Source: Adineta vaga
Taxonomy: Eukaryota; Animalia; Rotifera
DNA: 64,000 nt
Assembly (NCBI GenBank): GCA_021613535.1
Contig: CP075497.1
Coordinates: forward strand, 8,866,001-8,930,000
Direction: 5' to 3'
Shown here: one piece after another, positions 1 to 64,000 of the stretch
Position numbering within the stretch: position 1 is the stretch's first letter
Layout of the letters: each line of letters opens with the position of its first letter
The notes under the pieces: generated by a model
What the model saw: the letters and a program-made list of their open reading frames with translations, nothing else
Databases searched by the model: none
Told to the model about the DNA's origin: nothing
Position numbers and translations under genes: made by a program

Positions 1-1130
1 ACCTGGACCGGGATGACTCATCGAATTTGGTGGTAATCGAGCGCCTGGTGATGTCATCCGTAGACCTAAATTTTCGAAAGAAATAATGTTTTATTTTAAT
101 AGCACAGTGCGACGAATTTTTACCATTTCGACCGACATCCATTTGTGGTGGCATCAAAGGTCCACCATTTGGTCCACCCTAAATAGAGAAAAAATAGAAT
201 AATATTGTTTAAATTTGACATCTTCATTTCATACTGGATAGTCTGGTTGAGAAGGCATACGAACAAGTGATCGTGGAGGTGCATTTGGATAGCGAGGATA
301 CTAGAAAAAGATGCGTTTCTTCTAAGTAAAATAAAAAGCTATTTGATTTGTTTACTTGATTCATCATTTGTTGACCTGATGGCTAAATAAATGAATAAGA
401 TTTACTTTATTTTCGAAAGAAAAATAATGACTTTCTTACTGGAAAAAAAGGAACGCCTGGATTATGCATTCCTTCATTGACATTCATTGGCATTGGTGGT
501 GGAGCATTTGGATTTAGATTTGGCTAAAATTAATAAAAAAGAGAATTTATGAAATACATATTAGATGGCATAGTTTCCTACTTGAGGAGGAATACCATTA
601 GGAGCATAATTGGAATTAATAAAACCCTTTAAAAAAAGTAATGTTTCAATGTAATTGTTTGAAAAACAAACAAAAGAAATCTTACATAATCATGAAATGC
701 TTTTGCTTCTTCGGAATGAGGATGTTGATCTCGACGTTCCGGTGCTGCACTGTACAAATCCCAAAAGACACTAAAATAAAAATGATTATCTCAAAGGGAA
801 TGTTTCTCATTTCATCATACTTACCACCACCAACTAAATAAAAATCCTGGTGCTTCGCCGAGTGACATTTTATTCGGTTCCCATTTCATCTATTATATTT
901 TTTTTCAAAATAAATTTTCAATCACTTCACAAAGATAAAACTTACATCCGCACAAAATCCCTGAGCTGCTTTCAATGCACCAATATGGTACAAATATTCG
1001 TAAACATATAGATTCAATCTAAATGAACAATTATATTTTAGAAAAAGAAAACAATAACTATTTGAAAGTTTCACTTTTCTTTTGCATGCATATCCGATGG
1101 TGCACTAACACCCTTGTTTTTTCCGTACAT
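1..1130 (-). CDS. SSBP3: Single-stranded DNA-binding protein SSDP/SSBP2-4 family (LisH/LUFS domain), 5' part; runs off the left edge
   Basis: ATG at 1130. Spliced short exons read [93 protein letters not shown], the LUFS domain of SSDP proteins, followed by P/G/M-rich exons. Paralog number is not resolvable. Confidence 0.92.
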
Positions 1131-2165
1131 ATTTAATAAGATATTAATTTGAAGATAAATAAACAAAGAACAACATTGGATGTGAAAACTTAATAAACGC
1201 TATATTCAATCTAAAAGATTGAGTTTTTTAAAGTTTAATTTAATTTATATACACCAAGAGATTGAATTTGATTGATCGATTGATTTTATAATAGCAAAAA
1301 AATTCTGTCAAGTAGACACCATTACTTTACAGCTAATACCTCTATTGTATATTCTCGTGAGATCGACACAACGAATGAAAATTGGAAGGAAAATCAACTT
1401 ACAGAAATTTTTAGAATGAACGTATTTCTTTTTTTTCTGTATCAATGTATATAATCATGTGAATGATGGATTCTTTGTAAAGGTTCAAAGAAAAAGTTTG
1501 ATTGGCGGAAGAACACAACCAACCACAGAACGTTTTACTCTCATACTCGGCAATCATACGAAGATTTCAAATTTTGTAGGGAAAAAAAGAGATCAAAATT
1601 ATTGTTATTTTATTTGTTCCGTGAATTAAACTCTGATTACGCGTTGAACATAACTGATTTATTTCTCAATGAGAAACAACTGATAAATGTAAATTTTCCA
1701 ATTTCGTTGAGGATGTCACATAGATAAGACGATATGATAAAGATTGATAAGTATGCAAAATATTCCAGTTTCACGACATAATATTAATAACCATGCATAT
1801 TTATAAAGTCTTTTTTCAACACAAAGTAAAATATTCGTAGATGAATGATAAAATTCTATCGATACATCTTAGAGATTCATTGATCTTTGTAATTTGAATT
1901 TCTAACTAGAGGACTTATTTTTCAGCTCAGAAATCTTTTTGTCCTGCAGCTTTTAGAATCACCTCATTAACTTTTGTCTAAGAGCAAAAATGCATGACTG
2001 AGCACATAAGTTTTTTTGATAATAAATAAAAACTAAAGTTGTATCTTATCAAAATGTGAATCTAACGTTCTCAATACACGTAACTTAACAATCTAATCAA
2101 GAATTCTTGTAGAAATTTCATTCTTCTAATGATGATATACTTTTAAATTTAGGTAAGACGTTACC

Positions 2166-3001
2166 ATGCTTACATATGCTTCAAAACCATCGGAAGATGA
2201 TATAATGAAAAGTATAACTAATGAAGAACGTGAAAGAATGAAAGAATTCGAAAAGATTCGTAGTTCGACTTTTAATTGTTTTTTTGAAAATCCACCTCGA
2301 GTTACAGGTGAACCATCGATTGTTCTCGATGATTTTCTCTTCTTGGGAGATATGGGACATGGAAAAAATAAAAAAATACTTGAAAAATTACAGATTCGTA
2401 AGTTGTAGATAATGATTCTTTATAAATCGTTTTATTATTTGTTGCAGGACATATATTAAATGTATGTGATTGGGATACGAATAAAATAATTCGTGATAAT
2501 TTTAACGTTATTCATATTTCATTATTAGACGAATCACAAACAAATATTAAACAAGTAAATAAGTGAATTTTAATTTTATACGAACATAAATTCGAATATT
2601 TCTAGCATTTCGAACGAACCAATGAATTATTACATGGATTCTATGAAAAGAAAGAACGTTGTTTAGTACATTGTGCGGCTGGTATGAAAACTCTATTGAG
2701 AATTGTATTCTATTTCAAATCAATGTTTATTTTAGGTATATCACGGTCTGCAACAATTGTTCTTGCTTATTTATTGAAATACCATCATAATACATTGAAA
2801 GAAGCTTATACATATCTTGTTGCAAAGCGTCCCTTAATTTGTCCGAATGAAGGTTTCCTTTTGCAATTAATTCATTATGAAAAAGATTTAATCCAAAGCC
2901 GAGAAATTCAACCTACAAGTGAAACAAAATTTCTTATGAAAGAAAACAATCCAATTGAAACATTAAATGAATTTGAGGATAAACATAATACAGACGAATA
3001 A
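2166..3001 (+). CDS. Atypical dual-specificity protein phosphatase (4 exons)
   Basis: Exons ~2166-2397, 2448-2553, 2606-2682, 2737-3001 join to give EPSIVLDDFLFLGD..HILNVCD..LLDESQ..VHCAAGISRSATIVLAYL..RPLICPNEGFLLQL, with the HCxxGxSRS catalytic loop and the PNxGF motif. Confidence 0.9.
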
Positions 3002-3089
3002 ATCAAATATGGTTCGTATTTTATATTTTTTATAAAAAAATAAATATTTTTATTTTCAATCAATAATTACAAATAATAAATGAAAGAAA

Positions 3090-3098
3090 CTAATGATT

Positions 3099-3130
<32 letters not shown>

Positions 3131-3470
3131 AATCAGGATCTTGATCTAAACATAATTCAATTGAACTATTATCACAAAAATTCGTTACGGATATTGATGA
3201 ACTATCTGATTTGATTAATTCTTCATCTTCATCATCTAATAATAATGCTGTGGACTGTAATTGATAACTATCAACATTATTTACTTGAATTGCCATGTCA
3301 AAATCGCATATATGATTCGGTAGGTGATTAATATGTGATTGTTGTTTTTTGGATTTCGTAGATAACTGATTTTTGAATAGACTGATAGTTTTTGAAGACT
3401 GTATAACAATAACGAGAACAATGATACCGATTACCGGTATCGAATAAATAGATAGGTCGTTAAGAAACAT
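3090..3470 (-). CDS. Hypothetical small single-pass membrane protein with acidic poly-Asp tail
   Basis: Intronless ORF (first ATG at 3470) with a hydrophobic segment IYSIPVIGIIVLVIVI and a (GAT)n-encoded poly-D C-terminus. No family recognised. Confidence 0.45.
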
Positions 3471-4088
3471 GTTTTTAACAAATGACTGACTTGCTGAAAT
3501 CAATAACTATCGAAGAGAAATGAGCACGAAGAAAAGAAAGAGAGAACGAACAAAACAAATAGTTCGTTCGAAGAGTATGAGTAACTAACGAGTGTCCTGT
3601 TTATGGAGTCGATAGAAATAATATCACCTTTTTTTCTTCCCACATGACGTCGATACGTACATACTGACATAAACTCGTAGTTTGTATCTGTCATTCATAA
3701 AGTACAAGGTTAATTTTATTTTTTCTCATGACGTTTTCTTTGAAATATTGCTGAGAATTTTATTTTGATCGGCCGTTGTTTTATGCAAATCATCAAGGTT
3801 ATTTAAAATCTCTTGTATTTTATGAATATAATCAGTAATTTGATTTTCAATTTGATCAACATATTGATTTAGTATCAGATATTCATCATAGGAAAGTTTT
3901 GTATTAATATCTAAATAATTATAAAAATAAACGTTTGCTTCAATTAATCAATTTTTAGTTATGAAAAACTATAGTAACACGAAATAATGTTTATTGAAAA
4001 CAGAATACACAATCAACGTTTGTCATTGAAATACGACTTCAGGTTGTGAATCAAGTTTTTGTTTCAAATAGAAACATAACAACCACAG

Positions 4089-6915
4089 TTACAAAGGTGA
4101 AAAATCTCTATAACGACATTCACTAGCATCACCTCGAAATGACCCCGTATTTTATTCTTAATTTACCTGATTTATTTTTATCTTCATGACTAAATAAAAT
4201 AAACATAATCAAATCAATAGATAAGACAATATTTATCTTACTTTTCATTCAATTTAATTTGTTCTTTATCTAAATTTTCAATTGGTTTTTTTCTTTCATT
4301 ATCTATATAACTATTTTTCTAGAAAAATCAATCGATTATTGAAATCATTGGTACGTCATTTTCGAATTTACTTTTAACTTCTTAGAAAATAACTTTGAAA
4401 AACCTTGAATATAAAATGTTTGTAATGTTTGATCCGATATAATTCGAGAATATGTATCATTAATAATAGCTAAAAACATATTCAATAGAACGAAGTAAAC
4501 AAAATAAATATATGTAAATAAAAACAATGGCCCGACAGTTTCATCAACATTTAACATTGCATAAAAATCGAAATCTCCAATAATCATTCGAAATAGAGTG
4601 AAACTAAGAATACAAAACAGCTTAGATTTTAGTTGGAAAAATTCTCATTTACATTGATCCAGGAAATGATCGCCAGTCAGTTAAATATCTTCCAAAGAAA
4701 ATCCATCCGAATTGTGTATAAGCAAGAAAAATAATCGAGAAAATACAAGTAAATGCAAAGATTTCATTTAAACAAGATGACATAGTTTTATTGAGTAAAA
4801 GCATTGTTTTATTTAAATTTAAATATTTAAATATTTTCAACCATGTTAAAGCAAGTGTTAATCCTAAATAGAAATCCGAATTGATTTTTAATGTAAATAG
4901 ATTATTGAAATTTGGATAATGATTTTCTATTTGTAATAAACGATTGAGATGTTTTCGTGTGGAAAAATATATTAAAAGTTGATAAAGGATACAAATGAAT
5001 GAAAGAATGAGAGAAATTAGATTGATTACATTCCAAAGATTGAATAGAAAGTATTGCTTCTTTCGAATAATCTAAATTATCAATAGATGTTTTAGTTAGA
5101 AGAGATAAAGATGAGAACTGACTTCAATAATACATTCGATCATTTGAAGAATAACAATGAGAGTAAAGATCAATTCACAAACAAGAGTTATATAATCAAA
5201 CGAAGATGTGTACTAGAAACAAGTTGATCGAAGTATATAGATACACAGAAGATAGAATGACAATATACTTGAATTAATTTAACTGCTCGAATTGATGTAG
5301 AAGGGATGGCACCACCGTGAAAAGAGAATTGAAAAAAACTTTTTTTGATATAATGAAGATAGAAGATCTCTACCTGATGAAGGATATTCAGCAAGAAGAC
5401 TAAATAAAAATACATTTGTTTTTTTTTCAATATTTTTTTAATAGTATTTTACCATATATGACAAAATAGATTAATATTTGGATTATAAACAATCGTATCA
5501 AAGAATACTGCACGTGTTCCTCGATTAATCCATGAATTTCTGTTCAATTCTTCTAGAATTTTCATCGTTGTAATAGCACTATACAATTTCATATTCCATT
5601 TCTTCTACCTTGTTCATTCTTTTAATTCTTACTTTCGAGTCAATAATTGTACATAACCACCACCATTATATTGAGATACCATTCCTTTATAAACATCTGT
5701 TTCAGTTACATCAGCAGATGTATAATTCCATCTAAAAATCGAATCATTAAAGTAAATTTTTCGAAAATAAGACAACATACGCATCAGATGTATATATATT
5801 CAGTTGATTATTACCAAATGAACTTTGATCTTCTTGATCGATTGTATATGCAGCATAACATTGTTGAGTAAAATTTCGTTTAGCAAATTCTTTGTGAAGT
5901 TTACAAGAATTTGGTTTTATCTTTCAATATATATATATATATTCCATTAGAATTAAATTAAACAAAAGTTTTTGCATCAATTTACTCGAACTTGTCTCAA
6001 TCGTGGAACTCCTAAATAAAAACATTCGATACGTGTGACCTATAGAGAAAAAACAACAAGCCTTCTTCTACCGAGAATTTTGTTTTCATTAAATATATAT
6101 CCATAATTTGTTTTCGATAGATTGGATTTATCTCTATGAATATTATACAATTGTGAAAAAATTGGTCCTTGTATTGCCTATGAAAACAAAGATTGATATA
6201 AGCAGTTACATGTTACGATATATAAACCTTCCAAAAGTCATCACCGTTATTTTGAGCAATATCATTGAATGAATTTGCATCATTTGTTTTCAAAGTAACA
6301 AAAGCTTTTGTTAACATATTTGTAAAATAGTATGTCGAATCATTCGTTCGACCAAAACTAACTAAAAAGATTAAAAGTCTTATGTGAAATTTTCTGGGCC
6401 AAACATTTTCAATCCAGAAGAACAAATTCTGACATGACTTTGTAGAATATTATTTATTGATTTACACCTATCGTTTAATAACATATTTTGACATAGATTG
6501 TAGATAAGATATGTTTTTAAAATAAGTCATTTGTTTTGATTATTTTCTCAACATCTCATATGTAAACTTCGTCCGAGTAGATTTTTTTTCATGAATAAAA
6601 AAGTATCGTCAGTCTTATCGGAAAGGAAAAATATTGATTTTAAGAGTAAACATTTGGTATTGACATTTCTTTTCGGAAAAAAGATCATACTTGCACAAAT
6701 AATAATCAAGCATAGACCATAAAGAATTAGTTCACGTATTAAAATACTGTTATTCTCTTCACGTTCTTTTTGTTTTAATTGAACTAAACAAATAATTTTT
6801 CTTTCTAAGAAAGGAAAGTTTTAATGGAAATTTTCTCACAATTTAACGGATTTATTGATGAATTTGAATTGGAATCTATAGTCGATAATGATGTTTTCGA
6901 TCGTTTATGTGTCAT
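4089..6915 (-). CDS. Divergent polycystin-2 (TRPP)-like channel lacking the C-terminal EF-hand/coiled coil
   Basis: Multi-exon. Reads [113 protein letters not shown], followed by a short tail. ATG ~6915, stop ~4089. One acceptor (~5316) reads CG rather than AG. Confidence 0.85.
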
Positions 6916-7099
6916 TGTCAAAGAGAAGTTAATAAACGCGCGAAGATAAACGATTTATTTCAAGAGAACATTGCTTATACAATGTAACAAAAAGCATTTG
7001 AAATGATTAATATAAATATATGTATACGTTAAACGTTTGAGAAGAGAATGACTAGACAATAATCACAATAGCAAAGAAAAAGTTTTAATTTTCATGTTC

Positions 7100-10000
7100 T
7101 TATTGATTAAATTTCATTCCACTCGGTATTCGAGAGAACTCATCTTCATGACGTAATGATGTGCTACTTCGATAAACAGAACTTGGCGCACCTGGACTTT
7201 GACGATCTGAACTATTTTCAATTAATTCTTCGCGAATCATCTTTTCTAAACGTTCATGTTTAGCTTCTTTACTTAAATGATTATCCTAAATACATTCAAA
7301 TATATAAAATATGAATTCTAAAACAAAACATGAATTCTATGATTGTACCTCTGTCATTGAATTTAAAATTCTTGTTAGTACTTCACGTCGTTTGACTTTA
7401 CCCTTTTCCATCGCTTCTAATTTTGTTAAAACATCATCAATCTAAAGAGCAGAAGAAATGAAATTGTCATTCTTTTGAAATATTTCCACTATTCGTACTC
7501 GAGAAACAATATTTCCCACGGAATATTCCATTCGATCCATACGGCGAATTAATATTTTGAATTCATCAAATGTTATATGATTAAGATTATCTATTTTCTT
7601 TTGACCATTTGCATTTAATTTTCTAAATAAAATCAATTTTCTAAAATAAATATCAAGTGAAATCTTTCGGCTTACACAGCATTATCAGATTCATCGTTTA
7701 AATTCTTAATATCTTTATCCAGATCATTTTCTTGAGTAGAAAGATCTTTTTGAAAATGAGTTTGTTCTATATTACGAAGAGTTCGATCACCATCAGTATC
7801 ATAACGTGTAAAAACATTTTCAATTTCAGCATCAGTAAAACCACGTGATTTCAGTTCACGACGCCATTCATCGAACTAAATTCATAAACGAATACAATTC
7901 TCCTTATCGATCTATCATTTTTCTCTTACATCAATAACACCATCTTTATTTGTATCAGCTGCTTTCAATGCATTTTGAATATCAATAACACGCTAGAATG
8001 ACGAGATATTAGAAGAAATTTCATTCGAATTACTAGGAAAACTTACATCGCGTTTAAGATGTAAACGTCCAAGCATTTTTCCATAAGATTTCTTGAGATA
8101 TTCTCCCAATTCAAATTCCGATTTTTGTGTTGACATATCATTTTTCACCTCGGAATATGTATCATTGATAATAGCCAAGAACATATTCAATAAGACGAAG
8201 AAGACAAAGAAGACATAAGTCAAAAAGAAGATTGGACCAAGGATACGATGAGCATTCAAAATTGCTGAAATAGAAAAAGATAAATCAAATAATAAGTAAT
8301 ACTTTAAGTGAAAATGTCTACCATCGAAATCAAAATCACCCAAGATGATACGAAACAATGTAAAACTAAAATAAAAATATGAGAATGGAATAAACATTTT
8401 CTCTCTTAAACTAACATCGATGCACTAAATGTTTTATAATCTTCTACCATGGAACCAAATAATAAATAACCCAATTGTGCATATGCCAAGAATACAATCA
8501 TAAACATCACACTAAAACCGAGCACATCTTTTGCACATCGTGATAACGTAGTTGATAATTGTGTCATTGTTTTATTGAATGAAACATATTTGAAGATCTA
8601 AATAAGAATTGAACTACAAAATAATCATAACTATGATGATTGATTTACTTTGATCCACGCAAGAAAGACAGTAAATGCGATGACATTATTGAATTGTAAT
8701 TGCCAATAACTAAGAAATTCGAAATCGGCAAATGTATTTTCATTGTCTAATAATTCATCGAGAATTTCCGAAACTTTAACTTGACGATAAATGTTAAATG
8801 CAATACAAATATATGAAATAAGAAGAATGAGTACATCGAGAACATTCCAAATCGTTTTGAAATAATGAATTTTAAACCGTGTAATCTAAAATGAAAATCA
8901 TCTCTTTTAAATGAAATTATAGCAATTCATCAACATACTTCAAGACCTTCTTCAACTGTATAATAAATGGTAAAGATAATGAACAAAATTTCACATGCCA
9001 AGACAAAATAATCCATTGTTGAAACATACTAAAATTAATGAAAGAAATCTTTCTGTTTTCATATTTAGTCTTTCTTTTAGAAATTCGTACACGAATTAAT
9101 TTGACTGATGCAAATGATTTTGATGATACAGCTCCACCTGATGCTGGAAATTCGACTGTTAATTTAACTTGACAGAATAAATTGATATTGGCATTGTATA
9201 ATGTAAAATCGAGAAAAACGACACGTGAACTACGATCAAGCCATAGGTTTTCTTTCAAGTTTGCTATTTGTGCTTGAGCAGTTTCGAAATTTCGTGTTAA
9301 TTCTTGTACATAACCACCACCACTGTATCGAGAAATTAAACCACTTCTTGATGAACCCTGAAGTTCTGAAGATGTTTTATAATTCCAACTGAAATTAAAC
9401 AATATTGTTTGAGGAAAAAGTCATTAATAGAACGAAAATTATTCTTACGGTTCTTCAGACAACAATAAAGATCTATTCTCTGGTCCGAAGCGTCCTTGAT
9501 CTTCTTTTCGACTACTGTATGGTGCATAACATTCATCAATTAATGATCGAAATTTTTTATGAACAACACAAGAATTATTTTTCATCTAGTCATACCAAAA
9601 TCTTTATAGAATATGTTGCTTACTCCCAAATTTCACATACCCGAAGCTGACGAAGACGTGGTAAACCGATAATTTTATTTTCGAATAGGACATAACCTAA
9701 TTGATCATTAGTTATATTTTCACCATTGTACCATTTCGTATCGAAGAGACCATTGAGAACTTTATCACTCATGACCTAGATAGGGGATCTTCTATACAGA
9801 AAAATTGTATCAAACTATCTTACATTCCAGAAATCATCGTAATTTGCAATATCATCGAATGCTGGTTGATCACCGATATCGATGATTTTACGTTCAGTAA
9901 AGATAGTACGCAGAACCGTGGTGAAATAATACGTTTTTGATGAAGTCATTCCAAAGGTAACTTAAAATATGAAATTAAAAAGATAATAATCTATCCCATT

Positions 10001-10564
10001 GAGGATTTTCATTTGAGTATGATTTGTATGAAAAAAAACTCTTATTCGAATAAAACTAATATTATTATTATGGAATATGTGACCAGTATGATAAATCTTA
10101 TGTCAATAGATAAAATTACAGATCGACTATCTCATTACTAGCATGAAAAATGTGAATTATTGTACTTACTAATACATAAAATGGCAATAAATACCAAATA
10201 GATGATAAGTTCTCGTAATGTTGTTTTTACGTACAACTCCTTGTTTTTTCCAATATCCTTTTCTGTTTGTCGTGTAGCCCAAAGTGCTAATCATTCCAAA
10301 GATTCATATTTAAAAGGAAATAAAACAACGGAAATACTTACAACGAATTCCATGAAGAATTGTTCGACCAATGCCTCGTTTTGCCACTGGACTGCGTCGC
10401 TGTTGTTCAGAATGTGTTAAATTTCGTTTATCGCCGCCCGGTTTCACCACAAAAATATCAGAATTAGCCGGACTTACTGTACCTGTATTTTTTCTTTTAT
10501 TTGATTTTTCATCAAAAACCGAATCACCTAACGAAGCTGTTCGTGCATTCATTTTAGCAGCCAT
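7100..10564 (-). CDS. PKD2: Polycystin-2 (TRPP2) cation channel, full length
   Basis: Multi-exon. Contains [71 protein letters not shown]-type S4-S5 linker, RIILGDFDF pore, [17 protein letters not shown], an EF-hand-like segment ([10 protein letters not shown]) and the coiled coil [21 protein letters not shown]. Confidence 0.95.
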
Positions 10565-12938
10565 ATCAAAAATGTTCGTGTCGTATTTGTAACAGTATTC
10601 AGGCAAGTAGTTTTTAATGTTCACACGTACGCTCACTTGTTACTTCTAACTCCTTTGAGGAATGTTGTTTTTTTATATATATTGATAAATTAATTTTATT
10701 TTCTCTCTCTCTTTTTCTCTCTCATTCTCTTCTTGTTCAGTCTGGTTGGACGTTCCAATAAGAGAGCATATGCAGAAAAAGGTAGAATTATTTTTCTCAA
10801 GATTGAAATTACATCGACTCTGTTGAACTTATTGACGTCAATGGTCGATTCAGATGGGAGATATAGAATTCTATCAATTCCTCTGTGTATTTTTTTGCAA
10901 AAAAATATTTGTCATTATAAAACAATTGATGAAAAAAAAGAGTTCTCCTATTTTTTGCTCTTGTATTATTTCCCGGTATATTTGTTTGTCGTTTATTAGA
11001 AAAGAAAAGATAAATAATCGGTGAAATTTACTAGTTTTCTATTGCGCAGTTGGTATATATTATTGACATTGAAGCACGTTTATTAAAAGATTGATATCTA
11101 GTAGACAAGAAAAACCAATAAATTGTTTGGAAAAGCTTTAATTTTCCAAATCATTGAAAAAATATTAAAATTTGAAAACAAAATCAGATAAATCTTGAGG
11201 GAATTTGAATTATTAAAAATCATCGGAAATTTCAATCGATTATCACTTATTAGTACAATTGAATCCCTCGATGAAACATTTGCAAGTCAATATTATTCTT
11301 TCTATCAAAATAAAAAGACACAAAACGAAATGAAATAAATTTATCAACGAACAGATAAGCTTCAAAATTGTAAATGTGTATGCAATTGATATATTTATAT
11401 ATAGATGTGATGTATACGATAGGCATTGTTTGATCAAATATTCAACATGATTCGTTTGAAGAAAAAAAAAATCGAATTGTCTATTTATTTTTGATTAAAA
11501 TATGAAAATAGATGCGATTTGATCTATTGACAAAGGAGAAAAAAAACGATTCTTCCATCTGTTAAGATTCTCTGTTGGTGTTTCGTTTATTTGAAGAAGT
11601 ACGCTATGCTTATTTCAAAAGATAACGTCAAGTATCAGCATGATGCAATGTCGTTTAAATACCTTTATAGTTATCGTTTTCGTATTCTTAATTTTTTCAA
11701 TTTACGAGAGACAAATTTACAAAGAAAACCGAGGAACTATACTATTGATTACTTATGTAAATGCATTCTTGTCATCGGCAATTTATTCTCCATTTCAACT
11801 TTATCTTTCGATGGTTAATGTAACAAATAAAAAAGGTTGTCCCGTTTTATCGATTGATGACACAAAGAGAGAGAGAGCGAAAACGAAGGAAGAAAGAAAA
11901 GATTTCATCGCTATTCTACACGAATCCATTTGCTTCTTTTTACGTTTTTTCTCTCTTCCTCTCTCTTCTGTCTCTTTCGGTTTTTTTTTCGAAAATTATC
12001 TATTTGCTTTAGATATACTTATTCGGCATGTGTCCATCGACTAGTGGTTTTGTGGTAATGATTTCTATTTTATATATTCCTATCATAAAAGATCATTTAC
12101 ACATTCTCTCTTCTTGGAAAAAAAATACTGATGGATATATTTTAACATTTATTTTTACGTGCTCCATCAAGGCCTATCTAGAACTTTGTATTTGAGTGTC
12201 ATACTTCACTATCGATATTTTACTTTTGTCTTATCTTTAAGAATGAGTTGATGAAGAAAAGGAAACTTAGTCGAACTAGTAGCAATGTTTTCGATTTATA
12301 TCATGTATAGATTTTAAGAAATAGAAGAATACTAGTAGTAAAATATGAAGGTTGAACATCTGATGTATAGATAGATCAATTCTATATTCGTGTTTTGTCC
12401 CAAATTCCAAGATAAATATGTACATTGAAGATATAGGTAAGAGACAAAAGTGTAATTGAATGTGATGTAATCATTATTACAAAAATGTGTGTATGATGTG
12501 ATCATCTTTCATCTTCTTTGCTTCAAAAAGAAAATAAGATGATCGTATGTATAAAGTTGAAGAAGAAGAAGAAAGAGAAAGATCGAGGATAATCGATTTA
12601 TTTTACAATACAGAATAGAGAAAAAGAATAAGTGTAATTTGTACATCTCGAACATATTTCTTTATGATAGCATTGACTGTTCTTTATGATGAGAAACAAA
12701 AGAAAAAGATGATAGTATTAACCTTTGATTTGAAAGACTAAAATAGCAATGAATTGAGTTTCTGAAAGGATAGGTAATGCAAATATGTACCACGATAGTC
12801 TTTCAGAGGTTCGATATTATATTATAGATAAATAAGTACATCTATTAATACAAGAATAAATATCTCATATTGAATGTCATATATTTTTTTTTCGTTTTAT
12901 TATTTTTGATTGAATAAAATATTAAACAATATATCATT

Positions 12939-14391
12939 ATGGATATATTGGAATTCGCAAAAAAATTAAGTGCTGGTAAACATCATTCAGCACGCAATGA
13001 TGATGTCTTCATCGATCGACTCAATCATAGATATACGGTGACAATGATTTTAGTCTTTGCAGGAATTGTTACAACACAACAATATTTTGGTTCACCAATT
13101 ACATGTTGGGTAAGTCATTTTGAATCCTATTCAATTAATTCAAGCTTTTCCTTTAGGTACCTGCTCAATTTACAGGTGGTTATGAAAAATATGCAAACGA
13201 TATATGCTGGATAATGAATACATATTACGTTCCAATGGAACATGATATTCCACATGCTGAAACTACTCGATATGAACGTAAGTTAATGTAACACTTTTTC
13301 GGTAATTTTCTTTTTTGAATTATTTAGGAATGCTTAAATATTATCAATGGTCACCATTTATATTGATGTTTATGGCACTTTGTTTTTATTTTCCACGTAT
13401 GATTTGGCGATCATTAAATAATAAATCAGGTTTAGATATCGAAAAATTAGTCGACCATGCAATGAAACAAGAACAACAAGAAAATCCTACCGAAGAACGA
13501 GAAAAAGCAGTTGACCATATTTTTAATTCTATTCGCGTATATATCGAAAATCGTTATACATCTGCAACACCTCATCACAATCGTTCGAGAAATGTTCCTG
13601 GAAAATTCTGGTATTATATCGCATTTTGGCGTCATCGTCATTTAAGTGCTTATCTTGTTTTACTCTTTACATTCGTTAAATTACTATTTCTTGTCAATTC
13701 CTTAGTACAAGTCTTTCTATTAAATGCGTTTCTAGGTAATGAATATCATTTATTTGGTTTTGAAGTCATCAATAAATTCATGCGTGGTCTTGACTGGGGT
13801 GAATCCAAACGTTTTCCACGTGTTACATTATGTGATTTTCATATTCGAGAAGTTGGTATTGTACATCGTTATACAGTTCAATGTGTTTTACCGATAAATT
13901 TATTTAATGAAAAGATTTTTCTTGTTCTTTGGTTTTGGATTTTACTTCTAGCTGCATTCAATATAGGTGATTTTGTAGCTTGGCTCTTTCGTATGATTCG
14001 TGTTGACAATCGTTCAGCTTATGTTCGACGAAAATTAATGATGCAGAATGTCTCTCTTTTTGAATCTGATGATCAGCAAAATCGATTTGATGAAGAAAGG
14101 AATATCAAAGCTTTCGTTCGAGAATATTTACAAGAAGATGGCTGTTTTGCACTTCGATTATTAGCAAGAAATGGACAAGATATTATCGTCGGTGAAATTA
14201 TTGATAAATTATATAAATATTATTGTGAAACACATAAAAAAATTAATTCAAACAATGATCATCCTATTCAACAACATTCCAATGGTTCATCACAATATCC
14301 ATCTCGTTCAACAACACATCCAACACCTGCTCAACGATTAATATCGACGGATAAGTTAAATAATGATGATGAGGACTCTAATCTAGTATGA
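12939..14391 (+). CDS. Innexin (gap-junction protein), 3 exons
   Basis: Exons ~12939-13109, 13157-13277, 13329-14391. Motifs DDVFIDRLNHRYT, GSPITCWVP, YYQW, FPRVTLCDF and QCVLPINLFNEKIF. Confidence 0.96.
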
Positions 14392-15440
14392 AAACACTAT
14401 TGTGATGACTTGGAATCTCTTTTCCTAATGCGATACATGTGATATCTATCTAATATTCACTAGGATAAGAACATGTAGATCAGAATTTTTGAGAATGAAT
14501 ATAATTTTTAGGTTTTATCTGTTATCGTGTGGTTTTTTTCCTTTTAAATATGATAGCGAAAATTATAAATGATTGTTAACAGATTGTTAATGTTCTTCTT
14601 CCTCTTTGAGGTATTGCTGATTATACGATTAGGAGTCATATCACTGATATATTGACATTTCAAAATATAGACGACATGAATGAAAAGATGATATATACCT
14701 TGAAAAAATACTCACGTCTAGCTTATAGCAGTTTCACATGACAATTAACCTTCATCTTCCAATGATATATTTATAAATCAATGTGCTATCTCAAGGTAAA
14801 TATGTGTTTTAAAATCAAAACAAAATTTAATAAGAATTTCATCAAATACATATATATATATACTTATAATTCGTTTTTTTTCTTGTATACGAAACAGCAA
14901 AGTAATATAACAAATACACATACACAATATTCTTTCATTCATCATTCTGCAAAGAATAAAAAAATGCAAATATAGATAACTCAAAAAAAACAAGTATTAA
15001 GTGTTTTTTTCTCTTTGGAAAAGTTTGTCGCGTTTCAAAGAACACTGGTACACATCGACTAAGATGATTAATACACGTACAATGTATAAAAAAAACGAAT
15101 ATACTGCCCAATGAATACATCGAAAGAAAGATAAAGAACATATGACCAGAAGACACGACAATGATATATAAATATATACACAAACAAATAAAATACAGTT
15201 CATTCTTCGATTCACCTAGATGGAAAAAAATGTCAAGTAAATATACAATAATGTCATTCTCACGAAACAAACAACAATTAGAAGAATATGAATAATATAG
15301 ATGATATTGCGCTACAAAATAATCACGACAGAAACAAAAAAGAAAACATGAATCACAAAAGAAAGACTAACTTGGCTGTTCATCGTCATTTATGAATGAA
15401 TTAATACTGTTCGAAGAAGTTTTTTCTTTTTGACTAGGAA

Positions 15441-18312
15441 TTAAGCATGAACAGGAGATGAAACATTCGTAAGTAGATTATGTGTTGATTGTTGATGGTT
15501 TTCTTCTTCATCTTCATCAACTTCATGTTCATCATCTTCCTCATCATCTTCATCATTTAAATCTTCTTTTGTCGACATATTAACCGGCTCTTGATCATCA
15601 TCTTCATCATCATCATTATGTGAAGATTTTTTTTCATTTGTAGATTTTATTTGTAATTGAGAACGATTAATTGGTTCTAATTTAACTTTATTTGGAATAA
15701 ATATTTCATTATGTTGTTGTTGACTTGAGAGAGAATTTGAAAATAAGGGTTGTGTAACTGTCGTCGTAGTATTTGTTGAATTCAATGACGAAGATGAGGA
15801 GGGAGTGATCGAATTGTTATTAATATTTGCTGTTCGAGAACGATGACTCGAACGTAAATGAGAATACCAATCTTTCGGTATTGGAAATATTTGATTACAT
15901 AACTCACAACGATGTGGTCGAGTACCAGAATCATGAGTTTTAACATGACTATTAAAATTACCGATTGTTCGATAACTTTTCAAACACAACGGACAAGCAT
16001 ATGGTTTTTCGCCCTAGCAAGAAGAAGAAGAAGAAAGAGAAATTTTTAGATAACCATCCATTTTTTCATGAGAAGGTTATTATTTGCATGTTTATACATA
16101 TTAATTCATAATCAAAGAGGATTTCGAGGTGAAAGGTATTGTCTGTACCCTTAAAAGATTGTCTTTCACTTTCTCTTTCCAATTGATATTAAATTTCCTT
16201 TAAGATCTGACGAGAAGGATCTTATATAAACAGGGTTATTATATCAATATATATATATATATATTCCTATTGAATATCAATCTTTAACTTTTATTAATGA
16301 TTGCATGCCTTCATTTGTCCTTCTAAAGTAATAGAGGCAAAGAAATCTGAAAACTAGTCATCACGAATAGAGTTTTTTCATTCAGTATAACTAATGAGCC
16401 TTACTAAAATGTGATGAAATGTTAGATAAGGAGCAAAGGGCATTGTAATCAAAATATAATTCTTTTTTTACTTACCGTATGTATACGAACATGAATTTGA
16501 AGATCACCTGAATTGGTAAAACGTTTTTCACAATAAGTACTAAATGCGAAGAGAAAAAATAAGAATGGATTATTATTATTATTGTAAAAAAGAACAAAAG
16601 ATATTCTTACCATGGATATGGTTTATCATTCGTATGACGTCGTACATGAATTTGAATATTAGTAACTATTTTTTCACATAAACCACATTGATATTTTTTT
16701 AAATTACCCAATTGTTTTGCCATGAACACTTGCTTTTGACCTGTTTGATTGATTGCTGTAATTGTTAAACCTTCTGCTGTTGGTGTTGTTGATATTGATG
16801 TGGGTAAATTCTTATTAACATTTGGAATATTTGCATTATTTTGTCGATTAGCAACACTTGAAGTTGTATTGGAACTATCCGTGCTTGCCCCACCCATTGA
16901 ATATTCATCATCATCATCAACATCATCAAATGAAGGTGATGGTATTGTTGACGATAGAATATTATTTGTTGTTGTAACTTCTAATGTCGATGGATGTTTT
17001 CGACGTCCTCCTCCACGTGTTTTTATTGGATCTTAAGATGGAGACAAAAAGAAAAAAGAAACACATCAAGATAAATATTTAAGAAAAAGAAAATCAAAAA
17101 AAAAAGATTTCGTCACAGCAAACATGCTGTGATATATTTAGGCATTATCGAAAACTCATGCATTCTTACCTTAAACTATTTCAATTTAAGAAATGAAAGA
17201 TATTTAAAAACTAAAGAAAATAGAATGGAAGAAAACGCATAACTTACGATGATCAATTGTACCATTTGAAAGATTTAATGTATTATTGCCAATATCTGAA
17301 AGAGCTTCTGTTCCCTAGAAAATAACATCTTGATTAGTTTCATTATTATTCAACGATTTATGACACTTACAGATCGTAGAGAAACAGCAATACGTTCAAT
17401 ATGATTGCCTTTCACCGAGTTGAGTGATCGACTGTTCGACGAGGGAAAATTATTGGTTAAAGTTTTGGAATTTGAAGAAAATGGTATATCAGTAAGAATA
17501 TTAGGTTTTAAAAGATTAACATAATTGTACGATTCATTATTCGATAGATTTTGATCTTTTGTTAAACGTTTAAATTTTTTCTTTGGATTCGCTTTTTCAG
17601 GTTCAGATATATGATATGGTTTTCGTCTCGGACTTGTTCGTTTTTTTGGTAGAGTTGTTTGTGTTTCTTGTAATTCATCATCACTAATACCATCTTCTTC
17701 CGTATCTTCCTCTTCTTCACCAGCATGACGATTGGACGAATGAATTTTAACAATTAATTGAACACCACCTGTTGGTTTTTTCATACTATGATTATTGTTA
17801 TTCGTCTGATCAATATGTTTTGGTGCACCTTTACGTTTCGATTGTCGTTTTGGTAGAACAGCTTTATCTTCATTTTGTTCGATGATTTCGGAAGTTTTCT
17901 CTTGTTGATTTCCATTGGATAATTTTTCTGAAGAAGTTTTCAGTTGTTGATTCAATTGATAATGAACAATATGGGATGTTTTACGAAATTTTGATCGTAA
18001 ACTTTTCTGTGTTTGTTGAAATGTTCGAAAAGCTGTATCAAGTTTATTCAATGCTGCAGCACATGTACCACAAACAACTTGTGAATAAGGATCGGTAGAA
18101 TTATTTCCATTGATCGTTGTTTCATTTTCAGGTAATCGAATACATAAATATCGAACAATAAGATCCCGATAACGATATGGTCGACGTTTATATATATTGT
18201 AGATTCGATGATTATTTTGTGAACACCATAATTTATGATGAGAAGTTGATGAATCTTTTAGACGTGTATAACAAAGACGACATCGATCTTTTATATTCGT
18301 CCCAGTGGTCAT
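15441..18312 (-). CDS. C2H2 zinc-finger transcription factor with N-terminal ZAD (zf-AD)-like C4 domain (5 coding exons)
   Basis: Exons ~17371-18312, 17228-17315, 16610-17032, 16476-16540, 15441-16014. N-terminus has CRLC...VVCGTCAAALNKLDTAFRTFQQTQ. Four C2H2 fingers ([54 protein letters not shown]) and an acidic tail. Confidence 0.88.
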
Positions 18313-18759
18313 TTCTAGAAAAGAGAAACATTACAATAGACACGTTTTACTTCTACAATGTGCACATATCTAATTCGTAATATAATTTGATTAATCTAAT
18401 AAATGTACCTGTAACGTGAATACAAAAAAAAAAGAAAGAACGATAAATTGCTAAGAATCATTTCTATTCTCATTATTTCATGTGTTACGATTTCTTAGCT
18501 AGATTTTGTCCGTTTAACTGTAGTCATAAAAGATGTTGACGATCTCCTCTGTTCACTTATATGCGCACAATCGACATATAAATCTTTCTAACTCTTTCGG
18601 AGAACTATGCTGTGAGAAATATACGTATAGAGATAGGAAACAATATTCATTGGAAACCGAGGGTGGGAAGATGTAGAAAAGCGAGGAGAAAATGTCGTCG
18701 AACTTTCTTTTTACTCGGGTATGAACATATTTTTTTATGCGTGCTATAACTATCACCAG

Positions 18760-21120
18760 GAGAGATGGAGAGAGAACGGGAAGAGAAGTAGGTTGTTTGC
18801 TCGTTCATTTTTCTTTCGTTGAATCTGATGATGATGATGATGATGATGATGTTCAGAACAGTTCTTCTTTTTTTCCTTCTCGGTGTTTTTCTCTCTCTCT
18901 CTCTCACATACACGCATAACACACAGAAAGAGAATAGACAGGCACTTTTTTGAAGGACGACAAGACAGGCTTCGTAGTACCACGGTCAGGATTGAACAGC
19001 GCAATAGTAATGTTCCCTGTTTTGTTCTTCATCATCATCATCATCATCTTCTTCTTCTTTTTCTTCTTGAAAAACTCCTCCTCTTCGTTCTTCTGTTCCG
19101 TTTTATCCTTCTCGTTTTTTTTTCTATCCATCATGTTCACAATTGCGTGTATAATACTTCTATATGCATATTTCTAAGGTTCTTTTTTTCCCTCTTCTCT
19201 TCGTTCGATTTTCTCTATCTCACTCATTGCTGTTAGTTGATGAAAAGAAGAAAAAAAAAGAAGGAAAAATAGAATAGAAACAAAAAATATAGTTGTATAA
19301 TATTATATGAATAGATTTTTTTTTCTGGACATTCTTCGCTTTTCTGTATTCATCGATTGTGTGTTCAAACGAGAAGAAAAAAAAGAAGGAGAGGAAAACC
19401 TGAATCCTAATGAATATTCTTTGTACTCCTCGTCTCCAACATTCTTCCTTTTATTCAGAACAAAAAAACGTTCAATATAAGCAACACACATAGAAAGATG
19501 ACAAAAAGCAAGAAAAAAGGCAAATACACGCACACAACACCATCACGGAAATGATGTATTGCACAGAAGGAGAAAATAGAGTTCTGTGTGTGTGCGTACA
19601 ACAAGAAGAAAAAAAAAGAAAAAAAGTAGCGGAAAAAGAAAAAATCTAACACACACTGACTGATCCAATAGTAATGGAAGAGTAAAAGCTGCATCTAACT
19701 ATTCTCGCTTGATTTGAGATGAAAAAAATCTATTATTTGCTGAAAAATATTTCAATCGAAGATATTTGTTATTCAGTTAGTTTTCTGAAACTAACTTAAA
19801 ATGTACAATGAAAGAATGTAATAATAATTTAAATAAAATAGATGCAATTTCTATAATACGTAAAAAGAAGAATTTTCTATTCTATTCGATGTATAAATGA
19901 ATAAAATTTACAAATACTCACAGAAAACCCAGAATAATTAATTTTGCATATTGGCTCGTTCATTGCTCTGTCAAGGTAACAAGAAAGACTATAGACAATA
20001 AAACTCTAGACTGTTGCTGCTATTGCTTGTTCTATGCCGCCATCTTTTTTCACTGTCTATTTATTCAGCTCCTCATTTTACATACACTATCATCCACCTC
20101 TATGCATACTCACATGTTATTACAGCTTTCTTGTTACGAAAGATGACTTAGTTCTGTCCCGATTTCACACAGTAAGAGAATCTTTATCTACATCACAAAC
20201 GACGTTGTCGTCAATGTACGTTTTTTTTTCATTGTTGTTGTTCTCCCTCTTCCTCTCTCTCTCTCTCTCTGTGTCTCTGTCTCTCCTTCTCTGTCTTTAT
20301 GTTGATTCCTACCTTCTTCGATTCGTACAAGAGAGAAGAAGAAATACAGAAAGTCAACGCGGCGCGTGGATAAACTTTTTTATACTCTCGAAGTATGTAT
20401 GTGTATGTTCTTCCTCTTACGAGTACACATTTCTTTCTTTACATATTATCAATTTTCCCCTTCTTTACTTCACTTTGGAACAGACAAATGAAAGTAAAAA
20501 AAGAATGCATTGAATACATACGTCGTTTCAAGGACGATGAGGCCAAGCGTCACCAAGAATCATCGACGACATTTTGCTTTTTCTCTCTTTTCTTTTTTCT
20601 ATCTGTCTATCTTTTTCGCTCTTTCTTCTTTCAATGTATGATTCGATTCTAGTTTCCTCTTCTTCTTCTTCTCCTCTCAATTGTCCAAACAGCAGCAACA
20701 GCAGGTTTTCGTCCCTTCACTACTATATATATATATTATATCGTCCCTCTTTTTGTACATTACACCCAATCTATACAAGACGATGCCTGTTCTTTCTTGC
20801 TCTTCCTTTTTCCCTTTTTCTCTCGATTTTTTTTCAAAAAAGCCAATATTAACTGACTGCTTCTTTCTATGGGACTTTTTTGTATGTGTATGTTTCTTTG
20901 TTTCGACTGCTGCTGCTGCTGTTGCTTCTATAGCCTTCTTGTTCCGATTACAATATGTATGTATAGATGTATGTATGAAAAAAAGAACGAAAAGAGAAGT
21001 ACATAACGATGAAAAACGAAGCAAAAAAAAGAAAAGAAATTGAGAATAGCACTTTTATAATGATTATAGTTATGATTATTATTATTATTGCTGTTGTTGT
21101 TAACTAAATACAAAATGATG
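18760..21120. repeat. Microsatellite/low-complexity-rich non-coding tract upstream of the zinc-finger gene
   Basis: Dense (GAT)n, (CT)n, (CAT)n, (CTT)n, (GCT)n, (TAT)n and poly-A/T runs. The overlapping ORFs here translate only as homopolymeric peptides. Confidence 0.7.
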
Positions 21121-21686
21121 ATGTTGATCATGGTATTTCAGATTAATATATAAACTGAAATTATTGTTTGACAACTAGATTGATATTTATCTGTTAAAAA
21201 ATTTTATCGGATAGATAACGAATAAGAACAAACTTCACTAATAATCATATATTTATAATTTTTGTCGATTGCATTGCGAACTGTACTGAGAATTTTCACA
21301 TTTGATCAAATCTCAAGTGAAAATGAAAGTGTCACATATTTTGTCGTCATTATTTAGAAAGCATACAAAAGAATCATCACATTTGAAAGAACCTATTTCT
21401 GTGCTAAATAATCAATATGAGAGAATATATACATGGAAAGAATAAATATAATCAATTGCTGTCTGTATTAAGTCAATGATATGTTCACTAAGAGAAAATT
21501 TCAAATTTCTTGTCTTTCGTTTGTATACAAATAATTTTTATGAAATCGTTGGGAACAAAATAAAAATCATCTGTTTTTCATATACAGCTTGTTTAATACA
21601 AAAAAAAATAAAAGCTAGATTAAATCTTACTAATCCTACATAGACACGTAAAGATCATTGAGAAACCACACAGAAAAATCACTTGT

Positions 21687-23187
21687 CTATGCAGTTTGTT
21701 TACCACCAGTTACTAAAAAGAAATAGTAGTTAAGAAAAAGAAGAAAATATTACAAGTACATTTACCAGCAAGAATTTCACTAAAAGAATCAAATTAATTG
21801 TAATCATATCGAAAAAGATGAGATTGATAACTTACCCGGATACGTAAGATGAATCGGCTGCTGAAGCTAAGAAAACAAAGGCAGGTGCTAATTCTCTTGG
21901 TTGTGCTGGTCGTTTAATTGGATAATTTGAACCGAATTGTGCATTTTTTTCTTTCTTAAATGAAGCAATAACTAACGGTGTCCAAACAGGTCCAGGCTAA
22001 ATGAAAACACATTCTATCAACGAGGAAACTCGAAATTAAATTTCAATATTTACCGCAACACAGTTTACTCGAATACCTTTCTCTAAAAGTTTGTCCGCTA
22101 AACCTTTTGTAAAACCAACAATCGCAGCTTTTGTTGTTGCATAATCTAAGATTTCAGCTGATGGATCATAACTAAATTTGCAAACATAATTTAATACAAA
22201 TGAAAATCATTTTTGAGAGAACTTTACGCTTGAATTGAACCAACATTAATAATTGATCCACCTTTAGGAATATGTGGAACTGCATATCGAACCAAATCAA
22301 ACACTGACAAAAAGAACCATTATAGAAGATCTAATCTTCTTTTCGTTTTTCATTTATAAACTTACTGGAAATAATATTTGTTTTAAATGTATATTCCACT
22401 CGTTTATGATCAAGTTCTGCAATATCATCCTAGTTAAAATTATATTTTCAAGATAGTATTCTATTTTCTTGCAATGAAATTAACTGACCACTTGTTTTCC
22501 TTGATAAGCAGCATTATTAACTAAGATATCAATTCGTTTATATTTTGAAACAGCTGTATCAATAATACGTCTGCATTGTTCTTCCTAAAGTTCCTTTTTC
22601 TCTTGTATTTTTTACTTTTCAAACTCAAAACTTACGTTACTAATATCGCCAGGCTAAAACGTAAAAAGAAACAGACTGTTTATTAAACGAATATTCTTTT
22701 TATTGTCAATATCAATAGTTATATCAAGAGTAAACTCATATGTATGAGAAACTTACCACTAAAGTACATTCTCGACCTTCTTGTTCTATAACTTTCTGAA
22801 TTTCTTGTGCATCTTGATGTTCATCTAAATATGAAATGATAATTGTTGCACCTTCGCGTGCAAATGCTAAAGCAACAGCTCGGCCAATACCAGAATCACC
22901 ACCTCAAAAAAAGAATACATAAGGTTCTTTTTTCTATCGGATTCGATTCTCTTACCAGTAATCACAGCAACTTTATCTTGAAGTTTACCCGAACCTTTAT
23001 AACTATCAACACCATAATCTGGAATAGGATCCATTTTAAATTCAAAACCAGGTGAGTCTTGCTCTTGTGGTTTAAATTTTGGCTGAGGACCAGCCTATAT
23101 ATATATACATAGCTAGTAACATCAATATTCACTATTATTATCAAGCTTTACCTTCATTGGATCACCATGAAGATCGTATTTCGACAT
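21687..23187 (-). CDS. Classical short-chain dehydrogenase/reductase, YghA/YhdF/general-stress-protein-39 type (11 exons)
   Basis: Spliced product [152 protein letters not shown], with TGxxxGIG and YxxxK motifs. Confidence 0.93.
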
Positions 23188-23541
23188 GTTAAAAAGAACC
23201 TATTCACTGTAGTTAGAATTCTGGAAAATGAAACGGAATAGTGCAAACGCAGTGCACTTTTATATAACGTCGAAGAGTCGACTCGTGTAGTCTACACGTG
23301 AGAAGAATATTGTAGCGACAATTATTCAAACGCAAGATATGATTGGCTTTTATGACTAATCAATGAAAATCTATTGAACGAGTGTAGTGTTTTAGACGTT
23401 TGTTCGTCAGTTAGTCGATTTCTTGCACCATCATAGTGTAATATATAACATTCCAATCTGCCTATTGCATACATATATATAATAGTCGCATTCGATTGAT
23501 TCTCTTTGTCATAATTTCTGATATTAATAACTTCTTTCAGA
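23188..23541. promoter_or_regulatory. Short divergent promoter region shared by the SDR and TFIIA-gamma genes
   Basis: The two start codons are 354 bp apart, head-to-head. Minus-strand TATATAAAA at ~23258-23266, inverted repeat CGTGTAG-T-CTACACG at 23284-23298, and a CACGTG E-box at 23295-23300. Confidence 0.5.
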
Positions 23542-24081
23542 ATGGCCAATTATCAACTTTATCGTAATACAACATTAGGTGTGACATTACAAGATACACT
23601 AGAAGAAATGATTTCGGTTAATAACTAAGAATTACCTTTTGTTCAGACGTACATGCTTATTTTTCTTTTATGTAGCAAGGTCAATTGACTGAACAAGCAG
23701 CTGGAAAAGTTCTAAGTGAATTTGATCGTTCTATTAATTTAGCACTTGACAAACGAATTAATAAAAAAGTTAATTTTTCGGTAAAAACCGACAACTATGA
23801 TGATGAAATAAATATAATTGTGTTTTTTCCCTTTCTCTTTTTATTCTTTTAGGGAAAATTAAGCACCTATCGTTTTTGTGACAATGTTTGGACACTTGTA
23901 TTGAAAGATTTTGTTGTTAAAGAAGGTAATCAAGGTCAACATAATACAACTCCAACGTCTCAAATACCTCGTGTCGATAAAGTTAAAATCGTTGCATGTG
24001 ATGGCAAAGGTAATTGAACATTTTTGCATTCGAAAAAGAAATTTATTTTTATTTGTTGTTATAGGTGCTGGACAAACTTAA
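23542..24081 (+). CDS. GTF2A2: Transcription initiation factor IIA gamma subunit (4 exons)
   Basis: [97 protein letters not shown], the signature TFIIA-gamma sequence. Confidence 0.96.
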
Positions 24082-24220
24082 AACAATCTCTTTGAAATCT
24101 TTTTTGATGTATACTTGATGTTTTTTTGTATATGAATATTCATCGAAATTTTTCTTTTCTCTTTTGGGATATCTATATATGTATGAAGCAAATAAAGAAT
24201 TCGATTTTGTCATCTTTCAG

Positions 24221-27200
24221 ATGTCGGAATATAATGATATTGCTGGAAGTGATGATATTATTTCATTGAATTATGATACTCAAGAAACATTCAAGTATAT
24301 CTATTCATTTTCATCATATTTTCAATTCTAATATATCATACTTTTCTAGTGAACATTCATATCGAGCTAAACAGGCTGTAAATCGAATTGATAAAACAAT
24401 ATCTGTCAAAGGTTATTGGAAAATTTCATTTTATTAAATAGAAAAAGAAACCCATTTGTTTGTAGATCAAGCAAAAGAAAATCAAAAACCAATGAAACAG
24501 GTACGGTTTTTTTTCGGCAATAAGATAAATTTCTCAATGAGTTACATTCGATTGCATACCTAACGTTTTCATATTACAGGTGGTGGATGAAGACCAAGCT
24601 GAGATAATGGAAGCTGAAACACAAAATTATTCACAACCAATAGTAAATAACGAAATACCAGTTGAAGAATTAACAACTAGTATTGATACTCAAAATACTT
24701 TATCATCTACTACTGTATGAATATAAATCACAGTAATATTGAATGAAAAAGAAAAAAGTTTCTGTTTCTTGTTTTCAGCCATTTGTAATTCGACCACCAT
24801 TGGTTCAGTCAACATTAACTGATGGAAGTAGCATCTCAGCTGAGAAAGGTAATTGAGATCAATTCTATAATTTGATAGTTGATTTCAATTTGAATGATAG
24901 ATTCAATCATAGTCGAATCACAGATCAATGGCGAGGTATGTATCTATTCAAATAATGCTTTGTAATTATCTTCATATAAATAGAATAATATATTGACTGA
25001 ACCACCATTAAAATCAACATTGGTTTGTAATTAGTTGAGTAAAATGTTGGAATATCATTTTTCTATCATTTTAGAATGTGATTACTACTGGACTTGAGAG
25101 TGCAACTGCAACAAATAGTAATTAATACTAGATTTCTGATTTTAAAACGAAATTTTATCTTTAGATTTACGCCTTTACATCTCACCAGCAGCCAGTATTC
25201 ATGAAACAACGAATATGGATGATGCTCAGTAAGGATTTATTCTTCGAATCTAATTCTATTCAATTATTCAATCTTAGACCAAATCCAATCAATACATTAG
25301 TAAAAGACAATGAAGTTAATCATCGAGAATCAGGTAGAGAATATGAAATGAAATTGTTATCTTTTTATAGTTAAAACTATTATCTTTGAATTAGATGATA
25401 AACCAAAAGAAGAACCGATGGATACAAGTGATGCACAAGTTTCTCTCGGTAGTGATGGTATTATCGAATCACATAACACATATGTACCTAATAATCATGA
25501 ATCTGCTTCAGTTACTGAAAAATCTACAAAAGTACAATCACCTGTTCAAAACAAAACCTCAGTAAGTTTCTTGCTCTTTATTGTTTCTAATGTTTTACCA
25601 TAGTTAAATTTTAGGTTTCACCTAAGTCAAAAGCATCATATGCATTAAGTCAACCAACAACAGATAAGTTCGACGCTATTCTTGCTAAATTAACGACTTC
25701 AACAACTAATAATAGCAATAATGATTCAAATATAACAATTGTAAGAAATATAGAACTTGAATATTTCATAGTCCATGAAAGTCATTTTTAGCGTGAAGAA
25801 GAAGAAATTTATATTAAAGAATCTATCTCGAAAACATTACGTCGTTATTCTGTAAAAGTCGATCCGGATGGACGAACAATATCACGTGATCTCCTTCTTG
25901 AGGTAATATTTTTTCTATCAAAAAACCTTTTCACTATAAAATAATTTATTCTTTTATAACAGCGTATCATTGAAGAAAATACTACGACTCGAATAGAAAC
26001 ATGGCCATCATCGGATAAGAAACCTGTTCGAACAGTTGCTAAACCTGTCGTCCCACCTGTTCAGAGTGCTCGAAAGAAATCAGCAAAACTATTAACACCA
26101 AAACGACGAACTAAAAGTTTGTAAGTAACATATACGTTGAATAATGAGGACTATTTCAAACAATTAACTGAGTAATTTCTAAACGTCTTTATTGATTTTA
26201 GAAAACCAACAGCAACTACACCTACAGTTTCGTCTAAAAAGATAATCACTGTGCGAAGGTGACTTTTCAAATTGTGTATGATTATCTGTATATTTTTCTT
26301 ATAATATTAGTGATGATGATGATGATGATGATGATGTGATTAGTGTGGACCCAGATGAAAATTCTAGTGATGATAATAAAGATGAAGACGATAATGATAA
26401 TGATGATGATGATGAACCAACTGGCAATCTCAGTGGTGATGATTTTATGCCAACAAATTCTTCAGGACAGCCAGTTAAAAAAGGTTTACGAGTGTATGCA
26501 AAATGGCTTGATGGTCATTTCTATCCGGGTATTGTTGGAAATGTCTCCGGTGAAAAGTAAGTAGAAAAAAAATCAGGTATTTATTGATTGAATGAAATTT
26601 TGATGTAGATGTATGATTGAATATGATGATGGCGCTAAGCGTTCTGTTAAAATACATGACATTATATCTCAAAGTTATCTGGACATAAATCAGAATGTTT
26701 TGGTACAAATTTCAGATGGATCTTTTCAAGATGGAATTATCAAACGTTTAATAAAAAAGAGAAAAACAGGTAATATTGGTTATGTTGTTGAAACAGGTGG
26801 AAAAGAAAAATGGTATCCATTACAATTTGTCTCATTAACTGCTGAACAAGCTGAACAGTTACCAGTAGTTACAATCAATAGTACAGAAGGTAATAATTAG
26901 TTTTTGAATTGGTTCGACTAATCGATTCGGTTCTAGAAGTGACATCCATTGCTCAAGGAAAACGTAAACGAACATCAACTCTACCACAATCACCTAATAA
27001 AAAACCTAAAAGTTCTACCATATCATCTTCACCAACTAAAAGAACAAGTAACATAGAATGAATTTATTCGATTGTATTCTTATCTAAAAACAATGAATTT
27101 AGCTTTTACACCAACACGTCAAACAAAACTATTCAATTCAATGAATTTTCTTCTCACAGGTTTCAATGGTAAACGACTTGTTATTATCGTTATGTTTCAT

Positions 27201-27613
27201 TGCAAATATTTATCTTTGATTAGAATCGATGGATATTCGACATGAAACTCAAAATGCTATTGAAGGTCATGGTGGAAAAGTCATTGAAAAAATGCCAAAT
27301 ACTGTAAGAGAAGAAAATACTTATGATATTAATTATTTCTTTTCGTTTAATGATTATTAGAATCGACGTGATAATGTTTATCTAATATCAGATAAAGCTA
27401 GAAAGACAGCGAAATTCTTTGATGCTAAAAAAATAAATATTCCTTGTGTAAATCACAAATGGATTCATGAATCCATCGAAAAAGTAAGCTTTGTTTATAA
27501 AAATTGAATGAATTATTTGATTGAAATTCTAGGGCGAAGTTCAAGAATGGGAAGACTATAATTTAGTTCCAGCAGACAAAGAAACAAAAGTGAACGAAAA
27601 TCATGAAGATTAG
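24221..27613 (+). CDS. TP53BP1: Compact 53BP1-like protein: disordered N-terminus, oligomerisation-like segment, tandem Tudor, GKRKR motif, single BRCT
   Basis: About 20 short exons. Tudor GLRVYAKWLDGHFYPGIV..IEYDDG; second Tudor VLVQISDGSFQDGIIK..YVVETGGKEKWY; post-Tudor AQGKRKRT; BRCT LFNSMNFLLTG..GHGGKVIE..LISDKARKTAKFFDAKKINIPCVNHKWIHES..DYNLVPA; TAG at 27611-27613. Confidence 0.85.
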
Positions 27614-27921
27614 AAAAACATTCTATCATGTCAGATTTATCTTATAGAAGATATACGAATTAGTTGTAGGCACATATTTTTTGTATGTTGTAACATATGT
27701 CTTGTGATATTTAATTCTAATAAATGACAGAATCTATTTATATAATTTATCAAATTTGTTGGAAAAAATATGAGAGTGAAATATATATACATATATATAT
27801 ATATATTATTACATCAATCATTAAGTTGACATCTTTAGATGATTTTTATATCGAATAAATGAAGCATTTTTCAAGCTAGACACATTTGAGTTTTTCTTGA
27901 AAACAGTATTCGCAAAGCTCA

Positions 27922-28257
27922 TCAGTAGATGGAGGTATTCGTATGAATAATATTGGTAACGCAACATGCACATGTATTTAAAAGAATCAATACAGAACGA
28001 GAGTCAATATTTGTAGCGTATATATCTTGATAGCCATCACCATTCAAATCTGCGATACGAACGCCAAGGTAAGCGTCATAAGGGCAATTATTTCGAGAGT
28101 TTTGATTCATAAACACGGTTTGTGTTACAAAATTGCCGCTTCCATCTCCAACTAACACATGTGTCCCAAAAGGATTTATTTGAGAAATAGTAATGTCTGA
28201 ATGACCATCGACTATTGAAATCACCCACGTCTATTTCTTGCTGAACTCCATTACTGT
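27922..28257 (-). pseudogene. FG-GAP/VCBS-type repeat protein relic (3' end), frameshifted and interrupted by a transposon
   Basis: Reads IDVGDFNS(+1 C)DGHSDI..VLVGDGSGNF and IADLNGDGYQDIYATN..VLILLN, i.e. DxNxDGxxD calcium-blade repeats. A 1-nt frameshift lies near 28210 and the piggyBac-type insertion abuts at 28258. Confidence 0.7.
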
Positions 28258-28261
28258 TTAA

Positions 28262-28634
28262 CCCTCCGTTACCGTCCTCGTTTTATAACTTCAACAGTGT
28301 AGTGGGGTCCGCATGAACCCCCCAAGTAAAATTTAAGAAACTGATGGTTTTACTTCACGTTTAGCATAAACAGGTATCGATATGTAACAGACAACAGTTA
28401 TAATAAATCCAACAATCGTATCTGTAACACAAATTATGTGATGGGGTTCATGCGGACCCATACCTGTGCTCTTTTTCTAGAGTGTTTATATGAGATTTTT
28501 CGTGTCGATACTATACACCGTCCATGGACTAGAAACTATGTACAATAAATGACTCGGAGCAGTAAATGCTTGAGTGAAACGCAACAGAAAACTGCGAAGT
28601 GGGTCTGCATGGATCCCACGACAGTAACCGAGGG
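28262..28634. mobile_element. Non-autonomous piggyBac-type DNA transposon (MITE), 373 bp
   Basis: TTAA target duplication at 28258-28261 and 28635-28638. Terminal inverted repeats CCCTCCGTTACCGTC and (reverse complement) CCCTCGGTTACTGTC match 13/15 and begin CCC. Internal 17-bp motif GGGTCCGCATGAACCCC at 28305-28321, exact inverted copy at 28443-28459 and degenerate copy at 28601-28617. No transposase ORF. Confidence 0.9.
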
Positions 28635-29517
28635 TTAATGAATAAAGTTTCTAATTTATTAAAAAAAATAAAACAAGTTTACGTTTTGGTATTTCCTTTG
28701 GTTATTAAGATTATTTAATAAAATTTTCTCATTATTTATCATATCGATTTACAATAGAGTTCTTTTACTTTAATGAACAACGATATAAAATGAAATGATA
28801 AAAAATTGTTCGTTAAACAACAGATCTTATGAATTTATAGTGTCATCTATAGAATTCGATGATTTGTGGTCATTTTCCTTGACCGACTATATAACAATAT
28901 AGACATCAATGAATGAATGAATAATACAAGAAAAAAGACGTTTACTTTCAACTTCATATTTCTGTTGTTTGATTGTATAATATAAATGGATCTAATTTTA
29001 AACGAAATTGCATTATATTGAAATATTTCTATTTGTAAAGTTTTTCTTTAATTTGTGTTAATATCATTGAACTATATATCATTCAATGTTTTATTTCAAT
29101 CAACTAAATATTCTTCTCATTTAGATCTTGTACTTGAAACGTGATTTTGCTTTACTTTAGTACGTATTCATTTCATATTCTTCAGTTTTTTTTTCTTATT
29201 GGCAAAGAGAACAATTGACAATGTCTCTTCGTATGATAGAACACTAATCTGTCTTTATTCTTTTCAGTATTCATATAATGTGTCACCAAAGGAACTTGCC
29301 AATAATCGTAAGTTCAATCTTAGATGGATGAGTGTGTACATATAGATGTAGAATGGTCTTGCTTTTTGTAACTCTTTCCTTGCCCATATTCTCTCTCTCT
29401 ATTTAAATTCTTTTTCTATGTAATTATTAATCGACTGTAATTTTTGATATTTATATCTCATATTCAATTATTTCTTTTGAAAATAATTATTCGAAAAATA
29501 TTTTCTTATTTTTGAAA

Positions 29518-30079
29518 TGCAAGAAGTTCCTCAGTTAGTGAGAATTCATTAAAAAACTAGAGATATTTTGCATGTTATGCTAGTTTAATTTTACATAACT
29601 CTTGTTTCTTTCGTTTCTATATAATGCATGTTTTCAATCAATTTTATTTTATTCACAAAATATGTTATGTTAATAAATATTTTCTTTTTGATTTTAGGAA
29701 AATTCCCCCATAGCTCAGCTGATCTCAGAGCAGCAACAACAAATCCAACAACAAGTTCAGGAACTTCAGCAGCAAAATCAACCACTTCAACAACAAGTTC
29801 CACCACCTCATACCAGTTGCTCAATTACCATTAGTTGCATCAGCTCCAGCATCGTTGGTTGCACCAGTTCCACCACCTCATCACGTACAATTACAAGTAC
29901 CACCACCTTTATCAATTGCTCAATTACCATTAGCAGCACCAGCTCTTTTACAACAAGTTCCACAACAACGTTCACCACCATCGGCACAAGAAAGAGCGCG
30001 TCGTCGTCTTCGTCGTCGAATGTTACGTGTTGGACGAACATTAAGAAGAGTTCGTAGATTACCATCGGATGATCGTTAA
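29518..30079 (+). CDS. Orphan Q/P-rich low-complexity protein with Arg-rich C-terminus (apparent internal frameshift)
   Basis: Putative exon 1 MQEVPQL, acceptor at 29697, then ENSPIAQLISEQQQQIQQQ..QVPPP. The repeat-related continuation PVAQLPL..QVPPPLSIAQLPL..RARRRLRRRMLR is in a different frame. A GT-AG intron follows the stop (30088-30140). Confidence 0.4.
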
Positions 30080-30533
30080 ATGAAATTGTAAGTATTTGAA
30101 TTATTTATTTTTTGATCATCATGTTAATTTATTCTTGTAGTCTATGGCACATCTCTGCACAGAAATATCAATATTTGCGGAAACAAATGTGAATTAGATG
30201 TATTGAAATGAATTATGATTAGAAAATGTTCTATATTTTGTTCTTACAAATATAGATTTATTCGAATAATGTACGAAAAAAAGTAATGATCGACATTATT
30301 CTTATCCTTTTACATCAGTCATCCTTCAATTTGTTTCATGGCGTTTTGTTATTTGTAATTTACCTACTGTTTATTTCTTAAATAAAGTAATCATTTGATA
30401 AATGAAAATATAACATCTTGTATTTTAATTTAATGGAAATAAATTCAAATGAAATTCCAATAGTTTCTATGTTTTTAATGACACAAAAAGAAGAGAAATA
30501 GAATATATTTTTTTGCTAAAGTTTATAAAGCAT

Positions 30534-30875
30534 CTAATAACATGTTTCTTTTATATTCTCCAGGATTATTATTTTTTGTTTGTGATCTTGATTTTGATCT
30601 TTTTTTAACCATTTATCAATTGGATGATGAATATCTGATTTATATCGTTCAGCTAAATTTGAATATTCTTCAAGACGATCTTTATAAGAATCCTCAATTT
30701 GTTGATCAGCATAATCATTTTCTATAAATTCATTTTTACAATGACGTAATTTAGTTACTAATAAAGCACAATCTTTACGATAATCTTCAATTGATTCGTC
30801 AATATTTAATAATAATTGTTTCTTTTTCTGATGAAAATAATGATGCATCAACTGTTTCACTTTTACGTTAATCAT
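30534..30875 (-). CDS. Hypothetical charged helical protein
   Basis: 113-aa ATG-initiated ORF with protein-like composition. No family recognised. Confidence 0.3.
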   Translation of the reverse strand: MINVKVKQLMHHYFHQKKKQLLLNIDESIEDYRKDCALLVTKLRHCKNEFIENDYADQQIEDSYKDRLEEYSNLAERYKSDIHHPIDKWLKKDQNQDHKQKIIILENIKETCY

Positions 30876-32667
30876 GCGTTGGATATTGTTCTGTTAATTT
30901 GACTTGTAAGGTTCAATTAATTGTTTATTCAATCGATGTTCAATTCACGAGAAACAATGACCTTAGGATAGTTTATTTTTCAAGCAATCATTGCTTTCTT
31001 GAATTAATTTTTTTATTGAAATGAATTAGAAAATTTAGAAAAGTTTCTTGATATAGTGAAATTTTTAATTTCTTCTATTTTTGAATATTATGATAATATT
31101 GACTTAGGAATATATTTATTTGATTCTGCAAACTAAAATTTTTATTCCATTTGTCTATTACTATGATGTTAGATATTTAAGGTTTCAAAATAATTATTAT
31201 TCGAAGATGATACTGTTTAATAACTTGGACAAATATTTTAAATCGTTTTCTTCTTCTTAAAATTATGGAACATTTTTATATATCTCTGCTGATTTGGTTC
31301 TTTTAATTATTTAAAACATTTAATCTTAATCCTTAAAAGTCGAGAGAGAATTTTTTCTGATAAGAAGAAACAAATAACTATCGAAATTAAGCTTTTAAAC
31401 GATCAGTATGATTATACTTTAATTTTTCTTATTTTCTTCATATACATGTATTTGGAAGAAACGTTCGATTATTCATCATTTTCTATTGAAACCTTTATTG
31501 CTTTTTATCAATGAAGAAAACAAATAAGTTTAGAAGTTTTATTACACACAAGAGATTATTGTTAGCCGTAGCCATGTGAGAGTTGTAGTATGTTGTTAAT
31601 CAATAAATTATTTGCATTTTAAGCATATATTCAGTGAATGGTCAACTTCAAATCAATTTATATTTAATAGATAGAGAGTGAAAGTATATGTAGTATATTT
31701 TCTTGAACTTCACATATACCATTACTCAGATTCATCCTCAGCCATCTGCTTGCAGTCATTACGACATTCTTCTTTATGAAGAACGAGAATCGGCACCATG
31801 ACAAGTAAATTTTGTTGAAATTTTCTGGTATGAAAGATATAAAAATATACGGCGAAGTGTTGTTCGATGTGTATAACTGAGATGAGGAATTCGCAACTTT
31901 ACTACCCTAAGAAGTAAATCAAGAATCGAATAATAACATTTTCAGAAAAAAAGAGTCGACTGAAAGTGGTTGCGGTTAGTTGCTTTAATTGCATGATTTG
32001 GTTATTATATCGGTGTTATTTGAAAAGGTAGAAAAAACAAGTACATATCGACATTGTGCCTTATCTTGTAGAAGGGCACGAAAACGAATTAATATTAAGA
32101 AAACTGGATATGTGGTAGTAAGAAAGAAAGGTAAATTTCGACAACAAACTTTCATTATTATCAGTAGTTTATATAAACATATGGCAAGTTTTAATTCTTT
32201 ATATTCAATCTATGAAGTTTGAAATGTGGAGCTGAAGTCGTAAAAACAAAAACTCAAAATTAAACTTATTAAAATGGCGTATTGAATGGTAAATAGGCTT
32301 TCGTGCAACTTCCAAAGAAGAAGAAAAAAAAGCTCATCTTCGCTCTTTGCTGCTTTTTTTATCAGAAAAATATTGAAGTTTTATGAATAAAAAATAATCG
32401 AGATCTCACAGCAATCGTGAGAATTTGCGATGTAAGAGATGTATTATTTTTTATCTCAGATAATTCATGAATCTTGCAATTGAATCTTCTTTTCTTTAGC
32501 ATAAGCAATTGATTTTGTAAAGTTATATTTGTGAACGATGCAATTTTATAAAAAGTAGCTATCATCTTGACATACTTCTTGAGGGTGAGGGTGTGGGTAG
32601 TGTGTAAGTATGCCACCCTAATCCACATCTTCACACCTTCAATCAATTAAATTCTTTTCTTTTTCAG

Positions 32668-33183
32668 ACATTTCTTCAAAACAATGAATCTATTTCATCA
32701 TGGTCCAATCTGCGTTTTCCTTGGTTATGTTCTATAATTTTTACCTTTGAATATAGTGTAATCAGGCGATCGGAACATGCTTACATGATTGCTCAAATAC
32801 TGCATATTTCGCCTCGTCTTTCACCACTCACTGTAGAATGGCGGGATTTATGTCTTTGCTCACATTCGAATACACATGTGTAACATTTACATCTTCTACT
32901 AAACAAACGATGCAAAGATCCAAATGAAAATCTGATGAGATTTGCTGTGAAAATTGTTGATACAGTTGATCAACTTGTTCAGTTGGTTTTTAATATAAAT
33001 CCTTTGGTAACACTGGATCCAAAAGTTGCAGCATCAATTGAACAAGCAATATTCAACGCTGGCAATAAACGACTATTGAATTCTTATGTGTCAAATAACT
33101 TTTCTAAAACGAAACGAACTTCGCATTTGGTCATCATAGTTGTGCATAAACAAATTATTGTTCAGGAAATAAATCGAAAATGA
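32668..33183 (+). pseudogene. Decayed gene fragment with LRR-like LxxLxL periodicity
   Basis: One frame runs from a strong acceptor (32667) to 33183 and is interrupted by a single TAA at 32881-32883 (ILHISPRLSPLTVEWRDL..NTHV*HLHLLL..VDQLVQLVFNI). Confidence 0.35.
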
Positions 33184-33780
33184 AATTATAATACAAAGAA
33201 TACTCTCAAACATTTGTTAAATCATATTGATCCATATCTACAATAAATTCGAGAACTTAGGATTATGAAATGTCTGTTCATCATAAAGAACGCGAAAAAT
33301 ACTTCGTGTGGTTCATTAATTGACTTATCATTTCTACTCTTAATACCATTTATTTTAATATTAAACTGGTATTTTTATACAATGCACTATGTTCGTACAA
33401 AAAACTATAGCATTAATGTTCTTTTTCTCTTATTGCCGTTTCAATCTTACAGATGTTTGCATTATCACATACGAAAAGTTATGGTCTCGACATAATCGTA
33501 CAGAACCGTTGGTAACAATGAGACAAACTATACGTTTATAATTCTAAATGCTCGATACTAGAGAAGGAAGATATATATGTATGTGCATGAATTCTATTAT
33601 CAATGAAAAGTGTGATCTTAAGTCGAATAGGTAATGATTAATGTTACGAAATGTATGAAAAAAGCAAGCGCCGTTATATTCAATTTCTTAAAGTTTGTCT
33701 TAATACGATAAACTAATCAGACGAACTAAAATATGATTATTCCATTGTTATTTTCGAACAAATAGAAAAATAGAATTCTG

Positions 33781-35394
33781 TCAATTATTGTTAATGCTAT
33801 TTGTGACTGCATACAAATCCCAAAAGCCGGAACAAGTAGCATTATAATAATAATTTCTCATTCGTGAATCGATATTAAGAACAAAATCATTGTCAGTGGA
33901 TGTCTGATAAGGATCCCAAGTTGTTAGATTTTTAGCATAGTTAGGATTCGATGTGCGAATAAAATTAGCCCAATATATCATTATATTCTTTGAGAGTTGT
34001 TGTTCCAGAATGGTGAAATTGTAGTGTGGATATAGATTTTGAAGTACAGTAGGAAAGAGCATTGGAAGTTCAGCAGCATGAGTGACGCCGAAACATGATG
34101 GTGCAACCGGTATAAGATGATTATATGTATACAAATAAGAAGGTAATCCATGCGTAGAGAATATAGAAGCAATACGTCGAGATCCACAATGTAACCAAGA
34201 ATTACTGTATACAATATTGAGATACGTTAATGGATTATTAGCAGCAGAAATAGGGCCATAGATAGTAGGAATTTCATCAGCAATAGTAGCATTATATGTG
34301 GTATTGAAGAATGCTTGTACTTGTGTAATATTAGCCGTTCCATTAAAAACAGGACATGTAAATAAAGATGTTTCATTTGTATTAGCACCAATTAAAATAG
34401 GAACCTTTTGAAATTTTCCTTTGGCATAGTTATTCTCCATAGTATTATCTAAAACGTAATTGTCAATAACTGGATTGGCAGCTAATCCAAACATATTTTT
34501 TGATGAAAGGATACTCTGAACTTTAAGGATTTCCTCAACTGTTAAATCACGTAAACAGCGTAATGTGGTACAATTCGTTAGAATTCGCAAAACATTACCA
34601 CTATCATTAATAGCAGTTTGTAACGTGCTTACTGCGTTAGGCCATACACTACCACTCTGTACAATAGCTCGTTGAAAGGTATCATTTGTAGTTAATAATG
34701 AAGTTAATAGAATGGTAACACTGGCACCACCAGCACTTTCACCACCGATAGTAATTTCTTCAGGATTACCACCAAAACCACGAATGTTCTTTTTTATCCA
34801 ATCTAGTGCTGTCAGCTGATCTAATATACCATAATTACCAGTAGTGCTTTTATTATGCATGCCCGATCGTTCGTCAAACAATGCCTTGTCTGCGAGAAAA
34901 CCAAGTAGTCCAAGGCGATAATTAATTGTCACGAAAACGACAGGAATAGAATTGTTCATACTTGTGCTAACGAACGAAGTAGCTTCATACTCTACGCCAG
35001 CTCCTGAAGTAAAACTACCTCCATGAATCCAAACATATACAGGCAAATTAATGGCATCATCAGGAGCGTATACATTCAACGTGAGACAAGATTCGGTAGC
35101 TGGAATGCCATAAGTATTTCTTTGTGGACAAGCATTCGGAATGTAGGCATATTTTGTCCCATTTGAGGCTGCAAGAGCTTGAGAAGGTTTCCATCTAAGC
35201 TCACCAATAGGCTGTTGAGCATAGGGTATACCATACCAATAGTTAACAGTCGTGTCATTCATTATTTGCTGACGACCAATATAGACACCTTGTTGTGTTT
35301 GAGCTGTAGGCGAATTATTATTGGCTATAATAACTGGAATAAATAATGATAATAATAATACAAATTCAAACGATCCTATCATATTCATTCTCAT
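33781..35394 (-). CDS. Secreted type-B carboxylesterase (alpha/beta hydrolase), intronless
   Basis: Signal peptide, then GIPYAQQPIGELRW, ESCLTLNVY, WIHGGSF, NYRLGLLGF, nucleophile GESAG, acid residue in NTNET and His in GVTHAAEL. Many NxS/T sites. Confidence 0.95.
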   Translation of the reverse strand: MRMNMIGSFEFVLLLSLFIPVIIANNNSPTAQTQQGVYIGRQQIMNDTTVNYWYGIPYAQQPIGELRWKPSQALAASNGTKYAYIPNACPQRNTYGIPATESCLTLNVYAPDDAINLPVYVWIHGGSFTSGAGVEYEATSFVSTSMNNSIPVVFVTINYRLGLLGFLADKALFDERSGMHNKSTTGNYGILDQLTALDWIKKNIRGFGGNPEEITIGGESAGGASVTILLTSLLTTNDTFQRAIVQSGSVWPNAVSTLQTAINDSGNVLRILTNCTTLRCLRDLTVEEILKVQSILSSKNMFGLAANPVIDNYVLDNTMENNYAKGKFQKVPILIGANTNETSLFTCPVFNGTANITQVQAFFNTTYNATIADEIPTIYGPISAANNPLTYLNIVYSNSWLHCGSRRIASIFSTHGLPSYLYTYNHLIPVAPSCFGVTHAAELPMLFPTVLQNLYPHYNFTILEQQLSKNIMIYWANFIRTSNPNYAKNLTTWDPYQTSTDNDFVLNIDSRMRNYYYNATCSGFWDLYAVTNSINNN

Positions 35395-35691
35395 CGTTGA
35401 CAATACCGTGTATATAATTTACTCGTTTTTCAGTATATTTAAGTCAGTAATATCGACACAAATATGGTTGAAGAACTATGATAATAATTTTGTGTAAACG
35501 ATTCTGTTTCTCATTCAAAAACAAGAGAACGAGATAAACATGAGTAATATCAACATTACAATCTTCTATACTTGTCACATTTGAAAATACTCTTTTATTT
35601 ATTCCAATTTATCAACATAGTTTCTCTGTGATAGTAGAAATTTATTCGAGACATAAAAATATGCACTACATAATACAAAAAAAAACTTTGA

Positions 35692-36405
35692 TTAAAGTTT
35701 GCTTTGAATTGCATCAAAAACTAATGTTGCTATTCGATCATATCCGGCAGGTGTTAAATGAATAGAATCATCCCATATTTCATCTCGTTCTTTATCAGAA
35801 TTCAAACTATGATATGGAATGCCTTTATCTAAATCAACTAAAACAATTCTATCTTGTTCATTGGATTTAGTCACATAATCACGAATCATATTATTTAACG
35901 CTTGTCTGGCTGCATCATTGGCATCTACTGGTGAAAAAATTGCGTTTTCAATTACAGTCATCACTGCTAACTTAGTTTTTGTTTGTGTGTTATTAAGACA
36001 CATATCATACATTGGTTGTAAACCATTATTGAAAATCTTTTCAGCAGTTTTTGAAGAATCAGCTAAATCATTTGTACCACCTAAAATAATAACCCAATCG
36101 TATGCAGCACTTGTATTTAAGAGACGACGAAGTCTATTAACCATGGTTGGTACAACTCGTTCACCACTAATACCTTGTTGTTTTATCGTTACTGGAATAT
36201 TAGCAGATTCAAATAATTCTGTTAAACGTTTAGCATATGGATGAAAAGCTCTTCCATATTTGTAATAACCTTCCGTCAGTGAATCGCCAATAGCAAGTAT
36301 TGAAATTGGCGCTTTTTGTGGTTGATTCCCAGCCATATAAAATAGAATACTACTTACAACAATAACGATGAGAAAGAATATAAAATATAAAGTCCTATCC
36401 TTCAT
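35692..36405 (-). CDS. SGNH/GDSL-family hydrolase with N-terminal membrane anchor, intronless
   Basis: All four SGNH blocks present: GDSLTEG, GISGE, LGGTNDL and DSIHLTPAGY. Confidence 0.93.
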   Translation of the reverse strand: MKDRTLYFIFFLIVIVVSSILFYMAGNQPQKAPISILAIGDSLTEGYYKYGRAFHPYAKRLTELFESANIPVTIKQQGISGERVVPTMVNRLRRLLNTSAAYDWVIILGGTNDLADSSKTAEKIFNNGLQPMYDMCLNNTQTKTKLAVMTVIENAIFSPVDANDAARQALNNMIRDYVTKSNEQDRIVLVDLDKGIPYHSLNSDKERDEIWDDSIHLTPAGYDRIATLVFDAIQSKL

Positions 36406-38072
36406 TCATTTATACTTGCGAAACAGTATGCGTCATATCGTAGAAAAAAACACATTGAAAGTTTTTTCTTCTTCCTTTCTTTCTTTCTTTCTTTCTTTTC
36501 AATATGTCCGATACAGTCGCCCTAAATATTTCATTGGCTTCCAAAAGTAACAACTCGTAGATTAAAATGAATTTTATTGAATTTAAGTCTTCCAGATACT
36601 ATTCGGTGAAAAAAAATGTTTTCATCTAAAATATTTCGTTTGATCTTCAAATATGAGATAGCATACAAGGCAATTAATAGTTTCATAAATTTTGATGCGT
36701 TTATTGAGACAACAAATAAATGAGAAGAAATGTCAATCTTGAATACCTTATCGCATATGATATATGAGACAACACGAAGAGTGTCTCAACAAAATAAAAC
36801 AAGCGATAACGATGACTAAAATGAATTATTTTACTTTCGAAGAAAGGATTTATGAAGTATCAAGTCATAATCACAGATTCTTTACATTGATTGATAGTGA
36901 CATTGATCAACGTCAACAATATCCTTGCTCTGTTCAATTCTGTCTTAATGCATTTTAGTCAGTCGAAAGAATTGAATCGAATAACGAATGCATTACTTTG
37001 AAAATGGATTGAGAGATCTGGAGAAGTTTGAAATTTCGAATACTGCGATAAACATTGTGCTGTATTTTGTATTATCGATATTGTGTATGCAGATGTCACT
37101 AGTAGATGATTTGGAATTGGCTGCTTGATCATAAATTGATCATCTTTTCTCCAATGCATTTTCATTTCACTTATGACTCGATTACTACTATTCTATGATT
37201 TATTGCTTTATTCAATTATTTTTTATCTTTCATGAAAAACTATTCAAACTGCTAATTTGATAAATATATTCTATTTATTTTCTTGAATTTTGTCTGATAA
37301 TATCTCAATATTACTGACGATCACGAACAAAATTACTCGCAATTTTCTACGTGATTATTCATGGATACATATGGATTTTTCTTTGATTGAATACGAACGG
37401 TATCTGTTCAATATAAACTTATTCAACTTTGTCTATTTCATTGACAAATGAGTAAGTGCATTCATGTCTTTTCGATGAGTGTTTTGATAGCATTGAAAGA
37501 ACAATGACTCAAATCTGTACGAAGAATTCATGCATCAAAGAATCAGAACTGCTCTAAATAACTATTTTTTAGATTGTTCGTCGAATGATTTTATTCTTGC
37601 ATACGTTTCATCAATACTTCAATAGAACGAGAAAAAAAACTGCGTATAATTACAGTGTCCACATCAATTCATAATGCTAAAAGTATCGTATATTGCTTTG
37701 GTTGTTCTGTAAGTACATCTTTGAATGTATGATTGAATAGTCTTTCTATTCAACTTTCTTTAAAGTTATGTTACGTTTATATATTTTCAATGTTCATCTA
37801 GTTATTTTCATATATACACATCACAGACAAGAGCATACAGGTGATAATTCATCAAACAATAATCTTATAAAAGTTGCAATTTAGTTAGCATAAGTGTGCT
37901 ATTAAAACAAGTTGATGAAAGATTCGCTACGCTATTTCTTTTTAACAAAGATACCATTAGGATAGATGAAAATCGTAACTGTGTATACGAAAGAATAAAT
38001 CAATATTTCTTTTAGATTTCATCTAATTTCTTTTGTTTGTCTAATTGGTAATAATAATGGTGATTGTTAAAA

Positions 38073-41000
38073 ATGGATGAGACATTAAAAGAATTATTCG
38101 AAGCTTGTCGAAATGGAGATTTAATCAAAGTAAAAAGTCTAATTACATCGGAAAATCTCAATGCACAAGATATTCTTGGCAGAAAATCGACACCTTTACA
38201 TTTCAGCTCTGGTAAGAATAGAAAATTCTGTTTATAATGATTTGTTTTCGTTTTTTTTTTCTTTATAGGATTCGGTCGTAAAGATGTTGTTGAATATCTG
38301 CTTAGTCAAAATGCAAATGTTCATATGAAAGATGACGGTGGTCTTATTCCATTACATAATGCGGCAAGTTTTGGACATGCAGAAGTTGTTCAATTACTTC
38401 TAAATCATCATTCGGATGTTAATGCATTAGATAATTGGAATTATAGTCCGTTAGCAGAAGCAGCTAGTAAAGGAAAAGTAGATGTTTGTCTTAGTAAGTG
38501 TTTTTTTACTTTCAATCGAGATCATTTATTTTATATTGAATGAATTTAGTTCTTTTACAATATGGTGCCGATCCAAATTTGAAAAATAGTGATGGAAAAA
38601 GTGCATTGGATCTTGCTGATTCATCAACACGACCAATACTAACTGGTAAGATAAGATTTTCGTCAAACGTGAGAATCAGTTTCATTAATTTATTTTTTGA
38701 AACTAGGTGAATATCGAAAAGATGAATTATTAGAAGCTGCTAGAACAGGTAATGATGAAAAACTATCAAGTATATTAACAGCAACTAATGTCAATTGTCA
38801 TGCAAGTGATGGAAGAAAAGTAAGTTGAACTTATCAATTTGATACAAATATGTATTTGTTAATTATCTTTTTGTTTTAGTCAACTCCATTGCATCTTGCT
38901 GGTAGGATAGAACATATGACAATAAAAGTGAATATATATATATATATATATATCTATTTCTAGCTGGATATAATCGATTGAGGGTTTGTGAAATATTACT
39001 TGATCATGGAGCAGATGTTTTATGTAAAGATAAAGGTGGATTGGTAAGTTCTGAATGTCTTTTTTTCTTCAATTGAAATTATTTCATATCGAGGAATCGG
39101 TGTATTTATCTCTAATACTACATTTTAAGAAGATTTTTCGATTCCGTTATTTCTAATATCAATTGTTAATAATCATTGATTAAAATATGATTTAGGTTCC
39201 ATTACATAATGCTGCTTCCTATGGCCGTGAGTACACTTTACATTCTCTTATTCTTTTTGATTATATTTTTTAACATTTAGATTACGATGTAGCTGAACTG
39301 TTGATTAAAGTAAAAGGCTTTTTTTCTAGTACTAAAAAAGCAATCAAACCATGTATGTTCTAGCATGGTGCTCAAGTCAATGCTTGTGATTTATGGCAAT
39401 ATACACCTATCCATGAAGCTGCTTCGAAATCACGTGCAGATGTTTGTACTCTTCTATTAAGTCATGGAGCTGATCCAACATTACCCAATTGTCATGGTAA
39501 AACAACACTTGATCTTGCTGCAAGTCGAGAATTACGAGATAAAATTTTATGTAATTATGATTAAATTGTCAATAAGTGAACCGTTCTGCTTTTTGTACGA
39601 TAATTCATATTTTAGATGAATATAATGGATACTCATTTCTTGTTGCAATTCATAATGGTGATCTAAGTCGAGTGAAAAAACTTGTAACAAACGAAACAAT
39701 TCATTTTCATCATTTCCAAACAGGAGATTTCCCATTAGTAAGTTTAATCTTGAATATAAATGATTGCGTTTTCAATTCATTGATATATAGCATGTTGCTT
39801 GTACTTCATCATCGACTAAACATCGTCGTCAAATTATTGAAATCTTAATACGACGTGGTGCCATTATCAATATTTTGAACGCAAAGTAAACATTTAATTG
39901 TAGACTCATTCGTGTGATTGTAGTTTTGAATTATTAGACAAATTGCTCCAATTCATATATGTGCTGCTGCTGATTATTGTGATATTTTAGAAATTTTATT
40001 AAAAAACAATGCTGACGTAAGATTAGAAATTTATATTCTCAATTGTTTATCTTTGAAATTTTCAGATTAACTTACTCGATGGACAAGGACAAACAGCTTT
40101 GCATCATGCTGCTAAAAGTGGACACTCAAACGCATGTCGTTTGTTACTAACTCATAACATTGATACTCTAATTGTATCAATAAGTGGACATACAGCATCA
40201 GAGGTGACGACATCATCAAATATTCAACAATTATTGATCAGTAAGTGATATAAAAGCTATGTTCTTCTGTCGACTAGACTAAATTGTGTATTTAGAAGAT
40301 GATAATGAAAAAATTGTATCCGCATCAAATATCACTGATCTGGAATTACAATTATTAGAAGCATCAAAATCGGGTGATCTTGATGTCGTTAAAGTATACG
40401 AATTCTGTTAAGAAGATTAAATATCTGTTCTTTATTTTATTTTCATAGCGTGTACTGACACTTAATCCATTATTAGTTAATTGTCGTGATGCACAAGGTC
40501 GAAATAGTACTCCACTTCATTTTGCTGCTGGATATAATCGTTTACAAGTAGTAGAATATCTATTATCTTTGGGAGCTGATGTGACTGCTCGAGATAAAGG
40601 TAATTGTTTTCAAAAAATCTTTTCTCTTGAAACTTATTATTTCATACGTCAGGTGGTCTCGTTCCATTACACAATAGGTAAGATCTAAGTGACATTTTTT
40701 GAGTTAATACTTAGATTTTCGTATACTTTTTCTAGTTGTAGTTATGGACATTTAGAAGTTACTGCATTATTATTGAAAAGTGATGCATCACCACAAACAG
40801 CTGATCTATGGAAAGTAACACCATTGCATGAGAGTGCTGCGAAAGGCAAATTTGAAATATGTAAATTATTATTGAAATATGGTGCTGATCCAAATAAGAA
40901 AAATCGTGATGGTGCTATACCACTCGATTTAGTTAAAGAACGTGATAGTGATGTTGCAGATTTACTTCGTGGTGATAGTGCTATTTTAGAGTTAGCTAAG

Positions 41001-42879
41001 AAAGGAAATCTCGAACGATTAAGAAAACTAGTAACACCAGAAAATGTTAATTGCCGAGATCTACAAGGAAGAAATAGTACATCCTTACATTTAGCGGGTA
41101 ATTATTGTAAATGATGAAGTTTTTTGGTCGATGAAATTACTTTTTATTTTTTAGCCGGATACAATCATTATGAAATTGCTCAATTCTTGTTAGAAAATGG
41201 GTGTGATCCAAATGCTGTCGATAAAGGAGGATTGATAGGTATATTTTCATATTGAATGCTATGATAAATACAAACCTTTCCTTTTCTTTTCCTAGCTCTT
41301 CATAATGCATCATCATTTGGACATGTAGATGTCGCCACTCTTCTAATTAATTATCATTCTGATGTTAATGCTCGTGATAATTGGTCTTATACACCATTGC
41401 ATGAAGCAGCATCTAAAGGTCGTACTCAATTATGTGTTCTACTTCTTTCTCATGGTGCCAATTCACATCTTCGTAATCAAGATAATCAAACTCCATTAGA
41501 TTTAGCTACAGCTGATGATGTTAAATCCTTATTATTAGATTCGATGTCAATTCCAGCATCTCCAACATCGTCACTTAATAATGATTGTCAAACAATTGTA
41601 ACGCTTTCAACACGTGAAACAACATCGATTCTTGGTGCTGAAACAAATACTCAATCTTTTCGACAACGTTTAGTATCTTCAACAAGTCAACTACAATCAA
41701 TAAGTCCACGTCATTTGACGAACGGTGATGGCAGTATGAGTTTAATAACAGATGACGAACGAAGAGAACAAGCACTGCATATGACAATGGATGAATTTCT
41801 AAGCTTATGTCAGTTTCAATCCAGTCAACAACAAGATTTATTACGAGAATTATTTGAACGTGAACATATTACACTTGATATTCTTGCTGAAATGACACAT
41901 AATGATTTAAAAGAAATTGGTGTTAATACATATGGTGAACGACATAAACTATTGAAAGGTATTGAAAGATTATATAAACAAGCAAAAGATCCATGGTCAA
42001 ATGTACCTGAAAGAGGATCAATGTTTCTTGAACTTGATTCTAATGATCACGAATATCGACTTGTCGAAGATGAAGTAATTATTATTCAAATAATAAACTG
42101 AAATACTTTGTTTCATTTCATTGTAGTTACACAGTACCATTCGCGAACATAAGGATAATTGTGGTGGAATATTCAATCGTTATGTTGTATTAAAAGTAAC
42201 ACAGAGATAATTTCTACTTGGATAAAATTACAGATGTTTCTTTTTTTCACAATAGATTGAAAAAATTCGTAATCGTCGTGTATGGGATCGTTATTGTCAT
42301 CGACGCAATGAAATTCAAGATGATAACAATGGACATGAAAATGAACGTCTACTTTTTCATGGTTCACCATTTTTACATTCCATTATGAACAAAGGTTTTG
42401 ATGAAAGACATGCATCAATTACTGGAATGTTCGGTTCGTTTGATTGATTTCATTGAAATTGATTGAAGAAATAATCTCTTTGTTTTCTCCAGGTGCTGGG
42501 ATTTATTTTGCAGAAAATTCTTCGAAATCGAATCAGTATATTTATGGAATCGGTGGTGGAAATGGTTGTATATCACATAAAGATAAATCATGTTACATAT
42601 GTACAAGGTAAGAGAAGGCGATATGATAAATGTTCACCCTTCATTTGAATATGTTTTAGACAAATGTTATTATGTCGTGTTTGTCTTGGACGATCATTTT
42701 TACAATTTAGTGCATCGAAATTAGCTCATGCACCACCGGGTCATCATTCCGTTATAGGTCGACCTTCACAAGGTGGCCTTGTTTATCCTGAATATGTTAT
42801 CTATCGTGGTGAACAAGCTTATCCAGAATATTGTATTACATATAACCTTTTGAATCCAGTGAACAACGATAAAGAGTAA
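38073..42879 (+). CDS. TNKS: Tankyrase (ankyrin repeat clusters, SAM, PARP catalytic domain)
   Basis: [36 protein letters not shown] ankyrin repeats; [40 protein letters not shown]; [60 protein letters not shown], with the H-Y-E triad intact. Confidence 0.97.
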
Positions 42880-43021
42880 ATCTGTCTTTTTTTCTTTTCC
42901 TTTTTAAACTTGTACAAAGACAAACGTGGGCATACATAAACATATATGTAAAAAAAAGAGATAAGTGGTTTTTTTTAAAATAAATTAAATCCTTTTTTTT
43001 CAATCGGTGTGACAGTTGTAT

Positions 43022-43750
43022 TTAAGATTCATTAGGTGGTTCTAAATGAAAGATAATTGGACGTTGTTCGTCATCGTTTGATTGAATGGGTGGTGATGGT
43101 ACAGAATAATCTACTGGTGTAGCCGGTAGCGTAACAAGGCTTCGAAGTATATTATATGATTGAGTATTCTCTGCAGCTGAAGATGATATTTGAGTAGTAC
43201 GCAACTTTTGTAAACTATTTTCGACTTCCATTTTAGCCCATTTCATACGTTCATGAAATCGTCGTTTACGTAAGGAAAAAATAATTTGAGAAATAGTTAA
43301 AAATATGATAACAAGCACATATAATGTTAGAACAAGAAGATGAGGACGAAATGCTTGAAAATGAACACAAGTTTTTATCGATAATGTTCGATTCTTTTGC
43401 ATATACGATTGATTATGATGTTTGACATGTGGTAAATGTTCCGAACAAATGATAGCACAGACTTGATACTGTCCAGCAGATAGATGTTGTAATTCTAAAG
43501 AATTTCTCCAAAATGTTAAATTTTGTTCTGGCATCGAATATGGATTTTCTTGATTACGACGAATCGTAAACTTATAATTTTGACAACTTCGTTGTTCATT
43601 CTCTCGACCAATTTCAAATTGAACATTAACAGTATGTGAATCAAGTATACGAGCACGAAGATAAAATGGACTTTCCACAATAATTTCTTTATCAACTCCA
43701 ATAACAATACTGGGAAATAAGAATATACAGGTTATATAAATCAGCATCAT
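43022..43750 (-). CDS. Hypothetical type-I membrane protein (signal peptide, FN3-like ectodomain, TM, short tail), intronless
   Basis: ATG at 43750. Signal peptide; beta-rich ectodomain ending LQHLSAGQYQVCAI (FN3-like LxxLxPGxY pattern); TM LLVLTLYVLVIIFLTISQIIFSL followed by RKRR. Confidence 0.65.
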   Translation of the reverse strand: MMLIYITCIFLFPSIVIGVDKEIIVESPFYLRARILDSHTVNVQFEIGRENEQRSCQNYKFTIRRNQENPYSMPEQNLTFWRNSLELQHLSAGQYQVCAIICSEHLPHVKHHNQSYMQKNRTLSIKTCVHFQAFRPHLLVLTLYVLVIIFLTISQIIFSLRKRRFHERMKWAKMEVENSLQKLRTTQISSSAAENTQSYNILRSLVTLPATPVDYSVPSPPIQSNDDEQRPIIFHLEPPNES

Positions 43751-44027
43751 TATTCCATTCTTTTGTTCTCTTCTCCACGTCGATAGACAAACAACCAATG
43801 CTCGACTATACGAATATATATTCTTCTATTATTCATAAATAACATGTATTTTGGCATCATACTATCGACCAAGTTATTACTAGGTCGTTTTCTTTTTCTC
43901 CCATCTTCCATACACGAGTCGTTACATATTTATTCATATGATTATGTATAATGAAGAATCAGATAACATGATAAGAAAAAAACAAACAACTACATTATTA
44001 TACTAATTGTTTTCGAAAGTTGAATTA

Positions 44028-44276
44028 CTACTTTTTGGATTCTTTTTCTCGTTGTAATTGGTTCATTTTAGCAGTTAACTCTTGAGTATCTTCTTCTTGA
44101 AGTTGAACAGCTTTTTTAAAACTATTTGTTTGATGAATTGAATCTAATTCTGATGGTGTTAATGAACCACGATGAAGAGGATTATTTGTAAAACTGGAAT
44201 CAATACCAGCATTTATACTTCGAGTATGATGGGTAGTAGTTGTTTGATAACGATCAGATGGAGTTGTAGTTGACAT
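44028..44276 (-). CDS. Small hydrophilic protein (82 aa) with C-terminal coiled coil
   Basis: ATG at 44276 in an AAAATG context, with minus-strand TATAAAA ~75 nt upstream. No family recognised. Confidence 0.45.
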   Translation of the reverse strand: MSTTTPSDRYQTTTTHHTRSINAGIDSSFTNNPLHRGSLTPSELDSIHQTNSFKKAVQLQEEDTQELTAKMNQLQREKESKK

Positions 44277-45586
44277 TTTCAATATGATACACGATTTAAT
44301 AAAACACACAATGATAGTTATATTAACAAATCATACTTTGCACTTAAAGCTTTTATACGTTGAAAAAGATGAGAGATGTGTAGAATGATGAATCGAAAGA
44401 TATGACGACGAAGCTTTACTGAAGATGAAATGCATATTTTACTCTATGTACTTTATTAATGTATCTCTCTCTCTCTCTACCCATTCTTAATAAGTGCGTT
44501 ATTCGTGACACGCGGTCAACAGCTTCAGCATCCATACACTCGGTAGCTGATAGATTTTACCTCTAAAAAGGAGAAAAGAAGCGACTAAGGAGATAAGAAC
44601 AAACGAGATTACTTTTTCCCTTCTTCTCCTTCATATTCTCTACACATGTAAAACAAATGATCTGTCATCGTCGTCGGTCGCTACTTACAGTTTCTTATTG
44701 CATGAATTGTATGTATAAATATAACTACAACATGTATTCATAATAAGAACGACAGCGGGAATGACGCATGAAGAAATCGAAATGAATAATTGTTAACAAA
44801 ACAATCTTTTGTTTTGATTGAATGACATAGATCATATAACATTACCATCAAACGAATACAGACAATTGATAGACACTCATGTGGAAAGGTTATTTTTAGA
44901 AAAATGAAAGTTGTATGCAAGTAAATAACAACAAGTGTCATTGACGCTTCGGTAATATTCAGCTGAGATCATTACGAAATGATCATACAGTGTGAGATGA
45001 TAACTAGTTATAATGTCTAAATCTTAACTATAGCTGATCTTTGCATGTATCGTTCATTTAATGGCATTACTTAAGGTGTGTGTGTGTGTATGTATGTGTA
45101 CCATATAATAATGCACACTATGTTATGGAAAAAGCTATTTGCTACCATCCAGTAATAGTCATGAATCGTAAATGTAAAGACTGCAATAATCTTGTTATTT
45201 TATTATTTGTTGTTGTTGCGAAACTACTCAAGTTTAGAGACAAGTCTTATCGAAAACAAACAATGATATCAATGTAACATAAAATCCTTGAACGTACGCT
45301 GAGGACAAGTATGTTGTTATTTAATGCAACAAAGATCGAGCTTAGCAGAATATTTTTTCCCGATAAGATGATGTATTTTAGTGATAAAAGCGACCTCGAA
45401 CTTTGTATGTCATTTTTTTTACAAACGACGCAAAATAAAAACGAGAACTTTCAGTTCTATTTTTATACGGAAAATATGTGAGTAATTCTGGATATCACTC
45501 ATAAATATACCTGATTTCATTCTGTATTTTAAGATTTGCCATCGTACGTATTTCTATTGAAAAATATCTAAAACTTTCAACAAATA

Positions 45587-46613
45587 ATGAATGTTAATAC
45601 TACTCCATATGATCCTTCAGTTGGTAAGAAAATAACTCCGGATATTAATAACTGAAAATAACATGTATAGCGTTTAGATCCTTTTAATCCATTTGGATAT
45701 GTACCAAATCTCAATTTAGCCATAGCGTCAACAACTATCTATGGAGTGTCATTACAATTCTATTAACTATTTCATCAGTCTATTATCGCACATGGTATTT
45801 TTTGGTTATGACTATATCTGGTGTATCAGAAGTTGTTGGCTACGCATATCGATGGTCTTTAGCTCATAATCCCGATCAAAGAACACCGTACGTTTTTATC
45901 TTTTCAACAGTAGAAAAGTTTCACAGTATATTTCCAATACACAATAGTTAAGGACTGATCGAGTTTAAGAAAGAAAAACTAAATTGTTTCCTTCTCTCAG
46001 GTATATCATCATGTATTGTTGTATTGTTTTGGCACCAGTTGGCTTAGCCCTAGCTGATTATATACTCGTCGGTCGTCTTATTCGTTTAGTTGGTCGTCAA
46101 TATTCTATAGTAAATGCAAGATTTGTTGAATTTGGTTTTATTATTTCGGATATTCTATCTATCGGTGTTCAATCAGCTGGAGCAGGATTGATTACAAGTG
46201 GAAAGCTAGAGAATCTTACTCTTGGTAGTAATGTTTTAATTGGAGGTTTGGGTATTAATCTAGTTAGTTTTTGTTTTTTCGCTTTGGTTACACTTCATTT
46301 ACATTGGTCGATTTATCATCGTAAAACGGATTTTACAGGACAAGAACGATGGATTAAAATGTTCTATGCATTGTATCTGAGTATGGCTCTCTTAATTGTT
46401 CGTTCTATTTATCGAATTATTGAATTTTCCATGGGTTTTCGAGGTTATTTAGCAATACATGAAACTTATTTTTATGTTTTCGAATGTCTAGTTATTATAT
46501 TTGCATTTGCACTCTTTTTACCACTTCATCCTGGTATGTGGATGGTACTAGATGATCGAGATATTCTTATTAAAGGAGCATCACGTAAAAATCGTGTTCC
46601 TATTACCGAATAA
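45587..46613 (+). CDS. RTA1-family (fungal-type lipid-translocating exporter) 7-TM protein, 3 exons, with an apparent frameshift in exon 2
   Basis: FGYVPNLNLAI..EVVGYAYR..LAPVGLALADYILVGRLI..FIISDILSIGVQSAGAG..LLIVRSIYRIIEFSMGFRGYLAIHETYFYVFE..HPG are RTA1 hallmarks. The frame breaks at GGAGTGTC (45743-45750), giving TAA at 45764. Confidence 0.85.
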
Positions 46614-47062
46614 GGATTATCGAAATCATTAGAATAAAAAACATAAAACATTTATATGAAGACAATTTGTAAATATTATTTGGCTATTTTCTGTTACAAT
46701 AAACATAAAAAATCCGCTTCATAAACTTCCAACTCATCAAGTGTCTGAGGATAAGGAAAAGTTTCTCATCAAGATATAAGCAAACTTTTCTCTTCTTCTT
46801 ATCTTCTTCTTCTATCGTTATAGTTTGACAACTAACGACAATGATTTTATTGGATTCATACGAAGTCTGTAGTATACCTACCAGCAATGTTTCCGTTCCG
46901 TCATGAAAAACAATACGAATGTATTATTCTAATAAGATTCTTGTCAAACTAATTCTTTTTACAATTAATAATGATTTTATTAATGTTTTACAAAAATATA
47001 GAGGACGCTGGTTTAGTTTTGTTATTTTATAGATTAAGAATTGAAATCTCACAAATTGTATT

Positions 47063-47972
47063 ATGATTGCAAAGATTTTATTTCATTTTATTTGCTCAAT
47101 CGGTCGATTTTTTCGTAAAATTTTACAAGTTATCTTTGGACGCCGTCAGGAAGAACTTGGTGCATCTCTATCAAAAACTGAACCAGTCACACTCGAACAT
47201 ATTCGTATTATAAACGATATGGAAAATGATTCGAATCGTCCTTATCAAGCATTTACTGATAGTTCAAAAGTAGATTATATACAAATGAACGATTTTGAGT
47301 TTTTTCGCTTCTTTAAAATAGATACCATCACAAGCAGAATGGAATTCTTGGGGCAATGAGGATATTTTTCGTCAAAAACAACTTGCCAATAATTCACCAC
47401 CTGGTACAACTAATGATGAACAGATTGATTATTTTAGTGATATTGCAGCAACCGTTAGAAAAACCCCGAAAGTAATAGATTGTTCCTTTGTGAGGATAGA
47501 TACAAATATTCATGTTTAGATTATTTTAAAAAAACGTATGAATGAAAATGATAATCATTTTAATTTTAATAATCAATCACTCAACCGACTACAGATGACA
47601 AATGAAGAATTAGTCGATTTTGTAAGATAAATGAAATGAAATGAAATGGATGAGAACTTTTCACTTTTGTTTTTTTCTTTTTCTAGCAACCTGGTCTTAA
47701 TGAATGGCAAGAGGTTGTTGAACAATCTGTAACAACAGGTGGTGGTATTTGGAATGACAATGATGATTTCAATGAACTTTCACATGGTGCAGATGAAGCA
47801 CTTCGTGGTAGGAAAACAACGTCGTTGTTATTCAAAACGGATGTTTTAATTTAATTTTCTTCTAGAAACTCGTCGTCATGAACGTGAAAGAAAACTTCGT
47901 GAACACCAACAGAGAAAATTTGAAAAAGAAGCATCAAGAACTATGTCACATAAACGTGATAGTTTATCTTAG
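47063..47972 (+). CDS. EBAG9: Receptor-binding cancer antigen RCAS1/EBAG9 homolog (5 exons)
   Basis: N-terminal hydrophobic helix, EWNSWG, IDYFSDIAATVRKTPKIILKKR, LNEWQE, and C-terminal coiled coil ADEALRETRRHERERKLREHQQRKFEKEA. Confidence 0.82.
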
Positions 47973-49622
47973 AAATCTTTTTTCCTTCTCTTGTCATTTG
48001 TTATATTTCTTATTATATATCGATTAGTGAATCTATGAATCTCATAAACCAAATATTGATCTAAGTTAAGCATGCAATTGGGAGAGAGAAGAAATTTCTT
48101 CTTATTCCTATATCATGATCTTTACTCATTTTGTTACTTCTTGCCGTCTATTAGCATACCAACTTAATTAGTCGAGGAGTTTATCTCATCGATACTGATT
48201 CTGTCTCTCTATCATACATATATATGTATTCATGTCTATGTGCATGTTACGGCATGCAATGAAATAATAAAGAGCTCATAGTTGAGCTCGATCGGCAATC
48301 GCTAAAGAAACATCGAAAACGGTTTCATGCTCTTTTTCTTTTTCTTTTTCTTCTTGAGTTAGTCGTGCAATGTAATGTGCAGGCGTTGTATTCAAGTAGC
48401 TCTTTAAGAGGATCGTCAGAGACTATTATTGCGATCCCATCATACCACTCAATAATCATCGTACCAACCAATAAATCGAGAGAATATAAAGATATTTTTG
48501 ATTACTTTTCTAAGAAAAGAAAAAAGATAGATTATATTTCTCTTCTCTCTTTTTTTTCCTTTCTTCCGCTTTCATTTCTTTTCCTTGAGAAAGATAAGAT
48601 AACATGCACATGTTTTATATAAAAGCATAATTGTGTATGAGAAAATATCTAATATAAAAGTCTTGTCTTTTCCCACATGTGTTATATCTTGTATGTATAT
48701 AAACAATGTTAAACTCGTCGAAACATCTATACAAGGCTTTTTTTATGGTTTGATGGATAGATAAATACAGATAATCTTTCTAACAAGAAAATCAGTTTTA
48801 TCTTCTTTCACTCATTGTGTAAGTAGGTGGTAATCGAAGTGCTCGAATAGAAATAGACATTTCTCTTTTTCTGTGTACTCAATCAAAATCGTTTGCATAA
48901 TCGAAAAACCAGAGAGAGAGACAGAGACAGAGAGAAAGAAAGATATGAAGGATTTGACAAGAAGAAATGTGAATAACAATCGATGAAGAGAAAAATCCAT
49001 CAGTAGTAGTCATAGTTAAGAAACGTATTTTTATTATTAACGGAAAGATTTATTTGATAAAACTAATGATGTATTTGTTCGATTGAGTCAAGTATAAAGA
49101 AGTTTGATATAAAGAAAAAAAATCTGACGTGATGCTTCACATTATAACATACAGAAGCAATTCAATGGATAGAATATTAGATAACTGGTTTATTTCTTAT
49201 TTCCTTCTTTTTTTCCTTCCTTCCATCTCGCTTTCTCTTCCACCGACTAAACACCGGAATTGTGCATGGTGAACGATTGAAGAGACTTTTAATGAAAGAC
49301 GTACGTAACTAGATTAAAGCTTGGCAAACGCTCTTATTCGTAGTCTTATAATTAACATATATCAAACATGGAACTGTCTGATTGAATTTATCAGACTTTT
49401 AAAGTATATATATATATATATGATAATAAGAGGCAAGATCAATGCACATTCGATACTAATTTTCTCTTTTCTCGGTCTCTATCTATTTATTTGTCGCAAC
49501 TACTGATAAGTTCTCTCTTTTTTTTCTCAGTTTTAATTTGCATTTTGGCATCAGCAATTACCGAAGAGTCTATTAAAAACAACTACTTAACGATCGTTTC
49601 TTATCTTGTCTTTTTTTTCTCG

Positions 49623-49656
<34 letters not shown>

Positions 49657-50069
49657 GTAGTTACTGATTGTCAATATGATGAGCTAAACTATTCTCGTTC
49701 TATCTGCTTTATTTAATAATAGGAAAAAAGAAAGAAACGTTCGTCATTCTTCTTCTTCTTCTTTTTTTCTTCGTTCCTTTTTTTTTCAAAACATACATAT
49801 ACAGCTACTATTTGACACATTTTTCTTCTCTCATTTTGCTCTATTAATAATAATGACGCCACAATGAACACTTAAGAGAAAAGAAACGTGGTAAAGATAC
49901 ATACTAAATAATGACAACGGTTCCTGAATCTGAAACACTACTTTTAGCACGACGCGATTTGTCAGAGCAGGGCTATGTAAGAAATCATTGTTGATCAGAA
50001 GAAGAAAATCAAATCTAATTATTATTCTAGCGTTCGAGAAGGATTGATCCTGTTGAACAATCATCGTCA

Positions 50070-51691
50070 ATGATGACATCTAAACAACATGAACGTGTAA
50101 CAACTGGTTTTGGTTCAGAATGTATGTTAAATACAATTTTGATGATTTTATTCGAATATATTATTGCTATATTAGATGACATACGTAATACAGAAGAAGG
50201 TTTCGGTACTTGTGGATGGATTTTAGTAATTATATCTCATATTTTGTGTGCTTTGACATTTCCATTTTCGCTTTGTATGACAGTTAAAGTAAGAAATCAC
50301 ATTATTGTAATAAAAAGTTTTAAGATTGAAACAAATAGGTTGTACAAGAATATGAAAGAGCAGTAATTATGCGTCTCGGTCGGATTCTTCCTGGTAAGAA
50401 GATGTATGGAAGATGACTTTCTATACTTCTGCTTTTGCTTTTCAAGGTGGTGCCAAAGGTCCTGGCTTATTTTTTGTTTTGCCCTGTGTTGATTCGATTA
50501 TCAAAGTTGATTTACGAACTAGTAAGCGTTACATACCGATTTATTCCATAGAGATATCAATAATCTATAATGATCTCTCGAGAAGATTAATATAGCATAT
50601 TTTTTATTTAGTTACCTTCGATGTTCCTCCTCAAGAAATTCTCACTCGGGATTCTGTGGTGCGTAATTGATCGAATCATTCATTGACTAAAAAATTTCCT
50701 TTTCCTCTACTAGACTGTCTCAGTGGATGCTGTGGTTTATTTTCGAATATTTAATCCAATTATAAGTGTAACCAATGTAGAAAACGCTCGTTATTCAACA
50801 CAATTACTTGCTGCAACAACACTGCGTAATATTTTGTAAGTTAATAAAGTTAATGCAGAAAAGATAAAAAATCTTTTGAATGATCATTTAGAGGTACAAA
50901 AAGTTTACAAGAAATTCTATGTGATCGAGAAAATATTTCACATTCAATGCAAGTTCATCTTGATGAAGGCACAGATCCATGGGGTGTTAAAGTAGAACGT
51001 GTCGAAATGTTAGTTATTTCAATTTAGCTATCTTTCTCTTTCCTCATCTAACTTCTGTGTCATTTATTTCTAGTAAAGATGTACGTCTACCTGTTAATAT
51101 GCAACGTAGTATGGCTGCAGAAGCCGAAGGTTAGCATGTCTTCGATTGTCTTTTTTTTCTGTATTCGATAACATTTTCTTTGAACATTTAGCTGCTCGAG
51201 AAGCTCGTGCAAAAATTATTGCAGCTGAAGGTGAACAAAAAGCTTCAAGATCTTTAAAAGTAAGACACATTTTTTTTTCTTTGTGTACTATCGTAATACG
51301 AGTAGGTTAACATTAGTTTGATTGAAAAGAAATTCGTCGAAAACAGTTATTGAATCTGAATCACGCAACTTATTTCTATACATTCATATTTCGACATTTA
51401 TATTTTCCATTATGAGGTTATTAGAAGAAATCATAAGAAAATTCTTTTGTTTAGGAAGCCGGAGATGTTATCAATGAAAGTCCTATTGCATTGCAATTAC
51501 GTTATCTTCAAACCTTAACACATATTTCTGCAGAAAAAAATTCAACGATCGTTTTACCCATTCCTGGTAAATCTTTACAATACATTTCTAATCATTTGAT
51601 TGATTGTTTTTCTTTTTGCTGTTTTTTTTCAGTTGAACTACTAAAATTAATGAAAACTCGAAGTGAAATGCATGTAACTAATGATTTATAA
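50070..51691 (+). CDS. Stomatin / band-7 (SPFH) protein
   Basis: [113 protein letters not shown]. Confidence 0.96.
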
Positions 51692-51779
51692 GAACAAAAT
51701 CTGTGATTGTTCATTTTCTATTCATATGCGTATAAATAAAAATCAGGAGTAGTGTTCTCTATTTTTCTTTCTTTTGCAA

Positions 51780-52532
51780 TTATTTATTCATATATTTATC
51801 GTACAAATAGGAAGCAAGACCAAATCGTGCCCATTCGGTTACAACTGTTTGAGCTGTTTGTAAAGCAGTCACCGGAAGCGATAAAGAAGACGTTTGTTGT
51901 TCTGGATCATCTTTGATTAGCGTTATTTCTCGATCATCTTTTTCCTGATGAATATGTTTCATCATATCATCGATCAATTTAGGAAAATCATATTTGCTTT
52001 TCTCTTTCGTATTGATTAGATAAAGTGAAAGTTCAGTAACAGAAAGACTTGCTTGAAGATTTTGAAGACAATTATCACGAATGAGATTAAGAACATCAGT
52101 AATATTAAAATTGATTGGATAGTCACGACGATGATTTCGTAATTCTTCATCAATACCAGTTCGAATGAAGAAAAGTGTTTTATTAAAACGATCTCGAACA
52201 ATATCACTTAACCAGAGATCAATTTCTGTAAAACGTCCACGAGATAAAATTAAAAACATATCATAACGATTACTATCAATTAATGTACAATAATCATTCT
52301 TCGAAATCGTTGGCGTTGAAACACCTGGCACATCCCAGATGAAAACATTTTCAATTAATTTATAAGATGTTGGTGTTAAAGTTGTTTCAATAACGCCAAC
52401 TGGGGCGGATTCTGTTTGATCTGGTGATAGACCAAGAATTGAATTACATATAGAACTTTTACCGACACCTGAACGACCGAGAATCGCAATGTGATACGGT
52501 GCATTTGGTGGCCGATATTTAATTGTGGGCAT
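51780..52532 (-). CDS. IRG/p47 (IIGP)-like GTPase 3, intronless, G-domain only
   Basis: G1 GRSGVGKS, GVIETT switch I, G3 WDVPG, YDMFLILS..RFTEIDLWL, G4 region FIRTGID, YDFPKL. No IRG C-terminal helical domain. Confidence 0.88.
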   Translation of the reverse strand: MPTIKYRPPNAPYHIAILGRSGVGKSSICNSILGLSPDQTESAPVGVIETTLTPTSYKLIENVFIWDVPGVSTPTISKNDYCTLIDSNRYDMFLILSRGRFTEIDLWLSDIVRDRFNKTLFFIRTGIDEELRNHRRDYPINFNITDVLNLIRDNCLQNLQASLSVTELSLYLINTKEKSKYDFPKLIDDMMKHIHQEKDDREITLIKDDPEQQTSSLSLPVTALQTAQTVVTEWARFGLASYLYDKYMNK

Positions 52533-52654
52533 TCAAAAATCTGAAATTGAAAATGATACTTATCACCGATTTGTTTTGCATTATTAATCGTATAATTACA
52601 ACCATTGCGAGAAACTTAGAAAGAAAATTGTCAAATACAAGTTTAAAACAAAAG

Positions 52655-54179
52655 TTAGATCAAAGCTTGTCTCTGTTGTTCTTCTTGAATCATTCGATTC
52701 GATACATCTATGACGACATCAATAATTTTCAAAGATGCCTGTTCCATTCGTATAAGAATTTTATATAGAACACCATAACAAACACCAAATGATAATGTTG
52801 ATACAATCGCTGTTCCAACATATGGAACATATCGAGCAAATTCACCCGGGGCAGCTCTAATTGCTTGTTTTTTTGCAAAATCAAAAGCAAATTTTCGTAG
52901 AGAATTTAAATGTTGTAATGGAAAGATTTCATTTAATTCTTTTTCAATTCTTTGCATTGGAATTTGATAAACTTGAGATAATTTCAATAATGCGTCTTGA
53001 TCTAATCCTAATTGTTTTTTATAAAATTCAACTTCACTCATAACTAATGTTGCATCGAAACCAAGTGAAAGAAATGGTACTGGCACAACTGCAACAGCAG
53101 CTGATGCTGATGCTATAATCCATATTCGACGATGTAATGCAGCAACTTTTGCTATCAAAATTTCTTTACACGTGACTGACATGGATAGTATCATTGATTC
53201 ACGTTTCAATGATGGATAATCACGTACTAATGTTTCAGTTAATTTTCCAAAATCAAAACGTAAACGATTTTTTAAATGACCAGATATAAGGAAGACTTCA
53301 GCAGTGGAATCAATTGGTCGAATATGTTCCAAACAATTATTTCGAATATGTTGTAAAACTTCGTCTTCGTTATATGTACTTGGATGATCTTCATATTCGT
53401 TATGTAAATCTGAATCGATATTTGTCCGAATAAATAGAAATCGTTTGTTTTTAGTTTTTACTTCTGATGCTAACCATAAGTCATTTTCTAATTGAAAAAT
53501 AGAAAGAAAATAATTTTAGATAAAAAGCTCTTCGTCTTACCAGTAAAACGTGTTCGACAAAGTATGAAAAAGAAATCATATCGTTCAAATTGAATCTTCT
53601 CTAAATAACATGAACGAGGATAATTCGGTGTACCAACACCTACAATCAAAATTCTTTTGTTCTAGTCGTATTAAAATCGATGAAAACAAATATTTAACCT
53701 GGCAAATCCCATATTTTTAGATTAGGAAAATCTGGATGTTCATATGCTCTTGGTTCATTTGTTGTTTCAACTATACCAACATCAGCTGAACCATTATCTT
53801 CTGCTTCTAAACCACGAAAGCAGTTAATAAACGTAGATTTACCAACTCCACTAAAACAATAGTCAATCAATTATTCAAATACAATATTTTATGATCATCT
53901 TCAATATCGAACCTTGAGCCAACAACTGCAATATCTAAAGGATGTTCCTTCCACACATTCAATCGTTGTGATAAATACGTATCTAAACCATTAACACCAT
54001 TTCGCTAAACATATAAATATTTATATAAGATCAAAGAAAAATACAACTGAACTAACATGAATAAATGCTTCGGCTCCTCGTACTTCTTCATCAGTAATGT
54101 ATTGAAAATTTCCACCGGTTGTAATCGATTCAACAAATGGTTCACGATAAAAAAATTGTTCAAAATCTGAGAAATTCAT
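52655..54179 (-). CDS. IRG/p47 (IIGP)-like GTPase 2 (5 exons)
   Basis: PLDIAVVGSSGVGKSTFINCFRGL..ADVGIVETT..YEHPDFPNLKIWDLPGVGTPNY..RFTENDLWLA..FIRTNIDSDL..FLISG..FDFGKL, followed by the C-terminal ASASAAVAVVPVPFLS helix typical of IRGs. Confidence 0.92.
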
Positions 54180-54292
54180 ACGTAATCTTAAATAGAAAAA
54201 AAAATGAACACAAAGACGAAGATATTTTGATTCAATAAATTATACAATACAACAACGAAAAAAAATCACTCATATAATAATTATAATTCTTA

Positions 54293-55966
54293 TCATATAA
54301 GTTCATCATCATCTTCATCATCGCTTATACTTCTTTCAGCAACAATATCAATTAGTGCTAATGCTGCTTTTTCCATAACATTTAATAAATTTCTTAGAAC
54401 AGATAAAATAATAGAGAATGAAACGGTCGCACAAATGACTGAACCAACATAAGGAACATATCGAAGAACTTCTTCTGTTGCTGTTCCAACGGCTTGTTTT
54501 TTAACTAGCGACACAACAAATTCAGGAACAGCAGTAAAAAAATGTGCTGGTAAGATCTTTTGTAATTCATCCTGTATAACATATACTGGTATATGATGAA
54601 TTTGAGCGATACGTGCTAACGATTCATCATCTAATCCTAATTGTTTCTTATAAAATAAGACAAAACCAACCGTTAATGAAAAATCAAACATAACACTAAG
54701 ACCAGGTATAGGTGGAGTAGCAACAGCAGCACTGACAGCTGCTGCTACCCATGTTTGACTACGAAGAATATCGACTTTAGCTCTGATCACGTCTTTACAA
54801 TTCGTTGACATAGCTAATATCATTGCATGCCGTTTTAAACCAGGATAATCTCGTAAAAGTGCGGAACACATGTTAGGAAAATCAAATCTAAACAAATTTC
54901 ATATATTTAATATTCAATCAAACTAAGAAATCAATTCTTACCGTGATGTATAATTAATCCTTCCACTGATAAGAAATATATTGGCATTATCATCGACTGT
55001 TCGAATGTGTGTAAGACAATTATCTCTAATTCGTTCTAATATTAATGTTTCATTATAATTTTTTGGATGATCAATTTTTTCATTATATAAATCTTGATCA
55101 ATATTTGATCGTATAAAGAAAAAACGTTTACCAATTTTTTTGATTTCATTTGCAAGCCATAAATCATTTTCAGTGAAACGTGTCCGTGAAATGATTAAGA
55201 CTAAATGAAACAAAAGAGTCGATGAGATATTTGAGTTCACTGAGACAAAATATATTCGTACAGAAATCATAACGAGATAGATTTACTTGCTCGAAATAAG
55301 TTGATTTTTTAAATTCTAATGTTCCAACACCTTAAATCGTAATTGAAGGTTAAGGTAGAGATGAGAATAAAAAAGCAAGAAAACCAAACCTGGTAAATCA
55401 TAAAAGATAAGGTTAGGATAACTAGGATGTGAATAGGATTGCACAATTCGTGTTGTTTCAATTACTCCAACTTTTGCTGCACCTTCATCCTCTAAAATCA
55501 AAATCAGTATTAGTTATACAAATTACATAGTTGATTGATAATATTAAGAAAAAAACTAGCGTTCAAATTATTCTCAAATAGTAATCAAAATTTAATAATT
55601 ACCTGCGCGAAGATTACGTAATGTATTGATTAGAGTCGATTTTCCCTATTTGAATAAAACGAAATATTCAGTTATTCTTCTCAGAATTCATAATTGGAAA
55701 ATATCATGCATGGGTACATACTGCTCCTGAATCACCAGTAATTGCAATATTTAGTGGACTAAAGTAAGAAAATGTCTTCAATAAGACAGCGGATATTCAT
55801 GAAAAGAAACGAACCATTTTCTCCATGCATCTAGTCGTTCTGCAAGAAAACCTTCAATTCCACGAACTCCATGTTCATTAAGATGTTTCTGTGCTGCAAC
55901 TTTATCATCTTCTGATAAATCTACCATATCATAATCAAATGGCGGTACATTTGTATTACTTGCCAT
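54293..55966 (-). CDS. IRG/p47 (IIGP)-like GTPase 1 (7 exons)
   Basis: PLNIAITGDSGAGKSTLINTLRNL..AAKVGVIETT..YSHPSYPNLIFYDLPGVGT..RFTENDLWLA..FIRSNIDQDL..FLISG..FDFPNM..AAAVSAAVATPPIPGLS. Confidence 0.92.
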
Positions 55967-56145
55967 TTTTTACTTATGAATCAGTTAATCATCTAGAACG
56001 ATAATGATTCATCGATGATACATTTTATTTATTCCATCTCTTTTTTTTTCTTTCTACATAAATGAAATGAAAGACAAAAATAGAATACATTATATACAAA
56101 ATAATATGAAAAAAAATAGATATATGTATATTTATTTATTGATAT

Positions 56146-59100
56146 TTAGAATCCATTTGTATCTGACATTGTCGTTTGATTTTGATGAATATTTGTACTA
56201 TGAGAATCGTACGAATTTGCTTGATCCGTATGTTCAGTCATTGTAATATCGTGTTCATCTTGACTATGACTAGGATTCGTTTGTTCGTGTGACGACCTGA
56301 AATGATAATGGACATATTAATCAGATTTGAATTTTCAATGAATTATAATTTGCTTACATAAGATGAGATTTCTTTCGTTCTTCTAATTTTTTAGCAAAAA
56401 GTGCTGGACGAAGTGATGCTGTTTGAGAACAATTATTAACTTTATAGATACCAATGAGATAATCAGCTAATGTAAACATATTTTCACGTAATGAAATAAC
56501 AATGAATTGTGCCTAAAAAAGAAAAGAAATTTTGGTGATTAACAAAATATGATAAGGATCTTTTTATGATCATTTACATTTTTAGTTCGTTCTTTGATAA
56601 AGCGACCAACAATTGAGACATTCTTAAAATCAAGTGCAGCATCAATTTCATCCATAACGTAGATAGGTGTTGGACGAAATGTATGTAAAGCAAAGACAAA
56701 TGCTAATGAACTTAAAGTTTTTTCACCACCTGATAAATTACAAATACGTTTCCAAGATTTCTTTGGCGGTCGAATACTAGGAAAAAGTGATTCGATATGA
56801 TGAAAAGACACACGTTTCCTCCAAAAAAAAAGTATCTACCTTAATTCAACGCCATCAACAAATGGATCGTTACTTGAACAGAATTCTAATTCAGCATCGC
56901 CACCATCGGTTATAGTTCGATAAATATGTTTAAGTGTACGTGAAATTTGATCAAAACCAGCTCGAAATTCTGTTTGACGTTGTTCATTAAATCGATCACG
57001 TTTTGCACGAATATGATCACGACGGGTTTCGAGTTCAACTAAATCTTTCTGTCGAAGATTTAAATTACGATTCTTGACAGAAAAAAGATAAGTTTTAATA
57101 CATGAATCAATTAATCAAAGATTATCTTACAGCACGACGATGTTCACCAATGGCAGTAAGATTACAATGTGTTTGTTTTAATTCATTTTCACGTTCTAAT
57201 GTTGCTGCAACTAAATCTTTCATTGTATAAACATCGAGATCAGAACGATCATATTTCTGTATATGAACTTCTTTAAGAAAATTGGCCGATGTACTTTCAT
57301 CAGAAATATCTTCTTCATCTTCAATTACATGACTTAAACGTAAGCCACTAATCTAAAAATATATTCATATAACTTTTCTTTTTCACGATAAAAATCTCTA
57401 GAAAGAAACATACTTCAACATCAATAACACCAATTTCATGTCGACATTGTGCTAATTCTTTTTGTGCTGCTTCATAGTCGTGCTTTAAATGAACAATTTC
57501 TTTTTCAATATCAGCTAGTTCAGCTTCTGTGACACGAATTGTGTCACGTAATTCAGCCATGTTGGTTTTATTTGTTTCTGATTCGTTCTAAAAGAATCAA
57601 ATGAAGATGTTCTTCATTGATTAGATGTTTTTATAGCAACTGACTTCAATTTCGTTTTTCTTTTCATCAGCAGTTTTCGCTAATTCTTCCAGTTTTTCTA
57701 ATCTTGCATTGAGATCGTCACGTTTTTTCAATATTTGATCAATCGCTGTTTGATTAGCTTTCACTTTATCCTGACTTTTTTTTAAATTTCTAAAAAAAAG
57801 ATTCAAATAAAGCACATGAATGAAAACATCGATGTCATCACACTAACCGACGAGCATTGGTAATTTCGACATTAGCTGTATCAATGATATTTTGTAATTG
57901 TTTAACTTCATTCACAGCATTGTCAAGATCAGCTTGTGGTTTAGCAAGTGCAAGTTTATTATGATCATTGATACGTTTCGTTACGCTAGAATGGAACATA
58001 TATATGAGAGATGGTCTCACAAATAAAAAAGACTAAACTTACACGTCAATTGCTGCTTTTAATTTTTCGAGTTCATCATTGGCCACGTCATATTCTATAT
58101 GAAGAAAAATGAATAAATAAAGAAATCAAATTAGTTACAAGTTACCTTCTTTTGTTTGTTTCAATTCCTCATCATAGGTTTCTCGATCTTTTGTTGAAAC
58201 TGTTTTTGATTCAACAAGTTTTTGTTGTTTTTCAACCGATGCTTTTAATGTTTCGACATGATTTGGTAGATTCTACAACATAAAACATGTTCAATTCTGA
58301 TTTTATAACTATCTTCATATTCAAAATTTACTTTGAGATCATTTTTCACTTGAGTATATGTTCGTTTTTCATCAGCTAATTTTTGTCTCAATTGTTTCTC
58401 TTCAGTTGTTAATTGAAAACGTTGTTGTTCAAGTTCAGTTAATTTTTCTCCATCCTAAATTAACGAAAACAAAACAAGATCTTCCCGGGGTTTTTTTTCT
58501 GCTCATAAAATTGATCTCACTTCTTTAACACTTTTTTCTAATTGATTCTTTTTCGCTGGATCAATTGTTATACTTTGTCGTGCTGAGATTCGATTATCTG
58601 CTGATTTCAATGTCATTTTACCACGAGCTTGATATGAACCACCACCAGACATGGTACCTGATTGTTCAATGATTTCACCTTTAAGAGTAACAACACGATA
58701 ACGTGTTTGACTACCAAATGCAACTTTTTGTGCATCATCAATATTATCAACAACGAGTGTATCACGAAGAACATAATAGAATGTATTTTTATATACCGAA
58801 TCATTAATATCAATTAAATCAAATAAACGATAAGTATTCGGTGCTAATTGTGGAACATCAAAACGACGATTGGCTTGTTGAGCATGACGCAGCATTTTAT
58901 CCATACAAATAAAACTGCCAGTACCTTGTTTATGTTCTTTAAGAAGATTTTTAGCTGCTTCACCACTTTTAACATCATCAACAACATAATAATCAAGATA
59001 ACCACCTGCAGCTGTTGAGATAGCAACATCATATTTACTATCGATATTAGCTGAAATAAGAGAACAACCATATATCTATCTTCTGAAATTTTTCAAAAAA

Positions 59101-61121
59101 GATTTTCTTACCAAGACCACCCAATCGTTGATGAAAACCATGCAGTTTTCCTTGTTGTTTTTGTCCAAGAAGAAAATTCAACGTTTTATCACGACTTTGT
59201 GTTGTTTGCATTTGTGAATTCATATTATTTAATTCTAATTGATTTTGTCGAAAACGTTTATCAATAACCGTATATTCTTGTTCAATATCTTTCAATACTT
59301 GTTCTTTTTCTCGATGTAATTCTTCAGTTTGAATAAGTTGTTGATCAATATCACGAAATTTGTCTTGTTTTATTTCAAGTTCTTTCTGTTTATTTTCATA
59401 ATCATTTTTCATTTCATTTAATGTATTCTTATGTCGTTCTTCTTCACTTAATAATAATTGTAAACGATTTTGTGCTAATTCATAATCTTTCTTCTTATTC
59501 GCATATTTATCTTGTTTAAATCGATTACAATTATTAGTTTTTTCCGTTAATTCTTTTCTCCATTCTTCTGTTTGAGGCAATAAATCTTGTTTTAATTTAT
59601 TTAATTCGGATTCGAATTTTTCTTGTTCCATTTCAGCTACTTTCAATTTCTCTTCTGCTTCAGTAATTTCGTTCGATTTTTCATTTGGTATATTTTCCCA
59701 TGTTTGAATTTTTGTTGTTTCTTGTTCGTTTTGTTTTTCATATTTCTTTTCTTGATCAAAACTTGTTTTTATTTCATGTCGAATCGTTCCATCTTCGGTT
59801 TCATAATCGACAAGTGATTTTTTTAATTTTGTTAATTCATTATTATTTTTATCATAAGATTTTTGAAGACGATTTAATTCATCTTGACTTTGTTTACATA
59901 ATTGTTTTTTTGCATGACATTGTTCATTGGATTCTTTCATTTTCTCTTCTCGATCAGTGTATTTAACAGTAAGAGCAACTTCTTGATCACCTAATTCAAA
60001 TCGTTTTAATTGTAACATTTTAGATTTGGATAATTTATAATCATTATCACATTTGATAAAATCTAATGCTTGTTGATAAGGACCATCTAATTGTTGAACT
60101 TCATTCTGAGCAGCTTTAACACGGTTTTTCTATAAAAATTTCAAAATTTTTCATCAAAGCTTTTTGAACAAAACTTTTATCTACTTTTTCAGCCCACATT
60201 GCACTCAATTCTTCCACTTTTAGATTGAGTAATTCTAATGGTTTTTTAAATCGTTCTGTACCAATAATATCTTCTAAATATTCAAGAAAACCTTGTTCAT
60301 GTTCATTAGCTGCGATTGGTTTCATCATTGCAATTGATTCGACATCACCCTTTAAAACTCGTTAATGTATCAAATGATCTTTTTAGAAGAAGAAGAAGAA
60401 AACATACTTGAAGAATTAAATATCGACTATGATCAAGATCAACACCATATTCACGTAATAGTTTTGTCACTTCTTTTAATGAAACTTGTTTTTCATTGAT
60501 TTTATAATGACTTGAATTGTCCGGAAATGCGATACGTGTTATAGAAAAACGTATTTTTTCTTTTTCACCTTCGATTGCTATTGCTTCGAAATGGACAGTT
60601 ACCGAACAACTCTTTACATCTGGACATTCCGCACTATTATGCAAAAGTGTACTCAACTTAGCACCACGCATTTTCGAAGCACGATGACCAATCACAAAGA
60701 GAAGTGAATCAATAACATTACTTTTACCTAATTTAAAAAATTCATTGAAAGATTTTACATATATATTTCTACACGTACCGCTGCCATTAGGTCCGATGAT
60801 ACATGAAGTGCTAGAATAGAAAATAGATGGAAATACTAATAAGATGAATGTTAACTTTTCATACTTCATCGAATTGATCAAGTTGAATACGACCAGCAAA
60901 TGATTTGAAATTATTAATTTCAATTTTATTGATAACAAGACGATATTTTGGTGTTAGAAGTGCTTGAATATGTTCAGGTAATGGTGGTAATTCCAATGTT
61001 TCAACATCAATTTCTAAATAGACAATATTTCGTTTATTTATGCAGAAAAAAACCCTTTTTGTTTATTATGATTATCTATACCTTCGTCGGCACCTTCATC
61101 TTCTTCTCCTTGATGAGTCAT
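56146..61121 (-). CDS. SMC4: Structural maintenance of chromosomes protein 4 (condensin)
   Basis: NFKSFAG..CIIGPNGSGKSNVIDSLLFV Walker A, GVDLDHSRYLILQGDVE, long coiled coils, hinge RLGGL..DTLVVD..YRVVTLKGEIIEQSGTMSGGG, then RPPKKSWKRICNLSGGEKTLSSLA and PTPIYVMDEIDAALDFKNVSIV. An apparent 2-nt lesion lies near 60805. Confidence 0.96.
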
Positions 61122-61441
61122 GAAAGGCGAATATCTGTGTAGAATAGATTCTGATTTCTCTGAACAAATGATCAATGACAAATGTAAAGAAAAACGAACA
61201 AAAAACGAAACGAACTTTTCAAGATAACCAATAAAGAAAGACGTCTTAGTGTAAAATGACCAATAGAAGCAATGTTCTGTCTGAAGCAACTGACATAGAT
61301 GACGCTAAAGACTTCCTGTAGGAAAATCCTCAAATCTTTAAGCAATAAAGAAGTTGAAAGTGACTCTATTATCTTTTGACAATCAAAAAAATGAAATTAA
61401 TGTTTTATTTCTATAGAGTGAAAATCGTCCTGAATCTGTTT

Positions 61442-62800
61442 TTAATTCGATGTGTTTTCCCAAACAATTTTTATAGTATAAACACGTAACATTGAAGGTG
61501 CAGGATAAGGAGGTGGTCGCGGTTCATCACGATTACTACCTAAAGTTTCCCAACGTAATATAAAACGAATATTTGAGACATTGTATTGACCAGAATCTTC
61601 CAAAAGTCGTACGCCTAAACCTGGAAATGTACCTTCTACTTTTAGAAGTGATGGTGGTATGGTTTCTCGTTGAAGTTTACCAGTAGCATTCAAATTTTGG
61701 GGATCAATTGACCATGTACCATTACCAAATTTAATATGACTAAATGTTTGTGTTAAATTTCCATCCGTTTCTTTCGTTACTCGTCCGAGTGAAATAGCAA
61801 AACTCAATGTACCTCCACCACCGAAATCCCAGTGCCATGGCCAATTTGTAATTTGATATTTTTTCCACATACCATTTTCTAATCGTGCTGTCCATGGTTG
61901 TGTATAATTTTGTGCATCATTTTTATGATAACTAATCGTCACACGTCCTTGTTGATCAAAACCAATCTTTGTATTACCATTGATAATTCCACCTTTTTGT
62001 GGAACAGGATCAACAATCTCACATGTTTCTAAAGTGATGGGTAATGTTAATGATTTGCCAGAACTAGTTTCCCAAGATATTAAATCTTTACTACGTGCAT
62101 AACTAAGATCATGATTTGTTGAAGCATCTGGTGATTCACGCCATACCCATGCTAAATGAAAATAACCATCTGGACCTTTGATTGGTCCATCGAAATATGC
62201 ATTACGTTTGCCTTCACCATCTGTTAGCGATTTATCAAGTAGACGTCTCCATGTTTTCGTTTTCAAATCATATATATTATAAATCTGATTGCCATTACCA
62301 CTCATACCTGAACGATATGTAAAGATAAATTCATTTCCTGGTCCACGCATAAATATCGGATAAGTTGTACGATTCTCATCTGTACCAATCATTCGATTTA
62401 ATTCAACAAATGTTGAAGCATTCAATGGTTGTGCTGTACGGAAATATACCAATGGTACAACATGCATATTACCACTCAAATGTATATAACCATCATCATC
62501 AATTGCCATTGCAATATAATTATGACTATCCCAACCTGTAACTACTGGTAACTTATTGATTGTCCATACACGCTGGTTTAAATTACGTTGTGCAATGGTC
62601 ATCTGACGTTTTGCATCATAATACGCAATAAATTGATATGATGCTTGTGTCAATAAAACGAAATTTACGGGATGTCCAGCCCATACCGGTTCAATATCCA
62701 ATAAATCGATGACAATAGCATGTTCAGTTTTATTATCTGTCAAGCATGTAATAGTGGGTAATGCTAACGTACATACAATGATAGTAAGGAGAGAATGCAT
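61442..62800 (-). CDS. Secreted BNR_4-type beta-propeller protein (putative polysaccharide lyase/glycosidase), intronless, bacterial-like
   Basis: Signal peptide; WDSHNYIAMAIDDDGYIHLSGNMH, TYPIF, YRSGMSGNG, TNHDLSYARSKDLISWE (Asp-box-like) and GGIING. I recognise this motif series from bacterial BNR repeat-containing family proteins. Confidence 0.85.
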   Translation of the reverse strand: MHSLLTIIVCTLALPTITCLTDNKTEHAIVIDLLDIEPVWAGHPVNFVLLTQASYQFIAYYDAKRQMTIAQRNLNQRVWTINKLPVVTGWDSHNYIAMAIDDDGYIHLSGNMHVVPLVYFRTAQPLNASTFVELNRMIGTDENRTTYPIFMRGPGNEFIFTYRSGMSGNGNQIYNIYDLKTKTWRRLLDKSLTDGEGKRNAYFDGPIKGPDGYFHLAWVWRESPDASTNHDLSYARSKDLISWETSSGKSLTLPITLETCEIVDPVPQKGGIINGNTKIGFDQQGRVTISYHKNDAQNYTQPWTARLENGMWKKYQITNWPWHWDFGGGGTLSFAISLGRVTKETDGNLTQTFSHIKFGNGTWSIDPQNLNATGKLQRETIPPSLLKVEGTFPGLGVRLLEDSGQYNVSNIRFILRWETLGSNRDEPRPPPYPAPSMLRVYTIKIVWENTSN

Positions 62801-63229
62801 GCTGATAAATAGCCTATGATTCTCCTAGTTTGGTTTTCTTAAACTACTGCTTAAAAGATAGAGAAAGATATTTATCTGTTACTTTCTTTTGAAATTTTAT
62901 TTATATTCTTATCGTTCTTATCTAATAAATTAAAAGTACTTATGATAAAGAGCTAAAATTAAATATTAGGTTCTGGTTGTCAACACGCATCGAGAAGACT
63001 TCCATTATTTTTTTAAATCAGAATGATCAATTACACCTATCGATATTTCAAAAACATATTTAAATAAAAACATGAGTCAATCTTCTAATAGGTCGTTGTC
63101 TCAGTTGTTACATTTGAATTTAACTCGCTCTTCTATTGATCAGCAGAATTACTGACTAATTCATTTTTCGTAAGTGTATCTAAAATAATAATATATGAAA
63201 GTAACTAAATAAATCATGGTAGACAAACT

Positions 63230-64000
63230 TTATCTTTTTTTGCATTTAAAGAAAGCAATAACTGCAATAGTACCAACTCCTAATACAGCTACGATAATTC
63301 CAACAATCACAAAAGTTATGTCATTGTGTTTAGCTTTCTTTTCACCTTCTTCCAATGCAACAGCCGCCTCATAAACATCGTCCGCATTTTCAATAATAGT
63401 ATCTGTCATACCATCAATCTTTACAATACCATTATTACTTTGTATTGGTACTTCATTTGTCTTATTTTGTCCAATGTCAACTATGATCTTAACATGTACA
63501 TTATTCAGTACTGCAAATTCTTTCACTTCTGGTTCTTTCCATTTAACTTTCCTATCAAATATTAATTTATCTAAATTTCCACCTAAATCAGTAATAAGTT
63601 TAACAATATCTTTTCGACTACCAAGTGTTGCAACTAGAGTTTTCGCATCTTGTGGTTTAAGAGCGTGTCGTGTTTTTTCATCAACAATATTTTGTGTTAA
63701 ACCATTAATATCGACAATATTCTCCACAAATGTTTGACACATATTATTGTTACCTGCATCGTATGTATAAAATTTTTTATCAATATTCGATGCAGTTGTT
63801 ATTAGACGATTTAACGTTAAAATTTTATTTGATGTTAATGGAATATCAAACAAATCGATAAATTCTGTAGGAAAAGTTGGTTTTATAAGACGAACACGAT
63901 GAGCTTTTTCAAGTTTATAAACAGTAGTACCAATAGCATCTTTTTCTGATTGAAATAAATTTTGTAATACAGATAGATTATTCTTATTTTGAATAGTAAT
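63230..64000 (-). CDS. Permuted papain-like (PPPDE/LRAT-type) domain protein with C-terminal TM anchor; 5' end outside the window
   Basis: Frame is open from 64000 to the stop at 63230: VYKLEKAHRVRL..ILTLNRLITTA..KFYTYDAGNNNMCQTFVENIV (Yx5-6NC-type motif with one inserted residue), then TM ITFVIVGIIVAVLGVGTIAVIAFF followed by KCKKR. Confidence 0.6.
   Translation of the reverse strand: MTIQNKNNLSVLQNLFQSEKDAIGTTVYKLEKAHRVRLIKPTFPTEFIDLFDIPLTSNKILTLNRLITTASNIDKKFYTYDAGNNNMCQTFVENIVDINGLTQNIVDEKTRHALKPQDAKTLVATLGSRKDIVKLITDLGGNLDKLIFDRKVKWKEPEVKEFAVLNNVHVKIIVDIGQNKTNEVPIQSNNGIVKIDGMTDTIIENADDVYEAAVALEEGEKKAKHNDITFVIVGIIVAVLGVGTIAVIAFFKCKKR

What the first reader, a model, noticed from the sequence alone, without database searches (positions are those of the whole stretch)
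51780..61135. Candidate trans-spliced operon: SMC4 > IRG1 > IRG2 > IRG3
Seen in sequence: four minus-strand genes are separated by only 179, 113 and 122 bp (stop to next ATG). Each spacer ends in a pyrimidine tract plus AG shortly before the downstream ATG: 'cattatcgttctag' at ~56003, about 20 nt after an AATAAA at ~56024-56029; 'ttcattttttttctatttaag|attacgtATG' at ~54187; and 'ttttcaatttcag|atttttgaATG' at ~52541. None has an obvious consensus donor at normal intron distance, and there is little room for promoters. Established: spliced-leader trans-splicing exists in bdelloid rotifers, and nematode operons are resolved this way. Inference: this is a polycistronic unit coupling a condensin gene to three innate-immunity-type GTPases. 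I am not aware of operons having been characterised in this group.
Basis: partly seen in the sequence, partly recalled or inferred. Interest (0 to 1): 0.78.

Follow-up and report, generated by a model that had tools for sequence, protein, structure and literature searches.

The report
Gapless four-gene operon in a rotifer

Summary
The layout is real: SMC4 and three IRG-type GTPases on the minus strand, spacers 179/113/122 nt, each ending in an acceptor-like AG (55993, not 56003; 54187; 52541) with no good donor upstream. The window is Adineta vaga. Assembled RNA contigs add three things. The only poly(A) tail seen (run X6) starts right at the AG before IRG3. A fully spliced IRG1 contig (X17) stops at the same AG+A position before IRG2. 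Spliced contigs run unbroken across both IRG junctions. Accession adjacency puts IRG3 beside IRG2 in 8 of 8 other bdelloid species and SMC4 two genes away in 7 of 8. Best reading (0.6): an operon without intercistronic DNA, of the Ciona / C. elegans SL1 type, rather than the nematode SL2 type. Not shown: the spliced leader at any AG; direct RNA evidence at SMC4-IRG1. Independent promoters inside the upstream genes remain possible (0.2). Five paper searches listed no description of a rotifer operon. This scan noted a similar three-gene candidate in A. steineri before (e1-2593265), without RNA data.

The parts
56146..61121 (-). SMC4 (condensin subunit), 18 exons, about 1330 aa; likely first gene of the unit
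   Evidence: Model; 13 of its introns appear among the 15 RNA joints shown; orthologues named 'Structural maintenance of chromosomes protein' and 'structural maintenance of chromosome 4'
61122..61441 (-). 320-nt region between the upstream BNR gene and SMC4; likely holds the promoter of the unit (inferred)
   Evidence: SMC4 contig of X14 computed to begin at about 61187; 61188-61500 has no cover in X1, X5, X14 except an 18-nt chance hit; AATAAA of the BNR gene at 61409
55967..56145 (-). Spacer 1 (179 nt): SMC4 3' UTR with four AATAAA (56140, 56136, 56033, 56029), acceptor-like AG ending at 55993, 26-nt IRG1 5' UTR
   Evidence: SMC4 contig of X17 reaches 56024, IRG1 contig begins 55977; junction itself not covered by any piece shown
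54293..55966 (-). IRG1, IRG/IIGP-type GTPase, 418 aa, 7 exons
   Evidence: all 6 introns are RNA joints in X17; Pfam IIGP on last exon; 85% identical to R. magnacalcarata P0075
54180..54292 (-). Spacer 2 (113 nt): IRG1 3' UTR without any of 14 polyadenylation hexamers tested, acceptor-like AG ending at 54187, 7-nt IRG2 5' UTR
   Evidence: X17 contig 11 ends at 54186; X14 contig 8 runs through
52655..54179 (-). IRG2, IRG/IIGP-type GTPase, 432 aa, 5 exons (A. vaga I4U23_030085, UJR37379.1)
   Evidence: (PF05049, E 7e-78)
52533..52654 (-). Spacer 3 (122 nt): IRG2 3' UTR without AATAAA, acceptor-like AG ending at 52541, 8-nt IRG3 5' UTR
   Evidence: X17 contig 8 runs through
52540..52542 (-). IRG2 poly(A) site coincident with the acceptor AG in front of IRG3
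   Evidence: X6 contig ends at 52540 followed by 12 untemplated A on the minus strand (the same contig both times); genomic sequence there has 6 A in 20
51780..52532 (-). IRG3, intronless short IRG-type GTPase, 250 aa; last gene, convergent with a stomatin gene
   Evidence: PF05049, E 9e-43

Best explanation
SMC4, IRG1, IRG2 and IRG3 likely form one operon with no DNA between its messages, in which the AG that ends one gene's 3' UTR is likely also the trans-splice acceptor of the next gene. Steps: (1) transcription would start upstream of SMC4 (inferred; its contig begins near 61187 and the stretch above is silent). (2) RNA passes the IRG1-IRG2 and IRG2-IRG3 junctions (shown by unbroken spliced contigs, which could also be overlapping messages). 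(3) The 23-nt bdelloid spliced leader would be joined at AG 55993, 54187 and 52541, giving capped messages with 26, 7 and 8 nt before the ATG (inferred; leader not seen). (4) The upstream message ends at that AG and is polyadenylated (shown once for IRG2, indirect for IRG1, untested for SMC4); the trans-splicing cut itself would make that 3' end, as proposed for Ciona. The unit predates the split of Adineta, Rotaria and Didymodactylos (order shown by accession adjacency).
For: Poly(A) tail at 52540 in X6: the only tail among the loose ends shown, on 1 of 102 possible UTR positions, 1 of 33 if only A positions count. X17 contig 11 holds all IRG1 exons and stops at 54186, the same AG+A register, as a branch between tail and genomic T would cause (inference from how contigs break). 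X17 contig 8 (two IRG2 introns removed) covers 53487-52330 unbroken; X14 contig 8 covers 54887-54057 unbroken. Runs behave as RNA: introns skipped, 61188-61500 silent in three runs. In organisms C and D, 3 of 6 readable downstream 5' contig ends fall within a few letters of the AG position. Acceptor scores 9.1/11.4/5.6 without good donors; 7 of 9 other hand-picked starts outside the block that I scored with a usable position, plus BNR, have none at 5.6 or more. Of 54 IRG2 accessions in 8 species, 40 have an IRG3 accession within 25 numbers, 38 an SMC4 accession within 60, and all 26 with both have them on opposite sides. Gene callers fused IRG2+IRG3 in R. socialis and SMC4+IRG1 in D. carnosus. 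More than half of bdelloid transcripts carry a spliced leader (PMC1925144, passages).
Against: No spliced-leader letters in 23 of 49 and 14 of 17 loose ends shown. The tail rests on one contig of one run. The X17 end at 54186 shows no A's and a heterozygous site at 54185 would give the same end; contig ends at such sites occur here (52404). X14 and X17 carry the same sample code, so they are not independent. Most upstream contig ends shown are elsewhere (IRG2: 52563, 52536, 52517; IRG1: 54363, 54339, 54666; SMC4: 56136, 56110, 56038, 56024). Unbroken contigs do not prove one molecule. In organism A the IRG1 contig begins at 55977, not at the AG. The third acceptor is matched by 16.7% of shuffles. 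IRG3, the last gene, also lacks AATAAA in 140 nt, so missing hexamers are not specific. SMC4 has four AATAAA, two of them right after the stop. The control for background gene-order conservation gave nothing.
Confidence: 0.6

Rival explanations
1. Four independent genes in a compact genome: each IRG has its own promoter inside the 3' part of the gene before it, messages overlap, and the AGs are outron acceptors of single-gene trans-splicing or unused.
For: Overlapping messages would also give unbroken contigs; X1 contig 1 joins IRG3 with the convergent neighbour in this way. Trans-splicing of single genes is common in bdelloids (PMC1925144). Tandem paralogues (40-48% identical) stay adjacent without co-transcription. 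No leader seen.
Against: It does not explain a tail exactly at the AG 8 nt before the next ATG, nor the second end in the same register. SMC4, unrelated to IRGs, keeps its place in 7 of 8 other species.
Confidence: 0.2
2. An operon resolved by the leader, but with ordinary cleavage and polyadenylation close to the acceptor; or an operon of the three IRGs only, with SMC4 ending on its own AATAAA signals and IRG1 starting from its own promoter.
For: SMC4 has AATAAA 31 and 35 nt above the AG and two more after the stop; IRG2 has AACAAA 29 nt above its site. No RNA piece shown ends at or crosses 55993.
Against: SMC4 RNA reaches 56024 and IRG1 RNA begins by 55977, leaving at most 46 nt. Spacer 2 has none of 14 hexamers.
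Confidence: 0.13
3. Mature two- or three-gene messages that are translated without leader splicing.
For: Spliced contigs cross both IRG junctions.
Against: IRG2 has its own poly(A) end (X6); acceptor-like sites would be unexplained.
Confidence: 0.04
4. The AGs close cis-spliced introns, either in 5' UTRs or joining neighbours into fusion proteins as in the fused database models P0110, P0116 and P0154.
For: Fused models of 681 and 1734 aa exist; a weak donor at 56057 scores 3.7.
Against: None of the joints shown (15 of 27, 15 of 18) uses these AGs; crossing contigs keep the stop codons and spacers. Fused annotation of operon genes is a known artefact (PMC7986045, passages).
Confidence: 0.03

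Closest known systems
Ciona intestinalis operons without intercistronic DNA (Satou et al. 2006, PMC1488885; passages and section 17 read)
   Same: Same-strand neighbours; upstream poly(A) site directly at the downstream acceptor AG (AG followed by A tail); upstream cistrons mostly without AATAAA (16 of 18 there; spacers 2 and 3 here); unresolved transcripts cross the boundary; one leader.
   Different: There the leader was mapped on full-length cDNAs; here it is not seen. Mostly two genes there, four here. Different phylum, and monogonont rotifers seem to lack the leader (PMC1925144), which points to a separate origin.
C. elegans / C. briggsae SL1-type operons (10.1101/2021.09.24.461604, passages; PMC1488885)
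   Same: No intercistronic region; the SMC4-IRG1 junction has AATAAA shortly above the AG like the three characterised C. elegans cases.
   Different: A rare class beside SL2 operons in nematodes; spacers 2 and 3 here have no AATAAA; leader not shown.
Nematode SL2-type operons
   Same: Short spacers, acceptor before each downstream ATG.
   Different: They keep about 100 nt between poly(A) site and acceptor and use a second leader; here the one mapped distance is zero and one rotifer leader is listed (PMC3795323 Table 1).
Chaetognath (Paraspadella gotoi) operons (PMC12460157, passages)
   Same: Gnathiferan; genes under 250 bp apart, which these spacers meet; no operon-specific leader.
   Different: Defined genome-wide with SL reads; coincidence of poly(A) site and acceptor not mentioned in the passages seen.

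Membership tests
SL-resolved operon | Same-strand genes with very short spacers | tested here: met
   179/113/122 nt stop to ATG
SL-resolved operon | Acceptor without cis donor before each downstream gene | tested here: met
   Scores 9.1/11.4/5.6; donors 3.7 or lower; no joint shown uses them; third is weak by sequence alone
SL-resolved operon | Spliced leader joined at the downstream acceptors | tested here: inconclusive
   Not among loose ends shown (23 of 49; 14 of 17); only contigs, which drop short side branches, were available; metagenome pattern scan gave 88 chance hits
SL-resolved operon | Transcripts that span two genes | tested here: inconclusive
   Unbroken spliced contigs over junctions 2 and 3 (X14, X17), none shown over junction 1; a contig is not a molecule
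SL-resolved operon | One promoter, no start sites in the spacers | not testable with these tools
   No cap or chromatin data
Ciona-type / SL1-type operon (no intercistronic DNA) | Upstream poly(A) site coincides with the downstream acceptor | tested here: met
   IRG2>IRG3: tail at 52540 in one contig of X6; IRG1>IRG2: contig end at 54186 without A's (indirect); SMC4>IRG1: no data
Nematode SL2-type operon | About 100 nt between poly(A) site and acceptor | tested here: not met
   Distance 0 at the one junction mapped
Nematode SL2-type operon | Operon-specific second leader | not testable with these tools
   No leader seen; one rotifer consensus listed in PMC3795323
IRG / IIGP GTPases (PF05049) | Pfam IIGP above cut-off with G1 GKS and G3 D(L/V)PG motifs | tested here: met
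   IRG2 262.7 bits, IRG3 147.2, IRG1 last exon 51.2, cut-off 24; motifs. An immune role in rotifers was not tested

The most novel reading that the evidence does not exclude
Probability: 0.5. Interest if true: 0.78.

Novelty: new member of a known kind. Interest (0 to 1): 0.63.

Why it matters
Leader trans-splicing in bdelloids has been known since 2005, but five searches of the held library listed no paper describing a rotifer operon; the chaetognath paper names rotifers in one general sentence without data in the passages seen. Satou et al. call it a very important open question whether gapless operons in Ciona and C. elegans are convergent, and how the branched upstream RNA gets a tail. A third, culturable lineage whose monogonont relatives seem to lack the leader would make both testable. 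It would also mean that bdelloid annotations contain fused gene models and that neighbouring genes, perhaps foreign ones too, can be expressed without their own promoter (inference).

Tried and rejected
No whole genome is held, so no genome-wide count of spacers or search for SL RNA genes. No holder is on record as RNA and none as raw reads; 7 of 21 listed runs were laid, no DNA run among them by my reading. The rotifer leader is not in the window with up to 3 mismatches; Rfam found nothing in 51500-62000. A metagenome scan for a leader end followed by an IRG3-like start gave 88 stretches, none encoding an IRG and none with more than 6 of the 11 further leader letters: chance. No leader-derived peptide at the N-termini of the fetched proteins whose rows were shown (output cut in the middle). 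No related DNA locus in prokaryote or viral contigs, so spacer DNA of other bdelloids was not seen. The control for background gene order failed: of 7 look-ups of window genes 5 were not found (the BNR start was mistyped by one codon) and 2 were single-member clusters. Expression tables: the supplement of PMC10809525 held no matching id; that of PMC12220480 is cut and uses other ids; uncut supplements may bear on co-expression. PMC8494291 and PMC11258130 main texts have no 'operon' or 'trans-splic'. Holes at 52404-52516 in four runs are not a finding: X17 covers them and shows a variant at 52404. Internal priming as the cause of the tail was rejected (6 A in 20 nt). The 22 loose letters after 56038 in X14 and the hits at 54194-54322, 56116 and 61436 were set aside as chimeric or low-complexity matches.
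Full report
What is there. The window is from Adineta vaga: my spliced IRG2 model equals UJR37379.1 / I4U23_030085. Four genes lie on the minus strand: SMC4 (61121-56146), IRG1 (55966-54293), IRG2 (54179-52655) and intronless IRG3 (52532-51780). The three IRGs match Pfam IIGP, are 40-48% identical to each other and each has its own orthologue in Didymodactylos (72, 62 and 56%). Spacers are 179, 113 and 122 nt.

Is it more than chance? A matrix from the 27 introns of these genes gives 9.1, 11.4 and 5.6, against a leave-one-out median of 6.4 for true introns. Such scores within 30 nt of an ATG occur at 2.0, 0.5 and 8.6% of 2861 ATGs, and in 1.8, 1.2 and 16.7% of 5000 spacer shuffles. Donors at intron distance are weak (3.7, 1.8, 2.4; true donors 3.2-9.4). 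Of 14 starts scored, four are the block; among the ten others, two scored 5.6 or more (one of them probably an internal exon), and two starts were mis-set by a few bases. Because more than half of bdelloid messages are trans-spliced (PMC1925144, passages), an acceptor before an ATG alone points to trans-splicing, not to an operon.

RNA evidence. Twenty-one runs were listed, all as assembled contigs and none on record as RNA. I laid seven. They skip introns at the predicted ends, and 61188-61500 is empty in X1, X5 and X14 except for an 18-nt chance hit, so I read them as RNA. The tables were cut: pieces 32 of 168 and 29 of 77, loose ends 23 of 49 and 14 of 17, joints 15 of 27 and 15 of 18. (a) In X6 the IRG2 contig ends at 52540 with 12 untemplated A, directly after the AG at 52542-52541. 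It is the only tail shown; the site is not A-rich; chance is about 1 in 102 positions or 1 in 33 A positions. (b) In X17 the fully spliced IRG1 contig stops at 54186, the same AG+A register. A fork between tail and genomic T would do this, but so would a heterozygous base, as at 52404. (c) X17 contig 8 is unbroken from 53487 to 52330 with two IRG2 introns removed; X14 contig 8 is unbroken from 54887 to 54057. X14 and X17 share a sample code. Such contigs may come from read-through RNA or from overlapping messages. (d) In organisms C and D (about 90% alike), the IRG3 contigs begin at about 52542 and 52543 and one IRG2 contig at about 54186 (computed, assuming no indels); three other readable 5' ends, all IRG1, do not fall at the AG, and one of them has 12 letters not shown. 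(e) Many upstream contig ends lie elsewhere (52563, 52536, 52517, 54363, 54339, 54666, 56136, 56110, 56038, 56024). (f) No leader letters appear in any loose end shown. (g) At SMC4-IRG1 nothing shown crosses 55993; SMC4 RNA reaches 56024 and IRG1 RNA begins at 55977 in X17.

Conservation. Protein accessions of the public bdelloid annotations step along contigs (my reading of the numbers, not a map). Of 54 IRG2 accessions from 8 species, 40 have IRG3 within 25 numbers, 38 have SMC4 within 60, and in all 26 with both they lie on opposite sides; the lists show at most four accessions per protein, so misses are not losses. All four genes are seen in order in R. magnacalcarata (CAF1620629, -24, -20, -16) and D. 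carnosus (CAF1002967, a fused SMC4+IRG1 model, then 1002954, 1002934). No A. ricciae SMC4 accession was retrieved. R. socialis has fused IRG2+IRG3 models whose joint leaves two residues before the IRG3 Met, which suggests an acceptor just before that ATG there too (a prediction, not RNA). The control for how often any bdelloid neighbours stay together gave no data.

Mechanism. Most likely (0.6) a single promoter above SMC4 yields a precursor; the 23-nt leader is joined at each AG; the upstream RNA is released ending at that AG and gets its tail there. The tail position at IRG2 is shown; the leader, the single promoter and the causal link are inferred. Rivals: independent genes with promoters inside upstream genes (0.2); an operon with ordinary 3' cleavage or without SMC4 (0.13); unprocessed multi-gene messages (0.04); cis introns or fusion proteins (0.03).

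Comparison. It works like the Ciona operons without intercistronic DNA (PMC1488885, passages and section 17) and the rare nematode SL1 type, and fails the ~100-nt spacing of SL2 operons at the one junction mapped. Membership among SL-resolved operons stays open until the leader is seen. Papers seen: passages of PMC12460157, PMC3795323, PMC4824033, PMC7986045, PMC1925144, PMC8494291 and 10.1101/2021.09.24.461604; term counts only for PMC11258130; supplement searches only for PMC10809525 and PMC12220480; Pouchkina-Stantcheva and Tunnacliffe 2005 only as cited by these. Searches listed no rotifer operon paper and search 48 no paper on bdelloid IRGs, judged from titles and abstract starts; subscription papers are not in the library.

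Verdict. Observation confirmed with one coordinate slip; interpretation partly supported and sharpened. New member of a known kind; interest 0.63.

Noticed in passing
window 60805-60810 (-): The window's SMC4 exon 3 is 2 nt shorter than the RNA contigs of X1 and X14 (table 5c), which shifts the frame before the Walker A motif; orthologues read through. Likely an assembly error or a null allele.
   Followed up: partly
window 61442-62800 (-): Intronless secreted BNR_4 protein gene (Pfam PF15892, E 2e-90), probably of foreign origin (recalled pattern, not tested), on the same strand 320 nt above SMC4; it has its own AATAAA at 61409 and no cover shown in X1, X5, X14.
   Followed up: partly
window 61159 and 61134 (-): SMC4 also has acceptor-like AGs 38 and 13 nt before its ATG (scores 7.3 and -12.3); X14 contig passes both to about 61187, so trans-splicing of the first gene is open.
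   Followed up: partly
window 51780-52532 (-): IRG3 is a short, intronless IRG that lacks the N-terminal part and most of the C-terminal helical region (Pfam positions 34-228 of 375), yet is 70-88% conserved in most bdelloid hits; all three IRGs have T/S-N/G-I-D at the G4 position.
   Followed up: partly
window 49911-51700 (+): Stomatin-like gene (name from the translated exons, recalled) convergent with IRG3, with stops about 130 nt apart; X1 contig 1 joins the two.
   Followed up: no
P0054, P0161 (D. carnosus CAF0765004, CAF1201087): A 438-aa model made of SMC4, IRG1 and IRG2 fragments in the same order, perhaps a decayed second copy of the block or a contaminating bdelloid contig.
   Followed up: no
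window 33781-36405 (-): Two intronless hydrolase-like genes (carboxylesterase-like and SGNH-like by eye) head to tail about 300 nt apart, without acceptor-like AG before their ATGs.
   Followed up: no
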